NCBI GenBank assembly: GCA_900088475.1
Contig: FLMG01003917.1
Location: 62,001 to 126,000 of the forward strand
Reading direction: 5' to 3'
DNA length: 64,000 nucleotides
Origin: Hyphochytrium catenoides
Lineage: Eukaryota; Protista; Hyphochytriomycota
The position numbers were made by a program, and so were the translations under genes. The notes under the pieces are model-generated. The model was not told the DNA's origin and ran no database searches. It saw nothing but the letters and a program-made list of their open reading frames with translations. Positions 1 through 64,000 of this stretch are shown here, in pieces. Position 1 is the first letter of the stretch; every line of letters starts with the position of its first letter.

Positions 1-3000
1 CAGGAAACAAAATCAAAAAGCGGGAACAAGACCAAGCCAATGGAAGCGAAGTAGAGATAAGAGCTCCTTCCGACAATGAGAAGACAGAAGAGAGTGACTC
101 ACTCTGGTGCGATGACCGACGCACAGTACTTGGCGTTCTCCAATTCTTTCTCCTCTTGTCGAAGNNNNNNNNNNNNNNNNNNNNNNNNNNNNNNNNNNNN
201 NNNNNNNNNNNNNNNNNNNNNNNNNNNNNGTCCGGTAAGCCCGCAATAGTTAACCAGGTAATCAACGATCGCCCAAGTCAAAGAAAGAGAAGGAAGTAGT
301 AGGACAGGAAGGTACTTTAGAGGCGGAAGAGTTGACATCAACGCAAGAGGTATCCATATTTCCTATAGCTCCTAATTAAGACACCCGTCACTCAGCAGAA
401 GGAGGAGCGGTAGGGAGGAGACAGAAAGAGGTTACGCCAGCCAACCATGGAAGGAAGAATGAACGAGTCTGGAAGCTTGATGAAAAAAGCGCACATGTGA
501 CAGACGTCAAGCTGATGGTGATTCCCGCCATACCTGAGTGACCCATTGCTTCACAAACTCTTCCGGATCATGAATTCCTGCCCTCCTCAGCTTTCCTAGT
601 GTCACCAATAATGGGGCACATAGAGCAAGGTGCGAACAGTGTGAAGGAAGGGATAAAAGAAATGAAGAAGAAGTAAGAAAAGAAGAGACAGGTTCTTGAA
701 ATAGGCGTCTTCTTTTACCGATGTGGCTTTCTGAGACTGGTCCGTTATATTCCTCCAGCTTCTTTTTCACCTTGTCTTTCCTTTCATGAGCGATCCCTTG
801 GTGCAGCATGATCCCAGCTTTGACGCGCTGTGGGGCAGTGTGAAGTCCCTGTGGGAGGGGAAGTTCATAGCCGGGGATCACGCATTGCATTTCATGGGCT
901 GCGAGAATTGGGTGGTACGTCACATTGCAAGAGGGAAGAAGAAGGAGAGGCGCTACTAAGGGAAATAGTAACAGAGGACGACATAACCGGACAGGCCCAT
1001 GCAGAGCTCGCAACAAGACATCTCATCAGGTCCAGGGCAGTACCTGTAGCTGGTGTCTGCTCAGTTCATTAGCAACCGAGGCAGAAACACCTTTCGCACT
1101 TAAGCGAGCCCGAAGGTTCCATTCTTGCCTTGAGAGTATCTGGTTCTGCCTCGTCCTCAAGCGGTCGAGCACCTTGAATAAGGGAGAAGTGAAGCGATGA
1201 TAGGGATCACCAAGGGCCGCAGGTTAGAAAAGACGGACAGGGGTAGCTGCTTGATGACCTTCTGTCCTACCTCCTGATGAATTTTCCCTTTTTCCTCAAC
1301 AAGGTCGGAGAGCTTGTTTAACATCTCGTATCCCACTTTCTGCTTGTGTGCGGCCCTTGCCGTTGCTTCGTCTGTCTCTAACAGCTCTTTCTCAAAAGCT
1401 GCTAGCTTGCGCTCGCCCTCTTGCACCAGCTAGGAAGAAGAGAATTATCATGGTAAACTAATAAGAGAGAAACTCAAGGGTTCATGAGGGAAACGTAAAA
1501 GAGAGGCGGAGAGAGGCGAGCAATACTGGCAGACTCTCCACTATCAGCAGCCCTGAAAGGAAGCGCCGGGAGTGTAAACTGAAAAAGGCGGAAAGGACAA
1601 CAATTACCTTTTCGTCCCTAGCTGGATACGTCTCGCAAAGCATGATGATGCTCTGATAGTAGTTTCTCCGTCGCAGCTCGTCTTCGGCTTTGTATTGGGT
1701 CTCCTCTATCTTCTTTTCCAAACTGTGGCTTTGGCTTTCAACCTGAGAAGCAGAAGGAAGGGTGAATAGACAACCACCGGTACCATTATACTAGGTGAAT
1801 ATGGGGCAGCAGCGAGAAAAGTTAGAAGTAATATAATGCATAGAGGCCCTGTGGTTGACCGATCGACCGTACTCTCCCCCTCACTTTCCGTTTGCTATGT
1901 CCTCCCGCTATATTACGTCTGATGAAGCTGCCCACCTGAGGTCCATTGGCGTTAGACCCTGCTTTCAGCTCCTCAGCTGTTCTCTGGCACTTATGCAGTT
2001 CCTCTCTCAAAGTCGCCACTTTCTTTTCCCTTTCTTTAGTCCCTAAATGGAGCTTGTCATAGTCTTGGCGGAGAGACTTTAGCTGGGCAAGAAGGTCAGG
2101 GTAGCTTAAGCAGTTTTTCTTGGCCATTTCCTGAAGAAGTTGCAAAGAGGATCTGGTGTTTGGGAGAACGGGAAGACTCGGTGAGGCGCCCTTCGGGCCA
2201 TCTCCTCCTTGTACCCCCTTCCTTTCTGCTGAAAGAATCCCCCCTGCTGTGCGAAGAGCTCTTGCGGTACGCTAAACAAGAAGAGAGAATAAATACTTCA
2301 AATGCGGAGGAGATCCAGGCGTCGGCGAGGAGGGCCAAGTAACTGTGGTCGTGTGGTGACGCGAGAAGAGAAAGAGGCGACCACCAGAAGAAGAACAAGA
2401 CGGACGGACACTAGAAAGAGTTTGAAAGGCTAGCATACGATGGGTCATTTGTGTGTACGATCAGGCGCAGCATGAGCAGAATGGCTGAGTCGCAATAAGG
2501 TCTGCACAGGATTTGGGCAAATAATACAAGGGAGTATACCTTCTGTGTGAGCAGACTTTTCCACTTTTTATGTGTCTCCTCTCTCTGATCAGGAACTTTG
2601 TCCCCACCAGAATCTTGAGCATACTCCTCAGCCTGCTGCTCTTCTAATATTCCCTCCCTGGAGCCACTGGCTGTTCTGAGAAGAGAGCGGTCATTCAAAG
2701 ACGTGTAGGACGAAGGTGTTGAAATCCTGCTAAATGTGACGCTTGCGTCGTCACTTTGCAGGTCCTGCCTGCCTCCTTCCAATGGAGGAGAGAACGAATT
2801 TCCTAGACTTACTCCCACTGACTCATTAACAGGGGATAAGCCTACACCTCCTCCTAGACCTCCTCCGCCCTTGTCTTTTTTCCCAACTTCCTTGATGCCA
2901 CCGGGACCTTCGCTTAGTGTACCGGACGGCTCTTGTTGCGGTTGCACGATGTAATAGTTTTCCTAAGAGAGGAAGGAAGTCAGATCTTCTATCATCAATA

Positions 3001-6000
3001 TGAGTGCATCTATCGAGAGAAGTTCCATAGACTATGCATCACACAATCGCAGACAAAAAGAAGCGCTCTGCTGCAGGATCTTCTATCTATCGCTACGAGG
3101 GTTTACTGGGGGAACGTCCTAACACGCCAGTGTTTCGGATATTAGTTCCGTCTTATTCCTTGCAGGGCAATCCAACCCTCATCGCGTTTTAACCTCATCG
3201 CTTTTGTCTCGTTTCCCGCCGCTATCTGCCCACGGCATCCAATCGGCTTTGTACCAATCGCCATCTGCCCTCATCCCTTGCCCAGAACCACACTTACAAG
3301 GGTTAGGGCAATCAAGGGAAACTGTACCCAAAGCCATCTCTGTACATAGTAGTCATCTCCTGGCTGCACCACCAGTATATTGTATCGGCTCTTCTTTGAG
3401 GTCTCGACAGGTGCCTGTGCTGTCTTGAGCTTGGGATTAAGCTTGCGTTGCGCGTCTACTAATTCTCGCAGCTGTGGAGCTGGTGGGCGTACGATATCTG
3501 GTGTGCAAAACTTGTCCGTATCTCCGAGTTTACAAGTCCGAAGAAACTCCGCAACCTAGAGTAGTTCACAAGAACAGATATGGAAAGTAGTAGTGTAAGC
3601 CGACAAGAACAGAAAAGTAGTAAAAGCCATCTCCGGATAAAGCCCTGTAGTGCGCTCATCTCAATTCTTTGTTCCATCAACTGACCTTGATAACGAGGTC
3701 AGCAATGACTGCGGGTGGAGGTGTATCATGTGCAAGATAGTCCTCAACTGTCTTGAGGTACTCAAAGACCAAGTCGTTCGAACCCATTTGCTCCCTGCAT
3801 ACTGTCCAATAGATCATGAAGTCATACTTATTGTAGTCAGTCCACCAGAGAAGAAAATCTTTGACATTGACCTACATGGCGAGAAAGACGCGAGGTAAGA
3901 GCGAGGTAAGTAAGAGCAGGTCATGCAAAGGCAGCAGAATAAGATGAGCGAGTGAGGTAGAACAATTTTGGGAAGGGACTATTCAGGAGCCAGATTTTGT
4001 CCATGGTCATTAATATTGGATTGGTTCGTCCGGCTCCTGACTACTCTCTGCACCACCGTCATACTGAAGGTTATCCGTCCCGACGGGAAGATGCTTAGCC
4101 TCTCTAATACTTATGTATGGAGGTCGCCGCGCCCCAAACCCTACCAGCATGGCCTTTAGCTTTCCCCATGACTCGCAGCACTCGAGATGCATAGGAAGTG
4201 CTTCAATCTTTCTCTGACTCGTGGGGAGCCTCATAAAGAACTTTGCTAGCTGTTTATGGTAAGCAGCCAAGAGTCGCTCGTCCTGGTATTAAGAAACATG
4301 ACAAAAGACAGTCAGTTTCAGGTTCGCGTGCTTCCAAACCTGTGCAGACTCTCTCCTTTGTATCCCATCCTCCTTTTCTGTGGCGTAACAAAAAACGTGG
4401 TCCTATCCGTTTATAGCCTGACAAATTCGTTTTCTTCTTCCCGCTTCCTCCTCCCTTTGCGTCTTCAAAATATATACATTATACCTGGAGGTACATGTGT
4501 CGGACAAAAGTCCGGAGTCTATCGTGGTTGAAGTCATATAGCGGGGGCCCGTTGTCCCTTGAGTCTATTGTCATCATCGCCGGGAGAAGCAAGTTCTCAA
4601 TGATCTGCTTCGTATCCCGGAGAATGTTATCCTCAACTAACAGGTGGACTTCGTCGAAGGATAGCCCAAACTTTGCCACTACAAAGAAAGAAAGGAAGTG
4701 CCGCGCCTAGAGGCGGCCATAGTTAGAAAAGTAGGCTTTCTGGACGCGCAGATAAATTTTCATCCCAACTTTACTAGAGACTGACTCGCAGCAGCGCGAA
4801 AGAGGGCGCAAAGGGGAGTGTTTGTGCCGAGTGCTTCACTCAAAAGCTGCAAGGCCAGGGGCGTTGAGAGTACTCGACACAGGTGCGAATGCACACATTT
4901 ATGTCTCAATGCAGCAAAGTGAAAGGCCGCCGCGCAAGAGAGACGTGGAAGAATTGAAGAAGGATGGTTCGGCTGGTCTTTGCTGCCCCTCCCAATAAGG
5001 TGTGCCTACCAAGAGCAGGTGTTGCTGCCTTGCAATAGTCCACTGCGCCCTGTTGAACTCTGCAGGATCAGTAACGTTTCCGAGCAAGCTCTTCACAGTC
5101 TTACTCCAAGCTACAGGCGGATTCTGATGGAGCTGATCATCTTCCCCAGGAGCTGGGAAATGCTGGTCAAAATTTTCCATGACAATGGAGTTCCATAGCT
5201 CCATCACAACCTAAGAGTGGAAAACATTATAAGGATGAGTGCCTCTATAAAAGAGAACCAGGATCTAGTGGTGTTTAAACCCATCACGTTAGGGTCAACT
5301 GAAGCGGAAAGACTTGATCTGTGCCTCTGATGCAAACGCAAAGGTGCTGATCATCACAAATTATGGGAGAGGAGGAAAGAGATAGGTACCAAGAGACCAC
5401 TAGGGAAGCTCGTTAGGATTGGGGACGGAAGTGGAGAGTCGTGGTCTATGTCGAGTAATCGACACATACCTCATACATCTGGTGGATGGAAGTGCTCTTG
5501 GTGAACTTGTCTAAAAGGCCCTCCCTCCACTCCTCCTTAGTATAAGGAGAGCTCAGCTGCTCGAGGACGGTTCTCAAATAAAGAGGACAATTGCTTCCCG
5601 GACTGTTCAGAAGCTTCTCTATCTCGTGTTCATTCAGCTGTTGGTGCGCAACAAGACGCAAAAAGAAGCGGACAACTTAGTAGTTGCGATTACATAATAA
5701 GTTCACTGGTGCTAGGGAGAGTGCTCTGGTGCTCTCAAGTTATTCCTTTTCGTCACCTCAACGACATGTCTGACTTACCTGGCTGCTTGTAGCTCCCCAT
5801 CGGCCTATGCCCTGGGTCTTATTGGGTAGCGTACCCTCGTTGCCACTAAGATGCTCGTTCCAAAGCTGCGGAGTGAAGATTTGTTGAGAAAAGGAGGCCA
5901 AACTGATGATCCAACCGGTATCTCTGCGTCTACAACATCCACTTCTTCCTTGGGCTTTTGTAGATCATCATGGCCATCCTATCATAATACTCACCTGGAG

Positions 6001-7810
6001 GATGGTTTGGCCGGCTTGCTCTGACAGGAAGCGCAGATGGACCATGATGCATCCCCGTCGGCTGAGCTCACTGATGACAGGCATCTCGTAAAGACTCTCA
6101 AAAACTGCTTCATCGCCATGGACTTGAGAGGACCTACACCGTATTAGACAACAGCAGCAGAGAATGCATCCGTCGTGAGAATAACTGTTTCCTTATTGAT
6201 ACTTATTCACACTTACTCGAGCTCAACCGCATCAGCTGAAGACGGAGCCTCAAAAGACTTGCAACCTCTAAAGAGAAGTGAAGATGACCTTGGCTTGCAA
6301 CTGACGGTGAGGATAATACGAACACCTTCATATATGGAGGGGGTGGTATGTTAAGATGGATATTCAACCAGGTGATTGTACCAAGAGAAGTGGGGAACGA
6401 TAAATGCCCTTTGGGGTTGATAGCGAGGCAAGTGATAGAAGTCACGACAAGTGGTTTTGGCTTGCTACTGTTCGCACCCTTCGGGACGTGGGCAGGAAGC
6501 CAGTTGAGGGCTTCACCTCCGTCACTATTTCGCAGATGGTCGATGCTATCCAGTACCAGGATCAGCCTAATATGGGAGGTTTGTTTCCATCCTTTTGTTA
6601 ACAGCGTCCAAGATTATTTCACCGGCTTAAACGTAGTTTTTTTACCTCCTGCGACCCCCTCCAGTAGATTTTCCTCGCCGAGATCGGCTTGACGCTGCTG
6701 CTTCTAAGCATCGCACAAGAGAAAACCGGAGTTTCTCTTCGTCGGTAGGCACTGGAATCTACCGTTGCAAAAAGGAGGGTTGGTCAATTTCATCCCAGCG
6801 GCAATATTGTAAGCGGAAGAAATATTTATCAGATGGCTTAGCGACGAAAGGAGAGAGAATGAAAGAGGTGTAGCTCCTCGGGGTAGACAGGACTATAAAG
6901 TCATCAAGCGAGAGGGCAAGGAGTTTTGACGCTGGAGCAGACGGTAGACTGCATAGGTGAAGAAAGCAGAGTTCCCGTTGGTAAGCACTTTTGACAAGCT
7001 ATTGTCTCACCTCAAAGTCCTTGAGTCCAAAGGCGTCTTTCAACGTGCTCATGAGGCGGTAGAGGAAGAGTGACAACTAGAAGTGAAAGGTCCATTATTA
7101 CTCCCAGCAATGCTGTTTGGTATGAGTTCTACTATATATGTGGAAAGGCAGCTCCAAAAACAGAAAACACCCGGGATGGCGTGCTTTACCTTGACGCTGT
7201 CATATGAGCAGCCAGTGTAATGCTCAAAAATCACCTCTGACAGCTCCTCGGGGTCATTTTGCCGGCGATTGTGAACCCAGTTGGCCAGTAGCGCTGACTT
7301 TCCTGTGGCTAGGAAAGCACGGTTTGTGCAGGTGGCCCCGGAGTGAAATGGCAGAGAACAGGAAGAGAGCAGAAGAAGTAGTAGCGAGGAGGACGGGTGT
7401 CAAATTCATCAGCGGACAAGCATTCTGAAGAAGTCTCTACCAGTCACTTACCAGGTTCTCCTATAATCACCAAAGAAGGGCTTGGCTCAAGGAAGGAGTC
7501 GGGATTGCAAAAGTCATCCAAGATCTCAAAGTACTTGCCAGGATCGTGATACATAAAGTCAACGGTACGGCTGTGGCAAACATAGGAAAGTCAGTAGAGC
7601 AATTGACTCATCATGCCCAAGAATTATCTTTACTGGCCTGCGCGCAAAGGCAGCATGTACTTTGTTCTCCCTGTCTTCGCCAGCCGTTATGCGATAGCCA
7701 CTGTCCTCAGCACAGGATTCATCCTCCCCGATATTTGGCATCATGGAAGGAGCTGTCACTGGAGATGGGGTAGTAGTACTGATGAGGCCTGTTCCCTCCG
7801 TGGCCGCCAT
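1..7810 (-). CDS. Multi-exon NACHT/STAND-like P-loop NTPase with long C-terminal coiled-coil region; 3' end lies outside the window
   Basis: Spliced exons give Walker A LVIIGEPATGKSALLANW (exons about 7570-7453 and 7309-7190), Walker B-like RLILVLDSIDHL...NWLP (about 6570-6490), NCPLYLRTVLEQL, FFVVAKFGLSFDEV, YDFNHDRLRTFVRHMYL and ALPMHLECCESWGKLKAML. The exon ending YYVQRWLWVQFPLIALTL|gtaagt splices in phase to ENYYIVQPQQEP (about 2962), linking this part to the downstream coiled-coil exons (2145-1157). Confidence 0.7.
165..229. other. Assembly gap (N run); others at 17364-17406 and 37350-37398
   Basis: N characters in the sequence. Confidence 1.
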
Positions 7811-8639
7811 TATTCTTTCTCTCGTTCTGGACTATGTTGCGCCTCTCCGAGAACTAAGCCATTTTCCTTAAGAGTCCCAGTCGGCGGCACTGGAGAGCCC
7901 GGCGTCCATCTTTTGCACGAGAGCTTCTGCTGCCTTTCCTTGCACTGCGGCCGACTACCCTACTAGTTATATTGTCTCTCTTGCTATTGCGAGACGGTAG
8001 CTTGGCTTCTCCCTCGAGCTTCTTTAGATGGATCTTTACGATCTCCTCTCAGATGGCTCCATCAGTCGCTGCTGTTTGGCCTGGGCCGTCAATCGCTCTC
8101 CGTCTCTGTCGCTTCGAGAACGCCTGTGATTATTTAGGGGGAGTTCAGGGGAAGAGGAAACGACTCAGATCATCCGTTACGCTTACCAGGGACACGCTTT
8201 GCCCGATAATCACGACATAGTAACCAAGACACAGCTGATTCCGAGAATAGTGCCGTAATAATACCGAGACTGTCATGGCATTCCTAGACTCATTACTTCA
8301 GTATATCTTAAATGGCGTCTAATTTTACTTTCGTACTTTCGGTTCTACGAGACCAGTACATCAAGCATCAAGTGAATCATTCTTCAATATGCTAGCGGCG
8401 GCGGCCCTGCTGCTGGAAGACAGAGACAGAGTTATTTGTGCACTTCTTCTCTTTATAGATGACTGTCCTTTCTCTTCTGATGTAAGCCTTAATTCTTGCT
8501 GTAAGGTGGTGCTCTTACTCCTCGAAGGCAACAAATAATATAGAGGAAGAACAAGGAGGAGCTTCTGTTGGAACAGTAGTAGGCCTCACACACTCAATGG
8601 ATGTGGTGGGAGGTGGCAAGGATCCTGAGACAAGGAAGA

Positions 8640-8835
8640 ACAACATGAATAATGTGTGAGATTGGTTGGCAAGCGGCAGTGATGATGGGTTATTATCAAG
8701 ATCACATCCTGTCCCGATAGACGAGCAAGGAGGAGCTACAACATGAATAATGTGTGAGATTGGTTGGCAAGCGGCAGTGATGATGGGTTCTTATCAAGAT
8801 CACATCCTGTCCCGATAGACGAGCAAGGAGGAGCT
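8640..8835. repeat. Tandem duplication, 2 x 98 bp with 1 mismatch
   Basis: acaacatgaataatgtgtgag...gagcaaggaggagct occurs at 8640-8737 and 8738-8835 (gggttatt vs gggttctt). Confidence 0.95.
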
Positions 8836-9337
8836 CGTGCCTTAGACTCTTACAGAGCCATTATTCAAGTCGAATCTATATTGCTAGCTTCTTCTTATCA
8901 ATGTACTCTACTGTTTCCCTTCTCCTTCTTCCTGTTCTATTATCTAGATTATACTCTTCTATTGCATTACACTCTCAGCTGTGAAAAGGTAGACCTAGTA
9001 GTTAGGCTCTATTGCATACAAACATCACTCCATAATGTACCAGGGACTTGGTACGTCAACAATCAAGCTCTTCTTGCAAATATCCAAGCAATCTTCTGAG
9101 CAGCTTTATTTTAGAAGAAGTCTTACTACTGTTGTTCCAACATCTTCTTTGAATACTCGATGATGATATAGTAGAGCTCAAGTCCTCTTGGTTGATTGCG
9201 CCCCCTTCTCCTCGCGTCCCCATTAAAGTGCATCTCCATCAGCTGTGGCGCCTGAGTCATTCCCAGGTTGTCTTCTTTTACCGCGTTCTTGCTTCCATAA
9301 TAGGATCGTCCTGGCGAGGAGCGCAAACTCCCTACTA

Positions 9338-11211
9338 CTAGGGACGCAGAGGAGGAATCTCGGGCACCACCTGGGGCAAGCTAGGCCCTTTAACTTCAGG
9401 TCCCCGTGGGGTGCTGCTGCGGTTCGATACGGACTTGTTATTTCTTGCGGTCATATCCTTCCTGGGCGTAGAGATGACGCGGTTGAGGCCGACCTTCTCA
9501 AAAGCCACCGGAATGATGAGAAGGACTACGACGAAGTAACACCACGCCAAAGATACCACTTCAGCAATTTTGCTGGTGTTCTCTCCATCCATAAGAAAAT
9601 TAGACTTGCTGAGCTTTGCTAGCTCTGCAGCTTTTGCTGGAGAGTATCTATACCTCGCTAACATCATCATAGAGCAGAGACAGGAAGTGATTGATCAGCG
9701 AAATAATAACAACCAAAGCTCAAGGAGTTGGGAAGACTTACCTCCATACATCCCACTATAGTGTGTACCACATACAGCGAGCCCCATAACTACAGACGAG
9801 AGGAAGCGCAGGCCCTGGCGATGACTGTACATGGCAAGCTGGAGGTGGGAGAAGACGAGGAGCAGGAAGAGATGACGGGGTTCATAACAACGTAATAGCC
9901 GTCGTCACTGGGTATCGCTGCTGTTCATCTTACCAAACGGAACATTATCCAGAACGCAATGGTCGCTACAGTGCAAGCTATGACGCAGGATACAGCAACT
10001 ACCTCGGGGATCCATTCCACCTCGCATTCAGAGTGCATTGCCGCCATACCTACCACGAAGGGAGAGAGGACAAGGAAAAATAGAGATCGTCAAGACCGAC
10101 ATCCTCTATTCCTTGATTCCTGAACCCAGCTTCTTACCCAGGAAGTGCATCTCTAGCACGCCGCCTCCAGCTACAACGCCACCTATTATGATGTACTTTG
10201 GGTCGTGAAAAAGAATTGTGGCCTAGAGAGTACCAATAATGGTCAGGTAGACTTTTCTCTTCCACGACAGGGATGACCAAGAACAAAATGACCAAAAAGA
10301 GAGAGCAAGCACTGTGACGCAGATTAATCATGATCCCAGGCAGTAGAGACTAGACAGGCAGATGATCGCAGACTACGGAGAATAGGCGGTAGGGTAATAA
10401 TAAACCAGGAAGCAGATAGAGCATGGAAGCGAACGACGACGCAAGGACAGTAAAATGGTACCATTGTGTGCAGTTTGCGGCCGCAGAAGGGATGCTTCTG
10501 GCTTGGGAGCATAGTGCTTAGGTTTAACTTGCTCTTTACCAGTTCCATCTGTTACGCACTAGTTAGGGGCCGATCGTCACCTGCCTAATATCTGCCTTAG
10601 GCAGAACAACGGTGTCACCTACCGCCACCTCCTGTCGATTGCCCTCCGAGATGGCATCATATCCATCCATTGAAGCCATCACAAAGCCAAGGTAGAGGAG
10701 CAAGACCGCACCCATCAGGGAGATGATTGTTCTGTCCAGCGAAAAGTTGACCTTCAGATACTCGTTGTGGTTGGTAGGAGAGTGGAGTTTCATAGCCTCC
10801 ATCCCAAGGAAGTGCATTGTCCAGATCCCCACACCGCCTAGACTGAGAGCTGAAGTCCAGAGGAGCAAGTGCCTCTGAAGCCATTTGGACTTGTCATCCA
10901 AGAAAAAGCGCCTCCTCACCTCCATACAGAGGACAGCTATTGCAGACGTGAGAGCACGACAGACATGTTAGCTTTTCCGCGCGTCGCTACGGGTAGCATG
11001 ATGGCACGCGAGCCAACAATATGGCCAGCATAATCACAAAGCACTGGAACGGAAGTAGGATGATACTACCTGTGAAGCTGCCAATCACCGCAACGAGGAA
11101 GGATTGAACAATTAGTCCAACGTCCCATATCGGAATGATTTGTTCGCCTAACAGAGTTGGATTGATAGCCTCTGCATCTTGGCCAGACGATAATGTTGAA
11201 TCATTAGCCAT
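9338..11211 (-). CDS. MHYT-domain integral membrane sensor protein, multi-exon, with no output domain
   Basis: WDVGLIVQSFLVAVIGSFT, then three MHYT-type repeats: GGVGIWTMHFLGMEAM, GGGVLEMHFLG|MAAM and MGLAVCGTHYSGM. A final TM helix and a short tail end at the stop at 9338. Confidence 0.85.
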
Positions 11212-14200
11212 TGCACTTAGGCCGACCTGATCCAAGGCAACTCTAAAGGAAGTCCTTCAGGAGTTATGACCAACAAGTAGAGCTCTAGCCTTAGGACGAT
11301 TCCTTCTTGCCTGAGCAGTTGATTGCTGGATTCGATGGTCTTCTTTCTGCGGAAACAAGCGACTGGCAATTCTCGGTTTTCGATGGTGCTTGTTGAGAAT
11401 CCCCAGAATGACTTTTGCTCGGCAGTCCACAACGCGACCTCCCCTTGCGGACACCTGAAGTGACCATGGAAATGCGCCCGTGCTTCTTAGTATCCCGCTT
11501 TGGGAACAGTGTGAAAATATAATAGCACATTTCCGTGCACCTACGTAGGAGAAGCTCCTGACAATGTTGAGGAGCCAAGGAGGCAGTAGCAGCTAGTTAG
11601 TGGCGCTTGAGTTCGGAGATAAAGAGCTATGTGCTATCAGGACCACGTCGTTTGTTCCCGCTACCTGGTAGAACTTCTTCGGCAGCAATTGATCGACGTC
11701 AGCCTAGCAAGAGGTCGATGCCTATCTCGCAGTGATGCGAGGGTGATGGGGTTAGCAAAGGTGGTGTGAGGTAACACGTCATGTTAAGGTGGCCAGCCTA
11801 AGAGCTACGATCCTACGCTTGTAAAACTTCCTCTACTCAAGATATTAGTGCCTTGGTGAGGGAAGCAAGATCGTGCCTGATATAGAGAAGTTGATTTCTA
11901 GTGCGACCAGCTTGCTCTTTCCTAGCTGTGGGTCTGCTACTCACTCACTAGACGGAGGAGTAACAAGCAGATAAAAAAAGCGAAACGACCGTGGCAATGC
12001 CGTGCGGAGCCCATGATAGGCTGTGTAAATGTTGGAGCCTTGGAGCCCACAAGAGGTGTCATGACCAACAGATCACCGCCTCTGTGAACAACCGTTTTAC
12101 ATCCCAGCCAGTCTACTAAACAGCAAAACCATTATAAGAACAACTTGCCAATCGCAAGCATCTTCTCAGTTGTCAAACAGGCCGGGTGGAGAGCTCTCCA
12201 GGGGGCGCCAACTCTTTTTGGCCTTCTGAAAATGCTGATGATGCCGTAGCCTCCAAGATGGGAGGAAAGGGAGCCGGCTTGGTGCTGAATGCATGCTTTC
12301 AGCTCTTGAAAAAGGTGCTTGCCCAGCCGCTAGCAGAGGCATTGAGCCATGGTTGGTTACATAGTGCTAACTTGTGCAGCCTTGCCTTCTAACGCCGCTG
12401 TCAATGTCAACGCATGAGATAGTCATTGTATAAAGACTTTTCAAGAAGGAACTGTGCTTGGCCTGAAGTATACGGTGCCACGCAACCATTAGCAGACCAT
12501 CAGACTACCAGTGGCCTTGACCTATCTCCCTCCGGCCGTGGTGAGATCGCTTTGAGAAGGTGCTTCTTCTGTTACGCGGCTTATGTACATGTACCGGAGA
12601 TCTGGTAACCGATGACTGCATGGCATGTGCGTGTCAAAAGGGAGGGAAAATCCAAGCACACAAACACGCACGCTCACCTTCTGCCGGTCCTGGGCCGTCA
12701 TTCTATCAGCCCGTCACCCACAAGAAAGGACCAGTCCCAACCGATGAAGATGGTGTCGGACATTACCCAATAGTAACAAAGAATGAGGGACACGTAGAAC
12801 TACTGCTTGGGCCTGTGCTCGTACAAGTCCATGCTTCCATGCCACTACCGTTTTACACCGTGTTGCTACTGTGCAGTCCCATGCAGAGCTTTGAACACGC
12901 TGTAGTAGTACTCGAGCTTGAGTTATCCTTGGAAGAGCTTCTTTCTATTTATAGATATAATGGTGAGCCGAGTCTACCTTTCCATCAGTAGTTCTAACCT
13001 AATGTAGACAGTAGTGGCACGTTCTACTGAGCAGCCTCTCTTCGCTGTGTATCGTCACACTGATGACTAGTCCTCATCTTTCTCAAACAGAGGAGAGGAA
13101 ACAAGGAAGGACGCTTCGCACGCAGACCTTTATAAAGGAAGTTCTACTTGTAAGAGAAATGGAGTGGCATTATTGATGATGAGTAGCGACAGTGATAACG
13201 AAATGGTAGAGACGACAGGAGAGAGCGATAATCTTGTCCTACCTGTATCACGTGAACGGCGCAGGATCCTCCACACGCTCCTATTGCCAATGCGCTTTAC
13301 GATACTTTAACCTTAGCGGAGGAGGCAGAGGCGTGGTTAAAGCCCAGCCTTACGGGAGAAGTGAACTCCATTAATAACGTGTCTCCACTCTCCAGGCGCC
13401 CGTCGTATGTCAACTTCGCAAGCAAAAACCTCTCGGGATCATTTGGTTCCTACGACACAAGAAAACACTCGGATCGCCAGTTTCGTCTCTTCTACGGTTT
13501 GGAGCACGTTGCCCCTCAATGAGGAACCAGTAGAACGCTTTGTCTGAGGATATCACCATCACTCCCTTCTTCGTTAACACCATCGAGCTGTTATCTTCCA
13601 TGTGGACTTGATGGTGTTAGGACGTTCCAGGATGGCGAGCGCTAACCGAAGGGAAGGACGCCATTCTCGTTTGTTTCTTTTTGTTATTGTTCTTCCCCAC
13701 ATTGTTCTTAATTATGCTCCTCCTCTCTAGCTTCCTTCTTGTTCTCTTTGTCAGAGCTGCAGTTTGACCTCTCGTCTTTTGTTTTCCTTTCAAAGGTCAG
13801 CAGGAACTTTGGTTGGGGGTGTGCTTCTACTGCTTATCGCACTATGGGCAACTGATTCCCATTAGCAGCGTACCGTCCTATTACTCTGTACAATACATTT
13901 TTCGATAAAAGAAAAATCTACTCTCGGTCTTCATATTTCATCTTGTGCCAAGCTGCAAGAGAGATATAGCTGTCTGCCGCCCGGCCAGGGATGAATGCCG
14001 ACAGTCTTCTATCGAGCGCGCCGTTATATGGTCCCTCAGTAATGAAGCGCACTGCGAAATAGGGGTATCACGAGAAACATTCAAGCTCTACTGCCAACTA
14101 TCTTGATACTCATGGCTTCAACAGGGCTAGTTCTACCTAAGACGATCACTTACATGGTAACTGCCAAGGGTGCCAGGCTACGTCTTTTACTTTCAGTGTA

Positions 14201-14627
14201 CTCGAAGTGTACTAACGGTTGTCACATAAGTGAGACAGTAATGGGAGCGCCCACTCCTGTCTGTTACAAGGATCTTGCCCATTAGACAGGAAGAGACTAC
14301 GATCCCGTTTTCTCAAGAACAAAGGCGAAGTCACCGACCAGGTGCTTGGCGCAGGAAAACGGGGGTCGCGTTAGGATGTGGTTGTTGGTCATGTGGCACG
14401 TCTTGGGACAAAGACCTCCACTAACTCTAGGCTCTGCTACTGGCAGACCTAAGCGACGATTAGTAGCCACGGCACTTCTTGCGCGTGCACTATAGCCTCC
14501 AAAGCAGCATAGCAGCAAAAAGAGGCGAGCCAAAGGAGAAGTTCCCTGGGGGATGATCGATGGCTAAAAAAACACCAGGACAACAGGTGCATGGCTCTGG
14601 AAATTGGACGCACTTCGACACCGTGTG

Positions 14628-15662
14628 TCATTCTCCCTTGGTGATAGGATTCCCTCTTCGCGATTCTCCACCCCATTTGCCCTCCGTGTACCGTCGATCG
14701 CCTCCCGGAGGAGCTGAGGAGTCTCTCCTCCTAGCGGTCACTGTCGGTCGCTGGTACGGGTTCCGGAAAGGCCTATCTCTGCCGCCGAACCGCAATTGAC
14801 CAGACTCCTTTTTGCCTCCTGAAAGTGCAAAGGTAAGTCTTCGACCATCACGTCAACATCTACTGGTGATGAGCACAAGGAGCCCTGAAGGCCATAGCCA
14901 ACCCAGGGCACCAAAGAGAGAGAGATGAGCAAAGAAGAGGTCTACCAGGGAGAGGAACAACCATAGACAAAAAGAAGGAGAAGCATTAAGAGAGAGGAGA
15001 TAAGAGAAGTATCCAGACAATCTGGGGTGTAGACTTCCCTACCGAAGCCTCCGCCTAGCCGTCTGGGCTTCCACCCTGGGACTACTCTCTCTCTTTCAAA
15101 CTCCACCAATATCCTGGCTCCATCAATGACCGCCCGGTGGCTTTCTCTGTACGCCATAACGAAGTCCTCCTCTCTTTCATATTCCACAAAGGCGTAGCCT
15201 CGAGATAGTCCGGTAACCACATCTCTTACTAGCCGTAGCGACCTAATGTCTCCGTACCTAGAGAAATGCTGTCTGCTTTCAGACAACATAGAGGTTTGAA
15301 GACAAGTCAGGAGACGATGTCGAAGAGCAGGAGCTGTCTGAACAACAGAGAGGGCGAAGAGAAAGCACAGAGATTGGAGAGCGAAACTGCGTCCGTTTCG
15401 TATGAGCGAAGTATGAGCGAAGTAAGAGAGAGGTTCACGCCGCACAGGTTAATCCGCACCTCAAAGAGTCCTCCGAGGTAGTCACACTTAACCTTCCAAC
15501 GAAGAGAGTCGTGCGCGGGTTTCCCTGTACCTTGGGATCTTTGTTGGGATCGTAGGTGCTCTTCAGCGCTCTGATCAAGCCTCGGTCATGAGGGGTGACA
15601 TCCGTGCCATCAATGCTGCCATTGACCACGGGATCGTACTCAGTAGCGAACCAGAACGCCAT
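14628..15662 (-). CDS. SNRNP35: U11/U12 snRNP 35 kDa protein (minor spliceosome RRM protein), 3 exons
   Basis: [21 protein letters not shown]-terminus; RRM with [25 protein letters not shown] and [19 protein letters not shown]|[18 protein letters not shown]; two GT-AG introns. Confidence 0.93.
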
Positions 15663-15804
15663 CCTGCTGACTTCTAAATGAGAGCGTCTTGGTCATACAT
15701 CTCGACACTAAGCAGAGCCTTGCCGTGGCGTCACTGCTGCCTTCTACTTCTACTCGTACGAGGATTGGGGCCTGATGCCCTTCGTCCGTTCCTCTCGGGC
15801 CTGA

Positions 15805-15886
15805 ATAAGCTGACCTTGAACTTCCTCAACGCAGTGGGAAGTATCATAAGCTGACCTTGAACTTCCTCAACGCAGTGGGAAGTATC
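15805..15886. repeat. Perfect tandem duplication, 2 x 41 bp
   Basis: ataagctgaccttgaacttcctcaacgcagtgggaagtatc occurs at 15805 and 15846. Confidence 0.95.
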
Positions 15887-16301
15887 AACGTTAGCCGCCA
15901 TCTCTGTCGGTTAGCGCCTCCACAGAAGCTTCAAAATGAACAGACAGACCAGCAAACAAGAAAAACGAGGATGTCAGGGGCAGGAAGGAGAGTGCATTCA
16001 TCGTCATGAGCGTGGCGCAGAAGACGAGACGAGGGGAAGGGATGATTGAGCATGAGAGGTTAATGACTGTGCTCTTCTCTTGTCTGGACATGATTCTAAG
16101 CTTCCCGCTATTAACCTGCAGAGATCGTTAGGCAAGGCGAAGTAGACGCGGTCTAAGCGCGCAATAGCAGGGGTGTCGCGGGTCGAGCACTTAACGATGA
16201 TGCCCAACGCGTTGGGTCAGTCTTGGAGAGCACACTGATCGAGCTACGTACTTCCTGTATGTACACCTAACAATGCCCATACAGGGTCAGCATCCACTAT
16301 C

Positions 16302-19300
16302 ATGATGCGCAAGAAGGCGCCACCAGTAGCAGTGGACAGAAGTGCCGGGAAGAAGGCTTACCCTGGCAGCAAAAGCAAAGGCAATGTAGGTTTGGAGAAG
16401 TCAAAGCCTCTGGCCTCTGTCAATAAAGGCAAAGCACCTCCATCCTCCGACCCTAAGAGCAATAGTCATCCTAAGCGGGGCACCACGGCCGCTCAGCCTA
16501 AAGGGACAGCTAGCCGACCGTCCACCGCCAAGAAGAAGGGCACCGGATCGAATAACAAGTCCTTTGGAAAGGAGCGGACTCAAACTCAAAAGCTGATTAG
16601 GAGAGGACCGCTAGAGATAAGAGAGGGTGCTTTGAAGGGAGCTGGAGCTAAAGGGCCCGGGAAAGATGAACCTGCTACTGGCGACGAGGACAAAGTAGAT
16701 GCCGTGGCAGATGTCCAAGGTGAGTAGCTTAAGGTACTATTCTCAGTGTCTGGGGCTGCTAGGATATCCCTCAGTATCTTAAAAGAACTTCTCGATGTGA
16801 GATTGCTCGGACAATGCTGCTGGGTCTCTTGTCGTCCTTCTGTTGAGCGGCCTTCTAGCGTGCCCTTCTTTGGTACAGTCATCCTGTCTGTCTTTGTCCT
16901 AATGCCACTCTCACTTCCAAGAGCTTATTCAAAGGGAGAAGCAGCTTTTGGAGGTACAGCTGCAAGAACAGGAAAATGAGGCTCGTGAATGGAAGCAACG
17001 CTACCATGCCCTTAAGTCACGATATCCAGATCAAGCAGATGACATTCGACCTGGAACGCTGGTCTTGTCTGCTGACGCAACAGCAACCGTTCTCCAGTCC
17101 AATGTAAGTGATTGTGAACGGCTGGTTGATAAAGGAATGGGTCCCACTGGTGAGTCAAATTGCCGGCGGCCAGTGGAAGTGAGCGGCAAAGGAGAGGGTG
17201 AGCCATGGGAGGGGGATGACTGACTTTGCTTGAGGAGGTCCGCTGGCGGAAAGGGTGCAGAAAGTAGAGCATGCCAAGAGTGGCTGTAGGGACCTAAGCT
17301 TATCGTCAATGGCTCCAGCTTTCCGATCCCGCCCAAGCCACCTGGAATAGGTTCTTAAAAGAGNNNNNNNNNNNNNNNNNNNNNNNNNNNNNNNNNNNNN
17401 NNNNNNTTGAATCCTACTATCCGCTTTCCTATACAGTCCTCGAGTCCACCATAAGATTGACGGGACGACGACGGAGCTAGGGAAGAACCCGGAAGAAGAG
17501 GAGGGATTCTTTGCATCCACCTTTCTGGACTTCTCATGCGCTTTGCCTGGACGACAAGGTTTAACGCGAGTCATCAGGCATCTTAGCCAGTTTAGAAACC
17601 TGCAGATCATCGTGCTAAGGGACTGTGGGCTGGATGACTCGTGTGTCAAAGATCTTGGTATCGACTTTTGGGCTTGACTTGTCTCCGTTGCTGTCTCCTT
17701 TCGCTTGACGTGATCGACACTTGTGTATTGCTGCTGGGTGTCTTCTTGCCTTTGGCTTCTTTCCTTTATCCAGCTTGGCTTAGCTAAGTGCTCCACTTAG
17801 CCTTACCCTGGTATCAGGCTTTTGTGTGTCTGCTTAGCTACCGTGCTCTGATTATCATGCCCCTGCTCAGCCCGTTTCTAACTCGTATGCCTCGTTAGGT
17901 TTCCTCTTTTCGAAAAGGCTAGTGGGGCTCGACCTTTCCCACAATGCACTTGGGCTCAGTGCCGCTAGATGTCTGACAGAGCATGTGCGCACAAGTCGAC
18001 ATCTTACCTGGCTTAGCCTGCTTGGCAACTCATTCTCCCATCTCCCGGGAATGGGTGCCTTGTGGGCCGAAGGTAAGGGCTAGACATAAGGATGTAAACC
18101 TCCTCAGGCTTCCGATCCCTGCCTGCTTCAAACTTCTCCGGCATCTTCCGATCCTACACTGGTTCCAGAGGGTTACTCCTATTCTTTGCCTTCGACAATG
18201 GCGTTCAACTCTGGAAGGATGGAGCGTCAACATCTCCGTGCATGTAACCCCTAGTTCCTCAACTTACCTGATCCTATCTAACCTAACTAAAAAATAATAG
18301 CTGGGCGGCTAAGACCTATGTGTCCTCCGTTACTTTCTTCTAATCTCGATTATGTCAGCTGTTGGAGGTAGCACTTCACTGAAACATTTGCGGATTAGTT
18401 TGGCTGACTTTTCTCAACCTTTGGGAGCTAATGAGTTGAACGCTGAGGCTTTTGCCTCCATCCTCGGGGTAAGATAGATATCTCACGGGCGAATGTTCGC
18501 AAATGAGGCCATCTCCTACTCATACGCTGACAACTAGTCCGCGTAGGAAAAATGGAAAGAAGGTGCAGGTCTTGAAGGACTCACTCTAGGGCACGCACAG
18601 CTGTCTGGAAGGTGAGAAGGTTTGACAGCAAGTGGAAAACTGGTTACCAACTTCGCTTGGGTCGGAGCTTTATGAATAACCTCCTCTCCTCTTTGGCTTT
18701 TGACATGCCGTGCAGAACCTCCGTACTTGTGGCCAAACTGCTCTTGAGTGAAAGGCTGACATATCTAGACTTAAGCTTTGCTTTCTTAGGGACAGCCAAT
18801 GTTCAGGTAAGTAGCTGCCATTCTTAGACTTAGAAGGTTATTATCACGTACTGTCTACCGCTAGTTTGACAGATTTAAGAGTACATGCTCCCGCTCCATC
18901 ATGTGATCTGCTGTTCTTTATTATACCTTTTCCCATTGTCAATTGGCTCATGCACTCTGCCCAGTCCACCTATGGAGGCTTTGCTTCCAAAGCTATTTTT
19001 TCTTCACCGCGTTGCTGCTTTAACATGTCCCTAGTGCAAGTCAGCGGCAATTGTCCTTATCAGCTTGTGTTGGTAACTGTTAGACTCTTGTACGAGCTGT
19101 CGAATGGCATCAGCAATCGATGGTGAGCGCCTCCCAACTGGTTGGACTGAACCTTAAGGGAAACTTCATTGGAGACTTTGGCGCCAAATCTGTAGCCAGG
19201 TTAATCCGGGTACGGTCACCTAGATGACATCACATTTTTGCTGCCATCGCTTTGGTGAGCTTGCCTCAACTCTTTCTGGCGGTCGATTAAGCTCTTCCTG

Positions 19301-21206
19301 CGAATAAAAAGCAAGTTTCTGACACTTGCACGGCCTAACACTGGTTGAGATCATTGATTGTGATCATGTTTATCTTAGAAAACCAATACTATCACGAGTT
19401 TGGACCTGAGCAACAACAACTTTGGGCCTGAAGGGGCGAAGAGAATTGCATCGGCCCTGAAGTCTGCCAAGGTTCTGGCCATATTTACGTCTAGTCACAA
19501 TCCTCATCTTGCTGTTGAGTCCTCCGTCCCCACATTAGCCTTTGCTTGCATCAAATGCTCTCATTGCCTCTTTTATGTCCTTCAGCGAAGTCATTGTCTT
19601 CTCTTTCCTTTCTTGTTCTATCCCAGCAGAAACCCAGCTGCACATAGTGCCCTTCTTCAGGGCTGCTCATTCGGTACAGGAGCAGCAGCTAACGACCGCT
19701 TGCCCTCAGGTGATCACTAGTGTCAACTTGACAGGAAACCCTTTGGAAGGCGAGGGGGTGCAAGCACTTTACTATGCGGTCTGCAGAAACCCGAATCTGC
19801 TCTCTCTTGGTGACCTCATGAGGTAGGTTGCTAGGCGGACCAGGAGATAGTCAAACAACGCCAACGCAAGCTAGAGAGAGAGAGAAATTTTGACACGAGG
19901 GAGTTCAAGAATCCAACGTGATCTGTTAGCGAAGCTAGGCGGTAGAGGAGTTCAGAATCATAGGCAGACTGCTTTAAGCTCCGGAGAGGGAGAAGGACAC
20001 TTGGAGAAAGAGCCCGTTGTTGATGGACGAGCATGGGGCCAATGGGTATGGAGAAAGTGATCAATCTTTGCAGGTCAAGAGCTCAACCCGAAGTAAGGTT
20101 ATCTCTCGCAGCCCGGCTGGAAGATAATAGGGAGGCCCTTCAGGTCAGAAACATTGGTGTTCGGCCATCACAGCTCCGTATCTTTTCGCTTGCTCATTCT
20201 AGCCCTTGACTAGCATCGCAACTTTCCGCCTCCTCACTGTCGCGAAATCTGTGCATACAGGGCATTGGTATCAAAAGAGACGGTTCCAAGAGCCCATCCC
20301 CCCCAGTAAGTGGCGTCCACGGTTTATATGGGATGGGTCCCATTATCATCCTCTACATGCGTGGCCCTAACCCTCACTGGATAGGCTTCATATGTGGTCT
20401 ATAGAGATCTGTTTCCCCAGACCTTTCTCTTGGGGAAAGAGTATGCCGAACCACTTGAGAATGGCATATTTGGGCTTTTGCAGACCCTCTCTCTCCCCGT
20501 TGAAGGACCAGTGCACCTGCAGGCCGTGCTAAAGGTGACCGAGGATGGCCACTGGCAGAGGAGGGGCGAAGCCGAAGAACAAAGACAATTGGAGGGTCAG
20601 ACCCTCCATTGGAGAGTTATGCGGCAACGGATGTTCCAGCAGGAGTTGGACCTCGCTGGCGAGGTCTGCACGTCATCTTTCCTGTTCCTATCCTCATCTG
20701 AAGAAGATACTTCTTCCCCAGGATCTTCCCGATTCATCTTCCCTCTTGCCAACTGTTCATTGGAGTTTATCTCAAGTTGCACTTTGTTCTACCTATATTG
20801 GCAGGGCACTACAGGTGATGAGGTCGATATCCAGCAAAGCTTCACACTGTCCATCAAATCTTCAGGATGGACTTACGATGACGTCCTTATGGTATCAAAT
20901 CTCCTCCTATCGCTTGTCCTACTCGATTTATCATGTTCCAAATAGTTCTATAAATACTGCGCTGGTCCTAGTTTCGTTGCTGCCATTTTGAATGAGCTCC
21001 TCAGGGTTCTCCCTCTTTCCCTCTCTTCTCGCTCTCCGCTTTCTTGTCGGTTCGGTCGCACCATCGCCCTGCACCAATCGCAGTCTCTGTTTGCGCCTTG
21101 TTCACCTACACTTGACTTGACGTCCGTGCTTCTCCTTCTGGCCTTTAGTTTACCGTCCGCCTCAACATCGAAGGTCCTGCGAGGCCGATGCTGGTACATT
21201 TGCTGA
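16302..21206 (+). CDS. Multi-exon RNI-like leucine-rich repeat protein with a basic disordered N-terminus and a coiled coil
   Basis: LRR exons LVGLDLSHNALG, LTYLDLSFAFLG, LVGLNLKGNFIGDFGA, LDLSNNNFGPEGAKRIASAL and VNLTGNPLEGEGVQAL. Ends are approximate, and there is an N-gap at 17364-17406. Confidence 0.75.
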
Positions 21207-21539
21207 GCTTTCAAGTTGAGTATCTAGGACTAGAAGAAGACAATTAGAGGCAAACCCGGAAAGGAGGAGAAGTTGGTCGCTGTGAGCTGACAACCGACGA
21301 AAGAGAACCCTTCAGACGTTCTCTGTTGAGGTGAATTTATAAACAGATATGTAGATTCAAGAGGATTCTTTGGACCAAAGGATCTCTTTCTCTTGCAAAT
21401 TGTGAGGGAGAGGTAAGCAGATGAAGTCACTTTCACTGCCTTTTAAGGAGTTTGAACAAGCCAGTACGAAAGACAGGACGACTGCCAGAAAGATCGTTAG
21501 ATTGCGACACTTTCAAACTTGGTCAATGAATCGTAATAT

Positions 21540-24500
21540 TTATAGCATTAGCTCCCTGGCAAGGGGCAATTCTCGCAAGTCAATCAATTGCAGCCAAGGA
21601 GCCAGGGCGATAGCATCGTCAGTCAACCACGACACCAAAACTGAAAGAGAAAGATGGTCTGAGGCTCGTGGTAGCGCGTCGACTAATTCGTCCGCTACTC
21701 GCTCAGCAACCAGATCCGGAAGAGTAGAAGGAGAGGAAACATCCGTCATCCAAGAGACAGTCTTTAGCAAATCCTTTATCAGAGGGCGAATAGTTGAAAG
21801 AGACAAGGAAAGCGGGTCTAAGAGGGACGGCGATGCCATATCACTTTCCCTCCGCAAGATTCTGCTGATTCTACTCAGTTTGGCTTCCACTGCCGAAGAA
21901 GACAGCATGATCAAAGCACATGAAAGTGAAGTTACTGGGGCCATTTGCACATCCTCTCGTTCGTCTTCTGCAGGTTGAGGTGGAGAAGGCGACGCAGAGG
22001 GAGGAAGAGCAAACGTTTGAAAAAGAGAGGAGAGCACCGCCTCGATGAAGATATCCTCTCTGGCTCTCCCACTTCCAAAATGCGCGAACATCAGCCTTTC
22101 AAGGGACAGAAGAAACGAGGGAAGTGTGATGTAGCCGGCAACTACTTCATTCTTGCTCAGTGCCTCGTGCACGTCATCTGGGGTGAGGAGGTGAAGCCCC
22201 GTCCGCATCAGAAAATAGAGAAAGCGTAAGGAGGAGCGGAGAGAGAAGCTGATAGTATCCTCGCTGTGGCTGCCTCCTTCCGCGAGAAGTGGGTACGATT
22301 CGAATACCTGAACAACAAGCAGACAAACAGTAGGAGATGGTTAAGAAAGACAATGACATGCTTATAGGGCAATGGTCCTCTAAGTCCTCACAGTCGCTCA
22401 AGAAGGAAAAGTGGCCAAAGCGCGAACAGGACAATCAAACGCATCTGTCATGGGACGATGGCATTGGAATAATGTTGAAAGAGATCTTTGTACCTTGTCC
22501 GTGCCTTGGGTAAGTAACTCCTCTGTATGAGCCATAGAAGGTGGAAGGGGCCATTTGTCCCCTGAAAGAAGCTCAAGAAAATGGACGAACTCCCATCCTT
22601 TCTCCGTGTACCATTCAGCAAACTCTTGGAATCGGATGCCGTCTATCAGAAATGGACGAAGCAATCGATCAAAATCAGAAAGCGGTGTTAGAAGTAAATG
22701 ATAGAGTATAGGCATTCCATTGAGGCCTCATGAAGTACCAATCGTTATTGTCACCACCATGTCCTCCGAGGAGGAGCCAGAATATGTACTCCATTTCGAG
22801 ACATCAAGAGAAAGAGGGCTAGACGGGAAGAAGACAGATGACTTTTTGAAGCGAGCAAGAAGAAGAGAAACTGTTTATGAAGATTACTAGCCGGAAACTT
22901 GGCTGCCACATAAAGCCGTCACGTAACACTAAGAGTATTATAAACACGAGGAATGGGGATAGTAAGATCAGTCAGGGAGCCACCCAAGGCTTTCCACTGC
23001 ATCGTTTTTAAGGTTTGGACTAACCTGATCTCTTGGTAGGGACGTCTCGACGGATGAGGTCTGTCAGCTGGCGAGCCGTGGCGTCCGCTACCTCCCGCTG
23101 TCGTGAGACGGACGCCTCGGGGTCTCTTGAAAAATAAAAGAGCGCGCAGAGTATTGAACGAAACAGCTGGAAAAGGTTCTCAAATGTGACCACTTTGTCC
23201 ATCTCTCCGTCCACCTCAGACGCCAATGACCTCTCCCCTTTGTTTTCAAATAATCGGAAACAAGCTTCAAACTTCTCGCTCTTGCTTCCCCTGCAGAGTA
23301 TGGCCAGACCGCAAAGCAGAGGTGGAGCCTCAACCATGGCGTCATTGTTCCGATCGAAGGCGTGGAAGAGAGAAAGAAGCACTACACAGAGAAGGTGCTG
23401 CTGGACGTCCGTCAGGTTCTCTGTCGATGGAAGGAGCAGCTCGAGTGTCTCCAAGAACTCTTCTCTGGTTATTACTGAGAAGGATGTGGGGATGGTCGAG
23501 TTGGCAGCCTTAGAGGAAGAAAGAAATGCATCAGAGACTTCCGAGAGCGTTCTTTGCTTTAACCCCGATAGCCTAAGCAACACATGGGCCTGTCAGTATT
23601 TATGTCCTTCAGGACACGATACAGAACGCTGGCATATTAGAACACCTGAGTAAGCACTGAACAAAAATCGAGAGACGACGAGAAAGCAGTGGACCTAGCC
23701 AATAAAGCTGGATATGTTTGGACACAGCAAAAAAAGACGATGGCGTTGCTACCCATTAGCTGCACACAGCCCACTGCCACTTTCTGAAAGAAAGATGTGT
23801 GACAAAGCCTTTGAGTAATACGCCTCATGAATCATCTACTTCATTTGTACGTTGAGGTCCCTCTCACTCATCAGACTCACCTTGACACTAAGGCAATAAT
23901 AGCGGAGCTCTTCTCTCTAATCTGGAGGTATTCACCTTCAGGAGAGAGTCCAAATTCAAAGATCAAACCATTGAGATCAGGGAACAGCTCTATTGGGTTC
24001 TCGTCCGGGGAGGACGTGGTGGAGGTAGGGAAAGACAGATTAGAAAGAGGAGGTGATACGTGCTCTGCATCTTGTGGAAGCAGCGTCCACCACTTATTGA
24101 GATCTAAAAGCTCGATCCATTGCATCGAATGTCTTCCAAAGGTTCCATACCAGAAGGAGAACTGGTCAAAGCTAATCCACTTTTCCTCCTCGCCGTTGCT
24201 TTCTTCAAATATTTTCGCCGTGCTCTTTATTGCAGCTTTGTCCACTGTCTCTATAACTAAACTCGAAGGGGCATCACTTCCTGTCGTGACCGCAAAGACA
24301 ACGACCAGAAACGCCCTCAAGAATCTCCACATCTGTCTGCGGGAGAGATAACCGGCCTCTCCTCGTTCTCCGCTCCTCTCCAAAAGTGAGAATGCGGCAG
24401 CTAGCTTTTCGCTCTTCGTCCCAATGCAGAAAAAGAGAAGGGCGATGGTGACTTCGCTCATGTTAGCGAGTCCCTTTGAATGACGATCAAAGAGTCTAAA

Positions 24501-27500
24501 TATCCGTAAGAGATTGCGAGAGGTAAGCGCTGATAGCACCGTGGACGAAGAGGTAGAGTATTGGGAGAGGATAGAAGAGACGAGCTCTTCAAATATATCC
24601 TCCGACACTTGACCCTTTCTGTCGACTAAAAAGAAAGTTTGAGAAGATAATAAGGAAAGGGCATAAAGTTAGATCAGACTCTCTTCAAGATCCATTGAAA
24701 ATACCAAGGGACTTTGACCAAGACAACGAGACTTTAGTGATATCGACATGAGGGTATCACAGACAAGGCCAACTCAGAAGCATTTTTGGAGTGTTAAGGC
24801 AGTGAGCTCGACAGACAGGAGGGAGAAAGATATGGCCAGCAAGGCTTAGGGACCTTCATTGGAATGCGATAGCATACTTTCCGCATCAGTCTCTACAACT
24901 ACTGGCGACATCGCATAATGCTTCTTACCGGTGAGGCTCTCAACCATGTCGAGAAAGTCTGGGACTCTGAGGCTCTTGAAGCCACTCTCGGAAACAAAGT
25001 CTTTAAGGTCTGTTATATGAGACTTCTTAATCTGAATGACGTCATCCTCGTTTAAAGGATCAAGCTCTAGCTGGAATACGAAGTCCTGAACGCCAGTTCG
25101 GAGACACAAGAAGTGAGCCGACAAGGATCATAGGAGGAATGAACATTTGAGCGTGGGTGAGGGATAGGTGGAGGAAAAGAACCAACTACTCTGCAGTTAA
25201 TTTAATGAGGACCGCGGATAGGAGTATCCGCGGATAATCAAGGAGCAGAAGGGAGATGTGACTAACATGCGGTGTTTCCTCCATTGGAGCCGTGCCGTTC
25301 GCTCTGAAGTTGATATCGCCAATTCCTCCCCATTTCCGAGCATCTACCAGCTCAAGAAACTGAAAGAGGGAGGATCCCCCGCTATTGTACCTGATTGATG
25401 AACAGCGTGGGTCAAAGGGAATTAGGGCGCGTAAAGGAAAACCGACTGATCGAAGAAAGGCGTGTTTGTAAGTAGAACAGGACCGTCCATTTAAGGGAAA
25501 AGGCAATAAGAGGTCTCAGGAGTAGAACTGCTGACAATGCAGAAGCATAGGGATAGGGCGGACCCTAGCACGCCACCGACCAGCTTCCAAAGCCATCGAA
25601 GGATATCCGGCCATCTGCCGAGCAGAATCGATCAAACTCTCGGGTCGACTCTAAATATGACTCTACCTTCCTGTGGCTGGAATGATACTCTGACTGGGTG
25701 GAGAGCGATAGGTGAGTGACGGATGTCGGTGGGAACAAGGTAGCGAAAGTAAGGAGACAGAAAGTCAGCTAGCTAACCCTCCCTCAAGAGAACCTTTCCT
25801 TCAGTGATTCGAGCTCAAAATGTCTGAAAGGGTGTCGGAATCCCCTTCTCCGATGTCGCTCTTCATACACCCCGTTCTTGTGGCCCAAACTCTAGGTATC
25901 AATCGACTTCGTGTGAATATTTATCTATTGTCGCGTACCTTGTTTGACGCAAAGAATGAGACAGCGAGGAACGTCGCAGATAGAAAGCCTTGGAACTGAT
26001 TGAGGCTAAGGGTCCCGACCCCATCTTCATCGAAGAGATCGAATATCTGAGGTAGCTTTTCACTCTTCTTTCCATGAGTTAAAAGGGAAAGGAAAGTAGA
26101 CGCCCACTCCGTCAATAGCTGGCCAGACTTCTGGTTGAGGACATAAAAGCTATAGAGGAGGAGGAGAAGTGGGTGGCACTGACGGCCGCGCGTGCCATGC
26201 TGGCCAGCCTCCACTAACAGAGAGGGTAGGAGCTCTACCAGTGCATCCATAAATTGGAAACCATCCAAGGAAGTGGCTGATGAGTGTTTCAGGACTGTCT
26301 GGAAGGGATGAAGAGGTCCAGTAGGTTAGGTGAATAGTTGAGTAGGTCGGAAAGAGGGAAGCTATGAACTAGATCCAGGCACACTTTCTAAGGTGACGTG
26401 ATACAAGCTGGAGCTAAGGATCTTGGGTATAGAGTCTGACGGTGCCGGATTCCACGAAATTTGAACCAAGATCTTACCTCAAGCACCACGGAACAGGATC
26501 TAGACTTGAGCTCAAACAGATCTAGTAACATTTCTACAGCCTCCACACCATCCTTTGAGACTGTGAGCTTTACATCAGACCCTACACTCATCTCAAACTG
26601 CTCCTTGACGCTGCCAAACTCCTCTAGTGGAGAGGAGAGCGAAGGGAAAACCGAGAATAGGAGGGACAGCCACGCATCCCATTCTGGAGATATGGCGTTG
26701 CTTCTCAGGAACCAACTAGACTCCAAACAGGTTGTCCACGTGCTCGGGGTCAGAGGTCCGTACCAGCTGAGATGGGACAGATAATCGAACCACCTAGCGG
26801 ACCGAAATCCGACTGAAAGAGGGAAGTGAGGCGACCAAGAGGGGCAGAAATTAGTGCCAGCTAGAGCGGATCAACCAGGCACGTAGAGATACAATACCAC
26901 ATGATAACGAGGAGTATTGGGCACAGAATGATAAGACGCAGTTCAAATTGAAAGGGGACGAGCGGTACTCACCCTCGGAGAACCATTCCATGAAGAGCTC
27001 GAATGAAACCCTAGTGTCGCCTTCTGTTATTCTGGAAACAGACTCTTGCACCTCCATTCCATAAATGTCGGCCGCTCTGTCTGCGATCATTCGAACCTGT
27101 GCAGTCTTTAGAATAGTGGGTTGGCGTCAGGGAAGAGAGCTCTGAGTACGGTCCTAATAGCTAGGGAAGGAAGGAGCAAACACGTGGAGGGAGTGACACC
27201 CAGCGAACTATGAGCGTGCTAAGGATAAAGGCGGGAAGGTGACAACCTTCCAGAACAGCAAGGTAAGAGCGCACCTCAATATTGGGCACAGCCAGCACCA
27301 GGAACGCAGTGACTAGTACTTTAAACATGCGCTTTAGTGCCATGAAGTCCAGTCCTTGGTCCTCGGATGCGGGAAAGACCTTGAATATGTGAAGAAACTT
27401 CTCTTCGATATTGCAGTCAAAGAAGATGGACCAGACGATGTGGCACTGGGTGCAGAGAGCAAAGGTCCGACGTCGCACAAAGATAGAAAAAGCGTGAGAT

Positions 27501-27976
27501 GAAGAAGCGTGAGGGCAGAAGCTGAGAGAGCGCAAGGAAAGATAAAAGATAGAAGGTGCGGCCAAAAAGAGATGAGCTGGAAACTAGAAGCGAAATCTTA
27601 CTTCCGGGATGCTTAGTGTACTTGAGGCATCTGAACAAGCTCTAAAGAAACGTGAGAGTATGCTGTCCAGCTCGTCTGCAATGTGCCCATGGGGGCCAAT
27701 ATGGCTTAGCATTGACTTCGAGTGCCTCTTGAAAGCGACTTCGTCAATTGATGTCGGCCTCTCCGTCGGGACGAGAGCCTGAAGGGAGAACTCGACGGAA
27801 GCTGGCAGAGGAGAATTAGCAGCCTTTTAGAATGAGGCTGGGTAAGGATGCCTACAAGCAGCAAAGCAAAGAGCAGAACAGCTGGGACAGGCAGAGACAG
27901 TCCTAGGCAAGCTTACCTCCGTCCTGCCTGAAGTACCGCCTGATGGCTTGGCATCTAGCCCGGGTAAGGAGAACAT
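21540..27976 (-). CDS. Large multi-exon protein of about five tandem degenerate EF-hand (recoverin/NCS-like) modules
   Basis: Recurring motifs: GKKSEKLPQIFDLFDEDGVGTLS, GTKSEKLAAAFSLL and GSKSEKFEACFRLFE; VSFELFMEWF, ISFDGFGSWY, ISFDQFSFWY and IRFQEFAEWY; FLELVDARKW, WIELLDLNKW, FLELLSGDKW and WLQLIDLREL. Probable start MFSLPGLDAK at 27976. Confidence 0.75.
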
Positions 27977-28741
27977 GGAAATACTGACTCCCACCACGCT
28001 CTATTGGAATCACCAGCTCCCGGTCTCCGTTCACGGTGAGTGCCATATTTACCTCTTGGCAGAAGACAAAGCTTGATACTCCGTAGTTCTCAAGGTTGAC
28101 ACCCTGCTCTTGATGCCCGAACGAGCTGCCGTCCTATTCTCCACTACCCATACAAACACTGATGAGGAAAGCCTCGAGGCATCATCGTGGCCCTGGAGTA
28201 CCAGATTCAGTCGAGTCGAACGAAGAGACAATGCCGGTCTATGTTGACAGACAGCGGGGATCTGACGCCTCCGTCCAGCGGCAGCTAGTGGCGCGAGACC
28301 AAAACCCTGCAGAGCAAGCAGCAGCAAAGGATCAAGGACTTTTCGGCGATGATGAAGCTTCAAAAACCATCATCACAAACACACAGAGCTGTTTTTTCCA
28401 CTTGAAAGCTTCAACTCAAGGTTCTATCCCACAGGGGAGTGATAGACGGAGAAATCTATTTGTTATAGATAAGGTTTCACGGAAGCTTTCATTGGCTTGG
28501 GGCTGTTGGGAGTCGAAGACAAAAAGGGAAAGATCATTGTCAGGGATGGAGGACAGCAGCATGGCATTCAAGAGTGCCGACTGCAGTGCCTTGCAAGCTC
28601 GCTGTTGATGCATAATAAGACATCCAGTACATTCAGAGCTCAAGGTGAAGGACTCAGGTTGAGCCTACAAAGCTCGGTGTAGCGCGAAGGAGGGTAAGAG
28701 CAGTGATGTCAAGGAAATGAGTTTGGCCTGTGGACGTTGCT

Positions 28742-30850
28742 ATGGACCAGCAGCATAGTGGCACGGATGCACATCCTGTTCAGGTGAAGAAGCTACGGGT
28801 GCCTCCTGTCAGGGATCTCTATGGTAACAGAGTCCAAGTCCAAAAGGTGACGAAGGAGATTGATGAGTATCTGCATGCAAAGGCTGGAGAGGTTCTTACC
28901 TCTATACTCCCTAGCCAGTTCAAGTGGCTTCGTATAGCAAGGATGCCGACGGGACAGTGCATTTTGACAGGCGTCACCTGGTAATCGACCTGTCGCTGAT
29001 GCTTGTTACGCAGACCAAAACGGTGTCTAAAGCCTCTTGTTCCTATCTCGCTTCTGCAACCTCTTACAGAGAAAGCTCAGAGAAGTGCCAACTGGGCATG
29101 ATTTGCTTCAAGGGCTGGAGACTTTTGTCGACAAGCCCAGTGCTGAGACTGCTCGTCCTTCCCCTCCCGACCACATACTCGAAGGGCTTAAGAGAGCTGG
29201 CATGCCATTGTCCAAGTTCTCTTTCATTAGCTTCAGAAACAATTTCAATAAGATCCTCAAGGTCTGACAAACGTCAGCTGCTCACCTGGACAGCTGGGTG
29301 CCTCCGCTCGAATAACGATATTCCTCCTCTGTCTCACCACCATCATTCTCTTACTTTCCTTTCTTTCTCTGTCTCCTCGTTCTCTCTTTGCGTCTTGTGT
29401 GGACGTATCTGTCTTTGAGTTCTCACCCTTCCCATGTCGTCCAGGCGGCATCCTTGCCCTGATACACCCATATATCGGGGTCACGCTGAATCTTTTCCTC
29501 TCCCCTTCGCATGTCCCTATGAGTAGTGGACCTCTACTCGTTTCCCAGGGTTTGCTTACCGCTTTACTCCCCTATCGTTTTGAATTAGACACCTTACAAT
29601 CGCCGGGATCCCTGGCAAATTGGCGTCGAGCGAGTTGGCCAACAACTAGTTCTTGACGTCCGGGTGCACCCACAGGAGCTACGTCAGCGGTCAGCCGAAC
29701 GAGAGAGAGGGCATGAAAGCGGCAACCGGGCGAATGCTGCGATGTATGCGGGCTACTATTTTGAGAAGCTTCTGACGGTTGGAGAGCATGATCCCAATCC
29801 GGTGAATAGCAATATCGAGTACTGCGGGATCTTCAAGACCAAGATTGGTCAAAATAGGTGTGCCATTTCTCACCTCTCACTTGTTCGTCAAGAGGCAGAA
29901 GAGACGCTAAAATAAGACCTGTAGAGGCGCCTCTAGAGAGACGTGCAACGGGGATTTTAGAATTTAGGATAGCTACAGCCTGGAGCAGATCCGAGCTCAT
30001 CCTTACGTGCCCTGCTTATTCCCGTCCGTAGCATCGCTCTAGCTGCGGAGATCGATTGTGAGAGGGATTCGCACAACCCTCCCGACTCCTATGTGGAGCT
30101 TAAGACCTCTAGATTGATGGCCACACCCCGAGAGAAGGAGAACTTTGAGCGGTATGTAACTGTTGGAGGCACACATAAACATCGTGCCTCGTCAGTTCTC
30201 TTTCTAACCCTGCGGAGATTTCTCTCCCTACTAGCACATCACTGAGTTCTTCGCATATCCCTCTTCATCGCTGTTCTAGATTCAAATTGTTAAGCTTCTG
30301 GATCCAATCCTTCCTCGCTGGAGTCCCTGAGATCCTCTGCGGATTCAGAGACGACGACTTTATACTTCAAGAAGTCAGGAAATTCAAAACTCAAGACATC
30401 CCTCATCTGGTTAGCAAGGGTACCAACAGCTGGGTAGGTTATTCGTGGTCAAAACCTGGCGACAAAGGGTCGTAGCAGTGAGGGAGAACCTGTTTAACGA
30501 GGCAAGATGAGAGAGAGTCCGCCTCTAAGACAGATCATTCGAGCACTGGTGAAGGAATAGAGCTTAAAGGGTGGAAGCTGATCTTTCGGGGAGGAATCTA
30601 TCTCTTTTGAACCATACGCTGGCACTGATTATTTGCCTTTACCACTCGATACCTCACCTTTTCTTGGCAGAATCGTCACGTTTGCATCAACTTTGCAGAC
30701 CTTCTCCTTTCGTGGCTAGTCCGTGAGACAGAGGAGGGTCAGGTTTACTTCCTGACTTTCGACCCGACAAGGAGAGAAGTCACGTTAGAGCTGAAGGGGC
30801 CTCAAGAGCGCTTCGTTCCCGCCGGCGTCTCGTCTTCCGTGAGCTCCTAA
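28742..30850 (+). CDS. DXO: DXO/Rai1/Dom3Z-family decapping exoribonuclease, multi-exon
   Basis: VASYSKDADG, FISFRNNFNKI, MYAGYYFEKLLT, IEYCGIFKTKIG, catalytic-type AAEIDC and YVELKTS, and FWIQSFLAGVPEILCGFRD. Stop TAA at 30848-30850; the start codon is uncertain. Confidence 0.92.
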
Positions 30851-31904
30851 AGCCGCAGCAGCAGGATCAACGGGGATCGATAGTCAGAGTACGAGGATGG
30901 CGGAGCTCTATGCTACGTATCTGACACTAGGACCAAAGACTATAACGTAGGCATCTGTTGGGTCTGAAACGGGAGTTCCCTCTTCGGTACCACCAGGGCT
31001 ATTGCGTGGAAGGTGAACATTCTGCACCAAAAGAACAACCTTTTCCAAACTATACGAAATCATGGAGGCCCTGGTCCTCGGCAGCTGTCTAAGGTCCGGT
31101 GGGCCGGATATTTCATCGTCGGCCATTTCTCTCCAGATAGCTCAAGGTGTCCCTTCTCTGCAATCTAACCTAACTGCCCAGAGTTATGGCCATGGGAACA
31201 ACCAGAAGACAAATGTATGCGTAGAGGTAAGGACGATACACATACCAATGTAGCAACTCTAAGGCAAACAATAGCTACCTGACGAGCAGCCGTCCCTTAG
31301 TGAGCCTCTAAAGAGCCTCTATAATAATACGACGAGAGATGCTGAAAGAGCACGTGGTACAGCCCCGATCAGCTTTCATTCACTTTATTCCTTCAAAAGC
31401 CATGAAAAGTATTGCCGCGAGCATTGACGCTGCTGACAATGAACCTTGCTTCACAAAGTCAAAGCGAGCTCCAGATCCTCCTGACTCTCTCTGTCCTGCT
31501 GCTGCTGCTGCTGCTGGTCTGGGAGCAAGATACTTATCTTTTTATAAAGATCTGATGTTTGTAACGCCCTGATGCGAACTTTATTTTGGGACATCTTACA
31601 AAGATATTGTGGGCAACAGCCCACCCGCGGATCCACAGCTTATTACTGTAGTATTTGGTGCAATTTGATGATTACCTCGAACGCCCATCCACCCCGTGGA
31701 TATGGACTCCCTCCAAAAACACACTTTCTACCATTGGGGAAGAGTTATTAGCTCTGGACCTTGTTCTGCTGGTAGGCACCCTTGTTTCTCGAATACGAAA
31801 GGAATAAAAAAAGCTTTGGCTTTTATGAGAAAGCTGGTCAGGGGTAAGAAAGGGCGGATTGTGTGCATTTCGTACCTTGTGTACTGAGTCATTGTTCCTG
31901 ACCT

Positions 31905-31906
31905 CG

Positions 31907-31937
<31 letters not shown>

Positions 31938-32240
31938 TCTCTTTCTCTCTTCCTCTCTCTTTCTCTCTTTCTCTCTCTCTTTCTCTCTTCCTCTCTCTTT
32001 CTCTCTCTCTCTCTCTCTTCCTCTCTTCCTCTCTTTCTCTCTTTCTTTCTCTCTCTCTTTCTCTCTTCCCCTCTCTTTCTCTCTCTCTCTCTCTCTTTCC
32101 CCATCTCTCTCTCTCTCTTTCTACATCTCTCTCTTTCTCTCTCTCTCTGTCTCTCTTCTCTCTCTCTCGTAGCTATTTTCCTCCTGTATCCCTGTGATCG
32201 CACCAGCACTGCACCCGCTCTCTCTCTCTCTCATTCTCTT
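31905..32240. repeat. Imperfect (CT)n microsatellite tract
   Basis: Long ctctct/ttctct run, seen directly. Confidence 0.95.
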
Positions 32241-32710
32241 TCTGTAAGCTGTATCAACAAGAGACGAGAGCTTCAGAACCTTCAGAACCCCCACAGCTGC
32301 TCCACATTCTTCAGACTCCATCAAGCCTCGCGCAAACGTTGCCGCTCACGTCCTCCTCCGCCTCCTAGCCGCCCGGCCATTGGACATGAGATCAGATGTT
32401 TGACTACCCTGATGCTGTCCAGAGCTAGGAACTAGTAACAGATGAAAGGAGATCGTCGGCTTTTCACTATCTTGGAAACACTATTGAATTGAAGCAGAAA
32501 GACGACACCAGCGGACTGGCAGGACTGAAGCTTAACTGGAGACAGACAATTATTGGGTTGCCTGAGAGCTTTATTATATGCTCAGGCCATTCCAGGCTGC
32601 CGCAGCGGCCTAATCTGGCTTACGAGTCAACAAGTAGACGGTCTCAGGCTGGTTGTCTAAGCATCAAGTGAGAAGAATACCGTGGAAGAGCAAAAAACAG
32701 AGAAGATACG

Positions 32711-35700
32711 ATGGGCAATCAACACGGCTCGACGGGCCAAAGGCCCCGCGTAGTTATTATTGGTGGCGGCTATGCTGGGACTGCCGTCGCGAAAGCCCTG
32801 GACGCCGAGTTCAACGTGGTTCTTATCGAGAGAAAGGAGTTCATGCTGCACAACATCGCAGGTCTTCGGGCTTGCGTGCGCCCTGGCTGGGAGAACTATG
32901 TCTGTATTCCATATAACAAACTGCTCAAGCACGGAGTGGTCGTGCGCGGTACCGCTGTCGGGCTAAACGCGAGCGAACAGACAGTGATTGTGCAGGAAGA
33001 GTCTTCAGAAGAAGTGGTGCGCTATGACTTCCTTGTGATGGCGACAGGTTCTATCAATGGCTTTCCAGGGAAGTTACCCGTGAATGTGATCAGCAAGGAG
33101 TGGACTCAAGAGCTCTATAGAAGCACTCAAAAGGCAATTCAAGCCGCTAGAAATATCCTCATCGTCGGAGGTGGACCCGTTGGTTGTGAACTTGCTGGCG
33201 AGATCAAAAGTACGCACCCATCCAAGACTGTCTACCTAGTGCACAATACGACGGCGCTGTGCAATAACACGCAGCCACCTCTGCCAGACAAGTTCAAAGT
33301 GAGGCTCCTTGATCAACTTCGCAACCTAGGCGTCCAGGTTTTGATGAATGACTATCAAATCAACGCCGAGATTGAGGCCCGCTTCGGTACCAAAGTGCTT
33401 GAAGATGAGCTTTTCATCAGTGGGACCGAAATGGTATTGACCACTGACAGTGGTAGGGATTTCACGGCGGACCTGATATTCCGCTGCTTAGGCAACAGAA
33501 GAGGAAGCGACCTTGTAGACACCACGTGGCTCAATGCCAAGGGGCAGATCAAGGTGAATCAGCACTTGCAAGTGCTAGGACGGGGCAACGAGAGAATCTT
33601 CGCGTGTGGAGACATTAACGATGTGCCAGAGAGCAAAATGGCCTACTACGCTGCTTCTCAGGCCAAGGTGGTGGCCAAGAACATAACCAGGATGGCTCAG
33701 GGCAAGATGCGACTATCAGAGTACTCTCCCGCTAAGTACACATCTATTCTAGTCCCTGTCGGGCCGGAAGGGGGCTCCTCCGTGCTTGAAGGTTACTATG
33801 TAGGCCCTTTCATGACTGCCAAGATCAAGTCCCATGAACTTTTTGTGCCCAAATATTGGGGAGATCTGGAACTGCCAAACCCATTCAATAGCGTGATTCC
33901 GATGCAAGAGACACGCTTTACCCTGGTCAAGGAACTGGATAGACCTGGTATGCCTCTTCTTTCATCGCCATCTAACAAGCCGACCGTGGTGATCATAGGC
34001 GGAGGGTACGCGGGAATAACGGCAGCTCAAGAGCTGGATCAGACTGCAAATGTTGTTGTAGTGGAGAAGAGAGACTTCATGCTGCACAACATCGCGGGTC
34101 TGCGTGCCTGTGTGCGGAATGGATGGGAAAGTTTTGTCTGCATCCCGTATACTCGTGCTCTGAACTTCGGCAGGGTCATCCGCGCCACGGCACGGCATAT
34201 CGACCCACGGTTGCGCAGTGTGATAGTGGAAGATTCTTTCACTCAGACAGAGCTGAAGTACGACTTTTTGGTGCTGGCAATGGGAAGTGCCAACGGCTTC
34301 CCTGGTAAACTTCCCGGCAGTGTTATGGAGCGACAATGGACACTTGAGCTCTATAGAAGCACGCAAGACGCCATACGGGCGTCGAGGAGTATTCTTATTG
34401 TAGGGGGAGGGCCTGTCGGTTGTGAGCTAGCAGGGGAAATTCGCACAGTCTACGGAGACAAGCAGGTGACGCTCGTGCATAACTCTTCCAAGCTCTGTAA
34501 CAACGCTCAACCCCCTCTTGGCGAGAAGTTCAGCAAGAGCCTTCAAAAGCAGCTGGAGGACGTAGGGGTGGACGTGGTGTTAAATGATCAAACTATCATC
34601 CAGCAGCTAAACACGTTGTTTGGACGGAAAGACCTGGATGAGGAGCTGTACATAGCTGGACAGATAATCACGGTTACCAAACAGAGCGGACAAGAGGTGA
34701 CTGCTGACCTAATTTTTCGATGCGTGGGCAACAAAAGAAGCAGTTTAGAGGTCGAACCGCATTTCCTGGACAATCATGGTCAGCTACGCGTGGATGAGTA
34801 CCTCAGACTGGCTGGTACAGACACAGTCTTTGCCTGCGGGGATGCTAACGACGTTCCCGAAAGCAAGCAGGCGTACTTTGCCGCGTTACAGGCCAAGAGA
34901 GTGGCAAAAAACATTATGGCATTAGCTGCTAACCAGCGATTGTACAGATATTCTCCTGCTAAATCGGGCAGCATGCTAGTGCCCGTGGGGGAGAAAGGAG
35001 GCGCCTCAGAGCTGCAAGGGTTTTACGTGGGACCATTCCTAACGTCCAAGATAAAGTCAGCAGAGCTCTTCGTAGGCACGTATTGGAAGCAGCTAAACTT
35101 TGCAGAAGCCGGCGTCGATCCTTCCTCCGACGAGGTAGCCTTTCTCTCTCGTTCTAGCCGACAGCTGAGTACCTCCTCCCGCTCGTCTTCTGCTGGAACC
35201 CTTTGGGGCGTCCCTGCAGAGAAGCTAAAAGATGGCAAGGAGGTTGTAGTGGTGGGCGGAGGGTATGCAGGAGTGGAGGTGGCCAAACTCCTGGACCCCT
35301 ATATGACTGTCACTCTTATCGAGAGAAAGGAGTTCATGCTGCACAACATATCTTCGCTCCGCTCTTGTATAGTTCAAGGGCACGAGATGTACTCATGTGT
35401 CCCTTACTCTCGCCTTCTCAAGCGTGGGCGTGTACTGAAAGGCTCTGTGGTGGCAGTGGCTCCACTTCTAAAGACAGTGACTGTGGTGGACGATATATCT
35501 GAACGAGAGATAAGCTATGACTTCCTGGTCCTTTGTACAGGCTCGCTCAACGGCTTCCCTGCAAAGATGCCTGCCAATGTTTTGACCAAGAATGTGACCT
35601 TCGCTTTGTACAGGAGCTGCCAGGATGCTGTGAGGGTGGCGGACTCTGTCCTGGTGGTAGGTGGTGGGCCTGTAGCCATAGAGCTAGTAGGGGAAATCAT

Positions 35701-36385
35701 CGCAATGTACCCCGGAAAAAGGATATATCTTGTGACCAACGCTTCGCACCTACTGAATAACACGACGCCGCCAGTTTCAACCAAGGTAAAAGACAGGCTC
35801 CTCCAATCACTCTCCACACGAGGCGTGAAGGTGATTTTCGATGACCGAAAGGTCCATGAGACCCTGCTAGAGACTTTCGGCCGAAAGCAGCTGGAAGAGG
35901 AACTGTTTATCAAAGGAGACGGACTGATCTTTACCACTGATAGCGGCGTAAACATCCAAGTGGATCTCATCTTCCGCTGTGTGGGGAATCATCTAAACAC
36001 TGAGATCTTCGATCCAAAGTGGAAGGACCAAGACGGCCGTCTGAAGGTCAACAGGCATTTGCAGGTGCAAGGATACAACGACATCTTCGCGGCAGGCGAC
36101 ATCACCGACATTAAAGAGTCAAAGCTCGCTTTCTACGCACAGAACCATGCTAAAGTGATCGCCAAGAATATTCGGGCATTGGCAGCAGGCAAGACCTCGC
36201 TCTCGAGATACAGAGCGCCGACGCAATCCAGTATGCTCGTCTCTCTCGGACCTGGGGATGGTGCCTCTGAGCTGCAAGGCGTGTTTGCTGGTGCCTTCAT
36301 CACTGCGAAGCTGAAGAGCAATGATCTGTTGGTAGGGAAGACGTGGTCTGATCTAGGCTTCCAGCGGCCTGGTGTTGCTGGGTGA
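32711..36385 (+). CDS. Intronless 1224-aa protein of three tandem FSP1/AIFM2(AMID)-like FAD-dependent NAD(P)H oxidoreductase units with an N-terminal myristoylation motif
   Basis: Three copies of VVxxGGGYAG (about aa 13, 426 and 845), each followed by ExxxFMLHNI, YDFLVxxxGS, VGGGPV[G/A]xEL[A/V]GEI, IFRC[L/V]GN, [I/V]FA[C/A]GD, PESK/KESK and T[A/S]K[I/L]KS. N-terminus is MGNQHGS. Confidence 0.93.
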   Translation: MGNQHGSTGQRPRVVIIGGGYAGTAVAKALDAEFNVVLIERKEFMLHNIAGLRACVRPGWENYVCIPYNKLLKHGVVVRGTAVGLNASEQTVIVQEESSEEVVRYDFLVMATGSINGFPGKLPVNVISKEWTQELYRSTQKAIQAARNILIVGGGPVGCELAGEIKSTHPSKTVYLVHNTTALCNNTQPPLPDKFKVRLLDQLRNLGVQVLMNDYQINAEIEARFGTKVLEDELFISGTEMVLTTDSGRDFTADLIFRCLGNRRGSDLVDTTWLNAKGQIKVNQHLQVLGRGNERIFACGDINDVPESKMAYYAASQAKVVAKNITRMAQGKMRLSEYSPAKYTSILVPVGPEGGSSVLEGYYVGPFMTAKIKSHELFVPKYWGDLELPNPFNSVIPMQETRFTLVKELDRPGMPLLSSPSNKPTVVIIGGGYAGITAAQELDQTANVVVVEKRDFMLHNIAGLRACVRNGWESFVCIPYTRALNFGRVIRATARHIDPRLRSVIVEDSFTQTELKYDFLVLAMGSANGFPGKLPGSVMERQWTLELYRSTQDAIRASRSILIVGGGPVGCELAGEIRTVYGDKQVTLVHNSSKLCNNAQPPLGEKFSKSLQKQLEDVGVDVVLNDQTIIQQLNTLFGRKDLDEELYIAGQIITVTKQSGQEVTADLIFRCVGNKRSSLEVEPHFLDNHGQLRVDEYLRLAGTDTVFACGDANDVPESKQAYFAALQAKRVAKNIMALAANQRLYRYSPAKSGSMLVPVGEKGGASELQGFYVGPFLTSKIKSAELFVGTYWKQLNFAEAGVDPSSDEVAFLSRSSRQLSTSSRSSSAGTLWGVPAEKLKDGKEVVVVGGGYAGVEVAKLLDPYMTVTLIERKEFMLHNISSLRSCIVQGHEMYSCVPYSRLLKRGRVLKGSVVAVAPLLKTVTVVDDISEREISYDFLVLCTGSLNGFPAKMPANVLTKNVTFALYRSCQDAVRVADSVLVVGGGPVAIELVGEIIAMYPGKRIYLVTNASHLLNNTTPPVSTKVKDRLLQSLSTRGVKVIFDDRKVHETLLETFGRKQLEEELFIKGDGLIFTTDSGVNIQVDLIFRCVGNHLNTEIFDPKWKDQDGRLKVNRHLQVQGYNDIFAAGDITDIKESKLAFYAQNHAKVIAKNIRALAAGKTSLSRYRAPTQSSMLVSLGPGDGASELQGVFAGAFITAKLKSNDLLVGKTWSDLGFQRPGVAG

Positions 36386-37272
36386 AGTTTAGAAAAACAT
36401 GTGTACATAGAAGACGGAACTCACCCCGAAGTGGAAGAGCATTGACCTACTGGTAAGGAAAACCTGTTCTTACATAAGCTTCCATCCCTAGCATTGCTGG
36501 GCAAGGAAAGAATGGTTGTTTCTCTACATATGAGAACGATCGCTTCTCTCTGGCTTGGAGGCTCTTATCACTCTAAGTTTAGCAAGCATAGAAGCTACGC
36601 ACGGGGCAGGACAAGGAGTCTTTAGGTAGTGAATGATCCAAGCGGCTTGATAGAGGACCAACGCACTGAAGACTGTTATGTTAAGTTTCAATCAATTGCG
36701 CTGATTATCCTTATCATTATGATCACGCCGGCGTCCTACAGTCTTCAAATGGAAGAGATGGAGTAATATTCCCGCTGCATCGCCTAACTGATACATTAGC
36801 TTTACAAGGTTATGCACCCTATGTAGACTTCTGTGCTCTAGTATGTGCGGGCACCTCGCAGAGGTGCGCGGATTGCATCGCACAAAAGTGATGACAGCCT
36901 GCCTCTGGTTCTTTGCCGCTGCCAGAAAGTACCTTTCGGGTGGGATAGGTCCCAGCCTTTAGTTCGCTGTTAGGGTGGAACTCGAAGGCGCCTGTTTTTG
37001 GCGAGACGGACGAGCTTTGGTCTCCTCCCCTATGTAGTGAACCGATGCGGACCAGGACAGCATCTGTTAACGCACCAGAGGTCCTTAACGAGATGGGAAG
37101 AATGCGCCTCCACCTCCTCTTTGTAAATAGAGCTGGGCAAAATTGGCGACGATGACCGCCGTGCCCACCGCTGCCACGACTGTGAGATACTTGAGAGAGA
37201 GAAGACCAAATTAGTTCCTTCTGTTCCATTGCGGTTACTAGATGGACAAAGAACGGCTTCAAGAGCTAAGAC

Positions 37273-38930
37273 TTAAGAGAAGTGCAATGGGCTTGCAACT
37301 AAATGGGTCTTTTGCCGCTGCCAATAGCAGTGGCATAAGGTCACGAAGCNNNNNNNNNNNNNNNNNNNNNNNNNNNNNNNNNNNNNNNNNNNNNNNNNCC
37401 TTACCTTGCCCTTGGAGGCGCCATCTCCGACGTAGACTGCGTCGTCAGCAGGCCAAGAGGTCAGGCGGAAGCGCTCGGGTTGCTCATTGGCGGCATACTC
37501 GGTATCCTGCGTGGCACTGCCGCTGTCCCTTCTCTCTCTGCTTCCTTTCTTGTGATCCTTCCACTGTTTATAGAGCATCACATCTGAAGCTGGCGACTCC
37601 GTCTGCCATCTGAAGGGATAGTTTAAGAAGGTGCTGCTTCTCAATACTTTTGCGTGGCTCAAAAGCACCAACTTGTGCGGCGGAACCTCCTCAAAGATCT
37701 GCAACGCATCCTGAATCGCTGCCTCCACATCCAACTCCGGTGGAAGCTTTGATAGAAAGTTGTGCACAGCCGAGAATTCGCATTCACAGAGAAGTAGCTT
37801 GTCCTTCCTTTGCAGGACGATCGCGGCCGAAACATAGAGCGAAAAGAGTGGATGAGTAGAGAGAAAAACGTCGAAGAGTCTGCCGACGACGTCAAGGTCA
37901 TTGATGTGGTGCGAGAACCAGGTCAGGACCCACGGAAGAGCAAAGTATGGTTCTATCCCTGAGGCCTGGATAAACTGGTGGACCTCCTTATCTCTTTCCT
38001 CCAGAAGCGGAAAGAGCATACGAAGAATCTCTATCACTTGGACGAAGTTCGGTCTCATGCACTCCCTAATAGGGAATTGGCTCACTCTTTCTGCCATCTC
38101 GAAGGCTACTTTGTCATCGTGCATGAGAAGGAAGACCGTACAGATGTCGTGGAAGCCTTGATAGTACTTTAGCGCCGGATTCTGGCTAATGACAGCGTTC
38201 ATGATGTCAAAGAGCTGCTGACGCTTCAACTTTCTCTCCCGCTAGGTAAAAGAAAGCGACCAGGGATAGAAGAGGCGAGAGCAGGGAAATGAGAATATAA
38301 GGTTATTCATCTTCTTCAACATCGCATGTGTTACTGCCTTACCTCTTTCATCTTGCCAAACTGCTTAAAGTGGTAGAAGGAGCGGTCGACATCCTTCCAT
38401 AGCTGCTGGGCGTCCGGATGGTCAGTGACGAACCGGTGGTAGTCCGCAGCCTCATAGCGATTAATGCCCAGAAGCTTGGGCCATGCGCGCTGTCTAAAGC
38501 CCGTGTTTAGCAGACCCCCAGGGCTCAGAGCTAATTGGCGCAGCAGAGGCACATCAACCTGGGAAGGTGAGGCGAAGGAGAAGCAAGAAAGGCATAGGAA
38601 GAGACGGAAGCAGACGGGGCACGTAGGTCAAGTGGAGGAAGCCTCTGGGATTACCATTGAAGGGACCATCTATAGCTAAGTGAGTAGAGAATCATTCCAG
38701 GAATGTGCAGAGTGAGCCATCCACGTAATGAATTAGCGGGTTTACAAGGGTCATACCGGGTTACTCTCAAGTGCCTCATTGATTAGAAGCCGTCGCTTCT
38801 GCAGTTGGCTAGCGGAGAGGAAAGCTTCCACCTTGTACTCCATTAACAAGGTTCCATCGGTGGCAGAAGCCTGTACAAGGTCCCGGCTGGGAGCGCCAAC
38901 GCTCCTGCGAGGTTTCTTCTTCTTTGTCAT
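37273..38930 (-). CDS. TBC1D20: TBC-domain Rab GTPase-activating protein, TBC1D20/Gyp8-like, 3 exons
   Basis: GGLLNTGFRQRAWPKLLG, arginine finger LWKDVDRS, glutamine finger LKYYQGFHDI and PYFALPWVLTWFSH. The C-terminus crosses an N-gap at 37350-37398. Confidence 0.88.
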
Positions 38931-39922
38931 CGTCTTAGTCTATACATAACCAGCCTGCGGTTGCTATACAGAAGCTGGTTGACCGACACAGGCTAGAGGT
39001 AGGTGATGGGTAGACGAGCTCATTGTGACAGCCCGTCAAAACCCAGGACCTTTCTCTTCGGCTGTTAGGTGCCGCCGTGCCCAATCCAATAGCTGAAAGT
39101 AGAGCTAATTGAAAGAGAGCTCAGTAGCTTAGCTGTCTCTACTGCCTCATTTCCAAAGCCACTATCAACGTTCTTAGAGCCCAAATTCAAGGCTCAACTC
39201 CGTAGTGGCTTCTCCAGCAGCTTCTCCTTCGAGCTCCTTATCAAGCCTTTCCTCTGCAGACCCATGAGCATCGCTAGGAGACCTGCCCAGTGTCTGACGA
39301 GTGCCAGGATCTCCGTCAACGGCCTTCTGGAAGTAAGGACTAAAGACTGAAAGACAAGACCTGCCGCTGCCGCGCTGGATGGTCTGTCATCGGCAACTTC
39401 CACATCTTCCCCTCACATCATCTGCCCCTCTCACTGATTGTGATAATCAACATAGTCCCGAGTCAGTTATCATCTATAGCTTGGAGCTAGTCGTTAGCGC
39501 CCCCTGTGTTCTCATCCAGGCAGCCGTACGAGAATATTGAAGACTGCAGACGCAGACGCAGACGAAGAAATTCAGAGAAAAGCTTTTATTACACAGAGAT
39601 TGAGATTGGAGACGGGAGACTGAGACCGGGGACCGAAGTTCCTACCATAGAGACTGGAAAGTGGAGACGGCAGCCTAGAGGTTAGAGACTAGAGAGTAAA
39701 AGAGTAGACACTAGAGACAGAGCCTCCGCACATTTCCATGATAAGTCTATGACAGAAAAGGGTGAGCAATTTTGCGTAGAAGATTGTCAGGAGCGAAGCA
39801 GATGAGAGCACAGCCGAACTCTCACAGAAGCCAACGGTCAGAACTATCTTGTGCTAGTTGACAGACGGGGCCGATTTGATTAGTTGGGTAGAGCAGAGAA
39901 CCAACACTGTACGCGGAAAGGG

Positions 39923-41474
39923 ATGTTGAGGGCTACCGTGCGCTTTGCTACTTGCTTCCCCGCAAGGCGGTCAGCTTTGCAGCGACTTGCTGTCTCTCGA
40001 CGACAGAGCTTCGTCCGGTCAATATCTGAGGCAGTGCAGGAGCCGCCATGCCCTGTAGTAGACAGTAGAGGTAAGTCTGCGAACCGGCTTGAAGAGAACG
40101 AGAAGATCTTCTTCTGCTTCTCAACGTATATCTCACCCATCTTTGGGTCTAGGCGTGAAAAATCATTGCTGGGCCTGTGGGCAGAACCTTAGCCACTGCG
40201 ACTTCTTTTGTTGCTCTTGCGGCAAGCTCCAACCACGGGGCGAGAGTCCGGCCTGCTCCTACTTTCTCCTGCTGGCAATGTAAGGCGGTGCATCATAATA
40301 TGTCAAATTGCCTGTGTTGTTCGGCCTTCCAGGACTTAGACAGAGCATAGATGTGACAAGTTGGTGGCTTCTTCTCTCGTCTCAGATCTCCTTTCGCTGT
40401 CTCGCGGCCAAATCTCTGTTTGTGTCATTCGTTGCCTCATTGCCATATGTTTCTGACCGCTTTACCAGGCCTGAGAAGTTCAAGATCGACGTAGCAGAGC
40501 TAGAGAAGCATTATAAAGGTCTCCAGTCCAGAGTCCATCCGGACATCCATGGCCTAAAGTCTGAGGTGAGAGACACTAGTAGAGGTCAAAGACGGCATCT
40601 AAAGGCAAGAAAGTAGCATGAACGTTCTCATTTAGAGAGGACATCATAGTCTAGCATAAAGCATGTTTGGTACGCTGAAGATGAGAAACAGACAGAAGGG
40701 TGGTAAGGAGATCGAGAAGGAGTCGAAGTGAAGGCTCTGATGGAAGAAAGTGTTACCTTGTACTGACATACAAAGACAGGCGGAAAGAGAATACTCAGCC
40801 AAGAACTCTGCTTGCATCAACAAAGCGTACGAGGTGTTGAGACATCCAAATCTCCGGATCAACTACCTGGTAAGGCGGTCAGATACAAACCTTGCGGAGA
40901 AGGGAAACAGATGGGAACATAAAGCTTAATCGGCTTGGAAGTTAGGCCATAGGATGGCGTGTCAATGCAAGATTCTCGCTCTAACTCCTTTCTGGACCTC
41001 ACAGCTGAAGAGACAGGGTATTGACGCCGTATCGGAGGGCGGGAGGACAAATGTGTGCCCAATGCTGCTCATGCATGTTATGGAGCAAAGGTACGACCTT
41101 CTCCTACCGCTGCACTATGGACATAATAGATAGGAAGAATAGGATAGCAGGGCTCCGCAGGAAAGCGTAAGCCAACAGCTGGGCCATTCTGTCAGAGTTG
41201 TGTTGCTCCCCGTTATGCCAGTGGTGGCACAGACTATGGGTAGCTAATCTGGACTTGCTTTTTGTCTAGAGAGAGGATTCAGGACGCAAACAAGGTGCAA
41301 GAGCTGCAGCAGATTAAGGAGGAGAACCAGAAGGAGATTGATGAGTGCTTGCAAGCTATAGAAAAGGCCTATGATAGAGATCGGGACCTCGCCGCGGCTG
41401 AAGCCTTGGCTGTACGTCTGCAGTACCTAACAAAGATAGCCTCAGAGATCAGAGACAAGGAGCTGGACGTCTAG
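39923..41474 (+). CDS. HSCB: Mitochondrial Fe-S cluster co-chaperone HSC20/HscB, multi-exon
   Basis: Arg-rich presequence MLRATVRFATCFPARR; CWAC...FCCSC tetracysteine module; J-domain with LQSRVHPD and INKAYEVL; C-terminal RLQYLTKI. Confidence 0.92.
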
Positions 41475-41640
41475 CTGAACCATGCCAACAGCAAAGTGCG
41501 GGCATAGAGAAAGCGCACGGGCGATGCGGCGTGCCAAGGATATTATTGCTTATCGGAAAGAGCAGACACGTGTATCTGTCGTTAATTTATATGGAAGGTG
41601 ATTGTTACATCTTCCCATCTATTGCATTGCCCTTCGCCTG

Positions 41641-44600
41641 TCAGCTCAGTTGGGGCTGGCCAGCCAGGTGCCTCTCGTCACCTAAAGATTGGCTCTTCTC
41701 AGCAGCTCCTATCTTTCCGTCTGACAAGTCAGTAGTGTTCTCTACCTCTGCTTGATGCTCACTAGTCTCGGCTAAACCTTCCTGGCCCTTGAGGCGAATA
41801 CTAAGGGCAGCCGGAAGCGGAACAGCGGTAGGTGATCCAGGAGAAAGAAAGGCGGCCTTCGGAGAAAGAGAGGAGTTCAAGGGTCCATGTCTGGACGGAG
41901 CCATAGCTAGCTTTTTGGGCTCCTCCAGAGGCGGAATGGTGATCTTCTTCCTGCCATCAGCCTCTTTCTTCGTCTCCGTTTTCATCTCGCCATTTAGAGA
42001 TGCAGTTCCATTTGTCGTCACGCCATTATGTGACTCCTCTGTTCCCTGAACCTTCGAGGCTACCGATGGGCTTGGGCCTTGTTCCTCCTCCTTTGGCTTG
42101 TCGATCCTCTCACCCTCGTTAATGTGTTGTACCACGTCCTGCTCTTTCACGTTGTGTCCCTGTTGAAAGCTCTCTCTCTCTTCCTGACTTCCGTTTTCTT
42201 CATCTTGGCTGTTGCCTCCATCTCCGTTTCCGTCTAGTGGTGCTGTGCTTCTTCGCAGGGCCCGTCGCTCTCGCTCTTGTCGTCTCTTCTCCTCTTCTGC
42301 CGCTGCTGCTTCTCTCTCGGCGATAGCAGCCGCTTCCTATGTCATTTGGAGCCCAGTGAGAATCAGGGCGTGAGTCGACTTATCAATTGAAAGGGGATGT
42401 TGTTGCCTTCGTAAGAAATGACAGAAATCGCGTTGCTTGAAAGTGAAAATGAGGGTGGTAGAAGGTAGCTGAAAGAGAGGGAAAGCCGAATGCCTGAGAT
42501 CGCTTCGGATAGCTGATCGCAAGAAGCAAGAGAAAGTGTCGAACAGGAGATAACAGAGCTTGCTCACATCTTCAGCTTGCTGTCGCCGAAGGCGTCGTTG
42601 TTCCTTCTCCCGGCGGAGCCGTTCTTTCTCTTCTTCTTCCTTTCTCTTCTTCTCTTCCTCCTTAGCTTTTTTCTCCTCCTGCTTCTGGATTGCCAGAAGG
42701 CGTCTTCTTTCCAGTTCTCGCTCTGTCTCTTTCTTCCGTCGCTCCATTTCTATAACGGACGTTACGCGAGAGCATCAGCATCGCGACGAAGTTTGGGATT
42801 AGATGATCAAGGAGCAAAAAAAGGAAGTTTGTTAGACAAACAGTGGTTCTTCTTACCCTCTTGTCTCAGTTTCTCCTCCATCTCCTCTTTTTTCCTGTCA
42901 GCTTCAAATTGTTCTACTTTTTTGACCTGAATGCGTTCTGAGCGCTTCCGTGGCATCGCCTCTATTAACGCCTGTGGCAATTAGAGACGAGAGAGACAAA
43001 AGACGGAGCAACCAAGCGATAAGAAAGTAGGGGCGGAGGATAAAGACAACGTCAGGATAATGGGGAGCGTTCCTAGTAATGCATACAGTCAAGCGAAGAG
43101 CTTCTAGCGCTACATACAGTCAGCTTTCGTTATCATATGGAGGTGGCCTTAGGACGTAAGAGTTCCACTCGACGTTAAGTGATTAAACGACAGAGAACCT
43201 CAGCGTGAGGGATAGCCACAACAGATGATGTGTTACCTTTTTCTTTTCTCTCTCTACTTGCTTTTCAAGTTCCAGTCTATCTTGGTGCAATGACTCGATA
43301 ATTTGCTAGACAAAGACCGCATCGAGGGGACGATCAGAGACATTGTAAATTAAGAGGATTGAAGAAGGGAATCATGCCAATCAAAGCAAGAAATGCACCT
43401 AGGAGACGGACCCAAAGTTTGCGCGAAGGGCAACGGAGGTAAACCAAACAGATGCTTGAGAACCGCTCGGTCCGCCTATCCAGCTTGGTCTCCTTCTCTT
43501 CAACCCAGCTTTGCCGTCCCTCTCGTCTTTTGTCCCTGCCACCTACCGAAAGAGCGTCTCTAAGATCCGTCTCCTTGCTTTTCTGTGACTTCGTTCTATC
43601 GTGTAAGCTCTCGTGGAAGCGGCTAATACTCTCCAAACCCTTAGCCCAGAGAGTCCAATGAAGGACCACATCTCCCTCTCCGTCTTCCTTCGCGCAGTAC
43701 ATTGGGTCTACTCGCCGGTAGAGCCGCTGGTCCTAAAGAAAGTCACTGTAAGAAGCTTGTTCTTTCATCATGGCTCCCTGCAGCGCGGTATTTTTCTCTC
43801 TCGTGCCGAGGAGGTTCTCTTTGTCATCTGTAGCCTATCTCTCTCGCTTTCTAGGAGCCACTGGCGGTTTGCTATGTACCTTGAAGAATTGTGGGAACCA
43901 GAAGTATTCGCATCCATTAACGTCCGTACCAATTGGGGCAACACGTATGTCTTCTTCCTCCATACCACGAATAAGGCCCCTGAACAGACAGTGCAATCAG
44001 CCTCAAACAAGAAAGGTCAAAAGTAGGTCTCGCTTCAAGAAGCGAGGGTTGCAGGTGGACTTACGGGTTCTCTCCCCTCTGAGCGACGCATTCGACTAAT
44101 GCATAGAAGACTTTGACCCTTAAATCCACGCTGAGATCCTTGAACTCCTTGTCCTAAATATCGGCCACCCATCGGGCAAGCCATGGAGTGGTGACAAAGG
44201 GTGAAAGTTAGAAGACGAAGAAACATATGGAGCAATCAAGACAAGAATGGGGCTAGCCAAATATGATCTCTAAAATAAGTATCCTGTCGAATGGCAACCC
44301 GTTCAAAGGATCGCATGAGGCCAGAAGAGAAATGCCGAAGGCAAGAAGAGCTCTGGGTGATGGAAAAGACGAAGAAAATATGTGCCTCTAGTTCCCTACG
44401 CAACAATAAGCGCAGAAGAAAGGAAGTGATAAAGGGAAACCTGGAGAACCGTTCACTCCGAGAGTCTCTCTGTTCATATGGAGACAGGTAATGAGAGCCG
44501 AAGACGGAGGATAGATGATAGGCACGTAGGCAGCAGAAGAGATTGGACCGTCCAAACGCTACCTTGAGAGGTGGATCCTCTCCTAAAGGCTTCAGTCTGT

Positions 44601-46192
44601 GCTTCAATAAATCTAAGCGGTCCAACTCTTCGGGAGTCAAATCTTCTAATTCCTTATCTTCTTCTTCCACCTCTTCTTCTCTTTCTTCTTGTTCTTCCTC
44701 TTCACTGTCCTCCCTTTCCGCAGCAGGTTTGTCTTCTCTTTCCTGGATTTCCTTGGTCTTTATCTTCTCTCCACTCTTCTCTCGTAGCCTGTCATACTCT
44801 GTGTACCACTCTTCCATCTCCTCCTTTAGGTCCTGGTGCCAGCGCTGGTACGCGAGCCCTAGCCCAACGCTGAGGCGGTCTCTGTCTTTCTTGTCTCGAA
44901 GAAGCAGTTTCGTGAAAACATCCTCCATTGTTGGACTAGTGGTTGGGGCAAGGAGGCCCATCTGCTCTCAGTCAGTACGGGCGCAACGTTAGAATGCGGG
45001 GCCAGACCAGGACATAACACGGGCCGTGAGGCAGACAGAGAGAGAGAGGAACAGACTCTGAGGAAAATGGAGAGAACAAGCCGGAGAGGAGCGAATAGAG
45101 GAAGAGAGAGAGCGTACTACAAGTAAAGCAAAGATCAAGTGCCTTTGGCTCCGTCAGAGTAATAAGGGAAGAGAGACACCGAATGAGGTAATGTATCACC
45201 TCTATCTCCTGTAGAGTATAAGCTTTGATCCTCAGTGAGTTCTGGAGGAGCCAAAGTACGTGGCAGGCTGACGGGAGTTGCCACATGTTTCGCAGGGTTT
45301 CTACGTCTGTCAAATCTGCAGCGAGTCGAGTAGAAGAAGACAACGATGATCAGGAGGACAAGCAAGAAGATGATGTCAAAGACACGGGCATCCAGATATC
45401 AATATTAGTGGCGGCCAGCCATATGTGGCTGCAAGAAGGGTGACAGTTAACGAGATAAAGAAACGAAGACGGTCGAGTGGACGACGAGAAGTGCAGTCGA
45501 GAAGTGCGATACTTTTCCTCGATAAACACTGGTAGGAAAGAAGGCAAGGCAGGAAGAGCGGTCGTTCAAAGGGAAGGAAGAGAGCACGGCAAGTCCTAGA
45601 GGAGCGAAACTGTATGTCGCTTGAAGAAAGACCTCATATTGGGACACGGGTATACAGGGCACGGCAGCGCTTCCTCACCATACTCCTGACCAAAGAGACT
45701 GGAACCATCTTCCTCAAAGAAAGGCTTCATCTCCGCAATGGCCTTGGTCCTCTTCGCAACAGCGGAGCTTGCTCTGTGAGATATGGTCGTAGACTCTGCA
45801 TCTTCGCTGCCATCCTCGTCTTCATCAACTCCCTTCTTCCTTTTGCCAAGGCTCCCCTTTTTCCCCTTGTCCTTGGCGGATGAAGGCGCTTCCTTTCTCC
45901 TTTTAGAGGCGGGCTCTGTCTTAGGGGTCTCTACCTTAGCTGCCCTTCTTGGAGTCGTTCGGGTCGGGGTTGATGGTTTCTTAACCTGTACCCCTTTCCT
46001 GGGAGTTGAAGCGCCAGAGATTTGAAGAGAGGTTCTACGTTCCTTCGCCCCCTTCTCAGCCTTCACGGGTTCATTCAAAGCAGCACTATCACGCTTTAAT
46101 GGCGACTTAAATGGGGTAGCTCCGCTTGGTGGTGCACCAAACGACAAGCGGTCTGGCGCCTTTCGATCTCTTTTGGGTCTTGATTCCGCCAT
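41641..46192 (-). CDS. DDT/WHIM-type chromatin-remodelling accessory protein (RSF1/ISWI-partner-like), multi-exon
   Basis: Basic disordered N-terminus; DDT-like LRNMWQLPSACHVLWLL...EIE; WHIM-like PLGTDVNGCEYFWF and WTLWAKGLE; charged coiled-coil C-terminus. Confidence 0.65.
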
Positions 46193-46618
46193 CGTCCCTT
46201 AAAACCCTTAGCTGCACACAAGTCGGCCTCCCAAAGAGCCGTCGGCCTACTTCATAGACTCCAATATTCCGCCTATCAAATACAGTCTTCCAGCGGGAGA
46301 CTCACAGCTCTTCAGAAGCTCATCACTTATTTATGAAGATTTTGGCGCCAAGTGAAGCTCCGTAGGGGAGGCGATGATGGAGACCAAACAGAGATCAGAC
46401 GGCAGACGGCAGCCTCAACAGCCGTTAGCGCCTATATTGGCAGGTTTGCTGATGCAGTAACCGATTGAGAAAGTTATAGATAATCAAAGCTGGGAGCAAT
46501 TGTGATTCTTTTCAAACCTTCCGTCCCGCCAACGTTGCAAGAGATTGTTTACAGTCGTTCTTTCAAAGGAACTATGGCGTACTTTCTCAAGTAAAAGCCC
46601 TATCGTCTTCTTTCTGTT

Positions 46619-46633
46619 CGTCCTCTCTCTCTC

Positions 46634-46693
<60 letters not shown>

Positions 46694-46915
46694 TTTCCTT
46701 CTCTCTCTCTCTCTCTCCCTTTCCTCCTTTGTCTGTTTGCCAGTCTCTCTCACATACTCCAACCCCTCTTTCTCTCTGTCTCTCTCTCAGTCTGTCTCTT
46801 TCTTTCTCTCTCTCTCTCTTTCTTTCTCTCTCTCTCTCTCTCTTTCTCTCCTTTCTCTGCCTCTCTTTCTCTCTCTCTCTCTCGTTGGCTCTCTCTCTCT
46901 CTCTCTCTCTCTACT
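46619..46915. repeat. (CT)n microsatellite tract
   Basis: Seen directly. Confidence 0.95.
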
Positions 46916-47235
46916 TATATAGCGATGTCTTCCACTACAGCTCAGTCTATCTCTCTCCTTGTCTGTCCGGACTCGCTCAGTCTCCCTTCTCCTCTCTCTC
47001 GGCAAGCATTCTCCAGCATCCTCTCTCCGTCTGTCACGCTGTCTGTTCTGTCTCCTCTTCTTCCCCCCTACGGCACTGGTCTGATGATTGCTGCTACACT
47101 TGCTCCACCGGCCCACTGCCTCTCTTCTTGACATCGCCAGAGGAGGAATGGAAGCAACAGCTGAAGCAACTTGGAGAGAGGACGACGCGGAAGCCCGTTA
47201 GGCGAGAGGCAGAGCAGCTGGTTCTGGGAAGAGGA

Positions 47236-47282
<47 letters not shown>
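47236..47282. repeat. (GA)n microsatellite
   Basis: Seen directly. Confidence 0.95.
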
Positions 47283-47286
<4 letters not shown>

Positions 47287-47446
47287 ACGCAAAAAGGAGT
47301 GAGAGCAGGACGACCATCAAGCGAACACAAGAAAAAAAGAAAAGTAAACACCTCTGATAGCGGAAGGAAGATAGCTCGATTGACAGGAACAACTTTGTAA
47401 GAAGAACGACACGCTAGCCGCCAGGAACTTGTTCTCTTCTCGGTCG

Positions 47447-50240
47447 ATGGCGGAGGACGCAGAGCCAGGAGATGACACGAGAAGGCGGTAGGAGCTCGCC
47501 AACCCCTAACGTAGCCTTCCTTATGCGCTTGCCATCTATGACGTGCTTCTCTCTCTTTACCCTCTTTGCATTGCCTTTATGTTCTCCTAGCTGCTCTGCT
47601 CTCCTCCCCAAGTTTCCTGATGCTCCTCCCAGTGTAACAGCACTCTTTCGAGAGCTGGATTTCATCTATGGCTGGTCGAGTCTTCCAGAAGTCTGGCCAG
47701 CGAATGAACAAATCCACCTGGAAGACTTGATGGCGTCGTCCAGCCTGCTGGAAAGGAGCGCAACGGACGATGAGAGTCTGGGAAGAGCGGAAGAGGGCAC
47801 ACAAGGACCAGAAGACGACGAGGAAGGGCTCGTGGCAAGCGATGGATCCTTCGACTATTATACTGCCCCGTCCGAGGAGGAAGAAGAAGGGATACTGGGG
47901 GTGAAGCTCGGAAAGAACGATGGCGGAAGCAGCCCGGTGGCACAGGATCTCTGCCCTGGTCTAGTGGCTCTTGAGATAGCTGAGGGAGGAAAGAGACAAA
48001 GCCATGTTACGCCAGAGAGAGAATATGCAAACAACGCGGGAGCGAGCGAGGAACCGCTAGGAGAGAGGCAGCCGCTACCGAAAGCTTTAGAAGAAGAAGG
48101 TCCAGTGGACGTCGCCCCAAGCACTCCTATGATGACAATAAGACGTCCAGCGACAGAGGAAGAAATGCGTGGCAGACAAGGATCTGATACTGACAGTCGT
48201 AGTCCCTCAGACCTGAGGTGTGAGCTCTTCCTCCCTCTTCTCCCTCCATTTGCTCTTGCGTGTGATGGTGCTCGACCTAATCTTTGCTGTCTCTGCCCTC
48301 CTCTTTACGGGTTCACCTCGCCTCTTTGCTTCTCTCTTCCCGCTGTATCCAAAGATGATTGAAGGACCTTATTTACTTCTCTTGAGCAATACTCTCCCTT
48401 GTGTGCGGTACACTCCTCTCCCATCGTTTCCGGCGAGACTGCTAAACTTGACTTCCTCCAGTGCGCATTCTCCGGAGCTCTTCACGCCCCGTCAAACCCC
48501 GAGCAGAGCGAGAAGAAACAGGTTCATCATCTACTCAGATAGCGAAGATGAACGGTCAGGAGGAGATAATGACATCGTAGAGCTTAGCAGGTGATGTGTC
48601 CTGAGCACACTCAAATGCTCCTGCTGGGGACCGTTAGTCAATGGTTATCCTGCCGCTTTCTCGTCAATAGCCAATGCGGGCAACTCATGCTTCCCACTCG
48701 CTATTCCTCAGACTCCATTGATGCTAACGTTACTGCCATCGGCGTAGATCACCGTCTCCCAGGCGACCGCGAAGCGTTCGGAAACGAAATGTAGTGGATA
48801 AAGACTCATCGGACGACGGAGAGACCGAGACTTTCAAGGAAAATGTTAGTCCTAGGGCAGAGGCTACCAAAAGGCCTACATTCCCGGCACCCCGCTCAGC
48901 GCTGCCGAGGAAGGGGCAAACCCCTTCCAAGCGCGCATTCACAGCCATGAGGTGGGGAGAGGGTGACGCATAGGAAAGGTAGACGGTGCCAGAGATGAAG
49001 AGGAATGTTGTGGAAGACAGCTGAAGGACAGGAAGAAGGAAGAGAAGGAAGTTCTTAGTAGAGTTTGGCCTCTCACACTTTCACACATTTCTGATCGGAT
49101 TGCGCTCTCGCTTTTTCCTCAGAAACGTTCTTACGAGCACCTTTCTCTCTGAGTTCCTCTCCACCGTGTTTGGAGGTCGCATCTGCGCAGAGAATGTGCC
49201 TATTAGCTGGTCCAAGCGGCTTACCAAGACGGCGGGGCTTACCTATACGAAGAGGACAATCAGGGGAGATTCCTGGGGCTACGGGGCCAGGATAGAGCTC
49301 TCGGAGAAAGTGATAGACACAGAGGACAAATTGAGACAGGTGAGAGGAAGAGAAGGAGAAGCTAAAGGACAATGAATGAAGAAGGAATTTCTTTGACTCT
49401 GAACCGCCTCTCTCTTTCCTTAACCCCTTCTCTCTTGTTAATCTCCTCTGTCATATCACACAGACACTGCTTCACGAGCTGTGCCACGTGGCTGCCTGGC
49501 TCGTAGACCATCAGCAGAAACCTCCGCATGGTCCTGCCTTTTGGCGTTGGGCGGAGAAGGCGACTTCTGCGTATCCTTCGCTCTCTGTGTCACGCTGCCA
49601 CAACTATGAGATCCAGTACAAGTTCCGATACCAATGTCAGGGGTGTGGAGCCGTCATTGGAAGGCATAGCAAGTCCATTGATGTCGAAAGAAAGGTGCAA
49701 GACCTTGCGGAAGATAATCATCTATCTGTCCATTCCTTCCTCTGTCTCCCAGCTCACATATTCGAAGTAATGTTCTGGTTCTCTGGTCCTCTCTCTCGCA
49801 TTATCATTGGCACTGTTTTTCCCTTGTCGGTCACGCTTCCTGTTGACGCTTTGGTGTAGGTCTGTGCCTCCTGCCGCGGCAAGCTGGTACTGCTTGGGCC
49901 CACTAAAGCAGATGGAACTCCGGGCAAGCGCCGAGCTCCTTCCGCCTTCAGGTTGGACAAACATAATGCCCATTAGTGACTCTACACCCATGCCCCAACT
50001 TACTTTTCATATGTTCTCTTCTCCCATTTCTCCGGCCCCTACCCCGCGCGCTCTCTCGTCCCCTTGGCCCAATGGCCGTCTCCCTTGTTTCGCTGTTGGC
50101 GCAGTCTCTTCGTCCAGGAGAACTATGGGAAGGTGAAAGCTTCAGGGGGCGGCGATGGTGAGGAGGATGTGAAGAAGCTTGATCATGCAGATGTCATGCG
50201 AATCCTTTCTCTTCGATGGAAAGCCGCTAACGGCGGCTAG
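47447..50240 (+). CDS. GCNA: GCNA/ACRC-like SprT metalloprotease (acidic disordered region + SprT + Zn ribbon + HMG-box-like tail)
   Basis: ISWSKRLTKTAG, ARIELSEKVID, HEXXH in TLLHELCHVAAW, PHGPAFWRW, CHNYEI, CQGC...RHSKS...CASC, and PSAFSLFVQENY...HADVMRILSLRW. Probable first exon MAEDAEPGDD at 47447. Confidence 0.9.
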
Positions 50241-50362
50241 TGGCTACATCTGAGATAAAATGTATATATATTTGGTAATAACGGCATCTTGTTGCGATAA
50301 TATTTCTAATAATGAAGCGGTTTGCTCAATTTTCAAAAGTTTTCTGAGAAAGTGTGTTCATT

Positions 50363-50363
<1 letters not shown>

Positions 50364-50420
<57 letters not shown>
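50364..50420. repeat. (CT)n microsatellite
   Basis: Seen directly. Confidence 0.95.
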
Positions 50421-50423
<3 letters not shown>

Positions 50424-50820
50424 TTCCTCCCCTTTCTCTTCCTAGGCTCTCTCCCGCTTGAGCCTTGCCCCTCCCTAGCTGTCTTTCTCGTCTTCTTCGG
50501 AGGGGTTGGCTCTACGAAGCAGCAACAAAGTCCTGGCAGGAAGTTGATCTGCTTCTTGAGACAGCAGAAGACAAGCCGTCAATCCTGCTCTACCCTTCTC
50601 TCCCTTCCATTTTTCTCAGTCCTCTAGTTTATACTCTGCAGAACGAGTCTTCGCTGCTGCAGCTAGAAGATCACTATCTCCTTTCTTCCCGCTCACTTTT
50701 TACACTCTTCTTGCTCTCGAGCGGAGCTGTGCTTCTATCTTCTAGGTCAGACCTACCACTCTTCTCTCACTGACTTCTCTCTTTCGTCTCCTTCTTCCTA
50801 CTTCCTCTTGATGAGAACGG

Positions 50821-53800
50821 ATGATGTCTCCTCCCCCTCTAAGCGCAGATAGGATGGACGCCCTAGCGCCGCCTTCTGCTGACAGTTCTCCGGACAGCGT
50901 GACCGAACTCTCACGTATTATCGGCGATCTCAAGCTTAACGTCCAGAACATTAGTCGGCTAGTGAAAGAAGGAGGAAAGGATGAGCTCGAAGAGACGCCC
51001 AGTCAAGCTTCTCCGTGAGCCAAGCACTCTGTCTTTCTCTTCCTGTCTCTTTATAAATATGGGGTTTTGGCTTTGGCATCTCTTTAGCTTTTTGATGTCC
51101 TGCACGCTTCTCTTTCCTTAGCTGTCTTCCTCTGTACCAACTAAACGTACTCCTCACAGTCCTAGTAACAGAAGAGTTAGACCAATTCAGGAGAATGGAG
51201 AGGAGGCCAAAGCTGCAGCGATGGAGCTTCAGCGCAGACTCATAGCCCACGAGGCGGAGATCGCCGCCCTTAGGAAGCAGGTAAAGAACGGGGAAAAGAG
51301 GAGAGAAGGAGGAGACGACGAATAGGGAAGAATGGGTGCCTGGGGATTTGGAGAGAGAAGAAGGGAGAGACCCCAATGTTCTACGTAGACAGCGCTATTG
51401 GTCCTTGGAATGTAGACCGAGCGATAGGCAAAGCGAGAACGGAGGCTAGGAAGTAGACACTGAGGCCAGTGTCTTCTGACTTCTTTGGAAAGAGCTGGGC
51501 TTGCAGGAGAAAGCGAGCTCAGGACTCCGGACTAACCCCTCTCTCGCATCCTCCTCTCCGTCGAGTAGGTAGCTGAGTTAGTAGCTGACAAGGAGAGAGA
51601 CGAGGAGATATGTCGGCGGGCAGCAGAGTATAGCACCGGTAAGCTGCGAGAAGGTTAGGATAAACATTGAAGGAGACGAGTGTGCTCATAGCTTAGTGCA
51701 GCGGGTTTCGGGAGAGAGGAAGAACGCGTAAGGAGGTCTTGGTAGGACATATGGAGTATGGGTTAGTAGCGACAGGAGTTGCTGCCAACGGTGCTAGAAA
51801 GAGAGAGGGAAGAATGGGAATGTGAGAGCTGTACAGACCCACAAAAACGAACGGAGCGAAGGGGAGACGAACAGGGACGGGAAACGGCCTTCACCAGGCT
51901 GCCAAAGGACCCATCAGGCTCGACTCAGTCCTCTTCCTTCAAACTATATCTTTCCCAATCGGTAGCGAAGAACGTGGCCAATGCTGTGCTCTATAGTCTC
52001 TTCAGCTATTGTGTCATGGGAAAGGTCTCGATCCTCCGCGAGTGGAAAGAAAGCGGAGTGCTGCCCACAAGAGACGGACTTAAGCACTGGAAGCTAGATG
52101 CTAGGACGGTTCGCAATGATGTAGGCGCTAACGAGCCAATAGAGCTCTGCTCACCGTCTCCGTACAATTCTTCTCACTTGTCCCTCCTCACGGCGGCGGA
52201 TCATCTCTGGACACTACTTTGCTCTTTATTTATTGTTCCTACGTATGCTCTTCTCTTCCTTATGCCCTCCTCTTCATCGAGGAATTGACAAAGCTGCCTC
52301 TGCATGGAGGCAGAGGCGTTTCGGCCCTTTGGTCTTTTCTGTCTACCTTGCCCTTCTGTTGCCGGATGCTACTTCCAAAGTCCTATCTAAGGGTTTCTTT
52401 CCACGTGCACCTTAGCACTGAAGTGGTTTTCAGTCTAAATCTTCCGGCGCATGGCGCGTTGACCCTCCTCGCTAACGACCCGTCTTTCTCTTTTTATTTC
52501 TCTCACTCATCCTGCTGTCTATCTAGAACTCTTCCTCCTTGTTGCATGTGGCTGTGGACCAGTCTGTGGCACCGCAAAAGGCAAAAGAAGCGACCGTCCG
52601 CTTCCTAGTAGGAGATGTAGGGATAGATCCTAACATCACCGACATTGTAAGCTCTCTCCTTGGCCTCTGCCCTAACCCCCTCCGCTGCCTGCTTGGATGG
52701 CCTCTTTACTTGTTTAAGTCAAGATCCTTAGAGTTATGTCAGCCGGCGCTCTCTGACGGGTCTTAAGTTTCAGAGTATGACACGTAACACCATACAGCAT
52801 CTGATGTCACCATGCTTTTCATTTTCTCTCTTCGTAATGGCAGTTTGGTCGAACTCCATTGCACGTTGCAGCCGTCAGGGGCCAAGATAGGGTAAGCTCT
52901 ATGACTTTCCAAAGCCTGGGTCGACACAAATTACTCCCGAAGTTCCAGTGTCGCACCTGCTCTCTTCGCTCCTTGCTGCGAACCCACCACATCCATGCTC
53001 CCTCTCTCCCTTTTTATAATTTGACCTCACTCGCTGCAATTCTGTAGATGTGCGAGGTTCTGGTAGAACTCGGAGCAGACGATGCGTTTACAGACAAAGC
53101 TGGCTTCACTCCTCTCTCCTTGGCTCTCTCTCTCTCTAACCCACCGGCAGACGTGGTTGAGTTCTTGACCAATTGTCTTCAGAAGAGAAACAGTAAGCCG
53201 CGAGAGGAACCTTCTCCTGAGCCAGGCACGTCTGGCCAAGAAGAGTCATTCCGCAAGGTACTTTACCTGTTAAGCCTTAAGAACACCTTTCTCTTGGGGA
53301 AAGATGGGGTTGCTTTCCCTTTCGAACAGGCCTGATATATCCATGGGCTGCGCTCAAGGACCGTCCTCTTCATCTCTTGTCGTCGCCGCGTTTGCTCCCT
53401 GTGGCTATGCTTCGCTTGTGTTTATCTCGGTCCTTAGATGGTTACTCACTCTTTCTTGATTTACCCTGTTTAAGCTGGATGAGAGTGGCTTGGCCTGCCT
53501 GACTGAGTTGCGAAGGTGGAAGAGGTTTGTTCGTCCAAACCTGCAGCAAAGATTCGAACGCTCAGTAGACCAGATGATGGTGGAAGTATCAGAAGGTGAT
53601 GTCTCGCAACCTCTTACAACCTAGCTTTAGGTTATGCGACGCTGCAACGCGTGGTATAAGAAGGCCGCAGCCTTGGAAGTGTTTCATAGTCTTGCATCCG
53701 CTTCTCGTTTATCTAGAGACCTTCTAAGTGGAGTGGGAGTGAGAGTGAGGAAGGACCTGACAACGTCTAACCTGTGGCAGGTCATGTTGACCTCTGTTCC

Positions 53801-56139
53801 TCCTTCTCGCGCCACCTTGGGAGAGAAGTAATTGAGGGATCCTCTCTTGCTAGCCCTGCCGTCCTGTTTCCTGATGAAGCTCTGTCGAACGCTGAGTTCG
53901 TAGCGGTAAAGCCTTGTCTCTTCCTTACTTGCTCAACCGGACTGTGAACTCGAAAGCAATCTTTATGATCTGAGAAGCTACTCTGCTTGCTTGCCTTGAT
54001 GGCGCCCCATACGTTCGACCAATGCCGCTTCTATCTCCCCTTAGGCTGTGAAAGCTCTGGCCCTCCGACTGGGAAAGGAGCTCGGGCGCGAGAGGACAGA
54101 CAGTCAAGGGCGCATTGTCACCTGGAGACAATTCCTCCGCAGTCTTATGCAGACAATCCTGGTAGACAATAGATTGACTTTTTCTAGTTCTTTGCTTTCT
54201 TTGGGACGGTCCTCCGACCTGCCTAGTTCCAACTTCGTGGCGGAAGCACTTCCAACAACTCTTGTTAATGCATCCCTGGCCTGTTCACTGTTTCCTTTAA
54301 CATTGTTTCCCTGCCTTAGTCTCTCTTTCTAACCTTCGTTCTCATAAGGCGAGGGAGTCAGGGCCCGTCAGTCCGGCCCGTTGGCCACTCTCCTCGTCTA
54401 CTGCGGCTTCCTCTTGGAGCACAGAAAGGAGAGGATGGCATTATGCATTGCTCCTGGTCGGTGTGCCAGTGCTGCCTCCTGGCATTATCTTTGCCACCGA
54501 AGAAAAGAATAAGTTACGGACTACCGAGGACCTAGCTCATATATTTGTCATCTCCAGTAAAGTCAAGATAGGAAAAGAGGTAGCTGACCCTGGCCCCCTT
54601 AGGACTGTCAATGTCGTCCGCATTTTCGTCAAGTTTCCTACCTATGTCCCCGCCGACTTCATCATCTTTCTCTCAAACCTTCAAGCACGTTTTCGCACTG
54701 ATCTATCGTTAGTCGAGTGGTCGACTTGTGATCTTATGCATTCTCCGTCCTCCTTCCTTCGCGGGCTAGGACTTTGTGGTCGTCACTTATGAATCAGAAG
54801 CCAGACTGATCACCTTAGGTAAGTGACAGAAAAGGTAGTGGAAGTTAAGAGAGAGAGAGAGAGTAAAAGAGACAGATGACGCTAGCTAAACGAAAAGAAC
54901 TCAATTGTTAAGGTAGAGGATAGCTCAAGGCGCGGTTTATGCTACTGCACGGTATGAAGGCACATTGTCTCTTTAACTCTCAGCTCTCATCATTCTTTCC
55001 ACCCTGCCGTTAATGCCTCCTTTAATAGATCGTCCCCTTTCCGAGAATGCCAAGCCAGACACCGAGCTCTCTCTGTTTCTCCCTAACAGCAACATTGTGC
55101 CGCACTTTAAGACTAAGACCATCTGGGAGCGAGAGCCCGGGAACAAGTTCGAGCAGAAGAGCGACGAACAGGAATACTTTCAAGACTTTCAGTTCCTACC
55201 TCCTGAGAGTGATTGCGAGGTGGCGGCTAAGGTTGGGCCCTTCAAGTCTTCTCAGGCTGCCAGGAAGTTCCTCAACCGATGGAAGTTGCTATGCAAAGAG
55301 GCCTTTCAAAAGAAAGTGTATGTCGCAATACGTAGGGGCTGACTCTCTTGTTTGCCCACATGCCCATTCCGCCCATTTTCCCTTTTTGCCTCGTGTCTGC
55401 TTCTAGCTTCAGCCACTTGTGTCTTCCCTCTATTGCATTTCAAGCCCTTGGGATGGGCATAGGACTCCAGTGACTTACTTTACCCTGCTCCTTCGTCGTG
55501 TCGACAGCTGCGGTGAGTCGAGTCCAGCGTGCAAGGTCTATTGTCCACAGAAACTTGGAGAGTTCCCGGTATTTATCCCTCTGCCCTGCTCCAAATGCGT
55601 TGCTTCACTATATCATTGGACACCAGAAGCTGTCATATCTTCAGGGAATCTGTCCTCTGCTTCTCTCTTACCACCCCTTTCTTACCCTTACTATCATGCA
55701 GTGCGTGTCAGATATGGTTCGCCTTGGTTCGAGTCTAGCTCAGCAGGAGCTGGGTAAGGCGACATTTTTGAAGACATTGAAGTCCAGACCTCAATTGGAG
55801 AGGAAAAAGAATGACTACCATAGAAAACTACCCTGGCCAGGTCTGCCTTCGGCCCCTGCAGGACCCATTCGCAATTTTAAATATTGTCTTGCCGTTGCTG
55901 CATTGTTAGCTCTTCGGCAGTATCGTCCCTCTTCCTCTCATGGTGTTGCAGCTTCAAGATAGCTTTCGGTGGTGCCGATCCCTTGCTCTATAGACTCATG
56001 CATCGCCTGCCTCTTCACCTGCATAGGTTCACCCTTAACGCGCAACTCTGCGTTGTTTCCACGCACGCGGACCGACCAAGACAAAGCCGATATTGATAAA
56101 GACTCTGTCCGCAGAGCCATCAACTTCAGCACGGATTGA
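50821..56139 (+). CDS. Multi-exon ankyrin-repeat protein with an unassigned C-terminal region
   Basis: Ankyrin exons LLHVAVD...VRFLVGDVGIDPNITD, FGRTPLHVAAVRG and CEVLVELGADDAFTDKAGFTPLSLA. Further in-phase exons probably end ...RRAINFSTD* at 56139. The exon chain is not fully resolved and could represent two genes. Confidence 0.6.
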
Positions 56140-56331
56140 GAGATCGAGCCATCGCTGCACCGGCGCGGTAGAAACAACATGGACGCAGGCAGCTTGCCGA
56201 GCTCCTCGATGGAGGATGACCGATGATGGAGGATGAGACTTCACAGAGGGCTTGTTGCAGGCAATGTGGACACTGACGGGAGCTTCCCGGCCAAGACTAT
56301 GTCCTGTCCTGGCCACAATATTTCCAGGACT

Positions 56332-57278
56332 TCAGTCAATCGGCTTTACGTACTTCTCATAGCTCGCCAGCAGTTCATTTTCTTTGGCTTGCATCAGGGC
56401 GTAATCATCATCGTGGTCATGAGTGTACCTGGCGAGACCAAACTGTTAGAGGACCACATTGAAAGGATCATGCAAACCTCGTTGACAGAAGGTGCAGCGG
56501 GCGCCCCGAGGTTGCCTAAAGCTAGAGCATCAGCAGCCATCTTAAAGGTGTTAATGCATCCGTCGGTCCGAAGGCCTAACTCTTGACCGCTTGGCGCATA
56601 GACAGTCTCTAATTTATCTTCTTATTCATTATCAGCCATCCAAATGCTCGTCCTGGTCTTTCTCGACCTCTCGATCTCCCTCGTTCTTGTCTGGCATATC
56701 TTAAGTTTCATTCTCCTTTTCTCTTTCTCTCTCTCTCTCGCGCATAGCAAATCTTGTCAAAAACTTACCCGATCAGATGGCAGAGGCTGTGTGCGAGAAG
56801 CACAGGCATGTGCTTCGCCAAAGGTGTCTGAGTTTCCTCGCAGTATTCTACAATGTAGGGCATGCCAAAGTAAACCTCTCCCAAGTAGCGCATCTGTGCC
56901 TTTGGAGTCGGTTTGATGATCCCTGGACTGCTAACCTGGTGCGATGACCGTAGGGAAGAAGGTCATCAGCACAGGGATCGGAGAGAAACGAAGGGAGAGG
57001 TTGACATACCTCAACGAAGGGGTAGGAGAGGACATCTGTGGGTCTATCAACTCCTCGATCACGTCGATTGAGCTCCTGGATCTTCTCGTTACTGGTCATC
57101 CGCAAGTTGAGCTCCCTGTCTGGGCTGTTAGATGTTGCACCACGAAGGACAGGACGCCAACCTCGGCTTACCATTTGCTCAGACCCAAGCACTTTAGCAT
57201 GGCATTTCCTTGATTTCGAAGAAGCTTCATTGGGTAGATCCCCAGCAGGCTTTTCCGACAAATCACCAAAGCTCCCAT
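56332..57278 (-). CDS. YBEY: YbeY rRNA-maturation endoribonuclease (organellar type), 4 exons
   Basis: MGALVICRK...; IQELNRRDRGVDRPTDVLSYP; YLGEVYFG; metal-binding HxxxHxxxxxH motif assembled across an intron as HSLCHLIG|YTH. Confidence 0.9.
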
Positions 57279-57581
57279 TCCTCCGGTTCGGCTAGAGCTC
57301 TCGTCACTGCAGGATCAAAGCCAAGAGATGCATCTCGACTAGAAGCCATGATGATGCGACTGCACTTTGAGCTCTGCCATCACCGCCGATCCGCAATAGG
57401 AAATCTGCAGAATTCACCAGCAGATCGACGAGAAGAACGCAATGACGCTGCTGTTGTAGTAAGCTCTGTCGCACTGTACGACGCTGTGCTCCGAAGGCGG
57501 TTAGCGGCTCAATAGGTGAGAGGATGATGAAAAGCCGAAGTCGAGAACGAGAAGGAGGCAGCTCTTTCTTCTTCAAAGATC

Positions 57582-57712
57582 TAGAGCTTCATTGTGATAA
57601 TGTTGAGTTCACATAGAGCTTCGGCGTGATAATGTTGAGCTCACATAGAGCTTCAGATAGTGTTAATGTTAAGCTCGCATAGAGCTTCAGGGTGATGATA
57701 ACGTTGAGCTCT
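57582..57712. repeat. Minisatellite, about 4 copies of a 32-34 bp unit
   Basis: tagagcttc...gtgataatgttgagctcaca units start at 57582, 57614, 57646 and 57680. Confidence 0.9.
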
Positions 57713-59945
57713 GGCCGTCGTCAGCATTGTTGTTCACTTCTTCTTTTGCCCGCGAAGAATGATAATATTTATGCCAAGAAGACAACAACACCAAGCACAA
57801 GCTAAGGCTTACTCTGCTGCTGCCAGCGAGCTACGAGCCTGCTAATTATTATTGTTTTGATGATATTATAGCGTCGCATTGTCGTGGGCTGTCGTCAGGG
57901 GTGTTCTCATGATGCACGGCCATCATGGTTAGATAGAGGCAGGCAAGGGATGATGATTGAACACTCACAATAATATAATAAGAAAGGCTAGCTCTAGGCA
58001 GTCATCAGCAACATATAGCATCCTCCTGACTCCCTCCTTCCTCTCCTTCGTAACAAATAAATGACGAACAACTACGACGGTTATGATGGTCTGCAGGGTA
58101 GTATACGACGTAGAGGAGGAGTAGGGATCGGCAGCAGCTGAGGATGAGGATTCTTTTTTGCCATCAGTCCCTAAGTGGTACACTGCACCTTGAAGAACTC
58201 TTCACGTTAGAAGCACCAACAACTATTAGTTACTCCTCCGTCCTCACCCTACTCCTGTGACTGATGATGATGTCACAGAGTTGTTAATTGCCTCTTCTTA
58301 TGCCTTTATTATAATACAAGCAGAAGAGAGGACCGACATTATTTTGCGCCTCGTGAGCGTAGTCTATGCTACTCCCTCTTTGTTACCATTGGTGACGACG
58401 ACCGACGACTCCTCCTCGTTATTAGCCATCAATAGCTCCTACTACTAATAGCCTGACGTCCATTCTCTGGGTGATGGAGAGGGTTTAACTCCAGGTCTAA
58501 ATGGTGATGATGATGCATTATGGTGATGACACTGCAGATGACCGACGGCACTACTACTCCTATCGCGGAAAAGGCTAACAATTCTCCTCCGCCCTAGTGA
58601 CTACTCTGTCTTCACTTACTTGATAGCCAGGAAGAAGTATCGTCACCAAATAGATGGACAGAAGCAACCAGCAACAACAGCACGAGCTTTCTCAGTCCAG
58701 CCTCTTTTCAGTCTTACTATTCGCTCTCATTCTATATAAGGATATCGCTGGCTTACAAGCATGGACAAGTACCAGTTGAAGGGAAGCAGCAATAATATTC
58801 CTTCCCCTCTCGCTCCCTCCAGTGTGCTGACCCATTACTTTTCTACCCCAGCAAGGTTTCTTCTTCACTCTTCTTCTACTCTTGCCATCACGACCTGCTC
58901 TTCCGGCTCTGTAGAATGTTATGCTGCCAATGAGCTGCTGGAGGTGGTCGTCTACGCCCATCATCGTCTTTTCTTATCACTCTTTTGGGAATGGAAGCAG
59001 GAGTATAGAGTTCCTGTGCGGAAGGCCTTCTTCGGAGGGCCATGCAAGAAGAGACAAGCTTAAGAGGAGTCATTGGACCCCGCTCCCTGTCGTTAGACTT
59101 GGTCCTCCAAATCCGGACTTTTACGATGCTTCTTCATGATGATACGCATAGTAGAGTCGTTCCCCGACCAGCCCGGCCCTTGCGTCGTTGTTGGTACTAC
59201 CGCACCAAGAAACTAATAAGAACAGTTATCCTTGTCGTCACAACCTCCTCGATCTTCCTTTCCATTTGGTTGTTGACGTCGTCCTGGCCCATCTTCGTTT
59301 TCTTCGCCTTCCCTCAGCCACCGTCACAAATGTTACAGATCATCAAGCATAAAGAGTGCACATTAACCTCTTCTTCTTGTGTGGATGTCTCCTCCCATGA
59401 TGGTCTGCTAACAGCATGCTATTGGAGGAAGAAGCGTGGGTCTGATGATCAACCATGTAACGCCTGACTGATGAGAATGAACGTAAGATATGCCTTGATG
59501 AGCACCAGCTTCAAACCATCTACTCCGGAATATAAGAAGGCCCTCCTAGAAGAACCTCAACGGTAGAACATGCGCACTCTGACAGCCTTCCCATCGCTCC
59601 TCAATGTTAACACCATTTGCGTCTAGTTCCTCGAGGTTAAAAGCCTCCATGAGATGAATCCTCTTCCTCTTCTTCCCAGCCTATTCTTCTTCTTCTAGCG
59701 CCATCATGGACTCTTCTGTCACCCAACAGCAGCTGCTCCTAGCCATTCCTCGCCCTTTAGTAATTCTTTCTTTCACACGCACTTCTGATCTTCATTAGGC
59801 CTTGCTTCGACGACAGCGAAGTAAAAAGAGCTTGGGAAGAGAGAAAGAGTCGTCGGATCAAGCATGCATCATTCTAGGAACAAAAAAGAGGATGAAGGAA
59901 GAGGAGAGGGTATGGTTAGGCAGTTGAGGAGATCCGATCCGTCAG

Positions 59946-59960
59946 TCGAGAGAGAGAGAG

Positions 59961-60011
<51 letters not shown>
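59946..60011. repeat. (GA)n microsatellite
   Basis: Seen directly. Confidence 0.95.
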
Positions 60012-60015
<4 letters not shown>

Positions 60016-61838
60016 AAAGATCAAGGGTAACGACACCTAGCACAGAAGGTTTGTAAGGTAAGGAAGAGAAAAGATCTTCACCAAAGTAAGGAAGAGACAG
60101 CGCCAACCAAGAACGGGCAACTCAGCTGCCTAATAATAAGGGATTCTCTACTAACAATACATCCCCTACTTCTCCAAATAGGATCTATGGGCAAACGCAT
60201 TGATTCCTCTCCTCTGTCTCGACCCTGTCCGCCCATTCCTCTCCCTCTTCTTTACTTTAATCCTTTGAATATCTCACCAAAGTATCCTGCCGCACAAATC
60301 TTAAGGAAGAGTTCGCTCTGTCTCAACATCCAGGTCCACCTTGAAGCTGGAGAATGTGGGGTCCCATCCTTTGTACCAGTGGCCCAGTCCCGCCAACTGG
60401 CCTGCTTTCCCCTAACATGTGCTCCTACAAACGCCAGACCAACGAAGAACAGCCAATCATAGGGAAGAGCTTTATGTGCCTTTTATGATCAGCGTACATC
60501 TTCTATTCGGCGTCAATAAACTCCTCATTAATGACAATAGGATCCGGAATAACGGTTTGAGGATTCGAGATCCAGCCTATAAAGGGAGCAGCTTTACACA
60601 TTGTTATTTTTAGGTTCGAATAAAGAGTATAAAAAACCAGTGACAAGACTTTTGTAACAGGGCATCCATGTCAGGGCCACCAGAAAGAAACGCACCCGTT
60701 TCTTCAATCAAAGATCAACATAGAATCAACAAATGGGAAATAAACCTCCTATTTCCTTTAATGCCAGAACAATAAAATAGGGCGTTAGCCAATCAATAAC
60801 TAAATTTAATGCTTACTTTAATAGACTTAGTGCGAGCTGTGTTTTCTGCCCTGGCTGTGGTGTGAGGTGTGGGGCCGGTGTCGTTTCCCTCTCCTGTCTC
60901 TGTACGTGCGTCAGCAGCCGCTAGCCTAACCTTCTTCCGCCGTCTGTCACTCCTGCTGCTGCTCTCTTCCCTCATCATCAGCGGCACACCAGCCAGCAAC
61001 CAGCAGCCCACCAGCGAGCAGAGGTTAGAGGCACCACCACAATCACCACAGCGGGGCGAGCTTCTTAGACGCTGCTGTGGTAGGGGCGAGGCTGCAGGGA
61101 GAGCAGCTCTTCTCAGCTCATCGTTTGAGGGATTAACACGGCTGCCCACAGCAAGCAAGCAGACAACTAGTTTTGTTGCTCGCTTTCATCCTGCTAACTG
61201 GACGAAGGAGGACGAGTAGATTTTACTCCTCTTTCTTCCTGCCGCGCCTTCTTAGCAGAGCTCTCAAGTTTCGGTGAAGCTTGCATTTTTGCCGGTATGT
61301 GCTGGTGCTCCTCCAGTAGTACCGGCCCAACTGTCATACTAGGGAGAGGAGAGTACCAGGGCACACTCAGCAGCAATGCTAGGACTTAGCCTTGCCTGAC
61401 GATAACAGTTTTATTGGCCATCCGTCAGTCCTCCTCCTCATACGTCACCATCCTGCCAACAGGAACAGTAGATACCATACAAAGACTGTCTACCACTTTA
61501 ATCCCTATCGTGGCAGCAAGAGCCTTCTTTTTTGGGAATATACAAGCCCAGTCTCTTTCAGCGGCGAGCCTGCACTAAATCTGCTTTTTGCCAGCGGTCC
61601 ACGCTGCTGACGGGCTCCTCTGGTCTGTCCTCTTTGGCAACACCTCTTAATAGCGTTCTTATACGGTGATCTGTGTCTGCGTGAAGAGGAAACTATAGGA
61701 AAGGGCGAGAAATGGGTCGCTGGTTGCTGCTAGCAGATTTTGTCAGTTCCTTATTGCTGCGCTGCAGATTTGAAAGCTAGCGGGCAGAGGACTAAGGAAG
61801 GAAGAGTCTCATTCTCAGACTCTATCACCTTCGATAGT

Positions 61839-64000
61839 ATGGTAGGTGACAATAGCACGTCAAGACGGGCTAACTCATTGTCATCACTCTCTACTACTAC
61901 CTATCCCACCTCCTCCACCTCGACGTCCAGCACTATCCAAGATGCTGAAAGCACCAGCTCTTGCGCCAATGGCTTGGCTTCGTCTGAGGGTGGCGGAGAG
62001 AGGAATGAACTTGTAGGAGGGGAGACTAGAAGCGGCAGAAGGGGAAGAGATAGGACTAACTTGAGGCGAAAAGACAGCGCGGAATCGGTTGAGATGTCTA
62101 TCGCTTCGCTAGGCTCCAAGGCAGAAGCCGGTTGTTTGCTAGCGCCGGACGTCAAGAACGCTATAGAGAGGAATCTTACGGAGACAGCGGAGATTAGTAC
62201 GCGTCTTTGTGGTGGCGAGTCTGCCGCTGCAGTGGCCCTCCTTTTCTGGCAGCAACCTACTCAGTCAACAAGCTCCCCGGACCTGTACCTTTCAGGTCAT
62301 TGGGGAGAGCTGACCGGGGCGCAGCTAGACAGCCTCATTGAGGTTTTAGAGGATAGCCAAGCCGAGACGGTTGGGGAGCAAATGGCGAAGAAGGTTCTAG
62401 ACCGCAGTGAGGAAGAGAGAAGAGGACAGAACAAGAGTGCTAAGCAGATATCCGGCGGGTCTACTTTCCCAGATTTGTGTTGCCCGGCAGCAAGAATAGC
62501 GGCTAGGGCGGTCATGCCCTCTTCAGGAATTGGCCGTGACGCTGAAAAGGAAGACAAGGCGAGCTTAGTGATGACAGCACTTCTGATTATGATAGAGGCG
62601 CCTCAAAGGGAACAGAAAGACCACGGGGTGACTTTTGTACCTGCGACTGGGGCAGGAGATGAAAGAAGTGAGCGACGTGGTACAAAGGGAGAAAGGAAGG
62701 GAACTCAGCACCATGAAAGGCCACTGGAACTGCTGCTCAAGCAGTCTCTTCAACATGCGCAACTTCGCCTCGAGAAAGACGCGTTGTCTCAAAGGGAGAA
62801 ACTTCTCTCTCAGCGCTTACAGCACGCTGCCAAGGCAGTGCCGTTGGGTTTCTGGGAGTGGCACCGAGAACAAGGACAAAAGGAAGGAGATGAGAGGCTG
62901 TTAAGGGAAGACCAGCCACTGAAGGAAGAAGGATCAAAGGCACTAGGCGGTGGTAAATTTGTCTTTGATGACACCTGGTACTCTCTATACTCCCGGCTTT
63001 CGGAGCATAAGGAGAAGGAAGATCAACAACCTTCATGGTCCTCTGTTCTCCTCCCTCAGGATTTCGATAAACAGTCAGAGAAGCTCCAGACCATCATTTC
63101 GTCTGCATCGATTCCTTCCTCGTCGTGTGACGTTACTGCTGAGCAGAATAGCTTCTTCCGTATCGTGACCCGCCTGAAGGATGAAGAAGTGGGCGTGGAT
63201 AAGAAAGAGAGAGAGACACAAACAAAGTTGGAGGAGAAGAAGGGCTCCAGACTCATCCAGTCCGCGCTGCGAGTTATCCGCGATGATCAAGGAAACGTTC
63301 AGAGTCTCTTGGGTGTGGATTGGCTGGACATGTCTCCTTCTCCTTGGGTCTCGCCTCCTATCTCAGAGGAAGAAAGTTTGACAGCAGAAATGTGTTTCCG
63401 GTCTATCGTGGATCATCTTCCTCTAGCGCTCTGCGTAAAGGACATACAGGATGGGATGAGGTTCAAGCTCATCAACAGAAGGACCGAGGAGCTCTACGGC
63501 ATCCCCGCTTCATCTATCTTAGGTAGAAAACCGGAGGAGATGCCTAAGCATCTTGCTCTGTATTTCGAAGAGAAAGACCAGAACTTCTTCTCTTCGTCAA
63601 CGAACTCGTGCTGTCAGCCCTACGTGGGAGAGGAAAGGATGGTGATGCCAGATGGGACTACCAAGCATGTTCGCTGCAGTCGCGTCTTGGTCAACGACCG
63701 CTACATCTTAGGGGTCAGCGAGGACATCACATCGCTAAGAGAGAGCCAAAAGCAGCTTGAGCTCATCCTCGGAGCAATAGAAATGGGCATTTGGGAGTGG
63801 GACTTAAAAAAGAACCAGGTCATCTGGGATGAGAAGATGCACTCCCTTTTTGGCTTAAAACTTCCCCCCTCAGCTGCCGGCGGCCCCTTCCTTCAGAGTT
63901 ATGAGACATGGATGAAGGCGGTGCATCCCGATGATAGAGAGCGGTGCCAAAGAGAGATTGAGCTTGCAGTGGCCGGAGAGGCAGATTTTCGGACGAAGTT
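61839..64000 (+). CDS. Uninterrupted ORF of at least 720 codons with tandem PAS domains, probably the input region of a sensor histidine kinase; truncated by the window end
   Basis: I translated the frame by hand from ATG 61839 and found no stop. PAS/PAC-like blocks: RLQHAAKAVPLGFWEW...VIRDDQGNVQSLLGVD; FRSIVDHLPLALCVKDIQDGMRFKLINRRTEELYG...ILGVSEDIT; LELILGAIEMGIWEWDLKKNQVIWDEKMHSLFG...VHPDDRER. No kinase domain is visible inside the window. Confidence 0.82.
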   Translation, partial: MVGDNSTSRRANSLSSLSTTTYPTSSTSTSSTIQDAESTSSCANGLASSEGGGERNELVGGETRSGRRGRDRTNLRRKDSAESVEMSIASLGSKAEAGCLLAPDVKNAIERNLTETAEISTRLCGGESAAAVALLFWQQPTQSTSSPDLYLSGHWGELTGAQLDSLIEVLEDSQAETVGEQMAKKVLDRSEEERRGQNKSAKQISGGSTFPDLCCPAARIAARAVMPSSGIGRDAEKEDKASLVMTALLIMIEAPQREQKDHGVTFVPATGAGDERSERRGTKGERKGTQHHERPLELLLKQSLQHAQLRLEKDALSQREKLLSQRLQHAAKAVPLGFWEWHREQGQKEGDERLLREDQPLKEEGSKALGGGKFVFDDTWYSLYSRLSEHKEKEDQQPSWSSVLLPQDFDKQSEKLQTIISSASIPSSSCDVTAEQNSFFRIVTRLKDEEVGVDKKERETQTKLEEKKGSRLIQSALRVIRDDQGNVQSLLGVDWLDMSPSPWVSPPISEEESLTAEMCFRSIVDHLPLALCVKDIQDGMRFKLINRRTEELYGIPASSILGRKPEEMPKHLALYFEEKDQNFFSSSTNSCCQPYVGEERMVMPDGTTKHVRCSRVLVNDRYILGVSEDITSLRESQKQLELILGAIEMGIWEWDLKKNQVIWDEKMHSLFGLKLPPSAAGGPFLQSYETWMKAVHPDDRERCQREIELAVAGEADFRTK

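Follow-up and report, generated by a model that had tools for sequence, protein, structure and literature searches.

In an intron-rich protist, probably a stramenopile, a nuclear gene combines members of a known enzyme family in a new domain architecture, with three FSP1/AIFM2-type units following one another in a single reading frame (Table 1). Judged by its sequence, the gene probably encodes one chain of ~134 kDa with a single myristoyl anchor and three competent units, which would stem from an old in-frame tandem fusion.

Table 1. Features of the three-unit gene; positions are nucleotides of the window.
Feature	Residues (aa)	Position (nt)	Strand	Remarks
In-frame TGA		32669..32671	+	42 nt 5' of the ATG; limits the N-terminus within the same exon
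Whole ORF	1-1224	32711..36385	+	Intron-free, 1224 codons plus TGA stop; three FSP1-type units in one frame
N-terminal leader	1-11	32711..32743	+	MGNQHGSTGQR; candidate N-myristoylation motif with Gly2, fits the PROSITE pattern
Unit 1	12-386	32744..33868	+	Complete FSP1-type; E 1.7e-54 to FSP1 chains (residues 6-362); key residues R53, K121, E160, H178, D301, K309, Y312, K373, F378
Linker 1	387-422	33869..33976	+	Predicted pLDDT <50 in the full-length model
Unit 2	423-796	33977..35098	+	Complete FSP1-type; E 5.3e-55 to FSP1; key residues R465, K533, E572, H590, D711, K719, Y722, K782, F787
Linker 2	797-842	35099..35236	+	Serine-rich; predicted pLDDT <50 for model residues 790-827
Unit 3	843-1224	35237..36382	+	Complete, most divergent; E 1.8e-52 to FSP1

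Reading frame and rarity of the architecture

The 1224-aa ORF greatly exceeds all others in the window (the whole 64-kb stretch of DNA analysed), in which only three ORFs reach at least 250 aa. With stop triplets at a frequency of 4%, the chance of 1224 consecutive open codons is ~2e-22. An earlier note on this DNA had described one ORF with three complete units here, and this is what we found, with Pfam assigning three Pyr_redox_2 stretches. The unit starts it proposed correspond to the first beta-strand of each unit, and the spacing of the units at the DNA level (1236 and 1257 nt) is divisible by three in both cases. The ATG has an A at -3 and a G at +4; an extra exon spliced in between it and the upstream TGA at 32669 is formally possible.

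Three short N-run gaps in the window mark the assembly as a draft, and the protein is absent from the public gene collections searched. Both would fit an error of the assembly or a still-open relic without expression, but we regard such a silent or artefactual locus as very improbable. The ORF itself is free of N runs, the closest one being located at 37350, and its GC3 of 0.59 lies within the range of the adjacent exons (0.53-0.64), indicating a native codon composition. Moreover, DNA identity between the units is only 61-75%, even in their best-conserved segments, and this divergence makes misassembly through a collapsed or expanded repeat unlikely. Together with the gap-free ORF, it also opposes the mis-assembled array that the earlier note had raised against its own reading. 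Finally, every unit is under purifying selection and retains 37-40 of 40 invariant positions. Horizontal transfer from bacteria was considered as an explanation for the missing introns and ruled out, as the units fall outside the actinobacterial clade and GC3 is native.

The earlier note had professed not to know this architecture from characterised proteins, in agreement with our search for threefold Pyr_redox_2 proteins, which yielded no other three-unit protein among 1.84 billion representative proteins. A word-indexed search with the full-length query retrieved neither a near-identical nor a three-unit protein, the exact 1224-aa product is absent from the public gene calls searched, none of the 52 pattern matches in a metagenome scan for close relatives was confirmed, and literature searches returned no description of a multi-unit FSP1. 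The protein searches also yielded no orthologue in a related species that would speak for conservation of the fusion.

FSP1-like proteins annotated with two units are Lagenidium giganteum DAZ96028.1, Polyrhizophydium stewartii KAJ3418385.1, Synstelium polycarpum (EukProt model), MetaClust UPI00043ED52C, and Cannabis sativa G4B88_014060; none of them has three units. Like the triple gene, these predicted proteins are repeats of the Pyr_redox_2 superfamily, and their paired units are mutually closest, so that the duplication is lineage-specific in each. The oomycete and chytrid two-unit proteins belong to a clade other than that of the window's units. The Lagenidium, MetaClust, and Cannabis proteins were rejected as precedents. 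The Lagenidium model demonstrably joins two complete ORFs, each with its own ATG and stop, via a predicted intron. The junctions of the other two look merged, since the MetaClust protein repeats its own start (MTRIVIVGGG) at the junction and the Cannabis protein has an unrelated domain fragment between its units. These features suggest that the two-unit matches are, at least partly, probably gene-model merges of tandem genes.

Family assignment and conservation of the units

All three units can be aligned over their full length with FSP1 of solved structure (human 8WIK/8JSC/8YO8, chicken 7XPI, and tetrapod-ancestor 9IFT) at E values of 1e-40 to 1e-55, whereas the next families score far weaker, at 1e-5 to 1e-7 (CoA-disulfide reductase, E ~1e-7; Ndi1, E ~5e-6). 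The alignments to vertebrate FSP1/AIFM2 cover nearly its whole chain (~residues 6-367) at ~25-35% identity; the vertebrate protein consists of a single unit, compared to three per chain here. Predicted structures agree with this picture, as the AlphaFold model of unit 3 has a confident FSP1 fold (pLDDT 95.4, pTM 0.93) and its top Foldseek match is FSP1 (TM 0.93, vs. ~0.71 for NDH-2).

The four motifs named in the earlier note are all found in each unit, as it had said: the FAD loop GGGYAG (aa 18, 430, and 849), the NAD(P)H loop GGGPV (aa 153, 565, and 984), the GD motif (aa 300, 710, and 1129), and K[IL]KS (aa 371, 780, and 1200). As in vertebrate FSP1, both Rossmann motifs of the GxGxxG type and the FSP1-type C-terminal domain are present in all three units, with the NAD(P)H loop reading GGGPVG in units 1 and 2 and GGGPVA, i.e. 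GxGxxA, in unit 3. Of 40 family-conserved columns, defined on 230 single-unit homologues, unit 1 keeps all 40, unit 2 keeps 39, and unit 3 keeps 37. Equivalents of human R54, K118, E156, D285, K293, and K355, the roles of which have been described (PMC10516921, PMC10896247), occur in all three units, including the K355-E156 pair (PMC10896247). The Y296/F360 quinone clamp of FSP1 (PMC10896247) is matched by Y and F in units 1 and 2 and replaced by F and L in unit 3.

NDH-2 (yeast Ndi1) and AIF resemble these units in having a flavoprotein fold with two Rossmann domains, in associating monotopically with membranes, and in their chemistry, which leads from NAD(P)H to quinone, but they have a different C-terminal domain, match at only E ~5e-6 and TM ~0.6-0.7 (FSP1, 0.93), and, at the adenine-ribose position, carry a Glu where FSP1 has a His (PMC10516921). 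This position is occupied by His in units 1 and 2 and Thr in unit 3, and by Glu in none. With these differences (E ~5e-6, TM ~0.7, no Glu), an NDH-2/Ndi1 identity was ruled out, and the earlier note's assignment to the FSP1/AIFM2 type is upheld, as solved FSP1 outscores the other families in both sequence and predicted fold. Sequence and models together support three complete members of the FSP1/AIFM2 family with cofactor-binding and catalytic residues retained.

Unit 3 is the most divergent of the three. Its NAD(P)H GxGxxG motif contains A989, the positions of H174, Y296, and F360 are taken by T1009, F1141, and L1207, respectively, and its hairpin sequence is GVFAG. Both clamp variants also occur among the 230 homologues (F at Y296 in 31, L at F360 in 23), placing unit 3 within the sequence variation of the family.

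The chain start MGNQHGS fits PROSITE pattern PS00008 (G-{EDRKHPFYW}-x(2)-[STAGCN]-{P}), and, as the earlier note had pointed out, the pattern precedes unit 1 and is absent before units 2 and 3. Vertebrate FSP1 likewise has a Gly2 leader immediately before its first strand; in units 2 and 3, by contrast, no N-terminus is free for myristoylation. The same MG leader is found ~10-15 residues before the first strand in 63 of the 230 single-unit homologues, among them FSP1-like proteins of deuterostomes and rotifers. Position 6 of the Gly2 motif is a Gly instead of the favoured Ser/Thr, and N-myristoylation of Gly2 is hence best described as plausible but not assured. Quinone reductases of the FSP1 type that start with a Gly2 leader thus exist well beyond animals, and this spread bears on the age of membrane-quinone protection against lipid peroxidation.

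Origin of the units and expression as one chain

In a tree with homologues (quick search, midpoint root), the three units form one clade with an SH-aLRT support of 99. They are located in a eukaryote-rich group together with echinoderm and hemichordate FSP1-like proteins, away from the actinobacterial clade, although the branching there is a polytomy, so that orthology with animal FSP1 is no more than a possibility. Identity between the units is 46-56%, and pN is 0.30-0.40 compared to a saturated pS of 0.74-0.82; because of this saturation, dN/dS was dropped and only pN vs. pS is given. The single clade, the low identity, and the saturated synonymous differences indicate an old, lineage-specific triplication followed by purifying selection; the sequence comparison shows a common origin of the units and purifying selection on each of them.

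We propose that tandem triplication of a gene for an NAD(P)H:quinone oxidoreductase of the FSP1/AIFM2 type took place within the lineage long ago and that the copies were then fused in frame. The resulting chain of ~134 kDa would have a single N-terminal myristoyl anchor, three catalytically competent units, and two flexible linkers. Every unit, with an FAD of its own, would accept hydride from NAD(P)H and hand the electrons to a quinone of the membrane, either ubiquinone or a comparable radical-trapping one, and the one anchor would hold three active sites at one membrane. A single mRNA and protein, as well as its lipidation and membrane anchoring, its quinone reductase activity, an antioxidant or other physiological role, and its packing, are what we infer from these data.

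The copies might instead be expressed separately, with internal transcription or translation starts such as M414 giving rise to one- or two-unit proteins and the long ORF rarely or never being the functional product. M414 in linker 1 is followed by a leader-like stretch up to NKPTVVIIGGG, similar to the leaders at the N-terminus of homologues with one unit and possibly a relic of a once-separate start, and comparable tandem copies in Lagenidium are distinct genes. We nevertheless consider separate expression improbable, since all three units share one frame, units 1 and 2 lack a terminal stop despite saturated synonymous sites, and no candidate start Met is found close to the first strand of unit 3. 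By our own estimate, separate tandem genes would show this arrangement by chance with a probability of ~0.004, the product of 1/9 for the shared frame and 0.96^82 (~0.035) for the ~82 open linker codons. If no single chain is made, the gene amounts to no more than a tandem array of an unusual kind.

Cleavage of a polyprotein precursor in the linkers would likewise release three monomeric FSP1-like enzymes; the first alone would carry a myristoyl group and be bound to the membrane, and the others would be soluble or located elsewhere. Some protists, e.g. Euglena and dinoflagellates, are known to encode polyproteins of repeated units in the nucleus, and both linkers, at pLDDT <50, are predicted to lack structure and so may be open to proteases. 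Known polyproteins of this kind have conserved short linkers, however, whereas the two linkers here differ in sequence and length (~36 vs. ~46 residues) and share no motif with each other and the C-terminal tail at which a protease could cut repeatedly. An organelle-targeting presequence is also lacking, with the Rossmann fold starting at residue 12. This explanation appears as doubtful as separate expression, and one continuous chain is the reading we favour.

An architectural analogue of such a chain, though not a relative, is the membrane-associated animal phosphagen kinase with three complete catalytic units per polypeptide. Its family is an unrelated one with a different chemistry, and its expression as a single chain has been demonstrated experimentally. 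According to the title of a paper cited in PMC3080659 (Quest et al. 1997), myristoylation is needed for efficient association with lipids.

Arrangement of the three units

In the full-length AlphaFold model (pLDDT 80, pTM 0.52), the units fold, the linkers are uncertain, and no inter-unit packing is confident; in the underlying alignment, MAFFT placed all single-unit homologues on unit 1, leaving units 2 and 3 with almost no alignment depth. The earlier note had suggested an electron relay between the units. We found no basis for this, because an FSP1 unit by itself already completes the route from NAD(P)H via FAD to quinone and the model, with its pTM of 0.52, offers no confident packing.

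As a drug target, FSP1 has been studied intensively, and it is disputed whether the enzyme works as a monomer, the form in the human crystal, or as a dimer with swapped domains, the form in the chicken structure (PMC10896247, PMC10516921). Chicken FSP1 forms a homodimer swapped through the C-terminal domain, with two lipid anchors and with both N-termini oriented toward the membrane (PMC10516921), and human FSP1 was reported to be a monomer (PMC10896247); the chicken structure is therefore the only one from which the following argument for an oligomer draws. By analogy with that homodimer, the fusion may hard-wire oligomerisation: two units may pair within the chain, and the third may pair between chains or have a slightly different nucleotide or quinone preference. 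A tethered oligomer with divided work, in which units 1 and 2 form the intrachain pair and unit 3 either uses a different reductant or quinone or bridges chains into a membrane-bound hexavalent assembly, is rather unlikely. If true, it would be the first natural evidence that FSP1-type oligomerisation is important enough to be genetically fixed. Three complete, conserved FSP1 units kept for long on one chain would provide a natural test object for the monomer/dimer dispute. Under a division of work, the altered sites of unit 3 are H174T and GxGxxA on the nucleotide side and Y296F and F360L in the quinone clamp.

A three-unit reading frame of the FSP1 type

The earlier note had described a single open reading frame holding three full units of the ferroptosis suppressor FSP1/AIFM2, and this frame is present in the window, with three Pyr_redox_2 stretches recognized by Pfam and with the FAD loop, the NAD(P)H loop, the GD motif, and the C-terminal K[IL]KS each at the position the note had assigned to it. 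Only three ORFs of at least 250 aa occur in the 64-kb window, and given a stop-triplet frequency of 4%, the chance of an open run as long as 1224 codons is ~2e-22. In the start context of this triple-unit (tri-FSP1) gene, position -3 is A and position +4 is G, and a TGA lies in frame 42 nt 5' of the ATG. Unlike the intron-free tri-FSP1 gene, the neighbouring genes are evidently divided into short exons. Three short N runs identify the window as a draft scaffold, and none of them touches the tri-FSP1 ORF.

Coordinates of the tri-FSP1 gene, its motifs, and other features (nucleotide positions refer to the window unless stated otherwise; aa positions refer to the tri-FSP1 ORF)
Feature	Position	Strand	Remark
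tri-FSP1 ORF	32711..36385	+	1224 codons
Unit starts	aa 12, 423, 843	+	units 1, 2, 3
GGGYAG	aa 18, 430, 849	+	FAD loop
GGGPV	aa 153, 565, 984	+	NAD(P)H loop
GD	aa 300, 710, 1129	+
K[IL]KS	aa 371, 780, 1200	+	C-terminal
Linker 1	aa 387-422	+	between units 1 and 2
Linker 2	aa 797-842	+	between units 2 and 3
M414 and leader-like stretch	33950-33976 (aa 414-422)	+	in linker 1
(CT)n microsatellite	32001-32243		~470-710 nt 5' of the tri-FSP1 ATG
CT/GA-rich tract	46729-47400
RRM-containing ORF	14942-15445	-
Adjoining ORF pair	23020-24608	-	187 and 243 aa
TBC1D20-like exon	37273-38229	-	convergent with tri-FSP1
N runs	165-229, 17364-17406, 37350-37398		third run inside the TBC1D20-like exon
FSP1-like genes of Lagenidium giganteum (NSDO01000284.1, 670-5203)	670-1848	-
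	2558-3736	+	merged in DAZ96028.1
	4031-5203	+	merged in DAZ96028.1

When the units were queried one by one against all PDB sequences, each matched the FSP1 structures (tetrapod ancestor, chicken, and human) over nearly the whole chain with E-values of 1e-40 to 1e-55, and the next families (CoA-disulfide reductase, NADH oxidase, Ndi1, and putidaredoxin reductase) reached just 1e-5 to 1e-7. An AlphaFold model of unit 3, built from a 127-sequence alignment (pLDDT 95.4, pTM 0.93), retrieved FSP1 entries at the top of a Foldseek search (TM 0.93, rmsd 2.1 A), with NDH-2 lower at ~0.71. Because FSP1 outranks NDH-2 in both the sequence and the Foldseek matches, the grouping with NDH-2 that the note had considered does not apply, and the units are of the FSP1/AIFM2 type.

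Probable fusion, age, and rarity of the gene

The repeats are spaced 1236 and 1257 nt apart, each divisible by three, neither linker contains a stop, and no Met lies close to the first strand of unit 3. Three independent tandem genes would share a frame with a chance of 1/9 and leave the ~82 linker codons open with a chance of ~0.035 (4% stops), jointly ~0.004 by our estimate, and this shared open frame would also have had to endure throughout the saturation of synonymous sites. Linker 1 does contain M414, followed by a leader-like stretch ending in NKPTVVIIGGG where the first strand of unit 2 is about to begin, and this methionine may be the relic of a once separate gene's start codon or a possible internal translation start. 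Given the in-frame spacings, the open linkers, the lack of a Met near unit 3, and the low joint chance, a fused coding unit is favoured over three tandem genes, with a one-chain product as the predicted outcome.

Units 1 and 2 share 56% protein identity, units 1 and 3 50%, and units 2 and 3 46%; at the DNA level, identity is 61%-75% even within the best-conserved segments. A maximum-likelihood analysis of 62 sequences joins the three units in a single clade (SH-aLRT 99), separate from an actinobacterial clade and located in a eukaryote-rich region together with echinoderm and hemichordate FSP1-like proteins, where the deeper branching is polytomy-like and gives no firm order. This single clade, together with saturated synonymous (0.74-0.82 per site) versus non-synonymous differences (0.30-0.40) between units, points to an old triplication specific to the H. 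catenoides lineage and to purifying selection on every unit ever since. The GC3 of the gene (0.59) falls within the range of neighbouring exons (0.53-0.64), which argues against a recent foreign origin.

A HMMER search with residues 12-1210 against all 1.84 billion representative proteins, in which a three-unit protein would lead by summed score, returned no such protein; the top matches were four two-unit proteins of 684-818 aa, and a word-indexed search had supplied a Cannabis model as the fifth two-unit case. Behind the Lagenidium protein DAZ96028.1 (818 aa) stand two ORFs, both complete from ATG to stop, which the annotation linked via a predicted intron; on the opposite strand, a third copy adjoins them. 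In the MetaClust protein (UPI00043ED52C), its own N-terminal start recurs at the junction, and in the Cannabis model a fragment of an unrelated domain separates the units. Because of these junctions, two-unit FSP1-like fusions are without solid precedent, and the uninterrupted three-unit frame is unique within the searched collections. No close relative was detected in a metagenome scan, and literature searches brought up no published account of an FSP1 with several units. Tri-FSP1 is a real and unusual arrangement of domains within a well-known enzyme family.

Catalytic residues, membrane anchor, and packing

Alignment with 230 single-unit homologues yields forty columns with at least 85% conservation, and these are kept at 40/40 in unit 1, 39/40 in unit 2, and 37/40 in unit 3, the most divergent of the three. 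Residues were placed in human numbering via HMMER alignments followed by a script check, and equivalents of R54, K118, E156, D285, K293, and K355 are present in all units. In FSP1, an E156-K355 salt bridge is located at the flavin, whose ribitol is held by K118 and D285; K293 is in contact with the ribose of NADH, and the chicken R53A variant (human R54) is nearly without activity (PMC10516921; PMC10896247). Units 1 and 2 also retain H174 and the Y296/F360 quinone clamp. In unit 3, these positions carry T1009, F1141, and L1207, respectively, and in the NAD(P)H motif Ala takes the place of the third Gly. Since all four states occur among the natural homologues (8, 31, 23, and 3 of 230, respectively), unit 3 looks like a variant rather than a dead copy.

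The leader MGNQHGS fits the PROSITE myristoylation pattern, as the note had stated, although its position 6 is Gly where Ser/Thr is preferred. An MG leader fitting this pattern ~10-15 residues ahead of the first strand is shared by 63 of the 230 homologues, including deuterostome and rotifer FSP1-like proteins, and since the tri-FSP1 N-terminus has exactly this layout, it appears complete and is a candidate for the lipid-anchored type.

Each FSP1 unit would be self-sufficient, passing electrons from NAD(P)H via FAD to a quinone entering from the membrane side, and the simplest reading of tri-FSP1 would be a trivalent, membrane-tethered quinone reductase. In a full-length AlphaFold model, all three units are folded, but their packing is not confident (pTM 0.52, both linkers at pLDDT <50, alignment depth on unit 1 only). 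With self-sufficient units and no confident packing between them, the electron relay proposed in the note is unsupported. Chicken FSP1 is a functional homodimer in which the C-terminal domain contributes a hairpin that completes the pockets of the partner, and both subunits direct their N-termini toward the membrane, forming a "dual anchor" (PMC10516921); for human FSP1, the monomer is the reported active form (PMC10896247). If pairing matters, the odd number of units would give one intrachain pair and leave one unit free to pair between chains. In unit 3, the hairpin is divergent (GVFAG vs. G[YF]YVG), which is compatible with this idea without proving it. In architecture, tri-FSP1 resembles an unrelated animal phosphagen kinase with three catalytic units on one polypeptide, which, according to the title of a paper cited in PMC3080659, must be myristoylated to associate efficiently with lipid.

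Genomic surroundings

The best named matches of the TBC1D20-like Rab-GAP exon are from oomycetes (41%-48% identity), a weak hint of a stramenopile genome. Upstream of tri-FSP1 lies a long, imperfect (CT)n microsatellite, and similar CT/GA-rich tracts recur in the window. The adjoining ORFs on the reverse strand resemble paralogous exons with a common repeated pattern, possibly EF-hand-like as judged from their translations. Another ORF contains an RRM stretch that presumably resembles the U11/U12 snRNP 35K protein; if this likeness is real, a minor spliceosome is present in the organism.
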